From a virus (lineage: Duplodnaviria; Caudoviricetes), in the IMG/VR virus record IMGVR_UViG_3300009085_000025, positions 17,232-81,231 of that record: a stretch of 64,000 nt of DNA. One strand, written 5' to 3'. Positions 1 to 64,000 of this stretch are shown here, one piece after another. A program made the position numbers and the translations under genes. Position 1 is the stretch's first letter; every line of letters begins with the position of its first letter. A model generated the notes under the pieces. It saw only the letters and a list, made by a program, of their open reading frames with translations, was not told where the DNA came from and did no database searches.

Positions 1-403
1 CGGGTTTCACCACAAGATTATAGTTCAATAAATCGACATCAATCTTATCTTCAATGATAAGAACTTCATATGCGTCCCTATCAAAATCAAACGTTTCAAA
101 AAAGCGTCTTCCTTGCTCGATATACGGTTGTTCTTTTATGAAAGCCGGAGGTTTACGAGCAACCATTCTCGTATAGTTATCTGAAAAATAATCAGCCAAC
201 TCAATAAGTTCAAGCTCTTCTCTGAAGAACTTTTCAAGAACCTCATGAACAAGCAATCCATAATCAGAGAAAAAGTTGCCCGTTCTTTCTACTCCATCAG
301 TCAAATAAGTAAGAAGATAGCTATGTTTGCACCCGTGGAACGTGGATAAACCACTGAATGAAAAACGTATTTTATTAATCTTTTCCAGTCTTGTTTCATC
401 CAT
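1..403 (-). CDS. PD-(D/E)xK RecB/Cas4-like exonuclease, truncated by window edge
   Basis: Hand translation from ATG at 403: MDETRLEKINKIRFSFSGLSTFHGCKHSYLLTY...FFSDYGLLVHEVLEKFF; SFSxLxxFxxC and GxxxHxxLE are typical of the PDDEXK_1 N-terminus. Not in ORF track. Confidence 0.7.
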   Translation of the reverse strand, partial: MDETRLEKINKIRFSFSGLSTFHGCKHSYLLTYLTDGVERTGNFFSDYGLLVHEVLEKFFREELELIELADYFSDNYTRMVARKPPAFIKEQPYIEQGRRFFETFDFDRDAYEVLIIEDKIDVDLLNYNLVVKP

Positions 404-674
404 CAATATGCTCCCCACGACAAGAAGAAATGACATCTACAACATCTAGGGGAATGCAAACATTGGAAACACCATCGTCATTTTTGTCAATCCATTTTCT
501 CGATGGCGATAAAGCTATTTTACAAACCTTTTTATATGCTTCATCAAAATTATTTGCGGCAACCACATATTCTTCGCTGTCATCACAAGCGGCTTCTTCT
601 TTTGTTGAGTGATAGCTCCACATCACGGACACTTCAATCGTGTAAATATATAATCCACTAAGATTCTTTTTCAT
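396..674 (-). CDS. hypothetical protein
   Basis: 92 aa ORF overlapping neighbours by ATGA-type coupling. Confidence 0.6.
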   Translation of the reverse strand: MKKNLSGLYIYTIEVSVMWSYHSTKEEAACDDSEEYVVAANNFDEAYKKVCKIALSPSRKWIDKNDDGVSNVCIPLDVVDVISSCRGEHIDG

Positions 675-895
675 TCTAGGTTTTTCCTTTCATTCAAAGA
701 ATTTTGTCCGCTTTTAATTGCGGATTCAATCTCACTATAAGACAGTAATTTCTTTGCAATTGCAATCAACACACCTTCTCTTTCATTGAAGCTGTCGTTT
801 GCACCCAATTCCGCCGTGGTTGTAGTTCCATCGCTCCACTTCACCGTGGTTACAGGTGGAGAAATAACAACCCATTCAACATATAAATCAAACAT
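671..895 (-). CDS. small phage protein, paralog of 18550..18915
   Basis: TTVKWSDGTTT...EGVLIAIAKK resembles TVVFWKDGTQT...KAVAMAIAKR in 18550..18915; RBS AAGGAG. Confidence 0.65.
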   Translation of the reverse strand: MFDLYVEWVVISPPVTTVKWSDGTTTTAELGANDSFNEREGVLIAIAKKLLSYSEIESAIKSGQNSLNERKNLE

Positions 896-910
896 AAATA
901 CGCATCTCCT

Positions 911-1255
911 TTAGAATCCAATTAGTGAATAAGCTCTGATTGGAGTTCTACTATCTCCAACATAATGATAATACTTGAACACGGTCTTTCTGCAAGAAGA
1001 ACATCTTCCGGTTCCATGCATCAGACCCCACTCGAATGAGAAACATAGGTCTTCTCCGCAATGTGGACATTCATCTTTCATCAGCCAAACTTCTTCTAAT
1101 TCTTGAACTTGTTCAAGTGTGACATGACTACCAGATTGCTCGTTGAACTTATTCAACTCTTCCTCTGATACTTGAACTTTTTTAATGGTGAATTTATCTT
1201 CACCAAATTTTTCACATGCCGCCTTATAGAATTCTTCAAATGTCATTCCAGCCAT
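911..1255 (-). CDS. zinc-ribbon protein
   Basis: CPHC...CSSC. Confidence 0.65.
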   Translation of the reverse strand: MAGMTFEEFYKAACEKFGEDKFTIKKVQVSEEELNKFNEQSGSHVTLEQVQELEEVWLMKDECPHCGEDLCFSFEWGLMHGTGRCSSCRKTVFKYYHYVGDSRTPIRAYSLIGF

Positions 1256-1470
1256 TATATAATCCCATTCTCTACATTAATCAATGTAACTTCGTTTGTT
1301 CTAGGATTGAGTCGATATCCTTTTTTCACCTGAAAATTATCGGTTACTGATACTTGATACCACCAAAACACATCATCATATCCTATCCATCTTACGGTGC
1401 TTTCAGAGGCGCGGTCATAATACGTCCAAAACAAATCGTTTCTAATCTTTTCAAACCTAGCTTTTATCAT
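1255..1470 (-). CDS. hypothetical protein
   Basis: 71 aa, tightly packed in operon. Confidence 0.55.
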   Translation of the reverse strand: MIKARFEKIRNDLFWTYYDRASESTVRWIGYDDVFWWYQVSVTDNFQVKKGYRLNPRTNEVTLINVENGII

Positions 1471-3468
1471 TTAATCTCCTCCATCCTCATATATATCATC
1501 ATCAACTCCGTGATTATTTGGGTCATGATTTGGAAGGGGTGTTTGATTGTTGTCCCATCCATATCTCTTCCATAGTTCACGTGGCTTTGAATAAAATCTA
1601 TACGACAAATCGAAATACATATCTACTTTTCCAAGTTTACCCATCAGGCGATTCTTATAAAACTGAACGCATGTGTCAAAAGAAATAGGTTCTTTTCCAC
1701 GTTTGTATCCACCACCTTTTGTGTTGGGCTCACCTTTTTTATCTTTTTCTGAATATCTTCGCACGGATAAACTGTAATGACACAAGTTGAAGATATCAGC
1801 AGAACCAGACATCTCATATCCACCAACCCCATCGGCGGTTGTTCCAGACGATGGCTTTCTGGGATGAACGACAAGAACAATCAGAACATTATATTTTGCC
1901 GCGAAAGTTTTCAGCTTGTTCATCATTTCGCGCTGTTTGCTATATGTATTCACATCATTTTCACCAAGACCAAGAGTAGCAAGATTATCAAGAATAATAA
2001 CCTTGTCACCATTGACCATCACAGTTTGTTGCGCTCGGCTCAGAACAACATCTAAATTATTGTCGTCATCTTTTAGAATATGAATTTTTCCACGATACCA
2101 ATTTACAATTTTTTCACGGGTTGTTTTTTCAATAACTCGAACAAAATTATTTCCCGTTTTCAACTTCGTGTTTTCTCTTCCCGCCATGGCGACTTCAATC
2201 CAGCCACGAAGAATTGACGGAGACATTTCTCCTGAGAAAACTGTAACTCCAAATCCTTGATTTACTGCTTCTACCACAAACCATTGATTTACAAGAGTGC
2301 TTTTACCAGAGCCCGGAGTTCCTGTAACTGTAACAACGGTTCCAAAATAAAATTTATTAATTATTTCTTTATCTACAGCATCGATGCCTGTCAAAAGACC
2401 ATCCCATTTTTCTGGGTCAAAATCTTCGGCATCCTCAAGATTCATAATGCCTTCAATTGGAAGTTCTTTTTCCTGACAAGATAAATCTACTACTGCTTGT
2501 TTTCCCAATTTCAGTAAAACATCATTCACATCTTTTAGGGAAATCTTCTCGTTGTTTACTGTCAACTCTTTTGGAATTTCAACATATCGACACCGATGAT
2601 TTCCCAATCTAACAATAATTTCACGTCGAGCCTTTGTTCCGGCTTCATCATTATCCATCCACAAAATAATCTTGTCGAATAATCCAAGCCAATCGTAATT
2701 GTATTCAATCCAAGATTGAGTATTAGCACCAAAGGGAACGGACACAGCGTTTGTAATTCCTGCTTCGTGTAATGCCATCGCGTCATATTCACCTTCAGCA
2801 ATATTCAGTGTTCCGGATTGGCTGACTTTATTCATACCATACAGCAACGGCTTGCTTCCAGCACCAGCAAAATCAGGTTTATTTTTATCTTCCTTTGGGG
2901 AGATTCCGATAACCTTTGAATCTTGTTTCTCTAATTTTTTAGATTGACGAGCTTTTATAAAAGTAAGAACATCGTTGGCATCATAATAATTGAACAGGGT
3001 ATTCCCATATTTATTTGATGTCACATCATAGAAAGCCAGCGTTTCCTCAGACAAGCCTCTTGTCTTTGCGTATTCAACAACCTGAGTTTTATCTTCGTCT
3101 ACACGTCTAGGATATGCATATTGTTTGGCTGTCATCTCTTTCTTTGCACTACTTTGAATTGTAAAATCAATTCCAGAAAAAGAAACAATCTTGTCAATAG
3201 CCTGTCGAGAAGTCATTCCATAATGTACGATATAGTGATTCATAATATCGTAATTTTTATTGCAACCAAAACAATGAAACGATGATGTTTTATCATTCCA
3301 TATGAATGATGAACTGTTCTCATTATGAAATGGACAATTTCCCTTTAGTTTATCACCATCCCAATTTTCAATTTTCAAATCTCTAACGATGGTCTCAATA
3401 GAATCATCTCTAATTTTCTCTTTAGCCGATAATAAAACCTGCCGTAGTTCTTCATTTTTATTGGTCAT
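1471..3468 (-). CDS. DNA primase-helicase (T7 gp4/Twinkle-like: Zn finger, TOPRIM, DnaB-like helicase)
   Basis: CPFH...C Zn finger; EGEYD and DNDEAG TOPRIM motifs; Walker A GTPGSGKST; ILDNL Walker B; HPRK motif. Confidence 0.93.
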   Translation of the reverse strand: MTNKNEELRQVLLSAKEKIRDDSIETIVRDLKIENWDGDKLKGNCPFHNENSSSFIWNDKTSSFHCFGCNKNYDIMNHYIVHYGMTSRQAIDKIVSFSGIDFTIQSSAKKEMTAKQYAYPRRVDEDKTQVVEYAKTRGLSEETLAFYDVTSNKYGNTLFNYYDANDVLTFIKARQSKKLEKQDSKVIGISPKEDKNKPDFAGAGSKPLLYGMNKVSQSGTLNIAEGEYDAMALHEAGITNAVSVPFGANTQSWIEYNYDWLGLFDKIILWMDNDEAGTKARREIIVRLGNHRCRYVEIPKELTVNNEKISLKDVNDVLLKLGKQAVVDLSCQEKELPIEGIMNLEDAEDFDPEKWDGLLTGIDAVDKEIINKFYFGTVVTVTGTPGSGKSTLVNQWFVVEAVNQGFGVTVFSGEMSPSILRGWIEVAMAGRENTKLKTGNNFVRVIEKTTREKIVNWYRGKIHILKDDDNNLDVVLSRAQQTVMVNGDKVIILDNLATLGLGENDVNTYSKQREMMNKLKTFAAKYNVLIVLVVHPRKPSSGTTADGVGGYEMSGSADIFNLCHYSLSVRRYSEKDKKGEPNTKGGGYKRGKEPISFDTCVQFYKNRLMGKLGKVDMYFDLSYRFYSKPRELWKRYGWDNNQTPLPNHDPNNHGVDDDIYEDGGD

Positions 3469-3488
3469 ATTGCTCCCATGTTACAATT

Positions 3489-4268
3489 TTAAAAAATATG
3501 ATTTTTATTTTCGTTTGACAATTCTACAAATGTAAAATCTTTTTCCATATCAAAACCGCGCACAATCCAGAAAGAATGAAAATCAGAAGAAGAAACTTTT
3601 CTCAGCAACGCATTGGGGATAGACTCAATCGTCTCATACTTCCCAACGTTAGCGTGATAGGTATCTTCTACAAATGGAATATGACGGAAGAATTCCATCA
3701 TATGACGGTATGATTTCGCCTTTATTTCAAATTCCTTATTGACCGCATAAATTCCAAGATATTCATTTGCTCTTGAAATAACATTCGGGGTAATAAAATC
3801 AATTCGTCTTTCGGGCACAATCCCCTGCAATCCCTTGTTTCTAAACATGTCCCATAGATACCCACTCATGTCGAATGGAATAAGAAAAGCAAATGGCAGG
3901 TTGATGCTTATTGCCGTATCTATAAATTCTTTCTTCAAGGAAAACGGGGGATTTCCAACAATACAATCTATTTTATGAGAATTTGCAACCAAAGACGATA
4001 GATGAGCATCAGCAACAAAATTTTGTTGTATGTTTTGTTTTGACCCATCGATGTCAGTTGACAAAACAGAAAACCCGAATTCTTTAAGTACCTTTGTAAT
4101 GTTATGATTTCCAGCACCAACATCCCAAACTTTTTCTACGTGACTAGGAATATGAGGAAGCAGTAAGTTTGTTGCATATACGGGAGTAAGAAACAAATCT
4201 CTTTGTTGCTGTTCATTTGGGGTTTTGATTTGAGGAACCTTTGTTTTTGCTAATTTATAATCACTCAT
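3489..4268 (-). CDS. N6-adenine DNA methyltransferase
   Basis: WDVGAG motif I, DID, NPPF catalytic motif IV, RRIDF; orphan (no adjacent endonuclease). Confidence 0.8.
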   Translation of the reverse strand: MSDYKLAKTKVPQIKTPNEQQQRDLFLTPVYATNLLLPHIPSHVEKVWDVGAGNHNITKVLKEFGFSVLSTDIDGSKQNIQQNFVADAHLSSLVANSHKIDCIVGNPPFSLKKEFIDTAISINLPFAFLIPFDMSGYLWDMFRNKGLQGIVPERRIDFITPNVISRANEYLGIYAVNKEFEIKAKSYRHMMEFFRHIPFVEDTYHANVGKYETIESIPNALLRKVSSSDFHSFWIVRGFDMEKDFTFVELSNENKNHIF

Positions 4269-4277
4269 ATTTATCCT

Positions 4278-4991
4278 TTAAAATGGAATATATTCTTTAT
4301 CATTCAATGATTTCTTCAATCTTTTCTGTGCCAACTTGAATGGTTTTTTATCATATTCAATTCCGACATAATGCCATCTTTCTTCAGCACAGACCTGCCC
4401 CATTGAACCAACTCCCATAAATGGGTCAACCACTAAGTCTCCATCTACAAGAAAAGGCTTTGTAATTCGCCTCAGTAATTCAATTGGCTTCTGCCACCTT
4501 ACCAGTTTTCCAGACGAATCTTTAATTCTCTCTTTCGCGCCAGTTGTCAACGTGATATCGGTGATAACACTTGTCGCAACTTTTGTCATTCTTCCCGATG
4601 GATTCAATCCTTTGGCGCTTGCTGTTACTTTTTTTACTTGCGCCCTATCTGGATTGAATCGAAAATCTTTTCCTTTTGAGAATATGATGATATCATCGTG
4701 AACTTGTGCAAACTGCTTCTTCCCATGGTTGCCCCATTCATTTTTCCATATCAACCAATTTACAAAATTTGCTTCGGGTAAACCATCAACAAATTTTTTA
4801 TATTCAGCAGACGAATGATAATCGGTGATTGCAATCATAACACCGTTGGGTCTCAACATATTCCAATATCTTTCAGCCCAACTAAAATCTTTATTTTCAT
4901 AAATATAATCGGCTAAAACTAAATCGCACCATGGAATTTCAAGCTCCATGATGTCAAATTCCATGTTGTCTTGATGAAATAATTTTATCAT
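4278..4991 (-). CDS. N4/N6 DNA methyltransferase (beta-type order) with atypical motif IV
   Basis: C-terminal DPFMGVGS motif I, QKP.ELL, GIEYD; motif IV position reads DYIY rather than DPPY. Confidence 0.75.
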   Translation of the reverse strand: MIKLFHQDNMEFDIMELEIPWCDLVLADYIYENKDFSWAERYWNMLRPNGVMIAITDYHSSAEYKKFVDGLPEANFVNWLIWKNEWGNHGKKQFAQVHDDIIIFSKGKDFRFNPDRAQVKKVTASAKGLNPSGRMTKVATSVITDITLTTGAKERIKDSSGKLVRWQKPIELLRRITKPFLVDGDLVVDPFMGVGSMGQVCAEERWHYVGIEYDKKPFKLAQKRLKKSLNDKEYIPF

Positions 4992-5203
4992 AATTTTTAC
5001 TCAAAACGAGAAAGAGATTGATGTGTTTCAAATTCTTCCCAAAATAAGTCCATCTCTTTCAAGGTGTCAAATCCAGCCCCTACCAGTAGTGACAAATATT
5101 GTTTTCCATTCCATGCAATTTCGTCACCCTTATATTCGTACCAAATCAAATTATTCTTAATCATCGTAATCATATATTTTATAATTCCTTTTCTGTGAGC
5201 TTA

Positions 5204-5846
5204 TTATCCCATATCTCCATCTAAATTACTTGGATGTATCAAGGAACCTTCCATAACATCAAACGATTGCCAAACCAACATAGCATGTGCTACATCTAAT
5301 TTCATTGAATCAACCACTTGACATAGGAATTCGGTACTTGTTTTAGTTTTACAATAAATCTTATATAGCACAATCATCTCATCCGCTGTCAATGGATGAC
5401 CAGTTTGTAAAAAATTCAGATGTATATTACTCATTTGCATTCCCTTTCTAATAAAAATCATTTACTGAAATAACAACTATTTTTTCTCTGGTTTCCAATC
5501 CACGTCTTGGATTAAAAGTTGGTTGATGAAAATGTTGTCTATACTTACTTGGAATTCTACCGTATCCTTTATGTATCGTTTTTGATTTGCTCATAACAAC
5601 CAGACATTCCTCGTTGCCAAAACCACACGCAATCGCCTCGTTGTATATTTTTTCTGGCTCGGTCATTCTGTATGTTATAATTTTTTTCGCCAATTTTTTG
5701 GCGTTTTTACCATAGCAACAAGATGAAACTTTTATAATAACATCTCCGTTTTTGTCTGTCAGAGAAAGAATACCCTGAGTCAAAATATCTGTTTCAATTG
5801 GTAGCTCATGAAGCTTGCCCTTCTTTGTTTCTTTTTTTATTTTCAT
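5204..5846 (-). other. two hypothetical CDS (5204..5461, 5448..5846)
   Basis: co-oriented ORFs with purine-rich RBS. Confidence 0.5.
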
Positions 5847-5971
5847 TTTTACGTGTTCCTTTGCTGTCTTTTATTTTACGCTGGTCAATTACACTAATGT
5901 CGGGTTATAGGTCTTTATAATATAAATCTACAAAGTATGTAATTGACCGGAGAAAAACAAAGTCCTAAAGG

Positions 5972-6007
5972 ATTACCCGTATTCTACCTAGGTAGAATAC
6001 GGGTAAT
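5972..6007. terminator. 36-bp perfect palindrome downstream of ssb
   Basis: ATTACCCGTATTCTACCT/AGGTAGAATACGGGTAAT, 10 nt after the ssb stop. Confidence 0.7.
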
Positions 6008-6017
6008 TTTTTTTATA

Positions 6018-6509
6018 TTATTCCTCGCCAAAGATATCGTCTTCTTCGCTTGTCAAATCATCGTCATCAATGAACGGGTTTTCATCACGAGAAGATTCAG
6101 ATTCCTCAACTTGGGGGGCTTCATCCATGGTGCTCTTTCCATCTTTCTTCTCAGGGGTATAAAAGTCCCAGTCCCAAATAGTAAAGAATGGTTGCTTGGA
6201 ATACACCGTTTCACCTTCTCGGTTTTCATATTTTTCTTGCTGAAAAGAGAAGGACTTGATTACAATCATTACGCCCATCTTGTTTGAACTGTCGTTGAAC
6301 GTGGGCGCGTTTTCCAAACGTTCCTGTAGCTTATCCAAACCTTCCATTGCGGTTCCGCGCAAATTCCAGAAACTAAAGTAAGACTTGACAGCCTTTCCAC
6401 TTTTCTTGTCTTTGCGAGACGTTGTAAAGCGAATTTGTGCATACTCACCCTTGTCTTCAACCTTGGTGACAATACCCAAAACTTTTTGACCTTTGATAAA
6501 AAATGACAT
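6018..6509 (-). CDS. ssb: single-stranded DNA-binding protein
   Basis: OB-fold-like N-terminus, acidic tail ending EEDDIFGEE, adjacent to AAA ATPase. Confidence 0.75.
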   Translation of the reverse strand: MSFFIKGQKVLGIVTKVEDKGEYAQIRFTTSRKDKKSGKAVKSYFSFWNLRGTAMEGLDKLQERLENAPTFNDSSNKMGVMIVIKSFSFQQEKYENREGETVYSKQPFFTIWDWDFYTPEKKDGKSTMDEAPQVEESESSRDENPFIDDDDLTSEEDDIFGEE

Positions 6510-6544
6510 GTTTTATATTCTCCTGTATATAATAGATAGATTAT

Positions 6545-7522
6545 TTAAGCTTGTTCTTTATTTGTTTCTGGTTTTACTTCTAGAGTAGAGACATTCTTCA
6601 AATCTTCAAGTAAAGATTTCAAAACGTTTTCATCTGCAATCTTGCGAGGGTCGCCGGACGGTTCGTATTTTTTAATTACCGCTTTCGCCTCGGCTTTATT
6701 TTGCATAAGTTTTTGCTTTGCTAACTCGACCACTTGCTCCTTGATTGTTAGCTCGACTTTCTTCTCATCTGAACTATCTTCAACCTTGAAGTCTGTTTTT
6801 CTTTTTGGGGCATCTTCCCCAGAATTAGCCCAACGAATTAGGTCTACACCATCTTGTTCTGATATAACAAAAGCGCCACGTTTTTCAAACAAGTGAGTGT
6901 TATCTTTTTGAACTTCTGCCGAATTTGTCTTCTGGTCTATCATGAATGTAGCCATAAATTCAAATTCGTAATCCTTGCGCTGGTCTGCACCAACACCCAA
7001 TTTTCTGATGGTAGTTTTTCCAGTTTCGCTTTTTTCAACTTCGTACTTGTCTTCTCCACGAACCGTTGAAATGATGTGAAGGGGACTTTCTGCCAGAGCA
7101 GTAGTAAAAAGCTCGTGGCGAGGAGTTACCTTTGAAAAAGCCTTAAAGTCACCGCCATTGGCTTGATGAATTTTCAAAGCCTTTTTCCACTCGTGGGTTG
7201 CGGAGTCGATAATCAAAATCTTGTAACCCTGCTGAATTGCAAACCTAATGAAATCAGCATAAACTTCTGGGTCTGAATCCGATGGAATGTCAACAATCTT
7301 ATACTTGAATTCATTTGCATAAATTCTTCCTCGGCTTCCTTCAGTATTGCCCATGAGAATTTTTGTTTCTACGCCCATTCTGGAAAGTTCTTCTTGCATT
7401 CCGGTTGCCATACGCAATGCAGAATATGTCTTACCTCCACCAGAAGGACTCATGAGAGCTACTTTCACCCAAACATTTTCGCGTTTCGCATCTTCAACTA
7501 CGAATTTCATGCTACTTGCCAT
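6545..7522 (-). CDS. AAA_24 / Sak4-like ATPase (recombination)
   Basis: Walker A SPSGGGKT, IIDSATHEW Walker B, EYEF-like motif. Confidence 0.8.
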   Translation of the reverse strand: MASSMKFVVEDAKRENVWVKVALMSPSGGGKTYSALRMATGMQEELSRMGVETKILMGNTEGSRGRIYANEFKYKIVDIPSDSDPEVYADFIRFAIQQGYKILIIDSATHEWKKALKIHQANGGDFKAFSKVTPRHELFTTALAESPLHIISTVRGEDKYEVEKSETGKTTIRKLGVGADQRKDYEFEFMATFMIDQKTNSAEVQKDNTHLFEKRGAFVISEQDGVDLIRWANSGEDAPKRKTDFKVEDSSDEKKVELTIKEQVVELAKQKLMQNKAEAKAVIKKYEPSGDPRKIADENVLKSLLEDLKNVSTLEVKPETNKEQA

Positions 7523-7542
7523 TTTATTTTTCTCCTTGAATT

Positions 7543-8037
7543 TTAATTACAAATAATAACTTTCATGACATCTTCAATTGCAGTATTTATTTCTTCTTCT
7601 GAATTCATCTTTCCTAATCCAAGAGTCAAACAATCGTTTTCAAAATTATCTTTCACCAATTTCCCCATATTGACATTGAGAACAAAAAATTGAAACTCAT
7701 CTTGAAGCCTGTCTGACAAATCTTTTCCAACTTCAACCATAAGAACATCTGCGATTTTACCGTTTTCTTCCGCTTTGTTGCTTTCCATTGTCTTACGCAT
7801 AAATTTTACGATGTGCCTATATTCAAAATCTTGAAACTCGTTTGCCATCTCCATTAGGCGCTCAATGAAGGTGACTGATTCAACCTCTTCAGAAAAATTC
7901 CACTCCAATGCACTCGCCGTATTTCTCAGATGCCTCAGTGGTGATACGTTCCAAATCCAATAGTTTTGTTTCATCTTTTCTTGAAGGAGGTTTCTTGCTT
8001 CAGTGTCTCCAGTCAAAATTATAAAAGCTTTTTTCAT
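7543..8037 (-). CDS. hypothetical, possibly degenerate nucleotide-kinase-like protein
   Basis: Start moved to ATG 8037 after RBS GGAGG; loose resemblance to phage dNMP-kinase-like proteins but no Walker A lysine. Confidence 0.4.
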   Translation of the reverse strand: MKKAFIILTGDTEARNLLQEKMKQNYWIWNVSPLRHLRNTASALEWNFSEEVESVTFIERLMEMANEFQDFEYRHIVKFMRKTMESNKAEENGKIADVLMVEVGKDLSDRLQDEFQFFVLNVNMGKLVKDNFENDCLTLGLGKMNSEEEINTAIEDVMKVIICN

Positions 8038-8597
8038 TGTTCCTCCTTTACTATAAATTCCTTGTGATTTAATTGTTTCAAAACTTCTTCTGTAAAAACT
8101 CTCCACTGTCTAAGGCGGTGGGTTTTTCTTTGCCAGTAAATATTTTTTATTGTTTTATAAGACAGCATCCAAATTCTACGCTGAAGAAAACCTTCTGGCA
8201 AATTGTTTTTGATATCTTCAAACAAGCCATTCTTTACTTCTACTGATTTTTCTGATTGATAAAATTTTATAAGCTCATTTATTTTATTCAGTGTTTCTTC
8301 AAAAACAGGTAGTTCAAAATCATCTTGAGTCAACAATCTTTTTGTGATTGTATGCATCGTGCTTTCACTCTGCTTCGTTGTTCCCACCCTATACGTGTCA
8401 GCTTCCGACCACCAATATCTCGGAGCATCGACACTCCAGTATGTAATGATGCTTTCTAGGAATTTATCTTCGCCTGATAATCCGTGGGCATATTTTTTGA
8501 AAATTTGTTTTGCTCTTTTTGGATTTGAATTGTAGCTAAGTGAAAATCCAAGAGAACTTTCTTCCAAACCATATTCTGACAATTTTTCTATTTTCAT
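8034..8597 (-). CDS. ThyX-like (flavin-dependent thymidylate synthase-like) phage protein
   Basis: APRYWWSEADTYRVG, QSESTMH, LPEGFLQRR, QRKTHRL motifs of the phage ThyX-like family. Confidence 0.6.
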   Translation of the reverse strand: MKIEKLSEYGLEESSLGFSLSYNSNPKRAKQIFKKYAHGLSGEDKFLESIITYWSVDAPRYWWSEADTYRVGTTKQSESTMHTITKRLLTQDDFELPVFEETLNKINELIKFYQSEKSVEVKNGLFEDIKNNLPEGFLQRRIWMLSYKTIKNIYWQRKTHRLRQWRVFTEEVLKQLNHKEFIVKEEQ

Positions 8598-8638
8598 TTT
8601 ATATCAACGATGTTTCCTCCGTTTCAGATTTATTATAG

Positions 8639-8709
8639 CACCGATTAATTGAATCGAACAATTACCTCACCCTCCAAAGGGGCGCGTACTGCCGTTGTAC
8701 GAAATCGGT
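8639..8709 (-). tRNA. tRNA-Gln(UUG), no encoded CCA
   Basis: ACCGATT/AATCGGT acceptor, GTAC/GTAC D stem, CGCCC-CTTTGGA-GGGTG anticodon arm, AATTG-TTCGATT-CAATT T arm, G73. Confidence 0.85.
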
Positions 8710-8716
8710 ATTTCAT

Positions 8717-8809
8717 TTAGGAGCCAATTTGAAACAAAAAGTAAATCAACCAACAAAAAGAAAAAACCACAACTCCAAATTGAATATTCATTTTTAAAAA
8801 CTGTCGCAT
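8717..8809 (-). CDS. 30-aa hydrophobic peptide inside tRNA cluster
   Basis: MRQFLKMNIQFGVVVFSFCWLIYFLFQIGS; upstream AGAAAGGG. Confidence 0.4.
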   Translation of the reverse strand: MRQFLKMNIQFGVVVFSFCWLIYFLFQIGS

Positions 8810-8842
8810 GTTATAATAAAACCCTTTCTATTTTTTATTCAG

Positions 8843-8924
8843 TGGGCAATGCTAGATTCGAACTAGCACATCCAAGGAAAGTGATTTACAGTCACCCGCG
8901 CCTAGCCATATGCGCCTATTGCCC
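8843..8924 (-). tRNA. tRNA-Tyr(GUA), no encoded CCA
   Basis: GGGCAAT/ATTGCCC, GGTGA-CTGTAAA-TCACT, long variable arm, GCTAG-TTCGAAT-CTAGC. Confidence 0.9.
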
Positions 8925-8925
8925 A

Positions 8926-9079
8926 AGTGAAGGTTACTCTCAACCTACAAGCCTCACAAAGACCCTACCAGTGGAAGTTATAAGGAAGTGTATTCTCATA
9001 CGCTTCACTCATAACCATGTGACATCCGGTATTCACTCCGCTTCTCATCGGGCGTGAGATGCCCAACGGAGATGTCTTG
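8926..9079 (-). ncRNA. structured ncRNA candidate filling the tRNA-Arg/tRNA-Tyr spacer
   Basis: Hand folding: long hairpin GGUUAUGAG/CUUAUAACU plus GAAGCGUAU-GAGA-AUACACUUC, nested hairpin with possible pseudoknot, 3' hairpin AGGUUG/UAACCU. Confidence 0.55.
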
Positions 9080-9152
9080 TACGCTACCTGAGACTCGAAC
9101 TCAGACTCTACGGATTAGAAGTCCGTTGCTTTGTCCATTAAGCTAGTAACGC
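9080..9152 (-). tRNA. tRNA-Arg(UCU), no encoded CCA
   Basis: GCGTTAC/GTAGCGT, ACGGA-CTTCTAA-TCCGT, CTGAG-TTCGAGT-CTCAG, A20. Confidence 0.9.
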
Positions 9153-9175
9153 ATGTCAACCTCAAGTTATAACTA

Positions 9176-9205
9176 ATTATACCATACCTGACCATCCGCT
9201 GTCAA
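9176..9205 (-). promoter_or_regulatory. sigma70-type promoter for tRNA-Arg cluster
   Basis: TTGACA-18 bp-TATAAT with TGG extended -10. Confidence 0.8.
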
Positions 9206-9216
9206 GTAGCAATATT

Positions 9217-9811
9217 TTATGACTTTTGGTATACAACATGAGCTTCATGTAAGAATCTTTGGAAATGAACAGGAAGAGATTCCCAGTTTTCTCTTTCAGA
9301 TGCCCAAGCCAACAAGCTACCGAAAATTTCTGACTTAGCAATAATTCTGGCACATGCTTGTCTTGTATTCAACTGCGATATAGTCATCAACCTTCGAATA
9401 TCTCCCCTAGCACGATAATATTCTTTTGTATCAGTATATTCTTGTTCAGCCCAACTCAAAAGAGAATATAAATACTTCAAATCAAATTCCGGCATTTCTC
9501 TGTTGAAACGAGCATGTTTCATCATAAAAAGTGGAATATCCAAATATTTTTTCTTTGGTAAAGGCATGGGATTTATGTAATCCATATTATTGTCTCCTGA
9601 TATTTTTACTGAGTTTCAAAAAAAATGTTTCCCAAAATATAATTATAATATACCAATACAAATATCTTAATATGTTCACGCGTTCATATCCTAAACAATA
9701 TGAACAACTGCTATGTTCCACTCCTCCTAGCCCTCGATAAAGAATGGCTTCGAAATGGTATCCTTCACCGTGGCATTCCGGACATCTAAAGCCTGTCATA
9801 TGAGGTGGCAT
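9217..9811 (-). other. two hypothetical CDS (9217..9585; 9587..9811 with CPEC/CSYC Zn finger and C-terminal TM)
   Basis: ORF track, RBS GGAG, DnaJ-like CxxCxGxG repeats in the second. Confidence 0.5.
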
Positions 9812-9955
9812 ATGTCAGTAATCCAGACATAAAAATAGATACAAATGCTAAAGTTGTATCTGTGATTGCGACATTGATGGCGGTAGATGCGATAGGTGTA
9901 ACAAAGCTCATTGTAATATAAAAAACCACAGACAACAAAACAAATTTTAGAATAG

Positions 9956-10456
9956 TCATTGTATTACATCCTTTTTATTTTCTATTGAGAATATTTTTTC
10001 AGCTTTACTGGCAAAAACATAATAGCTAAACAGATAATTCAATCTATTACTCCCCTTGTCTCCACCGTTCACGATTCTGTGATACAGTTTGTTTTCAATC
10101 ATCTTCAACAACACGGATTTTTTAATAAAAATATATCTTACTCCGTGTCGAGTGTGTGCCTTGACAGCATATAAATCAGCTTCGCTAGTTGATATACCGG
10201 ATGGGTTCCCCCTGTAGCTAAATTCTATTCCGATATTTCCAGTTTTCAAACATCTGAAGTCTTCTTTACATTCAATCTTCAGAGTTTTTTTATTTCCGCA
10301 TTTTACGAGGATGTCATACTTCTTTGTTCTTTCAAAGTGAGTGGTTTTCCATCCAAATTGCTCGTAAACAAATTTCGCAATCTCTTTTTCTGTGACGATT
10401 GCTACTTTTAAGTCCCTGCGAAATTCACGATAGTTATTATCTTTTACTTCATCCAT
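9956..10456 (-). CDS. PD-(D/E)xK nuclease-fold protein
   Basis: YDILV...IECKED...TGNIGIEF...SGISTSEAD pattern. Confidence 0.6.
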   Translation of the reverse strand: MDEVKDNNYREFRRDLKVAIVTEKEIAKFVYEQFGWKTTHFERTKKYDILVKCGNKKTLKIECKEDFRCLKTGNIGIEFSYRGNPSGISTSEADLYAVKAHTRHGVRYIFIKKSVLLKMIENKLYHRIVNGGDKGSNRLNYLFSYYVFASKAEKIFSIENKKDVIQ

Positions 10457-10473
10457 ATTATTATCTCCGATAA

Positions 10474-11736
10474 TTAAAATGGAAATTCGTCCAAAGATGA
10501 TTCATTTAAAAAATTGAATTTTAGCGATTGTTGAACAAGCAATTCTTCTTCTTCTTTTCCTACGACACGTATAACTCTCGCCTTAGAAAGAATAACACTA
10601 TCAGTTATCAATGATGCGTGTTGTTTGATTGCTACTGGTTCACATTCGATTAGAACTCTCTTATTTACATTGCCATAGCTATTTCGAATTGAATGAACTC
10701 CACTAATATATGAAAACCAAAGTCCAAACCTATTATCTTCTGCTATCTCTCCAATTTTATATGTAAATTTCGGAGTGTGTTGTGAGTGAAGACTTCCATC
10801 ATCTTCCATTACAACATATTTATAAACAAGGTCGGAGTTGACACTTACGTGTGTTACGTCATCGGAAAACAATTGTCTTTTGTCCGTCTGGATAACATTC
10901 CAGAAGCCATCAATTTTGGTAAACAACTTGTTTGGAACCACACTAAAAGAAAAAGCCGTTGGTTTTATTCCGGTAAGTTTTACAACCAATTCAAGATAAT
11001 CAGGAATATGAATGGCAGGAGTTGTTTTGTTGACATTTGACACATATTGAAATTCAAAATCGGTCAAGGCTTCCATCAGCGTGTCCATGGAGAAGTCTTT
11101 CTTCTTATTTTCTTCTGTGATGATATTCGCCAGAGAAGTTCCATAAAACTTTCCGAATTGTCTCTGCGCTTCTTCCCAAGAAGTAAGATTCATAGACATG
11201 AGAGAGATAATAAGTCTCATATATTGCATCTTTGAAATTGAATATCCTTCAGTTCGATATTTATCAACACGTAAAGCAGAAATAATCGGAAACATTGTTT
11301 TCGGATTATAGTTCAAAACGCGCTGTGAATTATGCTGAAAGAATTCATCATGTAAAACAAATTCATCCGTGTCGGTTAGATACGCTCCCATGACACACGT
11401 AAAATCAAATTTTTCAAATAGCTTTTCTATATCAGAGAAATAATCAATCACAATAAATTGAACCACTGTTTCGTCAGATTTTATCATGATTGATTTGTCG
11501 GTATAATCAAAAATGATGTCAGATGTTCCCTTGATAGCCATGAGTGCACAAAACAAATCTTTTGGTGTTCTAAAATATACATCCACATCCGCTTCTAGTA
11601 TTGACCTGTTGGTAAATACTCTGGATACAACACCTCCGGCAATGATTGCTCTAGATTCAATCAGGGCTTCCATCATAACATCGCTCAACATGCTTGCAAT
11701 TTTCTGTGCTTCGACAGGATATTTCTTTGTAATCAT
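10474..11736 (-). CDS. Pol-beta superfamily nucleotidyltransferase (CCA-adding/poly(A)-polymerase-like) with extra C-terminal domain
   Basis: IAGG...DVDVYF catalytic motif, FDFT, LRVDKYRTEGY; lies between the two tRNA clusters. Confidence 0.7.
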   Translation of the reverse strand: MITKKYPVEAQKIASMLSDVMMEALIESRAIIAGGVVSRVFTNRSILEADVDVYFRTPKDLFCALMAIKGTSDIIFDYTDKSIMIKSDETVVQFIVIDYFSDIEKLFEKFDFTCVMGAYLTDTDEFVLHDEFFQHNSQRVLNYNPKTMFPIISALRVDKYRTEGYSISKMQYMRLIISLMSMNLTSWEEAQRQFGKFYGTSLANIITEENKKKDFSMDTLMEALTDFEFQYVSNVNKTTPAIHIPDYLELVVKLTGIKPTAFSFSVVPNKLFTKIDGFWNVIQTDKRQLFSDDVTHVSVNSDLVYKYVVMEDDGSLHSQHTPKFTYKIGEIAEDNRFGLWFSYISGVHSIRNSYGNVNKRVLIECEPVAIKQHASLITDSVILSKARVIRVVGKEEEELLVQQSLKFNFLNESSLDEFPF

Positions 11737-11742
11737 TTTTTA

Positions 11743-12180
11743 TTATTTCCTTATTTTATTGATTAATATATGCATATGTTCTTTAAACATATTATCATAC
11801 AAATTATTTAACTCGTAATATTTTTCCCACAGTTCATTCTGTCTATCAGAATGTCTTCCGTTGTCTTCGGGGCTACCAATCTGATAAAGAATATCAATCA
11901 TTCGAGAGTTGACTTGCATTCTCTCGGTTGAAAAATCTCCCTCAAGCTCACTCCAATAATCCGGATTGTATCCACTAATAAACATAACTATCTGTCCAAA
12001 TAAAAACAGAAGAATAAATGCAATCCCAAGTCCTAAAATCATAGATAAAGCCACTTCTGAAATAACGATGATATCTTCCAACAAATAAAACTCCTTTCTT
12101 TTTATATTATAAAAGCCCACCGCAGTTGAACGAGTTCTGCAAACGATTTCGGAATTTCTCCTAAAAATAATATCGAGCAT
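11743..12180 (-). CDS. membrane protein
   Basis: one hydrophobic helix (IIVISEVALSMILGLGIAFILLFLFG). Confidence 0.5.
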   Translation of the reverse strand: MLDIIFRRNSEIVCRTRSTAVGFYNIKRKEFYLLEDIIVISEVALSMILGLGIAFILLFLFGQIVMFISGYNPDYWSELEGDFSTERMQVNSRMIDILYQIGSPEDNGRHSDRQNELWEKYYELNNLYDNMFKEHMHILINKIRK

Positions 12181-12271
12181 ATTTTACATGGGTCGATTTC
12201 TTATTCTTGTTTGATGAGCTTTCATAATACAAAAACGTGAAATAAATAATTTTACTAATTTTTATTACTTG

Positions 12272-12343
12272 TGCATCCCTTGGGGGTCGAACCCAAAACC
12301 TGCGGATTAAAAGTCCGTTGCTCTGCCATTGAGCTAGGGAAGC
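12272..12343 (-). tRNA. tRNA-Lys(UUU), no encoded CCA
   Basis: GCTTCCC/GGGATGC (U3-U70 mismatch), CGGA-CTTTTAA-TCCG, TTGGG-TTCGACC-CCCAA. Confidence 0.85.
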
Positions 12344-12346
12344 ATT

Positions 12347-12493
12347 TTCTTGACTATCTCAGGTCGCTCTGTTTGACAATTCTCGTCACCGTAGATTAGC
12401 TCTATCGGCTTGGTTCTCTTGGATACTATCCATTGTGTCCGACTTGTCATACGTCCTTAAGTCAACGAACAGCCCTCAATGAACAGTCAAGAA
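12347..12493 (-). ncRNA. rod-like ncRNA candidate filling the tRNA(CAU)/tRNA-Lys spacer
   Basis: Ends pair over 12 bp (UUCUUGACUGUU/GAUAGUCAAGAA); inner helices GCUGUU, UUGAC/GUCAA, GUCGG/CCGAU; internal bubble. Confidence 0.55.
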
Positions 12494-12494
12494 G

Positions 12495-12567
12495 TGGGCG
12501 CGACAGGATTCGAACCTGTGACCAAGGAATTATGAGTTCCCTGCACTAACCACTGTGCTACGCACCC
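12495..12567 (-). tRNA. tRNA with CAU anticodon (Ile2 or elongator Met), no encoded CCA
   Basis: GGGTGCG/CGCGCCC, GGGAA-CTCATAA-TTCCT, ACAGG-TTCGAAT-CCTGT; lacks initiator features. Confidence 0.88.
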
Positions 12568-12607
12568 AACTTGCTTCTACATATGTAGAAGTAAGTATTT
12601 ATACATA

Positions 12608-12637
12608 AGTATATCATGAAACACATGTCTGTGTCAA
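12608..12637 (-). promoter_or_regulatory. sigma70-type promoter for second tRNA cluster
   Basis: TTGACA-18 bp-TATACT with TGn. Confidence 0.75.
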
Positions 12638-12741
12638 ATTACTTTGGAAGCAAGATGAGTAATTTCAAAACACCAGACAATATTACAATCAAAACGGCGG
12701 GTACGACAAAAGATTTTATATCACTACTTGTTTTCACTTTG

Positions 12742-14050
12742 CTAATCCTTTTTTTCCGGTCTAATTCTATATTGAAAACTTCCTCTACGACCATCATTAT
12801 TTATGGAAACTAAAGCCATCAACGCAGACTTTCTCGAATCGTATGTTTTGTATTTATGCCACTTTTGCCAAGATGGAAAAGGCAAGTCTCCCATATAACG
12901 TGTTTCAATAACAATTTTTTGCTTCTTCTTTGGTGGTTTTGATTTTTCACAGGGTAAATTTGTTTCAGAAGGTTCTAGGCATTCTCTTTCACAATTTCCA
13001 CAGATATATCCTTCTAATTCATCTGTCACCCATGTCGGTATCCATATATGTTCCATGGTAGAATTATCCTTTTAACTTAGTAACAAATAAAATCCATAAA
13101 AAGACAGGGCAATACTTCCAAGTCCAAGTCCGAATAAAAGACTCGCGTCTTTGAAACCAATCACCCTGATTGCTACAAAATATCCTAACACGAGCGGGGA
13201 TGATACAAAAATTATCGCTAATATATTCATTTTATCCTTTCTATGAAATAGATGTTTTATGGTATTCCTGCAACACTCTTATCTCTATTATGTTAAATAA
13301 TACGTGTTCGTGTTTTAGTATCAGTTTTTTATATTGTTCAGTGGCATAATCTAATTCGTCGCAGGACATTATGCTATGATAATCATTACAATCATTTCGT
13401 TGAAATGCTGTCTCTGGTGAATCCCAAAACTCCACTTCATACCTTGTTCTCAATGTCTCCATTTGATAATTCCTCTCTAAATAAAAAGCTGATTTTATTC
13501 ATCTCTCGGTCTACCAAACATAACCAAAAAAATTAGACCTACAATTAAAATCGAAAATATATTTGGTATCCATGCTCCCATGCTTGTCAAAATTTCCATC
13601 CACCTTGGAAAGAAAGCGTTCAATATTTCTCGTATGGCATACGCAAATGAGCCGATAAGAATTGATATAAAAATAATGAATCCCATGTTGTATCCACTAA
13701 AACTTATCTCTATCATAAACAGCAGAAAATTCCATGCTGCCACCAGCCATATCAAAATGTCCAACGTTGGCGTACTTTTCCTCTGCCTGAAGAAGTCGAA
13801 TCAAATCGGATAAGGATTCTTGTCGAACATTGAAACATCTGACGTAATCTTTATTGCGGTATCTTCCAACAACGATAATTTGAGAACCAGTTCCCTTATA
13901 TCCAATATCGGCATGAACCGTTGTTTTCTCATTCAATTTCTTATGAAGTTCAGCGACATATAGATACATGTCTCTATATTGTTTCTCGTGTTTTGTTGGC
14001 ATATTCCAAACTTGCTTTAGTTGTTCGAATAATTGTCTTATTGTTCTCAC
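12742..14050 (-). other. small hypothetical CDS (12742..13056, 13241..13462, 13495..13764 membrane, 13697..14050)
   Basis: co-oriented, RBS-preceded ORFs. Confidence 0.55.
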
Positions 14051-14073
14051 TATTGCTTCCTTTTTTTATCTAA

Positions 14074-14610
14074 TCATGCATCAATCGTGGTAAAAATTCC
14101 TTGTTGTTCACAATAAAGTTTACCTACTTTTTCATTATCAGAAGATAGAACGATATATATATCGGATTCAGCAACATCTATCTTGCAATAAGATTGTTGA
14201 GTGCCAAACACATATGTCTCATTTAAAAAAGTGGTAAAGCTAACACCATTTTTTACTTTTGACCTATCAGATAATCTCAACCATTCAATGCATGACGCAA
14301 AAGATTTTTCTCCAACAAATGTCATGTTGATATCTGCGGAAACATTTTCACCATAAATTCGAGTAGTGACTGTACAATTAGATTCCTCGGAGTGGGGGAC
14401 TGGTGTTTCCGTGGGGGCAATCTCTGTCATTTTTTGATAAAAATCACGTTTGGCATTCTCAACAATTTGTGTGCTGGTTAATTCAATCGCCGTTCTCTTT
14501 TGTTGATTTTCAAGTGTAGAAACTCCCGTTGAATATAACACTATCATGAATATTCCAAAAACTATCATAAGAAAAGACGCTATATAAAAATATATTTCTC
14601 TAATTCTCAT
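14074..14610 (-). CDS. membrane-anchored protein with T/P-rich linker
   Basis: N-terminal TM, then TAIELTSTQIV...MTEIAPTETPVP. Confidence 0.6.
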   Translation of the reverse strand: MRIREIYFYIASFLMIVFGIFMIVLYSTGVSTLENQQKRTAIELTSTQIVENAKRDFYQKMTEIAPTETPVPHSEESNCTVTTRIYGENVSADINMTFVGEKSFASCIEWLRLSDRSKVKNGVSFTTFLNETYVFGTQQSYCKIDVAESDIYIVLSSDNEKVGKLYCEQQGIFTTIDA

Positions 14611-14792
14611 TGTTATCTACCTTCCATTGTTTGATGCTTGCTCTAATCATTCTTAAAAGAAGTGGTTCTTTATCCGATAATATTTCTTGAATTTCTTCTT
14701 CGGAAAATTTTATGCCGCCAGTTATCTCGTCCTGCCAACACAAATCCCTAATCAATTTTTCGGTTGTGTTCATTTTTCCATCCTACGATTAT

Positions 14793-15873
14793 TTAACTCT
14801 CGTGTTTCTCTTTTATCTTTTTCCGAAGAGATAAAAGATTCTTTTCAAATAGTTTATGTTCACTCCAACACAGCTTGTTCAATTCATCAATTTCTTTTGT
14901 AATATCTTCATCACAAAAGAACATCACGTTTTTCTTTGACACTTTCTCATCATAAGAAAAACCTCCGGTCTTTTTTGTGTAAAACACAAAGCTACTTGTT
15001 GTTCGAGAAACCAGAACACATTTTCCAAAGGCGTAGAACGTTATGTTTGGTTTTAAAACTGCGTATTTTGTTTTCATTTATTCCTTTTCAATATAGCTTG
15101 ACATCATTGATTATATGGAGATATTCCATAGTTCATATAGTGCATCTGTCAACATTTTTAATGCTTCTTTTTCGCATTCTTCCATACATTCTTTTTTATC
15201 GTCGTATACGTGCAAGCTCATCTTTGTTTCTCTTGCTCGAATTGTCCAAAACCAACCGATGCCCTTGTTGCAAATATGCATCGATAATGCTGGAGAATAT
15301 TGTTTTACCCAATGGTATTCTCCGGTACAGTGAAACATTTCATTCGTATCTTTTTTCCAATCGCTATTTGAACCCATAATTTCCTCCTGTTTTTCAAAGC
15401 AATATTAATAACAACAACAATAACCACCAATTGCTAATGTCTTCGTGGATATTGGGAAAGTTGAACTTCGTCAACACGTTATTTATTCTTTTGATGATGT
15501 TTGATTTCATCGTTTATCCTTTTGGTAGATATGGAAATTCTTTTTTCCATCCACAGAGTTTACAAAAATGCCATCTGGTTCCATGCCCATACAATATTAT
15601 CGTAATATTTTTACAATTTCCACATTCCATAGATTTTCCCCCTTCCTATTCTTTTGTTAAAATATCAAAAATTTCACTCAAATCAGAAGTTGTAATATCT
15701 ACAACATCTCCATTCTTTATAATAATATAATCCTTTATACTTCTTCCCCACATAAAGATACATACATCCTGAGCAATTTCAAAATCAAATACAACTCCGG
15801 CTGGCAAATCTACTGCCACACGTTTAATTCTAATTACTCTAAACATATTTTTCATCCTTTTATAAACCAACAT
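14793..15873 (-). other. small hypothetical CDS (14793..15077, 15111..15377, 15646..15873)
   Basis: ORF track, operon packing. Confidence 0.5.
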
Positions 15874-16364
15874 TGACTCGGAAAAATTATATATCGGTCA
15901 TCTTTCTTGTATCCTTGAAGCTTACACTGAGAACGGTTTATTCTTTTCATTCCACTACTATCAGTAAGAAACATTGCCCTATCCGAAATTCTGTGGACAA
16001 CTGTATAATGATTCTCTCTTCCGCCGATTGATAAGATGATTGCCGTGTTTTGTACTTTTAAAAATTCCCGAGAAAACTTCCAAAAATCATCAATGGTATA
16101 TGATGCCCACTTGAATATGGAAAATCTATCAATAAATTCCTCTCTTACAACATTGTTGATAACATCAGACATATTCTTGTGAAGCATACCCCCAAGTAAA
16201 ACGCTCTTGAGAATTTTCTTCTTGGATAAGTGTACAATAATTTTATCAAATAAATCATCCACATATTCATCAGATGCATTTTTTACTATTCTATAACTAT
16301 TACAAATAGAATATATTCCGCACAGAGAATCGAGCCCCCCTTGTAGTATAGGTAGTTTTTTCAT
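15852..16364 (-). CDS. C39-like cysteine peptidase
   Basis: QGGLDSLCGIYSICN (Gln, Cys), NHYTVV (His), TDS (Asp). Confidence 0.6.
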   Translation of the reverse strand: MKKLPILQGGLDSLCGIYSICNSYRIVKNASDEYVDDLFDKIIVHLSKKKILKSVLLGGMLHKNMSDVINNVVREEFIDRFSIFKWASYTIDDFWKFSREFLKVQNTAIILSIGGRENHYTVVHRISDRAMFLTDSSGMKRINRSQCKLQGYKKDDRYIIFPSQCWFIKG

Positions 16365-16864
16365 CAGTCTTCTATCCTATAATCAATCGATTTTATAAAG
16401 GCTTCAACAGCAAAAAACAATTCATCGTACCAGTGTGATGCATCTTTATCTAATGCTTTTCTTACACTTGGTTCCAAATCCTTTCCTGATTCTGCGTGAT
16501 ATCTCAAATCTGAGATATGTGAAAGAATTTCCTTTGTATTGGAAAGAACATTTTCACTACGGCGAATTTCCCTGAGAAGTTTTTCTATTTGTCTGGTTTC
16601 CATATTTTATCCTGTAACATTCGGAACAATAATCATCGTGTTGTTTTTATTGAAATAAACTCGATTGATAGAGATATGTGGAAATTCGTTTGGCGATTGT
16701 TGATATATGGAAACTATGAAAGCGATAATTTCTTTATTATCAAAAAAAATGTCGTCATTAGAATTTCCGTTGTACGGAAGAGATATCTGCCTCATTTTTT
16801 TCAGGTCATTTTTTGTATAAAATAACCCCTTTGAATTTCTTACAATATTTATTCCAGTGTCCAT
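16364..16864 (-). other. two hypothetical CDS (16364..16603, 16607..16864)
   Basis: ORF track. Confidence 0.5.
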
Positions 16865-16882
16865 TTGTTGTTGTCTCCGATG

Positions 16883-17938
16883 TTACTTGTCATTGGAAAA
16901 ATCATTCAACACAGCCATAGCGTAGTTCATTTGAGTTGAGCGATTTCCAAACATGATTGAGTTGCTGGTATCCTTTTTCGATTCGCGCAAATGATTTTCG
17001 TAGAAGGACACATTGTTGAATAAATCCCAAGCTGTTGCTCCACTTGTGGTTTTATCTCCACCGCCGAACAAATATTCAATCTGGCGCTGGTCTTCGATTG
17101 CTTTTTCAAATTTCTTGGAAAGTTCTTCTTCTTTCTTTGCGCGAAGTTCAGCAGGATACGAACCAAGTTCTGCCGGAGTAGGATAAATTTGCTCAATCAA
17201 ACTGCGTAAAACCTTGGCGCTATCAACCGGAGTTGCCTGTAATTTATTGAACAAATTTTCCGCCAGCCCCATTTGCGCTTCGCTTTCATTTTGAACATGA
17301 CCCATCCAAGCGGATAAATCACGAAGAATATTTGGGGAATTATGACGACCAACCCAAACAGAAGATTCACCGAGATTATTTTTCTTTCCGCGTTTATTTG
17401 CACGATTGAAATTATTCGCCATGTTGAATGTGTTTTCACAAACAACGCGCCACGAAAGAAGAGATAGACTAATTGCCACTTTTGCATCAAATCCAGCTAA
17501 AACCGTTCCAAATAATTTTACCTCGTCTTTTCCGCCGACCATAATGGACTTTGGCATTTCCCAAGTCAGGAACATTCTTTCTCCCTTGCCAAGAAATCCA
17601 ATTGTTTCGATTGGCTTTCCAACTTTTTCATCGAATGCTTTTCCAATATCTTCAGCTTGCACAACATGATATCCTTTTGTGCAATATCCAATTACTCTGG
17701 TGTAATTGTCGTCTTTTACTGGAAGACGAATGATTGCAAAATCTCCGGTTTGTTCATATTCATTTTCTTCTGACAAAAAGAAAGTGGGTTCCTTTTTGAA
17801 AACAGGAATTCCGTCTGAAAAACTTTCCATTGCTAAAATTGCAGATTTTTCCCCGCTAAAACCACCGAGCTTATGCCATGCCTGACCGTTCTTATCTTCA
17901 CGAATAGCTAAACGATTTCCGAAGTTATTGACCGTCAT
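16883..17938 (-). CDS. DUF932 family phage/plasmid-like protein
   Basis: AWHKLG, GKGERMFL, RVVCENT, TAWDLFNNVSFY motifs. Confidence 0.75.
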   Translation of the reverse strand: MTVNNFGNRLAIREDKNGQAWHKLGGFSGEKSAILAMESFSDGIPVFKKEPTFFLSEENEYEQTGDFAIIRLPVKDDNYTRVIGYCTKGYHVVQAEDIGKAFDEKVGKPIETIGFLGKGERMFLTWEMPKSIMVGGKDEVKLFGTVLAGFDAKVAISLSLLSWRVVCENTFNMANNFNRANKRGKKNNLGESSVWVGRHNSPNILRDLSAWMGHVQNESEAQMGLAENLFNKLQATPVDSAKVLRSLIEQIYPTPAELGSYPAELRAKKEEELSKKFEKAIEDQRQIEYLFGGGDKTTSGATAWDLFNNVSFYENHLRESKKDTSNSIMFGNRSTQMNYAMAVLNDFSNDK

Positions 17939-17988
17939 GTGTTTTCTCCTGTGTGAGTATCAAATATTCATCTCATAAACAATAACTA

Positions 17989-18018
17989 ATTATACCATAA
18001 GATATAATCATTTGTCAA
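17989..18018 (-). promoter_or_regulatory. sigma70-type promoter, near-copy of the 9176 promoter
   Basis: TTGACA-18 bp-TATAAT; flanks ATAACTAATTATACCATA and TGTCAAGTAGCAATATT identical to the 9176 copy. Confidence 0.8.
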
Positions 18019-18112
18019 GTAGCAATATTCAAACTGGATGCGCGTAATAGCTGATGTGTTCCATGGATACTCACCAGCGACCACAGTAAGGCTGGATATA
18101 GCCCTTAAAGCA

Positions 18113-18142
18113 CGACAGGCGACCAATATTGGTCGCCTGTCG
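18113..18142. terminator. 30-bp perfect palindrome
   Basis: CGACAGGCGACCAAT/ATTGGTCGCCTGTCG. Confidence 0.6.
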
Positions 18143-18151
18143 GTGGAGTGT

Positions 18152-18331
18152 CTATTGGTCTTCGTATTCGATTTCCACGTCTTCGTTGTCTTCATCATCC
18201 TCAATGGTGCTTGGCAACACAAGGTCGATAATCTCCAAGCAGTATGGACATCTGTATACAGACGTGTGCTTTAGATGTTTCTTACAATTCGGACAAGTGA
18301 GGTGTTTTTTGTTCTTTTTGTTGGGCTTCAT
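18152..18331 (-). CDS. 59-aa zinc-ribbon protein with acidic tail
   Basis: Hand translation MKPNKKNKKHLTCPNCKKHLKHTSVYRCPYCLEIIDLVLPSTIEDDEDNEDVEIEYEDQ. Confidence 0.55.
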   Translation of the reverse strand: MKPNKKNKKHLTCPNCKKHLKHTSVYRCPYCLEIIDLVLPSTIEDDEDNEDVEIEYEDQ

Positions 18332-18346
18332 TTGAATATCCTCTGA

Positions 18347-18915
18347 TTATTTTTCCTGAATATAAACGTCATATCCTTTGCAACTATGACACGACAATAC
18401 ATCTACATCGTAATCATTTTCAAACTCCAAAACTATTGCGTTTTTTTCATCTTTAGATAGTGTAAAATCAGCCCATAAGATTTTCTTATTCTCATCCTTG
18501 CTTCTTTGAATTTCTCTTTTTATCTTTTCAATGTATTCTTTTTTATTGTTCATTTTTGCACGTGTTTGACACGGGAAAGAGAGCGTGAAAATCTATCGTA
18601 TGACCCGTGATATCTTTTTGCAATAGCCATGGCAACAGCTTTTTCCTCGTCATAAATTTCATTTTTTCCAATGACAACTTTAGTCTGAGTTCCATCTTTC
18701 CAGAAAACAACCGTAGCTCGATTGTTATAAACAATAATTTTTTTTATTTTTGGCATTTCAACTACGCCATCCGATTCGGGTTTGCTAAAACTCCATTTTA
18801 TAGAGTTGCTTGGCACACAATAATATGAAATGTTTGGCGGTGGAACCGCTTTTGTAGTAAAATCGGAAATATAATTTCCGGCTACATAAATCTTGGTATT
18901 CTTATCGAACTCCAT
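18347..18915 (-). other. two hypothetical CDS (18347..18553 with CHSC; 18550..18915 paralog of 671..895)
   Basis: ORF track, motifs noted. Confidence 0.55.
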
Positions 18916-19045
18916 GGTTTCTCCTGTTTCAAAAAAATAATTTTCTTTCTCAAATCTAAGTAAATTATATCATCTTTCAAAAAAGATGTCAAATTAAACA
19001 AAAAATGCCAACAGTTGAAACCGTTGGCATTTTTGTTGGCATTAT

Positions 19046-19474
19046 TTATTTGTATATAATATAGTTCATTTTTGCAAATCCACACATTATTTTTCCATTT
19101 TTATCTGTGAATCTGACCATATTCCAGTTATTTCCAACAGATGAAAAAATTTCCACCACGGTTCCATCTGAAATTGTGGATGTTATTTTTCCACCAGATT
19201 CCAAGGGCAGGTCTCTAATATTCAAACCACCATCCGGAGAAGCAGAAACAACTCCCAAAATCCCAGAGGTTTCCATTGTTTCACAATCCAAATCCACATC
19301 TGTTGGCAATTGTGTTGGCAATTGCTGAGGTGTATTTTGAATTGTTGGCAATTGTGTTGGCACTGGAACTGGACTTACTGGTAAAACACAGGCAAGCGTG
19401 GAAAAAACAAAAAGAATTGGCAACAATATTGGCAATAATTTTTTATGTAATTTTTTCAAATCCTTTTTCTCCAC
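19046..19474 (-). CDS. lipoprotein with SH3b domain
   Basis: Signal peptide ending LAC, PT-rich linker (PTQLPT twice), GLNIRDLP...GTVVEIFSSVGNNWNMVRF SH3-like. Confidence 0.7.
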   Translation of the reverse strand: MEKKDLKKLHKKLLPILLPILFVFSTLACVLPVSPVPVPTQLPTIQNTPQQLPTQLPTDVDLDCETMETSGILGVVSASPDGGLNIRDLPLESGGKITSTISDGTVVEIFSSVGNNWNMVRFTDKNGKIMCGFAKMNYIIYK

Positions 19475-19682
19475 TGTATTTTGTGTTTTTCAATATGATA
19501 ACAATCATATTTACCCCGTCGACATCTTCAACTTCATTTATTTGAATTGTTTTCTGGTCAATTGCTAGGCATAAATCATACATTCTTGCCAGTAAAACAT
19601 CATCTGTTTCTGGGTCAAAAGTTTCCTCTGCCTCGCTATCAGAGGTTTCTTCTTCGTTTTTAAACTTTTCGTTTTTTAGCAT
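19443..19682 (-). CDS. acidic hypothetical protein
   Basis: start moved to ATG 19682 after AAGGAG. Confidence 0.5.
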   Translation of the reverse strand: MLKNEKFKNEEETSDSEAEETFDPETDDVLLARMYDLCLAIDQKTIQINEVEDVDGVNMIVIILKNTKYSGEKGFEKIT

Positions 19683-19943
19683 TTTTTCTCCTTGAATCCG
19701 CTGAATTAAATATTCCCATTTCATAAGACCTCTTGTAAAATTTAAATTCCTTTGTTTTCTTCCCGATGTGCCTAGTTTGAGCACGACCTTTGTTGGCTTC
19801 CCTGAAAACTACGGATTGTAGTTTCCCCCCTTTAGCCCTGAATTCCGGTCTTTCTTTCACGGGTTTTCTTATGGAATTTATCTTCAAACTTTTTGTTGTT
19901 TTTATTTTTTTATTTATGACGTAGGGAATAAATTTAGCGATAT

Positions 19944-21008
19944 CTACTTCTTCGGAAACGGAGGATTTTGCTGGCGAGGAATCGGAAAATTTTCCTTTTT
20001 CTCCAGTGGAGTTTTTTCTGATTTGTTTTCATTCGAAAGACTAACGGGAATCTCTGGTTTTCTATTCATTCCCATTCTCATCTCTCGTTCTTTTAGGAAT
20101 CTATCCTGTCGTTCATCTTTTCCGGATTTATTCGGAACTGGAGCCGGATGTAAATTTTCACGTGGTTTTTCCGGTCTTTCGTTTACGGAGAGGTCAACAT
20201 GTTCAAGCTGAGAAGTGACAAAATCTTCACCGAGAGTTTCACCAAATTCCTGTAACAAATCTCTTTGCATCCCTAGTTTTGCACGAGTTTGAGCAAGAGG
20301 AGTTGCATTTTTCTTTCTATATTCAATTTCTTGAATCTTCTCTACTTTTTCCAGTTCAAAATTTGCGGCAATAATTTCATAGCTAAGTTGTTCCATCTGA
20401 GATTTATGCTTGAATTCTGGGTCTGTGTTTTTATATATCAGAAGAAAAACCAAGTCTAAAGCAAAAGCAATTCCGATTCCGAAACCCAAAATCCATCCGA
20501 AAGATTGCTCTATGTTTGTAGAACCAGTAATTGCCTTCAGGTTTGTAAGAATCACATCAGATGTTGTAAATATCATAGCCATTAGCAAATGAAGAACAAG
20601 TCCGGCTCTTGCTATTGATTTTTGATTAAAGAAAGGAAATCTTTTTATCGGAATCTTTTCCCAAAAAAATCTGGTGTCAACTTTTACAGATTTTCCACGA
20701 TACCCCAATGCCTCCCAAACAAGAATCAAAAGTTCCGCATAAGCCAGTCCAAAAATACTCATCAGAGCACTTTGCCCCATGGTCTGCATAAAATCAATTG
20801 TTCTCAATCCACCAGCCAAAAGAAGAATTACTTCAACAATTGTCTCAAGCTTTTCATATGGCGTCTTCCAAAACATCTCGTACAAAGCTTTCTTAAAGTC
20901 GTCCAATTTGCTCATGGGTTGATTCTGCGTAGAATTATTACTCATTGTTTTTTCGCCAACCCTTGGTAATACATTGTTTTGTCTTTTTTCATTAAAGTTA
21001 TTTTTCAT
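19944..21008 (-). CDS. multi-pass membrane protein with coiled coil and disordered tail
   Basis: about four hydrophobic helices, then heptad-rich segment and P/K/E-rich C-terminus. Confidence 0.6.
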   Translation of the reverse strand: MKNNFNEKRQNNVLPRVGEKTMSNNSTQNQPMSKLDDFKKALYEMFWKTPYEKLETIVEVILLLAGGLRTIDFMQTMGQSALMSIFGLAYAELLILVWEALGYRGKSVKVDTRFFWEKIPIKRFPFFNQKSIARAGLVLHLLMAMIFTTSDVILTNLKAITGSTNIEQSFGWILGFGIGIAFALDLVFLLIYKNTDPEFKHKSQMEQLSYEIIAANFELEKVEKIQEIEYRKKNATPLAQTRAKLGMQRDLLQEFGETLGEDFVTSQLEHVDLSVNERPEKPRENLHPAPVPNKSGKDERQDRFLKEREMRMGMNRKPEIPVSLSNENKSEKTPLEKKENFPIPRQQNPPFPKK

Positions 21009-21747
21009 TTATTGTTTTTCCTAGTTGATTTTTTATTGTGCCTTCAATAAATTCTACGGATTTTTTAAAATCATACTTTCTAATATCTATTGCTACGTAA
21101 ATCCCGTTTGCTTGAGCATGTTTCTTTTTTATCTGGTCTCTTTTTTGTATTTTTTTAAACTCTCCCTTATAGTAACCGTCATATTCTTTATAGTGTTGCT
21201 GACCTTGAACTTCAACATAAATCTTGTACTCAGGAATATAAATATCATACGGCATAGATTTTCCGCTGGTTGGACTATTTAATTCTCTATATTCTGATAT
21301 GGCGCTATAATTAGAAGAAAAATACTCCTTTAATTCTTTTGCTAGTTTTGATTCAGTCTTATTTCTGGCACACTCCGGACATCCATGCCCATCTAAAACG
21401 TTCTTCGGCGTCATGGAAAAAATAAATCCACATTTATTATGTTGTATTTTTATTTTTTTTATTCTGCCTTTGTATTCATCAACAACAGAATATTCATCTC
21501 CGTGTACATTTTTTATTTCGGATTTAAAAATTTCAGTTGTTTTTTTAGTGAGACCGGAACAGTTCGGGCATCCGTGTCTACGAAGAAAGTTATTTGGAGT
21601 TATGTGCCAAGAAATTTTACATTTTTTATGAAAAATCTCAATTTTTTTCTTGTTCGATTTATATTCCCCTAACACCAAATATTCATCGCCGTACATATAA
21701 AAAACTTGAAGTTCAAATTCTTCTTGTGTTTTTTTGTTTTTATTCAT
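20998..21747 (-). CDS. free-standing homing-endonuclease-like protein (Zn-ribbon repeats plus PD-(D/E)xK/Vsr-like domain)
   Basis: two H..C...GCPxC repeats; YDIYIPEYKIYVEVQGQQHY. Confidence 0.75.
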   Translation of the reverse strand: MNKNKKTQEEFELQVFYMYGDEYLVLGEYKSNKKKIEIFHKKCKISWHITPNNFLRRHGCPNCSGLTKKTTEIFKSEIKNVHGDEYSVVDEYKGRIKKIKIQHNKCGFIFSMTPKNVLDGHGCPECARNKTESKLAKELKEYFSSNYSAISEYRELNSPTSGKSMPYDIYIPEYKIYVEVQGQQHYKEYDGYYKGEFKKIQKRDQIKKKHAQANGIYVAIDIRKYDFKKSVEFIEGTIKNQLGKTINEK

Positions 21748-22210
21748 ATAAATTTTATAAACTCAATCACTTTCTATGATAGCTTTGATTTTTCCTCCTG
21801 TGGTTCACAATCTGGACAAAATTTTATTTGTCCATTCAATAAACATCCGATACACGCCCAGAAAATTCTTCCACAGACACATACGCATTCAACGCCTGTT
21901 ACTGTCACTGAAAATTGTATATCGTGAAAATCTTCGGCTAATATTGCTTTCATATATTTTGTGCCTCTTTTATTAATTCGCCGCTTTCATCAAAACTTAG
22001 GTGGTAAACAGCGTCATTGTCATCTGGATATTGAATAATGTTATTTATATAAAGGCAGGTTTTTGTATGACTTAGGTTTTTTATTTTTCGAAGAACATCA
22101 TCTTCCGATGATGAAAAACTCCAGTCGTTACACATTCTACCCGCTGAATCCATGTAACTATATAATATGGCGTATGTCATGTCACATCTCCTTTTGAATA
22201 ATCATACATA

Positions 22211-22240
22211 ATTATACCATGACATAAACGAAGCTGTCAA
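22211..22240 (-). promoter_or_regulatory. sigma70-type promoter
   Basis: TTGACA-18 bp-TATAAT with TGG. Confidence 0.75.
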
Positions 22241-22729
22241 ATATCCTCATTTTTTAGGCTTAAACATGTCAAAATGAGTTAAATTTCCACTACTATCCAT
22301 AGCCGAAATACTGACATGGACACAATCTTTCTTGTCGAGCCAAGCTCCACCACTTGCCAACTCATACTTCTTTCTATCGTGCTTATCATTTGAAACTAAG
22401 AAGATATATCCAACACAATTAGAATACCAATAATATTCGCTGGAACAATCTTTGATTTTCACAAAAAACAATCTTTTATTTTTCATATTATTTTCTCGGT
22501 TCAATAAAAGAAATGGTGGGGTCGTGTTCATCACAAAGACAAATATTATACATCTCATTTATCATTCCTTGTGAGATGTCATCCCAAACGATTTTCCACT
22601 GGCAATCACAGCCATAATAAATTGTAGTTACAATTTTATTATCGGTATTTCCGTTTTCATATCTGTATTCAATTTTTTCCGTATCATCTGGAAGTTTAAT
22701 CTGGTTTTTTGTGTTCATGTTTTATCCTT

Positions 22730-23281
22730 TTAAATGGGGTTGGTATATGTAAGTTCAAATCTTTTGAATGATGCGGTAACAAGGCACGAATTGAAATCAT
22801 CCAACTCATCCATAGGAAGAATAAAAAAACTATAAGATTCATCCAAGTATTGTCCCTTGTATGCCAAAATAATCCTGTCTGCTTCTTCGATATTTTGAGC
22901 TTCCAAATATCTAATCTCTTCAAATTTCCCCTGTTCGTCTCGAACAACCATCGGTGCAGATATAAATGCTAAAAACTTCATAACGCTTCTCCTTTTTTAT
23001 TTTTATCTATATAAAATAACTGCTCGTAGTTCATGAAACTTTCATTTCATGAACTACATGCAATCATATTATCCGTAAGATGCCGAAACGTATTCGGAAC
23101 CGAACTCATCCAATGCTGTTCCAACCTGAGAAATATAATCTTGCCAATTCGGAAGATATTTTTCTTTGTAGTTTCCAACTGCTTCTGCTACAGCTTCAAT
23201 ATTTTCCGCCTCAAAATAACGCACCTCTTCGTCATAGCAATTTCCACTACCTCTACTAAAAGTAACAATAAATTTTTCCAT
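22730..23281 (-). other. tandem paralog pair (22730..22981, 23069..23281)
   Basis: EEIRYLEAQNIE vs EEVRYFEAENIE, separated by one hairpin element. Confidence 0.6.
23016..23066 (-). repeat. junction hairpin, family B
   Basis: 13-bp IR GTAGTTCATGAAA/TTTCATGAACTAC with ATAAC and CAATCA flanks. Confidence 0.65.
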
Positions 23282-23283
23282 TT

Positions 23284-23772
23284 TTATTCCCTATCTTCGC
23301 ATTCACAATCTTCAAAGAAATATCCACAATCTTCGCAGAGTGAATCTTCTTGTTCTTCGTATTCGTCTTCATCGTCGTTATTGGTGACGATACAATTATT
23401 ATCAAAATGCAAATTTCCATCGTTTTCCCACACTTCAAATTCTTCCTTGAACGTATGAGTTTGACCACCATTCATAGATGTTCCATTGCAAACATCAAGA
23501 GGCATAACACCAAGAGAACCGCTATCTACATAATAAACTTCATTGTTGCGGTCAAAATAACTTCCGTCACCATGTTTTGTTCCTGCAATAAAACACTTCT
23601 TATTTTGATGATAAAAAACTCCGTCATCAAATTTTTCAACATCAACTACCTTACTTGAATTCAATCCAAAACAACCTGTATCATCAATTAACTTGCTCCA
23701 ATCATCGTCACTTACGGCATAGCACAAATCTCCAACATAATATGTTCCGGCGGGAAAAATATGACGTGTCAT
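23284..23772 (-). CDS. conserved phage protein with acidic/Cys-rich tail
   Basis: GTYYVGDLCY, DSGSLG motifs. Confidence 0.55.
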   Translation of the reverse strand: MTRHIFPAGTYYVGDLCYAVSDDDWSKLIDDTGCFGLNSSKVVDVEKFDDGVFYHQNKKCFIAGTKHGDGSYFDRNNEVYYVDSGSLGVMPLDVCNGTSMNGGQTHTFKEEFEVWENDGNLHFDNNCIVTNNDDEDEYEEQEDSLCEDCGYFFEDCECEDRE

Positions 23773-24795
23773 TATTTAATCTCCTTGTTTGTTTCATAAG
23801 ATTTAATATATCGTTGAAGAGAATCTTGATATAAATGCCATCCAAACATGGATGAATCATACATGGCTCTGGACATTGCTCTTGTAATCTCAAGCCGAGA
23901 TAAATTCAATTCATCAACTTCATCCTGAGTTAAAAATCTTTCTTCATACAATAACCCAGAAGGTTTTCTGCGAAAACCAGTTTCCAAAGCCACGACCTTG
24001 ATGACTTCTCCTTTTTTAGTGAGAGGATTGATTGTTCGATTATCAAGAGCAAAACAATAAGCCGGAATTACCACATCGCTAATCATTTTTCATCCTTTTC
24101 GAGAGGGAGCACAACAACACGACGAATGTTTCCGTCATCTCCTATATTTCCCCTGATTGCAATACCATCTTCAATCTCGGATTCGTCATAATATTCACCA
24201 AGGTTCAAATCAGTGAATAATGCTTCGTCCGAAAGATAAAACAAGTCAATGGTCACAACGGTTCTTCCATTTACTTTTACTGTGACACCATATGGATTTT
24301 CTTCAAGTTCAACTTCGCCTTTTGCCTCTGGTTTGTTTACGCTAATTTTCATGTTATTCCTCTTCTCCTTCTCGAAATTCTTGTAGTCGTTGTTGGACTT
24401 CCTCAACGCTGTAATAATCTTTGACAATCATAGAAAAAATCTCTCTGGCTTCATGTAAAGATAAGTAATACTCAAGAACAGCCATTATTTTATCATCATC
24501 ATTATTTGATTTTGGATTAAGCATTTTCATCCTCTTTCATTTCAAGTAATTCGTTATAAATATAATCATCTAAAACTCCACCAATTGTATTGGCTTGATA
24601 TACCGCAATGGAGTATTTTCCAAGTGCTTCAAGAGCTTGAAGGGTGGCACTTTCCACACCTTCAAGATAAGAAATAATCTCGTTATCATCACGACGATGA
24701 CCAACACCACGATAAAACCAATTCTTGGTATCGAATTTCATTTTTTCTGCGAATTCTTCACTGTTCATGGCTGTCTCCTATATAAAATTATGTTA

Positions 24796-24824
24796 ATTGT
24801 ACCATGGCTCATGTCCCGTGTCAA
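24796..24824 (-). promoter_or_regulatory. sigma70 promoter, degenerate family A element
   Basis: TTGACA-17 bp-TACAAT, TGG. Confidence 0.7.
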
Positions 24825-24906
24825 ACTGGTACATTATTCGGAACGCTTTATGGTACACTACTTGCACATTTTGCGGAACACTTATTGCACAATTTTTGCA
24901 CAATTT

Positions 24907-25581
24907 TTATTTTCTAAGTTCTCCGGTGAGAATATCGGGCAAATTCCGCTTGATATCATATTCTTTCATGTAAGGAATATTGACCAAATCATAGTGTGAA
25001 GCGTTTCCAAGACCATGAATTAGCGCCTGTTCCTTGCCCAATTTTAGAACCGTGCTACCTTTCTCCCTGCCGTTGTATGAAACAATAGCATCTTTCATGG
25101 GACTTCCATTTATCAAATTCTTGATAGTCGTCTGCTTATAAATCTTGATTTCTAACTGTGAAGAAATAAACTTATTGAAGTTGTCAGCCAAACCAGACAA
25201 AATCAAAACATTATTCGAGTGCTTGATACGCTGTAACATAACCTTCAATTGCTTCACGCGTTTCCTATCATCCAAATCTAGAAACAAGAAGAACTCGTCA
25301 ATAATGATGATACTATTTTCAATCAACTCTAATTCTTCAACTGAATAAATTTTCTGTTCCCCTAGCCAAATCGGTAAAGCATATGAATATAAATTTTCCC
25401 TAGTGAAGCCATGATTATTCTTTAGATAATCTATGATGTAATATAAAAGATTGCTCTTTCCCTGAGATACATCAGAACATAGACCGATAATCCTAGGTTG
25501 AGAAAACAAACTTTCTATTACTGTTGAAATTGGAATCTCCCCCGCCAACTCGCTCTTGCTTTTCAAGATTGTTGATGCCAT
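24907..25581 (-). CDS. P-loop NTPase (Zot/AAA-like)
   Basis: SDVSQGKSN Walker A, IIIDEF Walker B; start at ATG 25581 after AAAAGGAG. Confidence 0.65.
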   Translation of the reverse strand: MASTILKSKSELAGEIPISTVIESLFSQPRIIGLCSDVSQGKSNLLYYIIDYLKNNHGFTRENLYSYALPIWLGEQKIYSVEELELIENSIIIIDEFFLFLDLDDRKRVKQLKVMLQRIKHSNNVLILSGLADNFNKFISSQLEIKIYKQTTIKNLINGSPMKDAIVSYNGREKGSTVLKLGKEQALIHGLGNASHYDLVNIPYMKEYDIKRNLPDILTGELRK

Positions 25582-27502
25582 AAAGTTCACTCCTTTTAGG
25601 TGACTGTTCAATACGATAGGGGGCATGACACCCCATAAGTAACAAGTGTTTATAGATGATGTTCCTTGGTATGACCTCCAGTAAGACATAGTTTGACTTT
25701 CCCAAAGTAAGCTGGTATAATTCACTACACCACGCCGGACAACGCTTAAGATAATTAAAGTTTTTAAAGTATATAGTTTTATCACGTAAGACTCATTTGT
25801 TTGTTATCGAAAAAAGATAATAAACAATAAAAACCAATAAGTTATAAAGATTGACTTATTAGCTTTTATTGTTATCTTATCCACTCTTCTTTATAAAGAA
25901 ATGAATAAGATAACTTCTTACATACCTGCTCGTAATCTACCTATGATGCAGGTTGCACATCAACTTGCTTGTTGATACGCAAATCCAGCATAAGTTGTAA
26001 TTGTTTCTCAAACTCCGTCCGAGCAAGACGGAGTTTTTTGTTTGGCTCGATGGCGTTCAGGTGCTTTCCCGTGGTGGTTTTCCAACAATTTTCAGATACG
26101 ACCAAGCCAAACTCTGGGTCATAAAAAGCAACGATTGTTTGATATGAATAATATAATTCGAAAATACCCATGTCGATTTTTATTGCATGAGCGCCATAGT
26201 TATCGCTCGAATAATTACCATAAGTTGAAAAGGTGGGTAAAGTTGTCATTTTATTTGTTCTCCTTGTTGAACATAAGAATATAAATTGAAATATCGAAGG
26301 TTTCTTCAAACCAATGCCAAATTTCTTCTCGGTCAGTTCCAATTTCAAAATGAAGATATGGAACCTCAATCATTCCATCATCATCAACTGGAATATCACC
26401 CAACGATTGCCACATATCCGTCACAGAGAAAGATTTTCCACATCCGTTACAAATTCTACCCAACACATCTTCATCTGGTGTATTATATGCTTCTGGGTAT
26501 GTTGTTTCACCGCAATAAATACAAAGTACGTTATTCATATTCTGATACCCATTCTACTTGGCTATAATAATGCCCCTGTAAACTTCCTTTATAATTCCAC
26601 CTAATTTCACGTACAAATTGACAGGAAAGCAATTTCTTTATTTGTCCAATTGTCGAGGATGAGAATTCATAAACTTCAAAAGATACTGGCACATCTTCCC
26701 ATCTTGAATTGTTATTCGAAAATTTTATCTTTACTTCAATAATCTCATTCATAGTGTGGTCTCTCCTTTGGAAACGGAACGGGTGGAAATCTTTCAAGTT
26801 TTACTTCGTAAATTCCTTCTGACAACACCGAATAAATATCACGGCGACCTTTATTCCACTCCTTGACAATCATTTCTACTTTATCAAAATATCTTCGAGC
26901 AAAACCTTTGTTGATACAAACTTTATTCAATTCTGATTCAATCGGTTCGCCGTAGGTATACCACCAACCCCCTTCATGTGCTCCACCGTAAGCTCTATCA
27001 ATTAGATATATAGTTACATAATACATGATTACTCCACTTCTACCCATTCGGGCGACATGAGTTCAAATCGATTTGGAATATATGGAATTGCGACACATCC
27101 TTGAATTTCATCGTTCTGCAATCTGTAACTTTCATTGGTCAAAACGAAAGTTTCTAAAAATCCACTACGTTCAAGCCATACACATTCTTTATAGTCCCAA
27201 TGGGGGAGTCTGAACTTCCTCTTTTCTTCAATAACCATCTTCAACATTTCATAAAACTTGTATCTTTTTTGATATGCTATTATTTTACTCCATGATAATA
27301 TTCGGTTTCACAAATACGTTCAACCAAATCATAAATTCTAACATCTGTAATGTGTTGTTTTTCACGCCAATCAAAAGAACTCCAAAAAATATCTAGGGCG
27401 TCTCCAACATCTTCACCCTTCCAGATTACATCGTATTCTTTATTCATAAATTTATATTCAATAACAAATTTTTTCATGGTTGCTCCTTATTGTTTTTATA
27501 GA

Positions 27503-27550
27503 ATAACTCAAGAACACACATAAGATATCTTATGTGTGCATATTCAATTA
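27503..27550 (-). repeat. junction hairpin, family B
   Basis: ATAACTCA + 24-bp palindrome CACACATAAGAT/ATCTTATGTGTG + TTCAATTA. Confidence 0.75.
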
Positions 27551-28503
27551 TTCTACGACTTCGTTTTCTAATTCACCAAATTCCCCCCAGTAATTTTCAT
27601 TCGGAGTAAACTCATATTGTTCTTCCTCTAAAAAATATGCTCCGCGCTGTACACCGATAAATTCAACGTTTGCTCCAAAGAACTCTCCAGCAATTCTTGC
27701 AAACTCATCTGTGTCACATTCCGTAAGGAATTTAGTCATAGCATCGAGTAATCTTTCTTCATTCAGAATGATTGTCTTCATTTTTTATTCCTCTACTTCG
27801 TTGATATCTGTGATTTTTGTGTTTATAATCATTCCTTCGTATGGAATAACTTCTTCACATGAGATAAAAACAACGCAACAATCAAATAAGTGTAGCCAAT
27901 AATTTCCCACGACTTCAGGATAATTTTCCGACCACATATAATCAATAACCTTTGACGAAGAACCATAATCCGGATTCAAAACGTAGGTGCATTTCCATAA
28001 TTTCAACATGTTATTTTTTTTCCTTGTTTTTCTTTTGCATAGCAATCCACTCATTATTTTCCACTGGTTTCTCTGGTAAATCCCACAAACCACCAAACAA
28101 CCAATCTGAAATCATCTCAGAATATCGAGATTCAATATAAATTCCCCAATGTCCAACATAAATTGTGTAAGCCTCAGATGTGTTGTACTTGATATTACGT
28201 TTCTTTAGTTCTTCTTTGATTTCTTTCTGGCTATAACGACCTCCGTATGATTTGCATTCAATTGAAAAACCATCCATCCAAACACCCTTGATTAATCTGT
28301 CGCCTTTATTTACTGTCATATTATTTCTCCTTAATCTTCCATGAACCCAAGTATGTAATTTCATATTCCAAATCACCAAGCAAACTTTCATCGAATTCAG
28401 ATGTCTTGAATGTTTGCCACGCCGACCAATGATTATTGTTCCAAAAACGAATCTTCAGATATTTGACACTCATTTTTTCATCCTTTTTGAAAATATATTT
28501 TTT

Positions 28504-28552
28504 ATATAACCATGAGTATATTCTACCACAAAATGGTAGAATATACATAGGC
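28504..28552 (-). repeat. junction hairpin, family A
   Basis: CCATGA + 13-bp IR GTATATTCTACCA/TGGTAGAATATAC + ATAG. Confidence 0.7.
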
Positions 28553-30068
28553 TTATAAAACTAATTATTATTGTGGGTTACAAAAATCACAATTTTCAGG
28601 TCGTTCACCGTGCTTACAAAACGCAAAATCGTCACTTCTGTCGTAATCATATTCTTCTAATTTAATTACGCGACCTTCGCATTCATTAGTCGTAATTTCG
28701 TCTTGAACACCATCCACAAAACCTTGTGCATAAACCTTATCCAATATTACATATAAATCATGAGTAACTTCTGTAAAACCATCGGCTCCAATCCTTGGAT
28801 ATTGAAACGGAGTAAAATATGGCGCATTCAAAGGAGAACCTTCTCTATCTGTATGTATAAAAGTTTCTCCGGTCAAAGTATTTAGAAAATATCTAGTTTT
28901 CATTATTCATTCACCTCAAGTTGAGATTCGTAAACATCCCACACATTGTCGTCTTGGTCTACGACAGAAATCCACTTTCCACGGAATGAAACAATTGTTC
29001 CTCCAAATTGAAAAAATTCATCATTAGGCTGTGGAGTTACAATAACACACATTCCAACGGTAAACTTATTGTCTGTCTTAACATCATATGAAACACCACC
29101 TTCATCGAAAGTAAATGTCACCGATTTTGCTCCTGATTTTTGTGCCTGACGAACAATATCAGCAACTTTTGCGGCGGGCTTCAACTCATCCACCAGTTTT
29201 CTTACTGCGCTTTGATTTGAAGTATTTTTTACCATGTTACAAAGTTCAACCCAAGTTGGTTCCACATCAATAGTAATAGGCATTTTATAATTCTCCTTGA
29301 TATAAGTTTTTATTATACATCTACAACTTCAATTTCAGATTTGTGACACATATATTCGAATCCATCAATGATTACCATATAGTGTTCCCCGGTATATTCA
29401 TATTCTATCGTTCCACGTTTACCAACAAGGCTATCAAATCTTTGGTCTCCAATGTTATTTTTAATAATAACCACAGTTACATAGGATTCTTGTTCATCAA
29501 CAACAGGTTTTTCCCAATAGTTAGTCATATTATTTATCCTTTATCCTTTTTGAGTTTCATTTCCACACATGATACAATTTCCCATTTCGTCCGAAGTTGT
29601 GCTCATATCACAAAAATCGCACCAATCCGTATCAAGGCTATCTTCTTCATCCATCTTGATATATGGATAAAATTCCATTTCGTCAATATCGCTATTGAGC
29701 ACATAATACCTAAAAATAATATCCCTAATTTCTGCGATTGGATTTATATCCCAATCAATATTGCTACCTAAAACATTTTCAATCATTTCGAAAATTTGAC
29801 CATCAACAAAATCTTGTCGTTCAATTTGGGCATCGGTCAAACTTTCTGAGTCTGAGATGATGGCATTTTCCACAAATTCTTCTACCAAGTCAAATTTCTT
29901 TGCAAGTTTTTCAAATACGGAGTGCCAATCTGCAATTTCGCCATAAGATAATTCTTGGTCATTTATCCAGTGTTGCCATTCAATTGCATAATCACGCGCT
30001 TCCCCTGCTGTTTGTGCTTGTTTTACTGTATTAATATCCATATTTTCTCCTTATGAATTTATCAAATA

Positions 30069-30115
30069 ATTGTACCATGAGTATTCCGAAGTTGTCAAGC
30101 TTCGGAATACATAAG
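30069..30115 (-). promoter_or_regulatory. family A element: promoter with -35 hexamer in hairpin loop
   Basis: TTGACA-18-TACAAT; 11-bp IR GTATTCCGAAG/CTTCGGAATAC brackets the -35. Confidence 0.8.
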
Positions 30116-30119
30116 TTAA

Positions 30120-30662
30120 TTATTCAAAATAAATCAAGCCATCTTGAACATACGCACATAATTCCCCTTGTCTGTGTGCAATTTCCGTGAGTGCGTCACC
30201 ATACTCACCCCAGATTTCAGGACTGTCCCAAAATCCAGCGCCATGATTATTTCTCGTCAACCAAAAATCATGGGCGAATAACTCAAAATCCATTCCTGAT
30301 TTTTCAAGAACATCTCGAATATTTTCAATGCATTCTATGAATACGCGGATGTCACCAAACATTTTTGTTTCAGCTTCTATTGAAAATTCAGCGCCATTCC
30401 ATTCATATTCACTATTCACGTCCTCAGTAAAAAAGATGGCTTGTTTATAGTAGGGGAGTATCATATCCACCAATTCTTCAATTGTTGGAATTCCAAAATC
30501 TTCTGAATTTTCACCTCCTCCAACCAAAGGATTATCAAGCCATAAGGATTTTGCCGACGAGTAACCCAACCGTTCAACTAAATTATACATTTTATCCCAA
30601 TACTCTAATTGCTCAAATTTAATATAATTTCCATGCACTGTATCAATCCAAGTTTTTCCCAT
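30120..30662 (-). CDS. conserved phage protein (probable two-module fusion)
   Basis: HDFWLTRNNHGAGFWD motif in C-terminal module. Confidence 0.6.
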   Translation of the reverse strand: MGKTWIDTVHGNYIKFEQLEYWDKMYNLVERLGYSSAKSLWLDNPLVGGGENSEDFGIPTIEELVDMILPYYKQAIFFTEDVNSEYEWNGAEFSIEAETKMFGDIRVFIECIENIRDVLEKSGMDFELFAHDFWLTRNNHGAGFWDSPEIWGEYGDALTEIAHRQGELCAYVQDGLIYFE

Positions 30663-31470
30663 TGCATTTTCTCCTTAGCTCAATCTCAGTGTATATGATT
30701 CACCAACTTTTATTTTATTGAATTCAAGTCCAGCGTCTTCAATTGCATAATTTGAATTATAAATCATCATCATATCATTGCTCATTTTTCTTGAGCGAAT
30801 ATATTGCTGAGTGTCATCAACCATATGACCATCTTTCCACATTCGCTTTTTGATTACATCAAATCCCTGCAACTTCAAACAATTCATGACATCATACAGG
30901 AACGTGGATTCTGGAAGAGCATATCCACCGTTTTTATATTTTTTAATGTCGGACGATTCTTTTGTTACTTTGCAATGTCCTGTTACAATATTCAATTGTA
31001 CAATCATGATTAAATTTCCTTAATAACGCTGGTGATATCGGAAAAACAATGTGGGCAAATGATTTCTATCGTATCTTCTCCGTACCAATCCACGGCTTCG
31101 TAATCTACAACTTTTCCATTTTCATCCACTGTGGCGGGACGAGAACATAATGTAACAACATTTACCGTTTCTAATTTTTCTTCACATTCAGGGCATTTCA
31201 TAATTTTCTCCTTTTGAAAACTGGATTTTTGGATGGACTTCAAAGTTTTTCTGCTTTCTTCTGTTTGCCTAAACCCATACGATGAAACCCCATGGATATA
31301 AGTCAGGAATGATGGAGTCATTTCAGAAACAATATGTGGATATTGTTTCGCACAATTTTTCATGGCTTGTGAAATTCTTTTACCTTTGCAATCTACTCTA
31401 AACCCCGTAGAGAGTAAAATGCTGTATGATACATCTTTTCGCATGATTTTCTCCTTATAAATATATTAGA

Positions 31471-31521
31471 ATAACTCAAAACTGTAAATAAGAAATAATC
31501 TTATTTACAGATGTTCAATTA
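31471..31521 (-). repeat. junction hairpin, family B
   Basis: ATAACTCA + 12-bp IR CTGTAAATAAGA/TCTTATTTACAG + GTTCAATTA. Confidence 0.75.
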
Positions 31522-31528
31522 TCCTACA

Positions 31529-32149
31529 TCAACTAATTTTTCCGTGTTCATTGAAATCATAATCATTTGCAATCATAGTATTCGCAATCGCCTCATCGCT
31601 ACATTGATACTCGTAGACGCTTCGCAAATCTTTCAATGCCTCTTCCATTTTGTCATCAAAGATTTCCACGGCATCATCTAAAATTTGCTCCGCCTTTCTA
31701 TTCAATTCCAATATTTCTTCATCCGAATAGCCATCATAATCTTCATTGTATTCATAGCCTTCAAAATCATATTCCAACTTTGTGTTTCGTTCTCTGGATG
31801 GACAATCATCAATCTTAATATTAGCCATATCCCAAATTTCCTTCGGAATTTTTAGGAATTTACGAGCAATATCTTCATCAACAAATTCCGCATCAACAAA
31901 CTGGATATACCATTCTCTATCAATCGAGAAATACAATTTCTTATAACTTAATAAATCATCAGTGTTAGGCGCTCCAATTTCAATTCCCATCCGTTCAAAT
32001 TCCCCAGATGAAAATCCCGTTTTGCAATCATAATCATACCACCAATCATCTTCAACATTAAAGGTTCGATATCTGTCATAAATTTTTTCTTTCAAATCAT
32101 CATCCGCTTCTTCAAATTTCCATGTAGTATATTGTTTAATTGTAGGCAT
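31529..32149 (-). CDS. highly acidic phage protein
   Basis: 206 aa, D/E-rich, C-terminal YEYQCSDEAI...ANDYDF. Confidence 0.6.
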   Translation of the reverse strand: MPTIKQYTTWKFEEADDDLKEKIYDRYRTFNVEDDWWYDYDCKTGFSSGEFERMGIEIGAPNTDDLLSYKKLYFSIDREWYIQFVDAEFVDEDIARKFLKIPKEIWDMANIKIDDCPSRERNTKLEYDFEGYEYNEDYDGYSDEEILELNRKAEQILDDAVEIFDDKMEEALKDLRSVYEYQCSDEAIANTMIANDYDFNEHGKIS

Positions 32150-32736
32150 ATTATTCTCCTTTAGTTTTCAACACTCATGCTCAATTGAAAAACAAAATCA
32201 TCAACATCACAGTTTTCATTCTCAGGAAGTTTGGATAATTTCTCGAAAATTTTTGTAACTGTTTTCACACGTAATCCATTGAAATGCACACCATCAAAAC
32301 TACCTGCAATTGTTTTTTCACTCTCGGTTACAACAAAATGAAAGGGATAGAAAAACCACTTGGAACCCAAATCATTTGAATAACTCCAAGCATTGTTGAT
32401 GCTGTCAAATAATTCACGTTCAATAACGTAATCGCCATCAAAACTCATGCACATCAATTTATATTTTGCCATTTTATTTTCCTTCGTTTTTCAATTTTGT
32501 ATTATATAATTTTGCCACAATTCTTATTTCTTTTTCTGTTGGAAGTGAATGTTCCATAGTGCTAAAGCATGGAACATCTTCCTTTGGTAAATATGCTTCC
32601 CAACCCCTATAATGAAGAGTCCACCACACATTTCCATTACTAGAAGTAAAACAAGTATATCCGTCATCATCAATATATATTTCAAAATCTTTTATTTCTG
32701 ACATTTTCATTCTCCTTATAAAATATAATAGTTTCT

Positions 32737-32789
32737 AGTATAACTCAAATATTCCCACGAGTCAAATCTCATGGGAATATGTTCAATCA
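32737..32789 (-). promoter_or_regulatory. family B element overlapping a promoter
   Basis: TTGACT-17-TATACT; -35 straddles loop of 13-bp hairpin. Confidence 0.75.
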
Positions 32790-33511
32790 TACTAAGCCTT
32801 ATGTTTTATCGTCCAGCCATGTTGTATGTTATCCAACAATAAAATAAAAATCCCTTTGTCAAAACCAACATATGCAACATTGCCTTTTGCTGAACGCACT
32901 TCAAGCATCAAATTTCCACGCCTAATCTCAAAAGTATACTTGGAAATTGTTATTCTATCGCCTTCAAGGAAAGTGTATTCACCGATTTTCATGATGCCTC
33001 CAAAGAATTATTGTTGAAACTAATCCATGTATTATAGAAGTTATGCTCATCTTCAAATTCCCCCAACTCAATGTCAAAAGAAAAAATAATCTCATCGATT
33101 TCTTTTTTCCATAATTCACCAACATGTGACAACAAATCATATCGAAAACCATATTCATTTTCACCTTCTTCATATTGCTCATCATAATAGCAGAAGAAAA
33201 TATGGTTATCAGGATGTAATTCAACAACAGAATTTCCATTGACAATATCAACTCTTCCATTTGGGTATGTATTTTTAATCATTCTCCACCATCCCAAAAA
33301 TCAACAATTTCCATATTGCGATATTCAATTTCGCGGATAAAATCAATGGTATATTCCGGCATAATATATGTAACATTATTAGCAAATACATCTAAAGTAT
33401 CTGTGCTATGAAAAATCCAAGTTCGATGTTCATATGTTTTATCTTTCAAAAAAGCCACAACCTTATAAAAGTATGATGTTTTATCCATGTTTTTCTCCTT
33501 ATGATAATATA

Positions 33512-33558
33512 ATAACTCAAAACTACATATGAAGTTTTCATATGTAGATGTTCAATCA
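33512..33558 (-). repeat. junction hairpin, family B
   Basis: ATAACTCA + 11-bp IR CTACATATGAA/TTCATATGTAG + GTTCAATCA. Confidence 0.75.
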
Positions 33559-34770
33559 TTATACCTTCTTCAGATTATAAATTTCTTTCCAGCTAAAATC
33601 AACGGGAAATTTTTCAACATATCCAAATTCGTTTGTAATTTCTCCTTCAACCCAAACCCAGTTTGCATTAATCTTTATGGTATCAATTTTCATTTCATAC
33701 TTATCTAACACGATGATTGTGTCATGATATCCAACAGTTTCAAAATCTTCAATTCGTAAAATTTCTAAAATATTATCCAAATCAGATAATCGAACACCCC
33801 AAGTCCCAGTGGTTCCCTGAGAAAGAACATGACCCACACTATATCCAACTTTATAGCAAAAATCATAAGCTTCCATAACTTCTGCTTCTGTTAATTCATC
33901 TAGAAAATGCAACCAAGTAAGATGTGCAATTTTCAGAATGAAATTAGCTAGAGCATTTGTATCAGGCTCAATATTTCCATATTTAGCCGGAGTGGTTGGA
34001 GAATATTTACATGCGTTCTCCATAATTTCCCCTAGTTGTTTTGCAATTGCCTGTTTCTTGATATATTGTGTATTCATTTTTATTCTCCTGTAATTTCTAA
34101 TCGTTTTGAAAAAACATCATATGATACTTTTACTGGCTCCAAGATTACAAAATCTTTTGGATTATTCCAAATTTCGCCAGATTCGGTTACGACTCTTCCG
34201 TCATTATTATTCGTAAATGAAATTGATTTCACTCGAACAATTTTTCCATCGTAATCCCTATCACCAAAATAAAATCTTACTCTAAACATTTTATTCTCCT
34301 AATAAAAAACATCTATTTTTATGTTTGAATATAACTCATCAAACTTTTCCTGTGAAATTTGCTCAATATCATGTCCACCTTCACAGTTATAATCATATCC
34401 ACGAGGAATTAGATAGATATATTTTTTGCCAATCTTTATCTTTGCAATTCCAACTGGTGTACTGCACGTCAATTCTCTAAAAGAACCCATTCTTTCATAA
34501 ACACTTATTAATTCGATGTCGCCTTGTTTCATAATTCATTCTCCATATGTTTTATTTTCTGTTCAACATAAGCCAACAATTCACGCAATTCCCTGACGGC
34601 ATATTCAAATTCGGACTTTCTCAACTCAGATAGTTTTTTCTGATTATTTCCACCAAGAATTTCATATGACGATAGAGATGCGCTTGCAGTTGTTCTTTTT
34701 AATGCAACTTGAAACAATAACTCCGATAAAGGCTTTTTGATATCGTTCATAACTTCTCCTTATAGATTTT

Positions 34771-34823
34771 GACTAATAAAAATCCATGAAACTAATCTTT
34801 CATGGATTTTTATTAATCCCCCT
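34771..34823 (-). repeat. junction hairpin, family C
   Basis: GAC + 18-bp IR TAATAAAAATCCATGAAA/TTTCATGGATTTTTATTA + ATCCCCCT. Confidence 0.75.
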
Positions 34824-36357
34824 TGATTTTATTTATCCGTATCTCGCTTCTTCTTCATCAAATTCTGCGGTGTCGCCAGTAAAATTACCGTTTCCGTCAT
34901 ATTGACAACTTCCAGCACAGTTATTGCAGTATCCTGATTGATACCGATGAGAATTATCATCTTCATCAAAAAAATTACTTTTGTCACTAAAAGCAATTGA
35001 AGTAGTATCAATTAACTCATCGCCATTATTATCATAAATATCGAAAATAAAACCTTCGCTGGTCAGAATTACGGCGACCATAAATTTTTCATTCATGACA
35101 ATATTGCAACGAGTGCTATCCGATTCTTCTAAGTGTAAAACGCCTTTGATTAATTTCATTCTTCCCATCCACTTTCTGCACCATCTTCTGGATTATCCAT
35201 TGGCTCACAGGGTTTTTCATCCTTATAAATTAGATAATCTGGAAGTGAAAAATACAAGAAATTTCCAGTCGAATCCGCGTCGACTTGCCCCGGAAAACAC
35301 GGTGAACAAAGATTTCCACGAGCCGTAGTTTTACTCCAAATAACTTGAATTGTAAATTCACGAAGAATTCCAGCAAATTCACCATTCTCATCATGAAAAT
35401 AAATTCCTTCTTCATCTCTCTTCCAATCGCCAACCAATTTTTCGTGTGCGCCATCACATTCGATATAATCAAATTCCTTTTGCTTTGACCAGCCACATGC
35501 TTGACAATCCCCATCTACATCCAGCAAATATTCACATTCTGGACAATCCTGAATTTCTTCAATATCTCGATATGCTGTCTCACAATCTAAACAAATATCA
35601 TTATCCAAATATTCCCAATTGATAGAGTTTGTTGAATAAACTCCGGTGGTTGGTACTTCTGAATCCACGTAAAATCCATAGTGATTTACCATTGTCATTT
35701 TATTCTCCTATGATATTTAAAAAATCGTTATGTAAATAATTATTGTGGCGAAACTCGCACCAATCACAGTGCCTAGAAAAACCCCAATAAGAAGTGCGCG
35801 ACGATGAACAAACACCGTCTTTTTATCCCAAAATTTATTTATTCTGTCAATTTCTGCTTGTATATCTCGCATAAGTTATCCTAACTTTCAAAATCAACAT
35901 CATATTCTACGACGACAGTTTTTACAATTGAAATATAATCCATCAGAAAATTTATTCCAGCAAGATTTCCATAATTTTTCAAAAGAAATCCTAGCGCATC
36001 GTCATAACTTGAAAAATCATTCCACGGTTCGTCTGCTATTTTTCTATTCACTTTCACCCTATATGATTCGTAGAAATTACGCAGGGTTGAAGTCGTTTTT
36101 ATTTCCATGTTTTCTCCTTGTTTTTTATTTTATAAGATGTACTATCTTTGAAATTTCCACTTGAATTTTCCAAAATTCAGTTTGACAGGCATTATATTTT
36201 TCCAACAATTCATCTGGAACATCAATGCCATGTTCTTCAAGAAAATCATTTCCGTACATTCCATCAGTATATTCTTTATCATACATTTGATAAATCATGG
36301 GGTCGTGATTTTGGATGTAAACTTTCGTCATAATTTCTCCTTGGTTATTTTATAATT

Positions 36358-36394
36358 CCATGATTGCCACAGAATTTTTTCTGTGGCAAATAAG
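36358..36394 (-). repeat. junction hairpin, family A
   Basis: CCATGA + 11-bp IR TTGCCACAGAA/TTCTGTGGCAA + ATAAG. Confidence 0.7.
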
Positions 36395-36403
36395 ATTATA
36401 AAA

Positions 36404-36910
36404 CTACAAACACCAGTAAGTGTTTCCGTCAATTTCACCAGAAGTGAAATCCACCTTGAAATCTTCGGCAACACCATCCCAATCAATATTATTCGCCAAC
36501 CAGCTTGGCAAATCTCTCATTTCACTGAATAAATCTGGAACCAAATCATTCTTGATATAATCAACAAAATAATCATCGTGAATTAGAGTAGCGCCATATT
36601 TCCAGTTATCGCAATAACCTTGAAATTCATCTTCAAAATCATCAAGTTGTTTGAATTCTTTTTCTAAATCAGAAAGATTTGCTTTTAGCGATTCTATATT
36701 CTTCTCCGCTTCTTTTATTTCATCCTGATTTTTCTTTATTTCTTCTTCCGTCATATCTTCAACATTATCAATCTCATCCTGCAAATCAGAAATTTCCCCA
36801 TCGAGCTCCTCAATTTCTTCCTTACAATCATAAATTTCGCTATCCAATTCACTGATTCGATTGATAATATCCCGACTGTCACCGTACTTATCACCTATAT
36901 CAAAAGCCAT
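36404..36910 (-). CDS. ArdA-like acidic antirestriction/DNA-mimic protein
   Basis: very acidic, coiled-coil insert, C-terminal IDWDGVAEDFKVDF...GNTYW. Confidence 0.5.
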   Translation of the reverse strand: MAFDIGDKYGDSRDIINRISELDSEIYDCKEEIEELDGEISDLQDEIDNVEDMTEEEIKKNQDEIKEAEKNIESLKANLSDLEKEFKQLDDFEDEFQGYCDNWKYGATLIHDDYFVDYIKNDLVPDLFSEMRDLPSWLANNIDWDGVAEDFKVDFTSGEIDGNTYWCL

Positions 36911-37600
36911 AATATTCTCTCCTTTTTACCATGAAATCCAGAAGATTAATTCCGTAACATCCTCTGTTGTATCTTTATAATTATAAAATTCATGCTCAAT
37001 ATCAAACACCATACAAATCAAATCAAAAAGTTCCAAATTGCCATTGTCTTTAATTTGATTCCTTCGAATTTTACAATAACTATCATTGCGAAATTCCACA
37101 TCGTTATTGCTGAACATTTCTAGGATGTCTGGATTTTGCCACAAATTATTATTATTCAAGTATCGTTCAACATTATCCCATTCCAAAATCTTTTTTGTTT
37201 CAAAACAACTAGCTAAATCTCGGTCTGTTCTATACAGTGACGATTGCATTTTTTCTCCTTTACCAATCTGTTGTTTCAATTAAATCATCAAAAGCGCCCT
37301 TAGTAATCATAATTGGGTCGCCAGATAAATTCAGCACATTATCCCATTTGTCCATGAATACAGTAAATTCTTTTATTCTTTTATCTGTATCTTCCACGAA
37401 AACTTCTTCTTCATTTAATCTATTTGGATTTATAATTTCCGTGAAGAAAGAAGCGCCCATAGCATTACAAAACTCCGTAATCCATTCATTCTTATTCATG
37501 ATTTTTCTTACAATTTCCAGTTGTTCTTTTCTGGCACGTTTATAAAAAGCTTCAAACTCCATATCAAGTAATTTGCTCATATTTTCTCCTTATCAAAATA

Positions 37601-37646
37601 ATATTACCATGAGTGCCTACGATTGTCAAATCGTAGGCACATAAGC
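37601..37646 (-). promoter_or_regulatory. family A element: promoter with -35 hexamer as the exact hairpin loop
   Basis: GTGCCTACGAT-[TGTCAA]-ATCGTAGGCAC on plus; TTGACA-17-TAATAT on minus. Confidence 0.8.
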
Positions 37647-37886
37647 ATATTATTTCACGCTCGTTTTGAATCTACGTCCCACAAACTTGCTTCTAAATCT
37701 ACAGATAAACTAGCTTTTTCTACAACATCTGAAAGATATGGAACTCCATATCCTCTATCTTGACACCATTCTTTTAATTGAGATAACTTTAATACATCAA
37801 ACAATTCCCACACGAAGAAATTTTCTCCGTTTATTTCCGCAATCTTTCTTCGTTTTTCCAATACAACAATATTTTTTTTCATATTA

Positions 37887-38435
37887 TTAATAATCCTGAT
37901 ATAATTCTTCCAATGTATTCAATTCATCCGTAGTAAATGACGAATAAATTTTAGCGGCTGTTTCAACACACGCCTTCCAAATTGCTTCTGCTCTACGAGA
38001 ATCCTCATCGTACCCAAAATTTCCACAAAAATCATGAAAATCATCTCGTCCAGAATTTGCATCAGATAAAATACACCAAACAAAAGAAACCATATTTGGA
38101 AGAATGGGCTTCTTTTTATTGATATTTACCCAATCCATAGAGTTTCCATACCAAGTTTCAAATCCTGTTTCGCATTCCTTTTCAATCATTTTCTTCAAAT
38201 TATATCCCACATTTTCCGTTTCATTTGCTGGACAGTGCCCCTGACCTTCATTGTATTCTGTTGTAAAAATTTTTACATCATTCTTGTAAAGTGTGACATT
38301 CCAATTCAATGATGAAAACTTTGCGTCTTTATTGTAATCTTTTTCTTTTGCTTTTGACCATGGGATAAATTCGGATTTGATTGAAATTCCCATTGATTTC
38401 AAAACAGATGAAATCTTCTTTTCATTCTCACTCAA
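37887..38435 (-). CDS. conserved phage protein
   Basis: FHDFCGNFGYDEDSRRAE motif. Confidence 0.6.
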   Translation of the reverse strand: MSENEKKISSVLKSMGISIKSEFIPWSKAKEKDYNKDAKFSSLNWNVTLYKNDVKIFTTEYNEGQGHCPANETENVGYNLKKMIEKECETGFETWYGNSMDWVNINKKKPILPNMVSFVWCILSDANSGRDDFHDFCGNFGYDEDSRRAEAIWKACVETAAKIYSSFTTDELNTLEELYQDY

Positions 38436-38996
38436 TTTTTCGCCATTTTATTTATCCTCTTTTGGGTCATAATCTTTCATGTAATTTGATAAACACGTCA
38501 TTCTGTCAACATCTAAATTCAAAATATTTCGAATTTTATCTGGAAAACCATCACTTGAAATTGCAATATCATTCCTCCAATAAACTGAACCCCATCCGGA
38601 TGTTGATTTCATCTTGATATTATGTTTCTTGAAGTATGTTCTAATTTCCAAAATAAAAATTTTGTTTGCTAATTCTGCAACTTCATCAAGATATTTGTCG
38701 TGCAGACGCTCCAGAGCTCCCTCAATAATTGCTATTTTATCCATTTTTCTCCTTGAAAATATTTTATATTTTCTTTATTTTCCCTTACAAGTTTCAACAA
38801 TTTAATCATCGGATAATCCCAAGCGGGGAATTCATATGTAGGATTTATAAATTTTTCCCAAGCCTCCGTTGATATTCTTTCCCATCCCGTAGTGCATAAT
38901 CCCACCTTGGGAATTTCCGCATCATCTTCTGTCGCTATCAATTTTCCCGTAGTTTGATTTACAAATTTTAGCATTTTTTCCTTTCTTTCTATAATA

Positions 38997-39044
38997 ATAT
39001 TACCATAACTATTCATGAAATTCAACTTTCATGAATAGATTAAG
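38997..39044 (-). promoter_or_regulatory. family A element: -35-like hexamer in hairpin loop
   Basis: TTGAAT-17-TAATAT with TGG; 12-bp IR CTATTCATGAAA/TTTCATGAATAG. Confidence 0.7.
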
Positions 39045-40453
39045 CATATTATCTTTTATTATGTCAATAAATCCGCAAGCATTTGGCTTGCTTTCTTGCT
39101 ATCTTCCTCATAAAAAATATCACTATATTTTTCTCCGAGCAAATAAAAATAATTACATGCGGCTTGACCATATCTTTGATATGGAAAATCTCCCTTGAAA
39201 TACTTCAAAGAAAATTCATACATATTTTTCAAAGTTAATTCCATCTTATTGCTCCTTTTCTAGAATTTCCATGATTGCATCAATTTTATGTCTGTGCATC
39301 TTAGAACTCAGTTGTATAAATTCTCCGTCTTCTCCCCACATTGCCACCATGTGTCCAACTTCCATTGGAAAATATGTTACCCAAGCGGTGGGAATTTTCT
39401 TTTTTAATTGGACAACTAATTTGTCGATTTTATCCCAATAAGCCCCCAATTCGTCACTAGGACATCCGTTATAAACTCTCATATCCATTATATTTTTTCC
39501 TTATTTTTTACAATCAAAATTGTGCATTCTTGAACATCTGAACCACCACCAAAACAGGGTTTCCACGAGAAATAAGATTCCTTATATTCATCTTTAATTT
39601 TGCGTAATCTTACTACATCATCAAGTTTTCTCAAAGTTTCCCTGTCATCAAAATGATAATAATTATCCCTGTCTCTTAGAATATCTTCGATATCTTCAAT
39701 CAAAACTTGTTCTGCTTCTTCTAAATCCATTTCATATGTTTCAATTGAAAAAATAACATCTCCGCCCAAATTTTCGGCGGCTTTTTCAAAAACCCCCAAA
39801 TATTTGTCAACAAGATTTTTATCTTCTTCCGTAATTCCACTTGAATCTGCGTTTACAATATATGACAATGCCCAAGTTGGAATTCTCAAATTATTGTACG
39901 TTCTGATAGGTATCATAGTAAATCCTCCATATGATTTTCAACTAATTTTACAATATCTTTAACTTCAATATTTTCAAAATACTTTTTCCCGCAACGGTCA
40001 CAACGAAAATCTGTTTGAATTTCTCCTAAATCTTCTAGATAATACGGCTGATGTATTTTGAAATCAATATTTCCATCACAAATTTCTCTCGTGTAGTATC
40101 CGTTGATTTTCCCTTTGAATTTACTGGCGATTCCATATATTCCTAGCACTTGGACTTTCTTATTTTTCCAGTAAACAACCAGCACCTCATTTTTACATTT
40201 CATCTGTTTCTCCATGGCTTTTTGGAATATAATATCCTTCTTCTACGGATTCAAAAAACCTCCAAATTTCTGCATCTGGATTTTTTCTTGGACAATCGCC
40301 AAAATGTTCAATCGGATTCCACCAATATTCAACAACATGGCATGTGCAATCGTTTTCTAATTCCCATCTCATTCTTTCTTCTGGAAGCATTTTTTCTAGC
40401 TTCTTAGTGAGAACAAAATAATCATCCATTTATATCTCCTTGAATTTTTATTA

Positions 40454-40506
40454 GACTTATTACAATTCATGAAAGATAAATTTCATGAATTCTAATAAAT
40501 CCCCCT
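40454..40506 (-). repeat. junction hairpin, family C
   Basis: GAC-TTATTA-C-AATTCATGAAA/TTTCATGAATT-C-TAATAA + ATCCCCCT. Confidence 0.7.
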
Positions 40507-40972
40507 AATTTTATTTATCCTAAATTCTTTAGAATAATAACACTTGAACCAAATAAATCGGTCAAGTATTCAATCGCCAATTGTTTTTCATCGAAGGTTT
40601 TTCTATAACCAGCGCCATAATCGGCAAATGATATTTGCCACTTGCCTAGCGGATTTTTTCCGATGAGAAATTTTACCGATTCGACTTCTACCAAAACATC
40701 GTTTTCAATCATATCTAAAAAGATATCTCTTTCCATATTTTCTCCTTATTCTTGAAAATTTTGCATGGCTTCAGCAATTGCCTTGGATAATCCCGGTAAT
40801 TCACTAGGAAGAATTGCCAGCCGTTTATTTTGAACGGTATCCAAAATATAAATTCCGATATGTGGAACTACTATTTCCACACTTATTTGCTTGGATACTT
40901 TTATGAGAATACTTTCTTCTTTCTCAAGAATTTCTTCGGGTACAATTTTCATATTTTCTCCTTATAAAAATA

Positions 40973-41018
40973 ATAACTAAAGATTACCCATGAAAATTTC
41001 ATGGGTAAATATTCAACC
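40973..41018 (-). repeat. junction hairpin, family B
   Basis: ATAACTAA + 12-bp IR TTACCCATGAAA/TTTCATGGGTAA + TTCAACCA. Confidence 0.7.
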
Positions 41019-41026
41019 ATTATTTC

Positions 41027-41893
41027 CTATAATTCTAATCTCATATGGCAACCACAAACATCGAATCTTTGGTCATATGATTCCTGACGATATCCATCTG
41101 AATTTCCATGGGCATCATTATATTGCACACAAATATTGCAAGTTTTCCAGTTGAGAACTCTTTGAACTAATTCATAAATCTCATCTTCTTTTGGGGTTTC
41201 ATCGTTTGAATTACACTCTCGTACAAACCAATAAACCATTTGTGAAATTTCAGCATCAGTAAAATCTCTGTCATCAAATTCTTCGCCATTGTTTCTAATG
41301 TAATATTCAATTTCATCTTTTACTAATTCTTCCTGTGCCTCCATTTCACGACGATAATAATCTTCATCATTGTACAATCCATAATCATCCAGTTTTTCTT
41401 TTACTTCATCCATTGTTTCCAGTAATTCAAAATCTGTTTCGTGAACCATCATCAATTTAAACCAACCACAAGCCCAGTGACCAAATTCTGCAATTAAAAT
41501 TCCCTTATTTGTATCTTCATCAAAACTCTCAGGATAATCCGCAAGAATACAATCCCAATTTGATTGTTCAAAATCATCAGAATCCCGCGTACAAGAAATG
41601 ACAATATAAAAATCTGACATATCTTCGCCACCATAATCAGATTTTGGCATCTTCCATTTACTTAGAAACTTCGGAGTGTATAAAATTTCCGTATATGTTC
41701 CTTTATAAACTGGAAAACCTTCGCCATCATCATCCCAACCATCTTGATTTACCCAGAAAACAATATCGGAATCTTTATACAAATTTGTGGCTGGAACAAC
41801 TTCAATTATATCATTTTTCCAATAACGTTGTGGGAGACTTTTATAATCTCCAGCCATTCCATGTCGAATAGTTTCATTCAATTTAATTTTCAT
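41027..41893 (-). CDS. conserved acidic phage protein
   Basis: 288 aa, SNWD...FGHWACGW...DYGLYNDEDY. Confidence 0.6.
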   Translation of the reverse strand: MKIKLNETIRHGMAGDYKSLPQRYWKNDIIEVVPATNLYKDSDIVFWVNQDGWDDDGEGFPVYKGTYTEILYTPKFLSKWKMPKSDYGGEDMSDFYIVISCTRDSDDFEQSNWDCILADYPESFDEDTNKGILIAEFGHWACGWFKLMMVHETDFELLETMDEVKEKLDDYGLYNDEDYYRREMEAQEELVKDEIEYYIRNNGEEFDDRDFTDAEISQMVYWFVRECNSNDETPKEDEIYELVQRVLNWKTCNICVQYNDAHGNSDGYRQESYDQRFDVCGCHMRLEL

Positions 41894-42206
41894 TTTTCTC
41901 CTTGTTATGTTTTACCATATTTCCAGTTCAATTTCGTAAGTTGAGCCGGAATCGCAGGTTGGACATCCATCGCTTTTATATCCATGGAAAAATTCAATAT
42001 TTTCTGTTTCAAAAAATTCGGAAAGCAATTTCAATTGACTAAATTTGCATTCCAAATATGAATAACCTTTTGCGATAGTTATAGCTACTTTTCCGGTTTT
42101 TTTTAGGGATACTTCTACTTCAATATTATCGTTATCCCAAATTTCATGAACCCTTTTTACTATTTTTTGTGCTGGATATCTTTTCATAAATTTCTCCTTT
42201 TTTATT

Positions 42207-42235
42207 ATTCTAACAAAAAATCAAAAAACTGTCAA
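42207..42235 (-). promoter_or_regulatory. sigma70-type promoter
   Basis: TTGACA-17-TAGAAT. Confidence 0.7.
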
Positions 42236-43027
42236 ATAAAAATTCCACTTGACAGATGTTTTGACTTCTTATTTCAAAATTCCAGAATAACTATAATCAT
42301 CAGGAATAAGAAGGAAGCTATAAAAAACAGGATGCCATCCTTCTTTTTCTAAAAGTTTTTCAATATCATCATTTTTAGTATTTTTTTCTACAAAATACCA
42401 CGTGTCAAAAACAAAAATCTCTCCGTTTTCTTCTGTATGAAAGACGATTACTTTATCCATTTTTTTTATTTAAACCTCACTACAACTTTTCCATTTGTCA
42501 CCAAGGTTCCCCACAAATCGCTCCAGTTTCCAAGCACATTATTTTTGGCACAATATGTAAAAAATTCCCCTTGATTTGCAAAATCATATGAATATAGAGT
42601 AGTCATATTTTTCTCCTTATCCAGAAAATCCCCAATGATTCGGGTCAGCTAAAATCGCCTTATGACCAAAATAATCAGCATATGATTCAAAACCATACAT
42701 ACGATTTTCATATGGTTCATTTTCATAAATCAACATCAAATCATAAAAAGATTTCTTGTCATTTTTTGCAAACTTCATCGTTCCACTTCGTAATCCATCG
42801 AATGTTGTGTGAATTTTTGTATAGAAACTTAGATATTTTATCCAGTTTCCATCCATGTGATGTACAAGATACATGGCTGATTCTTCACCATTTAATTTCA
42901 CCCACATTGACCAACTTTTTCCCTCATATTCCCCCCAAATTTTAGGCGAAATTCCTAAATATTCTGCACGTTCTTCGAGCGTCATTTTCTTATAATCCAT
43001 ATATATTCTCCTGTGAAATATGATTAT

Positions 43028-43079
43028 GACTAATAAAAACCACCTAAAATCTTTTAGGTGGTTTTTATTAATCCCCCTG
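43028..43079 (-). repeat. junction hairpin, family C
   Basis: GAC + 19-bp IR TAATAAAAACCACCTAAAA/TTTTAGGTGGTTTTTATTA + ATCCCCCTG. Confidence 0.75.
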
Positions 43080-43923
43080 TATTTCCTTTTTTTATTGACA
43101 ACGAATAATTGAAACTTCAATTCGAGCGTGAGCATCCTTATATCTTACAATTCCACCATTTTCCCAAACGGAAATCATTGCCGATTGAATATTTGGCTTA
43201 AAATCATTGAGTTTCAATTCGAATGGATTTTTATTTCTACAATCCATGCATAAATTTTCTGGATAAACATATAGTTCCATTTTTATACCATCTTCTCTTC
43301 ATTCTCAAACAAGTCAATTTCATTATAAATCATGTTGCGAATTGCGCGAATTTCGTGTGATGTTAATTTTACAACCTTTTCCAGCCTTTCAATCAACATT
43401 TCCACCACAATTCTTGGTGAAAAATAACAGCCAGTAGAAGTATGTTTTACTTCATCATAACATCCACAAAATCCAGTGGGTGAGTACGCACATTTACCGC
43501 CATCTTCTTTTTCACGAAAAGTATGAACCGCGACATCTGATAAATAAACAGAATACGGATAAAGTACCGCTTGAGTCTTGATTACTTTTCCGCTTCGCGC
43601 AAGAATTATTTCAAAATATTTATTCTTGTTTTGTTCACTCGGATATGAGCCATATCGAATAAAATTTGTGTCCATTTTTAGCAAGCCTCCAATACAATTT
43701 CAAAACGAAATCCACGAAACTTCACGAAAGTTTTTCCGTCATCACATCTTTCTATTTCTACCATCTTTCTTCCCGTACTATCAACATCTTTGCTGTATTC
43801 ACCGTTATAAATTTTCCCCAGTGTAAGAAAATCTTCCATTTTACTATCATCAATACATTTGAATTTCATTTTATTTGTCCTCTTCTTGTTTGAGTTTCCA
43901 TCCATGAGATTGTTCCAATTTTA

Positions 43924-43974
43924 GATTAATAAAAGCCACCCATAAAAAATGAGTAGCTTTGATTAATCCCCCTG
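43924..43974 (-). repeat. junction hairpin, family C (imperfect)
   Basis: GATTAATAAAAGC...GCTTTGATTAATCCCCCTGA. Confidence 0.6.
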
Positions 43975-43981
43975 ATTTTTA

Positions 43982-44233
43982 TTAGAATGTATTTAGATAA
44001 TTTGAAAAAATATAGAACAAAGTAAGCGCCGTTGTCAAAAATGCGATTTGCTTTTTTACTGAGTGTAGCAATCCTTTTGACGGTTCTTTTTCGTGCGTAG
44101 AAAACGGCATGGAACCTTTTTCATTTCCATAAATATCATGACCACCGGGAGTTCTTTTCCATTTCAGCCCCCTATCTTCTGCAACTCCCCTTAAATCCTT
44201 CCATGATTTTGCGTTATCCAAATTCTTTTTCAT
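43982..44233 (-). CDS. HicA-like (dsRBD-fold mRNA interferase) protein
   Basis: WKRTPGGHDIY...PFSTHEKEPSKGLLHSVKKQ matches HicA G.H...vP.H...GtL.sI.Kq pattern; short hydrophobic tail. Confidence 0.55.
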   Translation of the reverse strand: MKKNLDNAKSWKDLRGVAEDRGLKWKRTPGGHDIYGNEKGSMPFSTHEKEPSKGLLHSVKKQIAFLTTALTLFYIFSNYLNTF

Positions 44234-44882
44234 GATTTTACTTCCTCAACTTTCAGAGCTAAAGTAAAATCCTTGCCATACTTAAGACCTTGCGCCTGAA
44301 GATTTTCCAGCAGAAAATCAAAAAGCGCATCTGATTTCTTTTCTGACAAAGTAAGAGAAATTTCAATCGTGCGAAGTTTCTTTTCTACGGTTTTCTTGTT
44401 GGATTTTTTCACAATTTTTCTCCTTGTTTTTAGTTTGTTATTTTTCTATCACATTCTACTAATAACGTAATCAATTACTGCTTTTGTACGTTGGAACATT
44501 CCTAGAATTTCCACGTATCTATCACGCTTATTCCTGAGTTTTTCCACCTGATAAAAATTGAACCACAATTCTTTTTTTACTTCAATTTGAATCATGGTAT
44601 CAGATATTGCTCCACGCAGGATAGAAATTGAAATTTCCAAATCGTCAAGGTATTTCTTGTAATCCGTTCCATATTGCAGGCTCGTGTCAACGTGTGCAAT
44701 CAAAAGCCCCAAGTTTGACATAGAATGATATGATTTTGACAAATTCCATCCTGCGTCATCCTTGTATTTATTTTTCAATTGCACGGTGTCAAGATATAAA
44801 CTCATCAATTTTTCATTTTTTACATCGTGAATTGCACCATCGATTTTTTGCATTTTATTATTCTCCTGTTTTTTGAAATAAA

Positions 44883-44934
44883 ATAACTCATATCTCTTGA
44901 TGAAATCAACATTTCATCAAGAGAGTGAAAGCCA
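44883..44934 (-). repeat. junction hairpin, family B
   Basis: ATAACTCA + 14-bp IR TCTCTTGATGAAAT/ATTTCATCAAGAGA; TTGATT at loop 18 bp from TATTTA. Confidence 0.7.
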
Positions 44935-46278
44935 TTTTACTTTTTAGATATCGATTTGCCCCTGATTTTCGTCCACAAATTTTGCCATATAATTTTTATG
45001 GTTCTTCTCACCACGAGATAGATTGTGTTTGTGGTTGAAATTCTTCTTGGAAGCCTTGTGTTTTCCACCAACAATTTTCTTGATTCTTCGAAGAATATTC
45101 TTTTTTCCAAGCTGGCGCACGTCAATATATTCACGAAAATGCCCCTTCTTAATTTTCGGGTCAACAATCACAACTTTTGGTTCGACGGTTTCACCAGTTT
45201 CGGTATTGCCAGAAATAACTTCTTCAAATTCATCGGTAACAATTTCGTTCTCAGTATTCATTATTATTTTCTCCTTGATAAATTTTTACTTATTCAACAG
45301 CAGGAAATAAACACCCGCTAATGACCAACAATTCTTGAATTTTCCGCTTGAAATAGCAGAATGTTTTTCACGCAAAAATGATGTTTTACTTGTGAATGAT
45401 TTTAGCATATTTCTCCTTATAAAGTATAGAAAAGTCCAGATTCCAAAGCCGTGATTGCATTTCTCATATTTTCTGTCAAACAATCACTATTCATTTTCAT
45501 TGTTGAAATTTCCATTGGATTTTCAAAACACCATTCAACACATTCTTCAAAAAATAATTGTTTCATTTTATTTTCCTTCCAAATATTCAATCAATTCATC
45601 TTCACCAGCCGGATTGATAATCAAATCAGAGTCGTTCATTTTGCACTCTCCTTCAAATATTCTTTGAGTTTATTTAGGTTTTTATATAGAACATATAAAG
45701 ACGGAAAATTCAAGCTTTGTCTAAAGTTTTGAGAACAAAAGTTTTCTCTTATATGTTTAAATTGAGAAAGAGAAACGTGTGCCCAACCATCGACGCCATC
45801 TGTTTTATCATTCCATGGCGCATATGATATAAAAATTTCACCAGTTTCCACATTTACAAAACGTTTGAAATACATTTTTATCTCTCCTTAGTGACCGTAA
45901 TTACAGCCAATTTTTGCCATTTGATTTCCGATGAAAATATTTTCATCCATAAATCCACAACAACCTTGTTCTTTTTGTTCAAGGTAATCATAAAATTTAT
46001 TTGAGAATTCATCATATTCTTCATCGGAAATTTCACGAAATTCATCTGCGCCAAACCAAAATGGTTGCCAACAAAATCTCAAATTATCCATGCAATCATC
46101 TTCATGCAAAATATCGCGATACCCTTCTGCTTCTTCAATTGTGTTGAAGTGTTTATAAAATTCCCCTTGAAATTCTACATCTGGAAGAATTCTGAAACAA
46201 TTTGGGCATGTTCCATTTACTTCACAATCTTCTCCATCATGACAAATTACGCAATCCATAATATTGCTCCTTTTTTAT

Positions 46279-46336
46279 ATTATAATTCACTCAAGCCAAT
46301 TTGTCAAATTTTCACCTGACAAATTGGATGGAACTG
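46279..46336 (-). promoter_or_regulatory. promoter overlapping junction hairpin
   Basis: TTGACA-17-TATAAT; 11-bp IR CCAATTTGTCA/TGACAAATTGG includes the -35. Confidence 0.8.
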
Positions 46337-47214
46337 AATTATAAAATATTGTTGTTTATTCAATTTCCACGATGAAAAGTTTGTTTTCTACGATGTAATT
46401 CACGGCGTCCAAATTTGCCGCTGACAAATCGTAGAAATCACCATTCTTTTCAAATAACCATCCTGAAAATTGGGTGAAACCTTGTTCTTGCAATCGTAAA
46501 ACCACTGATTTGCTAGGATTCTTGCTGAATGTAAACATATTATTTCTCCTTTATATAATTTGATTGAAATGTTATTGTTTGATTAATTTTCCACAGAATG
46601 CTTCTGTCTGTAAAATCGCGGCATCCTTGCCCACATGCGTACTTTTACTGACAAAAACATCATTTTGAAATCTGATTTCAGAGCCCCACAATTTTCCTTC
46701 GATGTGCCAGATTTTTACGATATATCGCCCGTTCTCAGAAATATATTTTTCTTCCATTTTTTCTCCTATAATTGTTTTCCACAGCAACAACAAATTTTTC
46801 TGTTGTTTCTGGTTACAAAATATTGTACCATTTTTTTACAGAATGCACACCACTTTGGGTCGTTCATTTTACTGCATATCCCAAAGCTACACCAACCAGA
46901 AAAATTAAAACGTAGGTGATGAATGCGCTAAACATTTGGAACCTCCTTTTCAAGATTAAAATGTGCACGAAGCAATGTAAAAGCCGTGTGATAATCCCAA
47001 CCAGACACAGAATATCTTGAGGTTTCATGATGGATTTTTTTATCATTTCCATCATATTCCATGAATGAAATTCCACGAAAATTCTTCCAGATTTTCATAC
47101 AATACTGGTGTCCATTTGTTGCATTGTACCATAGCTTCAACCCCATATATTTTCCGCACGTTCTATATTTTGGATTTTCCATATATTTTCCTTTCATAAT
47201 ATAATTTATTCAAG

Positions 47215-47265
47215 TCAATCTACAAAACCGCTCCCGAAGTTTTGTAGATTGAATGGAATAGAATT
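47215..47265 (-). repeat. junction hairpin
   Basis: 14-bp IR TCAATCTACAAAAC/GTTTTGTAGATTGA + TGGAATAGAATTA flank shared with 46330 and 47504. Confidence 0.65.
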
Positions 47266-47890
47266 ATTATTCTTTCCAATTCCAAATTCCAGCAAAAACT
47301 CCCTCTGAAGTAAATTTAAAACCAACCTCTGCTTCTGGAATTCTTACAGAAAAATTTCCGTCTGTTTCTTTTTTCCACAGAATTGTAACTTCTTTCCAAC
47401 CATCACGATGAATTGAAGCATGGTCTTGATTGATAATGGAATTTATAAATTGTTTTACGTTATCTGGTAAATTTGCAAAATCTGTTGACATATTATTCTC
47501 CTATGGAATAGAATTATCCGATTAAAAATGCGCTATCGACACACATATAATCAACATTTTCAAGAGTTCTTAGATAATCATATTGTTCTTTTGTAATTTT
47601 GATTGTCGATTCGTTTACAACCATGGAAAGCACTGTCTTGTGAACGAACATTTTTCCATTCCTCAAAACTTGCAGATAATATTTTAGTTGCATGATTTAT
47701 TCTCCTTATATTACGACTTCACTGTAAATGTTGTACCATCCACCCCACGCAAATTCTGCAATGGTCAATAATTCACAGAATTTTTCATAGGAAATTTCTT
47801 CGTAAATTTCCACTTCTGGATTTTCTTTTCCAGCATACAATCGACCCCATTTTGATACAAAATATTTTTCATTTTTCTTATTTTCGTCAT

Positions 47891-48247
47891 TCATTGAATA
47901 TCTCCTTTTTTCATGGATATAATTTCCATCTGACGTATTACTGTTTCACCTTCTTCTTTAGATTCTACCGAAATTCCGGTATATTGAAAACCAATTTTCT
48001 CGTAAATATGTTTTGCCACATGATTATTTTCATCCACCCATAATATCACTTTTTCCTGATTTGTCAAATCGAAAAATTCCCCCAACATTTTTTCACAATA
48101 TCGATTTCCACGAAACTCTGGAAATATTTCCAAATCCCAAATCGTGTTATCTACAAACAGGAAATCTCCAGCATATTTTTCAGCGGAATCATAGTAGCAA
48201 AAAACAATTCCATCTTCTTCTGGCTGAATTTCAGATTTTTTTATCAT
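47891..48247 (-). CDS. GNAT acetyltransferase
   Basis: IFPEFRGNRY (V.P.yRG.G motif A), LWVDENN..A..IYEKIGF. Confidence 0.75.
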   Translation of the reverse strand: MIKKSEIQPEEDGIVFCYYDSAEKYAGDFLFVDNTIWDLEIFPEFRGNRYCEKMLGEFFDLTNQEKVILWVDENNHVAKHIYEKIGFQYTGISVESKEEGETVIRQMEIISMKKGDIQ

Positions 48248-48267
48248 ATTATTTTTCCTGTTTTAGA

Positions 48268-48317
48268 TTTATAAAAACACTCAAATCATAAACTTGAGTG
48301 TTTTTATAAATCCCCCT
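48268..48317 (-). repeat. junction hairpin, family C
   Basis: 17-bp IR TTTATAAAAACACTCAA/TTGAGTGTTTTTATAAA + TCCCCCT. Confidence 0.75.
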
Positions 48318-50244
48318 TGATTTTATTACCGGAATTTTTCTGGAGTATTTCCACTCCATGTGTGATTTGCTCCATCAACTTCATATGAAATTGTAAACCA
48401 AAGATGCGATGGTTTGAATGGTTTTTGGTCAATTGAATATCCGTGAAAATACGGAGTGTCTGCAAATTTCTTGCGAAGTTGTTTTGCAACCTGAATTTCC
48501 GTTTCATCTTCATAAACAATTGTGGCAATTTTTTCAGCCATTGCAATCGGAGAATTTTCCACTCCAATTGAAATAAAGACAGTTTTTGTTTCCATGGTTT
48601 TTTCCTTATCTTATCCAGAAAAAATCATTCTGGATGATTGTTTTCAGGTAGAATTTTCCACCTGATTTTTTGCAACTTTTGAACGTTCCATCTTCGATTG
48701 AATCTCGCTTGGCTAGATAAAACGCCCTAGCCGATTCAAACTCAAACACTTTGAATTTCATTTTTTTTGTCATATATATATATCTCCAAATAAAATCCAC
48801 CATATCCATCATCATCTGGTTGTTCATTCCAAGCAGACGCAAAAATTCCGTCTGCTTTTGCTTCTTCTATTTCTTGTTTCCAATCATCGTAATCATCAAA
48901 AGATTTAATCTTTGTTTTTACGACAATTCTGCCATTCGTATATTTTGGCATTTTTTATCCTTTCATGAGATAAACTTTGAGAAAATATTTTTTGCCACTT
49001 ATCCACGCAGATACAAAAATTCTGTCAACTTTTGCATCGCCTATGGCGATTTGCCATTCTTGATAATTATCAAATTCCACTTCTTCTGTATCATATGGAG
49101 TCATGATTTTTTACCTTTTGCTTTCCCTGTTTTCCACGGAGAATTCTCGTTCTTTCTTGACGAGTATATCCCAGGGAATCTAGGTATTTTACTGCTTCCT
49201 TTATCTTCTTTTCAGAAAGCAATTTCCACAACTTTTCAAAGTTTGTTTCCATTTATTTTTCCTTTCGTAATATTTTTATATCAACTTGCAAAGTTTGCCA
49301 CTGATTTTTTCAGTGGCATAATTTGAAATTTGATATTGTTTATGCAAAAATTGACAGGATGAAAATTTCCTCGGCGCAACATCCGAAAACTCGCGCTGAA
49401 GATAATTTTTGTGAAATTTCCACGGCATCAAGATTGAAATACATCTTGATATAATGTCGTAATCGTTCTTGATTCATTTCGATTCTCCTCAATTGTTAAT
49501 TCGATTCCATCTGTCATCGTACCAGTATGTCACGGTTCCACCAGAATTCAAAACCATGTTGATAATATTTTGAACATGGTGTTGAAAATCCCGAATGGAA
49601 ATCTCAGAATAATGCTTATTTTTCGAGAGTTCCTTCAACTGATTGTGAAAAACTTTTAATTCCATATTTTATTGAGCTCCTTGGATTTTTCTTCCATATC
49701 AGACCAGAAAATTTCCTCAGCCAATTCCCAATTTGCGTCATCTTCATCTTGCCATTCTTCCACCTGAAGATTTGAAAAACGCGGGTCTTGTTGCATTAGC
49801 GCCATGATATTTTTTGCATCATCTTCATCATAACACCATTCCTGAATTCCACCTGATTCTTCATGGAATTCATCTGTTTCATTTTTAAAATTTCCTGAAA
49901 CAAAATGCGTAGCTCCCGCCATCGTCAAATTCCTGAATTTATATTCCATATATTTTCTCCTTAATTTTGGGTGATTGTTATCGTGAGATTTTCAGCATCC
50001 ACGAACAAAATATTGATGTCGCTGAAATGAATAAATGAGCCGTTTTCGCTCAAAATTTCATAGTGGGAATTTCCCTGTGTATCTAGGTTTCCAATGAAAA
50101 GAACTGTCACGCGATACACGGGATAACATTCCATCATATTCATTTTTACTTTTACGCATTTTCCACGCAACTCACTCAGCACGGAATTTTTCTTGAGACT
50201 AACAACTTCATTATTCATTTTGTTTTTTTCTCCTTATATCAAAA

Positions 50245-50299
50245 TTTACGTTCAAAGCCTATCCACAAAAAAATTTGTGAACAGGATTTGAATTTCAAT
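50245..50299 (-). repeat. junction hairpin, family D copy 1
   Basis: TTTACGTTCAAAGC...CACAAA/TTTGTG...GATTTGAATTTCAA. Confidence 0.7.
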
Positions 50300-50645
50300 T
50301 ATTTTCTTGTGGATTTGGAAGTGGTGAAATATCTGCATTTGCACACAGATTATAATTCCAATACAGCCATTCAAAATCCTCCAGATAATCTTCGTATGAT
50401 GCGCCATTTTCTAGATAAACTTCAGGATTGTCAATCATAACCATTGTTTCAACATCCCATTGATTACAATTTTCCACCACTGGAATTTCCACAGGTTCGG
50501 AAATTTGTGGCGCTGTTTCTTCCACAATTACAACAATATTATGCATGTTGTTTTTGGGATTATCGTAATCGTTTACTGTTTTTGTTTTTTGCGCGTATGG
50601 ATGTAGTGACCACCAAATCGCAATTACTGACATCAAAAGATTCAT
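50295..50645 (-). CDS. secreted/membrane-anchored acidic protein
   Basis: N-terminal hydrophobic segment, two Cys. Confidence 0.5.
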   Translation of the reverse strand: MNLLMSVIAIWWSLHPYAQKTKTVNDYDNPKNNMHNIVVIVEETAPQISEPVEIPVVENCNQWDVETMVMIDNPEVYLENGASYEDYLEDFEWLYWNYNLCANADISPLPNPQENN

Positions 50646-51069
50646 TTTATTTTTTCCTCAGAAAATTAGATTACTTCAATATCCAGATACCAGTTTTCTA
50701 TCTTGGATAGATATTCATATTGATTATCGGAAAGATGAATATAATCATCATAAATATTTTTTACGACGAGAATTTGCCCTGCGCTTCCACCGAAACCTGA
50801 ACGCAAAGTTCTTACTTTATCTCCGATAGAGGGCAATTTTTCCCTGAATGAATATCGCCTATATTCTTTTGCGACTTCGGGATATCGTTTTAGTACATAT
50901 TCTGCAAAATCATCCATATTATTTCTCCTTATATTTTTTTATATCTGAATATTGAAATTTCCCCCTGTTGATTTTTACGCAAAGGTGAGGACGACACGAA
51001 TTAGAACGTAGATAATATACGAAACGCCGGATATTAAAAACAGCTTCATGATTTTCTCCTTCTATGAAA

Positions 51070-51124
51070 TTTTACGTTCAAAGCTCACCCACAAATTTCT
51101 TTGTGGGTGTGATTTGAATTTCAA
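51070..51124 (-). repeat. junction hairpin, family D copy 2
   Basis: same flanks as 50245 copy, different stem CCCACAAA/TTTGTGGG. Confidence 0.7.
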
Positions 51125-51493
51125 ATATTATTTCGCATCGTAGCGAAATGTTGATTTCGAGCTTTTGTTTTCTCCGCCTTTGACGTTGACGAATTCATTT
51201 TTTCCGTTGACCAAAAGAAAATCAAAATCAACCACGGCATATTCTTTCACTTTGCCATTATCAAAATTCAGGCGAATAAAGCCATCCATTCTTTTTTCAA
51301 TTTCGCTTTTGTCGTTCCAAGTGTACTGGCTGGTATTCTCGCTTAGGAAAAATCCCATTTTCCACAGAAAATAGGCGCACCACAGAGATTTGAAAAGTTT
51401 CTTCAAATCATTTTTCCGGTGAAGATACGCGAAATACAAAGCCTTCATAAATTTGTTCATTTTATTTCTCCTTGTGATTTTTGATATAATTTT

Positions 51494-51522
51494 ATTCTAA
51501 CAAAATAGAAACATTTTGTCAA
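51494..51522 (-). promoter_or_regulatory. sigma70-type promoter
   Basis: TTGACA-17-TAGAAT. Confidence 0.7.
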
Positions 51523-51924
51523 ATTTTGTGGCAAAAGAGAGAATTGAACTCTGTATATCATTACCCTTGTGGGCTATTCAACCATGAATATTTTTCAGAT
51601 ATATACACTTTTGCCATGAAATAAAATTTCCCCCTAAATTCCTCTAGCTCCACGGATTATTCAAATCCCATTCAGCCATGTGATTGTGTTCCCAATCGTA
51701 ATAATATTCCCAACTCCAATTTTCGGGAGGGGATGAAAAACCCTGCCACATGGATTCAATTTGCATGGCGGTGATTCCCCATTTTTTCAAGCAGGATTTT
51801 TCATAAAATTCCTTGCGCCGAATTTCACGATTGGATGAAAATTGTTCCTGTCGTTCCTTGCGCCGTGCTTCTTTCTTTGCTTTGTGTGCATCGTTCATTT
51901 CAAAATCTCCTTTTCAAAATTTAT

Positions 51925-51982
51925 TTCCAAAGAAAACCCACAAACTAAATGCTTGTGAGTTTTATTTGAAAATTCCCCCTGA
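51925..51982 (-). repeat. junction hairpin, family C (imperfect)
   Basis: CAAAGAAAACCCACAA/TTGTGAGTTTTATTTG + TTCCCCCTGA. Confidence 0.6.
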
Positions 51983-52320
51983 ATTTTCTTACTGACAAAT
52001 TCCCCACGGAAAACAACCTGAAACCAGATACGGGAAATTTCCAATCCCAAAACTCCCATCTTCGAAGATGTGGACGTAATCAGGAAAATTTCCCAACAAA
52101 AACACCAACGCAATCAAAACGAAAAGAAGTTTTATTTTCATTCTTCCTCTTGACAATTTGGACACTTCATTTTTTCCAATTTGCATTCTTGCGTTGCGGC
52201 TTCCATATCATTTTTTGCTTCAACTTCATGTATACAGAAATGCTCGCAAATATGAAAAACTACAATCTTCAACATCTTATTTCTCCTTATGAATTTTCCA
52301 CTTGAATTTGCATTCAAATG

Positions 52321-52380
52321 TTTTTTATATCACTTAGTATATATTTTGTGTGTACTAAGTAATATAAAAAATCCCCCTGA
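52321..52380 (-). repeat. junction hairpin, family C
   Basis: TTTTTATAT-C-ACTTAGTA/TACTAAGT-A-ATATAAAAA + ATCCCCCTGA. Confidence 0.7.
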
Positions 52381-54043
52381 TTTTTTCTTACTGAAACGGC
52401 GCGTAGACTTGGATTAATTCCCAATCAATCACGTCTAGCGTAGTTTTTTCGATATTTCCGTTAGTGTAGAAAATATTCCACTTTCCCATTTCTGAAACAC
52501 AGGCATGTCGAATTTCCGTGAATTCCTTTCTTTCACCAATATGGTGAATCTTGTCATTTGTCTTATTGAAAGCAAAAACGCAGGTAAACATTTTTTATTT
52601 CTCCTTTGCAATCCATTCTTTCAAAATTTCCACGGCTTCTTCTGGTGATTTTCCATTCAATTTCTTGGAAATCATTTCATAATCCACGTACCATTTTTCT
52701 TGAATTTTCATATAATGTTTTTCTTTTTCGATAACCGTTTTGCAAACATTCCTCATTTTGATTTTTTCATCTTCCGACAATTCGATGCCGTGCCAACAAT
52801 CCACGGAAATAAATTCCGTTGGATGGATAAAACAATTAGCAACATTCATAAATTGCACAACCATCACATCATCGCGCCCGTAGCGAAAGTTTACCAGTTT
52901 TCCATCTTTGAAGCTACAATGATTGTTGCCAATATTGCTTTCAGTTTTTCCGACATAATACTTTTCGATGGTTTCCAAAAATTCCTCTGGACGATTATTC
53001 ATCATCACAGAAAAAAGGTCAAAATTAATTTCTTCTGTCGTTGTCTTTTTCATTTGATTTTTCCTTATCTGTAACAATTGCAATTTTCCGGCAGTTGTCC
53101 GCAACAATCCAAATGTTCTGATGCGGATAATTCACATTGATTTTTGATTGCCAAGAATGGAATCACCACCAAATATTCATCATTCAAAATTTCCACGAGC
53201 ACATCTTCGGCATCCAAAATTTCCGCCTGAAATTTCCACTCGTTTTTCAATTCACCCATGAATTTTTCAAAATCGGAAATGTTGACTCTTGCCACACTCC
53301 CATTCAAAACTGCTTTTACTTCATTTTCAAACATTTTTCAATACCTCATTTCTTTTGTGATGTATCAATCATTGCTGATTGAATTTGATTTTTATATGTC
53401 ATTCATACATCAATATTTTTTTTATGAATATTGATGTATGATGAAACACATAAAATAAATTTTATGTATTTCCTTTGCTCGTCCAATGCCCTAAACTTAG
53501 AAGTATTATGCAGTAAAGCCTTTGTTTTCGTGAAAATTTTATGAAGTCTATAAAAATCATTTTTCATAAAATGTTACCAACCACGCTAAGTTAACTGTGT
53601 GTTTATTCGCATGATATAAAATCTTTTTTGAGCGGATTAATCCTAGGCTCTAATTCCTCAATAGGGAGAAATAAAACAGGCGGTGATTAACTCTCAAAGG
53701 TATTTTACTTTTCTACGCTTTATCAGCAGTAAAGTTGCAGTAAAATATTCTATAACACACTCACAAACTTTTTATTGTAAGCGGATACCGTCAATAGAAT
53801 TTAATCTATTAACATTTGAACGAGTTCTATTTAATTATTAATGTACATATAATTAATACTGAAAGCATTAATTATAAAACAAAGTTTATAAGATTGGTGA
53901 ATTTTATAAATTTTATTTTATAATCAAAACTCAAAAACCAAAATTTTATTTTCTATTCAGATAATTTTTACCTTTTTTATCTAGACCAATGGATAAAAAA
54001 GATAAACTTTATCTACGATAATTTTTATCTTTTTAGGCAATAG

Positions 54044-54079
54044 GAAATAGAGCCGTGATTATAATCACGGCTCTATTTC
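54044..54079. terminator. 36-bp perfect palindrome after 54103..54531
   Basis: GAAATAGAGCCGTGATTA/TAATCACGGCTCTATTTC. Confidence 0.7.
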
Positions 54080-54102
54080 TATTTAATTAGCGGGCGAGTC
54101 TG

Positions 54103-54531
54103 CTATGACGGATTTGCGAGTGTCATCAGCACATCGTTATACTGCGGGCGATTCGCTTGTGGGATACTGGATTCGATGCGTTCGGTTTTGGAGAGTAATT
54201 CAGCAATACGGCGATTCGCGTCCGTTTGTATGCGGGCGATTTCATCCGCATTAATTTTGACCTGAAAAGCGCGTTTTAAAATCTGTTCGTCTGATAATCC
54301 AGACTCGCCGCTTGTGATTACTGCGTTAACGTTCGGGATTTTGGATTCGAGCAAATCCAATTCTTGAGAAATATACTTCTCAACTTTCGCAATTGTAGCA
54401 AGTTTCATGTCACGAGTTGATTCTGTTTCAGGAAAACGATTCGCGGTCTCATATCTGACAAGCAATTTCTTAAGTGTTGCACTCTGTTTCACTTTCAATT
54501 CATTGATGCGGTTGATAATTTGGGTATTCAT
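54103..54531 (-). CDS. coiled-coil hypothetical protein
   Basis: 142 aa, RBS AAGGAG, own terminator. Confidence 0.65.
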   Translation of the reverse strand: MNTQIINRINELKVKQSATLKKLLVRYETANRFPETESTRDMKLATIAKVEKYISQELDLLESKIPNVNAVITSGESGLSDEQILKRAFQVKINADEIARIQTDANRRIAELLSKTERIESSIPQANRPQYNDVLMTLANPS

Positions 54532-63130: not shown

Positions 63131-64000
63131 TTGAATAAATTACAACAGTTTTACATACTGAGTTTTGATAGTGCATATCTAAAACGCCATAATTATAAAA
63201 TAAAGAATATAACACTGAACGACGCCAGAAGAGACAACTTGGTAATCTCGATTTCTCAATCTCAATTGGTTGATACTATTTTTGAGGTCAGCAGAAATTC
63301 ATCATTTTCAAAATATGAGTTGGAAACACTGTGGAAAACAAGAGCTCGATTGAGGCGCAAGAAGCACGACACAGAAGTAGCCAGCGAGATAGCCAAGCTT
63401 TCCGATGAGATTGATAAAACATTGTTCATTCAGGAAATAGTGAGCATAACCTTTGAGCATGTCGCTCATTATAAAAAGTCCGTAAAAGATGGCATCATCA
63501 TAAACGGAAAAAAATATGTGCGCCTTATGGCTGGCGCTGGACACCTGAGAAGAAAAACGGTTTTATTTGTCAGAAGCGATTTACAAGAAAGATTATTGGG
63601 GATATTCGAGAACGGCATCAATAAAAATAAACCAATCAACATGAGCAAGTTTGGCGCATACATGGGGATGTTTTCTTCTGCGGGTCGTAGAGTTAGAGAG
63701 CCAAGATATGTTGTGGTAAAAGACTTGGAAATGGTTAGAAATAATGATTTGGTTCATTTTGTAGATGCTGATAATCATGTTTCAGAAAAAAGAATGAACG
63801 TATCCCTAAATGTTTTTGACGGAATGGGTTTGGTCAGCACACATATGGCAAAGCTGTGGACGGAAGATTTAGATTTGAATCATGATGCCATTCAGTTTTT
63901 GATTCGTGCGCCATACATCAAGGGTTTATTGGTATCCTTTCCTTTTCATCTTCTGGCAAATGAAAGAGGGATTTCATCGATAACTGACATCTACGGAACA
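63131..64000 (+). CDS. YonO-like single-subunit RNA polymerase (RdRP-related), truncated by window edge
   Basis: Hand translation from TTG 63131 after GGAGG, 290 open codons: YVRLMAGAGHLRRKTVLF, SKFGAYMGMFSS, FDGMGLVS...W...L, QFLIRAPYIKGLL, TDIYG. Confidence 0.8.
   Translation, partial: MNKLQQFYILSFDSAYLKRHNYKIKNITLNDARRDNLVISISQSQLVDTIFEVSRNSSFSKYELETLWKTRARLRRKKHDTEVASEIAKLSDEIDKTLFIQEIVSITFEHVAHYKKSVKDGIIINGKKYVRLMAGAGHLRRKTVLFVRSDLQERLLGIFENGINKNKPINMSKFGAYMGMFSSAGRRVREPRYVVVKDLEMVRNNDLVHFVDADNHVSEKRMNVSLNVFDGMGLVSTHMAKLWTEDLDLNHDAIQFLIRAPYIKGLLVSFPFHLLANERGISSITDIYGT

What the first reader, a model, noticed from the sequence alone, without database searches (positions are those of the whole stretch)
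8926..9079. Structured ~154-nt RNA exactly filling the tRNA-Arg/tRNA-Tyr spacer
The whole spacer folds. A three-way junction is closed by AAGAC/GUCUU. Arm 1 is UCCGUU/AGCGGA with inner GGGC/GCCC, whose loop UCUCA can pair with UGAGA. Arm 2 is ACCGG/CUGGU, a 9-bp helix, then a 9-bp helix with one mismatch capped by a GAGA (GNRA) tetraloop. A 3' hairpin AGGUUG/UAACCU follows. tRNA maturation on both sides would release it as a discrete RNA. I recognise no known family.
Basis: partly seen in the sequence, partly recalled or inferred. Interest (0 to 1): 0.7.

Follow-up and report, generated by a model that had tools for sequence, protein, structure and literature searches.

The report
Orphan small RNA inside phage tRNA operon
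The 154 bases between two phage tRNA genes most likely encode a folded "passenger" RNA that tRNA processing cuts out, as with the long-known but unexplained small stable RNAs of phages T4 and T5; no relative of it was found, so conservation of its fold cannot be tested.

Summary
The spacer is real, on the minus strand: tRNA-Arg(UCU) 9152-9079, spacer 9078-8925, tRNA-Tyr(GUA) 8924-8842. A 12/12 consensus sigma-70 promoter sits just upstream at 9205-9176.

It is a G+C island (47% against 35% for the genome). It folds better than shuffles (-51.6 kcal/mol, z -2.9, 0 of 200). Eleven of its 55 pairs are G-U, so the fold belongs to the transcribed strand. The next spacer (Tyr to Gln) has 25% G+C and z +1.2.

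Its closing helix AAGAC/GUCUU does not (ensemble probability about 0; -39.5 kcal/mol overall). The favoured fold is a 5' hairpin plus a four-way junction.

No Rfam family, tRNA, tmRNA or ribozyme matches. No homologue appeared in 100 whole related phage records, about 260 loci, or four exact-word scans of three public collections.

The nearest relative keeps the same promoter, tRNA-Arg and tRNA-Tyr, but the two tRNAs lie 2 nt apart. The RNA is therefore an accessory indel. Covariation cannot be tested.

The kind is known: T4 rnaC/rnaD and the T5 stable RNAs. This scan has also noted similar passenger RNAs in other phages. A new orphan member, of modest interest.

The parts
9176..9205 (-). Sigma-70 promoter (TTGACA, 18 nt, TG-n-TATAAT) that drives the tRNA-Arg / RNA / tRNA-Tyr unit
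   Evidence: 12 of 12 consensus matches with TG. It is the best site in 8300-12900. It aligns with the promoter of the orthologous operon in L170.
9079..9152 (-). tRNA-Arg(UCU). No CCA is encoded (discriminator A, then C, then AAGAC). Its 3' maturation would set the 5' end of the RNA.
   Evidence: 67.5 bits. 72% identical to the L170 tRNA-Arg.
8925..9078 (-). The spacer RNA itself (154 nt; 155 nt if C9079 is included)
9043..9072 (-). 5' hairpin (RNA 7-36): 11 bp with a one-base bulge and the 7-nt loop AUCUCAC
   Evidence: The 40-nt 5' part (RNA 1-40) folded alone gives z -2.8.
9033..9038 (-). 5' strand (GAGUGA, RNA 41-46) of the helix that closes the four-way junction
   Evidence: pair probabilities 0.78-0.95. 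One search gives the helix list.
8966..9031 (-). Arm I (RNA 48-113): UACCGG/CUGGUA, an internal loop, then a 9-bp helix, a one-base bulge, and a 9-position helix (8 pairs plus a C-A mismatch) capped by GAGA (8994-8997)
   Evidence: (probabilities 0.87-1.0).
8949..8965 (-). Arm II (RNA 114-130): a 7-bp hairpin rich in G-U pairs, with a 3-nt loop.
   Evidence: probabilities 0.56-0.97.
8931..8946 (-). Arm III (RNA 133-148): AGGUUG/UAACCU with loop AGAG. It runs straight into the 3' strand of the closing helix.
8925..8930 (-). 3' strand (UCACUU, RNA 149-154) of the closing helix. It ends exactly at the RNase P site of tRNA-Tyr.
   Evidence: Competition with a UCACUU word in tRNA-Tyr appears in the precursor fold.
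8842..8924 (-). tRNA-Tyr(GUA), long variable arm, no CCA encoded. RNase P cleavage at its 5' end would make the 3' end of the RNA.
   Evidence: 70% identical to the L170 tRNA-Tyr.

Best explanation
The spacer is an accessory, lineage-specific small-RNA gene carried as a passenger inside a phage tRNA operon.

Inferred steps:
- Host RNA polymerase starts at the consensus promoter (9205-9176) and transcribes tRNA-Arg(UCU), the 154-nt RNA and tRNA-Tyr(GUA) as one precursor.
- RNase P, cutting at the 5' end of tRNA-Tyr, makes the 3' end of the RNA.
- 3' maturation of the CCA-less tRNA-Arg (RNase Z type) makes its 5' end.
- The released RNA of about 155 nt would resist exonucleases, because its 3' end is buried in a helix.

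Shown by folding:
- It forms a 5' hairpin plus a four-way junction with a long GNRA-capped arm.

Its job is unknown. By analogy with the stable RNAs of T4 and T5, it most likely acts in trans as a protein-binding or decoy RNA during infection. It is not needed to process the flanking tRNAs, because the nearest relative manages with 2 nt between them.
For: - Same strand as both tRNAs and exactly filling the gap between them.
- A 12/12 promoter with TG lies just upstream of tRNA-Arg, and no terminator-like site lies on that strand.
- Fold z is -2.9 for the whole RNA, -3.2 for the 3' domain and -2.8 for the 5' hairpin.
- 11 of 55 pairs are G-U, and the transcribed strand is 9 kcal/mol more stable than the other strand.
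- G+C is 47%, in the top 1.8% of genome windows. The next spacer (Tyr to Gln) has 25% G+C and z +1.2.
- A second spacer of about 150 nt (12344-12494) has the same layout behind its own 11/12 promoter.
- In the tRNA clusters of 11 related phages, spacer lengths are bimodal: mostly 1-20 nt, plus a class of roughly 85-220 nt, most of them G+C-rich and folded.
- T4 has rnaD and rnaC directly downstream of its tRNA-Arg. T5 has eight annotated RNA features of unknown function in its tRNA region.
- These T4 and T5 RNAs give fold z values from -0.7 to -4.6, so this RNA is within their range.
- T4 RNAC and RNAD are still described as of unknown function (PMC9697503).
Against: - No homologue was found, so there is no covariation and no evidence of purifying selection.
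- The orthologous operon in L170 (promoter 78%, tRNA-Arg 72%, tRNA-Tyr 70% identical) has the two tRNAs 2 nt apart. The element is dispensable and may be a recent insertion whose G+C reflects its origin rather than selection.
- A z of -2.9 is moderate.
- There are no expression data, and the phage is uncultured.
- The closing helix reaches position -1 of tRNA-Tyr, which could hinder RNase P. In the precursor fold it competes with a tRNA-Tyr segment.
Confidence: 0.5

Rival explanations
1. Neutral insertion or remnant. The 154 nt are a recently acquired or decaying piece of DNA, such as a captured fragment or a wrecked tRNA, with no function of its own. It is transcribed and discarded as an inter-tRNA spacer.
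For: - Absent from the orthologous operon of the nearest relative.
- An orphan in every search.
- The region between the nucleotidyltransferase gene and the tRNAs is plastic: this phage has four extra small ORFs there.
Against: - No trace of a tRNA: RF00005 gives nothing at E<=10, and ARAGORN finds nothing at relaxed thresholds or with introns allowed.
- The fold is strand-specific and G-U rich, and beats shuffles in both domains.
- Its composition is unlike the neighbouring AT-rich, unstructured spacer.
Confidence: 0.27
2. Cis-acting processing element. The long, nearly perfect hairpin (RNA 63-103, about 18 bp) would be an RNase III-type or other nuclease entry site, or an insulator that separates the folding of the two tRNAs. 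The RNA would have no role after cleavage.
For: - A coaxial hairpin of about 18 bp with one bulge and one mismatch. From my own knowledge, this resembles phage RNase III sites.
- It sits between two RNAs that must be separated.
Against: - The relative L170 has the same two tRNAs only 2 nt apart.
- Most inter-tRNA spacers in related clusters are 1-20 nt.
- The 5' hairpin and the four-way junction would be superfluous for this role.
Confidence: 0.1
3. Small mobile or catalytic RNA element, such as a self-cleaving ribozyme or a mini-intron-like insert, that inserted precisely between two tRNA genes.
For: - A precise indel relative to L170.
- A related phage carries a tRNA gene with a 132-nt insert in the anticodon loop.
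- A homing-endonuclease-like ORF lies next to the L170 tRNAs.
Against: - No ribozyme or intron family matches, even at E<=10.
- No second copy in the genome.
- No flanking repeats.
- No copies in 100 related records.
Confidence: 0.06
4. Member of the same family as the neighbouring spacer RNA (12344-12494; a kink-turn handle under a variable domain), or a Y-RNA/YrlA-like partner of a Ro-type protein.
For: Same size, same layout (promoter, tRNA, RNA, tRNA) and the same genome.
Against: - The motif pair UGAGGGC ... CCUGA with a terminal stem is shared by the neighbour RNA and L251:899-1019 but is absent here. A kink-turn scan finds only weak or self-overlapping candidates.
- No significant alignment to the neighbour RNA (p about 0.2), and the covariance model does not hit it.
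- No Y-RNA hit in Rfam.
- No TROVE gene in the record.
Confidence: 0.04
5. It encodes a 27-residue peptide (ATG at RNA 31, stop at RNA 112-114).
For: An open frame exists.
Against: - No Shine-Dalgarno sequence lies upstream (the preceding bases are CACGCCCG), whereas other scan notes on this genome describe AAGGAG as the usual ribosome-binding site.
- The start codon is buried in the 5' hairpin.
- The frame lies between two tRNAs.
Confidence: 0.02

Closest known systems
Phage T4 small stable RNAs rnaD (species 2, 119 nt) and rnaC (species 1, 139 nt)
   Same: - They lie on the tRNA strand directly downstream of a tRNA-Arg (1 nt, then 6 nt apart).
- Similar size, no ORF, and function still unknown.
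- The predicted rnaC fold is also multibranched.
   Different: - No sequence or structure homology: the covariance model scores at most 7.5 bits, E 0.24.
- rnaC carries a true tRNA T-arm (GGGUUCGAAUCCC), which this RNA lacks.
- In T4 the RNAs end the cluster. Here the RNA is bracketed by tRNAs on both sides.
Phage T5 stable RNAs (RNAI, RNAIII, RNAIV, RNA1, RNA2, RNA2H, RNA3, RNAX; GenBank AY543070)
   Same: - RNAs of 100-170 nt packed end to end with tRNA genes behind early promoters.
- Annotated as stable RNA with unknown functions.
- RNAIII and RNAIV fold as multibranch structures with z about -2.9, the same as here.
   Different: - No homology: the best covariance-model hit in the 14-kb region has E 0.057 and lies in a terminator, not in an RNA gene.
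- T5 RNA1, RNA2 and RNA3 are annotated as tRNA-like. This RNA has no tRNA signature.
The neighbouring spacer RNA of the same phage (12344-12494) and its relative L251:899-1019
   Same: Same genome, same size class, own consensus promoter, flanked by tRNAs, absent from Rfam.
   Different: That family shares a terminal stem with a UGAGGGC / CCUGA kink-turn-like handle. This RNA has neither the motif nor paired 5' and 3' ends, and shows no significant similarity.
Bacterial and phage Y RNAs (YrlA) with Ro/Rsr
   Same: Structured RNA of 100-150 nt encoded by phages, sometimes within tRNA clusters (scan notes).
   Different: No Rfam Y-RNA hit, no tRNA-like T-arm, and no TROVE protein gene in the 81-kb record.

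Membership tests
Phage tRNA-cluster stable RNAs (T4 rnaC/rnaD, T5 RNAI/III/IV/1/2): a functional kind, not a homology family | Non-coding stretch of 100-170 nt on the tRNA strand that abuts tRNA genes | tested here: met
   Compare T4 and T5.
Phage tRNA-cluster stable RNAs (T4 rnaC/rnaD, T5 RNAI/III/IV/1/2): a functional kind, not a homology family | Co-transcribed with tRNAs from a phage promoter | tested here: inconclusive
   A 12/12 consensus promoter lies upstream of tRNA-Arg and no terminator-like site lies on the strand. This is a sequence prediction only.
Phage tRNA-cluster stable RNAs (T4 rnaC/rnaD, T5 RNAI/III/IV/1/2): a functional kind, not a homology family | Accumulates as a discrete stable RNA in infected cells | not testable with these tools
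T4 rnaC / rnaD and T5 stable RNAs, as homology families | Detectable sequence-plus-structure similarity | tested here: not met
   Model R1 with filters off: T4 region best 7.5 bits, E 0.24; T5 region best E 0.057, outside any RNA gene. The alignment shows only a 31-nt patch with 21 matches to rnaD.
tRNA-like stable RNAs (T4 rnaC, T5 RNA1/RNA2) | A T-arm with GTTCRANYC followed by an acceptor strand | tested here: not met
   Arm III has the loop AGAG (or GAGAGU) and no T-loop. rnaC and T5 RNA2 do have one.
tRNA or decayed tRNA | A match to the tRNA covariance model, or to ARAGORN at relaxed settings | tested here: not met
   No RF00005 hit in the spacer at E<=10. ARAGORN with -ps80, -i, -mt and -m finds only the three flanking tRNAs.
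Any Rfam 15 family (including hammerhead, twister, HDV-like, 6S, SRP, tmRNA, Y RNA, CRISPR repeats) | A covariance-model match | tested here: not met
   Gathering thresholds and E<=10 on 900 nt. The only hit inside the spacer is a 13.6-bit snoRNA model at E 5.5.
Kink-turn-handle RNA family of the neighbouring spacer (defined only within this scan) | A terminal stem formed by the 5' and 3' ends, plus the UGAGGGC / CCUGA tandem G-A handle | tested here: not met
   The motif scan recovers the neighbour RNA and L251 but not this RNA. The 5' and 3' ends of this RNA do not pair.
Y RNA / YrlA | A Ro (TROVE) protein gene in the genome | tested here: inconclusive
   No PF05731 match in the 81-kb record, but CheckV rates the record only 58% complete.

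The most novel reading that the evidence does not exclude
The RNA is a functional trans-acting decoy, carried with exactly those tRNAs (Arg-UCU, Tyr-GUA) that bacterial anticodon nucleases attack. It would titrate a host tRNA-targeting defence enzyme or a tRNA-processing factor. Together with the neighbouring spacer RNA, it would be one of a large, sequence-diverse class of swappable RNA cassettes that phages insert between tRNA genes so that the host's tRNA-cutting enzymes release them.
Probability: 0.1. Interest if true: 0.7.

Novelty: new member of a known kind. Interest (0 to 1): 0.3.

Why it matters
Small stable RNAs embedded in phage tRNA clusters have been known since the 1970s in T4 and T5, and none has a known function. 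This example adds several points:
- Such RNAs occur in an unrelated, uncultured phage of about 140 kb.
- They can be precise presence/absence differences within an otherwise orthologous operon.
- One genome can carry two unrelated ones, each behind its own consensus promoter.

That pattern suggests interchangeable cargo rather than processing scaffolds. As a single orphan with no conservation evidence, this RNA cannot settle the question on its own.

Tried and rejected
Searches that found no homologue of the spacer:
- blastn (sensitive 'distant' mode) of the 661-nt region against 50,697 phage records: only tRNA-Arg matches.
- blastn and nhmmer of the spacer against 80 viral loci found through the downstream 187-aa protein: nothing.
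- DNA search of five whole related records: nothing.
- Exact-word scans, all empty: a 27-mer and a 19-mer in viral contigs, a 25-mer in metagenome contigs, a 22-mer in genome contigs.
- The search for related loci with the upstream 122-aa protein, and with the nucleotidyltransferase as a single sequence: no relatives.
- A 19-sequence nucleotidyltransferase alignment gave 80 viral and 80 metagenome loci. Few carry tRNAs nearby.
- The single-sequence covariance model R1 hit only itself in 196 loci, 100 whole viral records, 70 kb of tRNA clusters with filters off, and the T4 and T5 tRNA regions.
- Smith-Waterman alignment against 16 other inter-tRNA spacers, including the neighbour RNA: all p > 0.17.

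Readings tested and dropped:
- Antisense target in the phage's own genome: the longest exact match is 11 nt. One 20-nt match at 90% lies inside a coding region. Rejected.
- Kink-turn handle: rejected.
- Hidden tRNA, tmRNA or intron-containing tRNA: rejected.
- Binding-site readings of the enriched UGAG word (TRAP-like GAG/UAG repeats, CsrA-like GGA): by eye, the spacing and counts do not fit. Not followed further.

The contigs of the closest nucleotidyltransferase homologues from the Logan and ENA sources could not be inspected.

Full report
**Where it is**

The window is part of an 81-kb IMG/VR virus record, which CheckV rates 58% complete. G+C is about 35%, and almost all genes are on the minus strand.

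ARAGORN and Rfam agree on five minus-strand tRNAs. The finding lies between tRNA-Arg(UCU) at 9152-9079 and tRNA-Tyr(GUA) at 8924-8842. The spacer is 8925-9078, 154 nt as read on the minus strand. Neither tRNA encodes CCA.

The best sigma-70 match in 8300-12900 sits just upstream of tRNA-Arg, at 9205-9176. It reads TTGACA, 18 nt, TATAAT, preceded by TG, which is 12 of 12. No terminator-like site lies on that strand. On sequence grounds, then, the spacer is transcribed with both tRNAs.

**Is the fold real?**

- The minus-strand RNA folds at -51.6 kcal/mol. Dinucleotide shuffles give -40.5 +/- 3.9 (z -2.89, 0 of 200). Mononucleotide shuffles give z -2.99.
- The opposite strand is weaker: -42.2 kcal/mol, z -2.4.
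- Eleven of the 55 predicted pairs are G-U. The structure therefore belongs to the transcribed strand and is not a DNA palindrome.
- Both halves beat shuffles on their own: the 5' hairpin at z -2.8 and the 3' domain at z -3.2.
- G+C is 46.8%, in the top 1.8% of 154-nt windows of the genome.
- The very next spacer, tRNA-Tyr to tRNA-Gln (132 nt), is the control. It has 25% G+C and z +1.2.

**Which fold?**

These are the inner GGGC/GCCC, ACCGG/CUGGU, the two stacked 9-bp helices with a GAGA tetraloop, and the 3' hairpin.

Two of its helices are not favoured. The closing helix AAGAC/GUCUU has probability about 0.00, and the outer arm-1 register has 0.01. Its full model scores -39.5 kcal/mol, equal to a shuffled sequence.

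The favoured architecture has two parts:
- a 5' hairpin (RNA 7-36, loop AUCUCAC);
- a four-way junction closed by GAGUGA/UCACUU (RNA 41-46/149-154), with a 66-nt arm I, a short arm II, and an arm III that runs straight into the closing strand.

That topology recalls a cloverleaf, but there is no T-loop. In a fold of the whole precursor, the closing helix competes with a UCACUU word inside tRNA-Tyr. Only probing can settle the fold.

The word UGAG occurs five times, against 0.8 expected (p about 5e-4). This is unexplained.

**What it is not**

- No Rfam family matches at gathering thresholds, or at E<=10 on a 900-nt search.
- ARAGORN finds no tRNA, intron-containing tRNA, organellar tRNA or tmRNA in the spacer, even at relaxed thresholds.
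- A 27-codon frame exists, but it has no ribosome-binding site and its start codon is buried in the 5' hairpin.
- There is no second copy and no convincing antisense target in the phage genome.
- It does not belong to the family of the neighbouring 150-nt spacer RNA (12344-12494). I could see that handle, a terminal stem plus UGAGGGC / CCUGA, in the neighbour and in L251:899-1019. It is absent from this RNA. There is also no significant similarity between the two.
- No TROVE (Ro) gene is present in the record.

**Homologues**

None were found. The details are in the Tried and rejected section. In brief, blastn, nhmmer, four exact-word scans of three public collections, and a single-sequence covariance model all returned only the query. 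The model was run over about 260 loci, 100 whole related viral records and 70 kb of tRNA clusters.

The phage itself has no close kin on record.

**The informative comparison**

Metagenome contig L170 (nucleotidyltransferase 48% identical) carries the orthologous operon. It has a promoter and leader 78% identical, tRNA-Arg(UCU) 72% identical and tRNA-Tyr(GUA) 70% identical. Its two tRNAs, however, are separated by 2 nt.

The 154-nt RNA is therefore a clean presence/absence difference. It is not needed to make the tRNAs, and it was either gained in this lineage or lost in the other.

**Context in related phages**

In the tRNA clusters of 11 related phage records, inter-tRNA spacers are bimodal. 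Most are 1-20 nt. A second class runs from roughly 85 to 220 nt, and most of these are G+C-rich and folded. Four of them hide unrecognised tRNAs. Most of the others are non-tRNA structures of unrelated sequence.

Contig L171 has a 140-nt leader with z -7.2 between a promoter and tRNA-Met.

**Comparison with what is known**

- T4 has rnaD (119 nt) and rnaC (139 nt) 1 nt and 6 nt downstream of its tRNA-Arg. They are still "of yet unknown functions" (PMC9697503).
- T5 has eight annotated RNA features of unknown function packed among its tRNAs.
- Their predicted-fold z values range from -0.7 to -4.6. This RNA is as well folded as the validated examples.
- None is homologous to it.
- It lacks the T-arm that makes rnaC and T5 RNA1 and RNA2 tRNA-like.
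- Notes of this scan report similar passenger RNAs in tRNA operons of other phages. The kind has been seen before on other DNA.

**Verdict**

The interpretation, a discrete RNA released by tRNA processing, is the best reading, at about 50%. A neutral insertion is the main rival, at about 27%.

It is a new, so far orphan, member of a known but unexplained kind. Interest is modest unless expression or homologues are shown.

Noticed in passing
L170:5953-6595 (metagenome contig Ga0180080_1000032): The orthologous operon has its TTGACA -35 box in the loop of an 11-bp inverted repeat (GCTACCCCGTA ... TACGGGGTAGC). tRNA-Arg and tRNA-Tyr are 2 nt apart, followed by an ORF with an HNH-like HIDHNPMNN motif.
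   Followed up: partly
L171:40-183: A very stable folded leader of about 140 nt (-58 kcal/mol, z -7.2) lies between a TATAAT box and tRNA-Met(CAU), upstream of a nucleotidyltransferase 46% identical to the window's. It is unrelated in sequence to the RNA studied here.
   Followed up: partly
Rfam shows no intron family there.
   Followed up: partly
L251:899-1019 (minus strand) and window 12344-12494 (minus strand): The two inter-tRNA RNAs share CA(A/U)UGAGGGCU at the 5' side and AGAGCG(G/A)CCUGA at the 3' side, above a 9-12 bp terminal stem. This is a C/D-like kink-turn handle. They belong to one family, and the RNA studied here does not.
   Followed up: partly
L251-L263 (tRNA clusters of 11 related viral records): Inter-tRNA spacer lengths are bimodal: 53 of 113 are 20 nt or shorter, and a second group runs from about 85 to 220 nt. 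Four of the long ones contain T-arm motifs (GGTTCGA) that ARAGORN did not call as tRNAs.
   Followed up: partly
window 8925-9078 (minus strand): UGAG occurs 5 times (0.8 expected, p about 5e-4) and AUGAG 3 times. The hairpin loop CUCAC (RNA 21-25) is complementary to GUGAG (RNA 122-126), a possible pseudoknot that the energy model cannot score.
   Followed up: partly
window 8925-8930 and 8875-8885 (minus strand): The last six bases of the RNA (UCACUU) recur in the 3' strand of the tRNA-Tyr anticodon stem. In the precursor fold, the purine strand GGAGUGAA pairs with the tRNA copy instead.
   Followed up: no
window 9023-9049 versus T4 rnaD 5' end (L250:5142-5172, minus strand): T4 rnaD starts AUGAGAAACCGG...UACCGG...GUC. 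RNA 31-57 here reads AUGAGAAGCGG...UACCGG.UGUC, which is 21 matches in 31 aligned columns. The two stretches fold differently, so this is probably chance.
   Followed up: partly
window 10474-11736 (minus strand): The 420-aa nucleotidyltransferase between the two tRNA/RNA units carries a precomputed Pfam tag PF26128 that is not in the local Pfam copy. Its nearest homologue is only 51% identical. More distant ones occur in Paenibacillus and Clostridium records.
   Followed up: no
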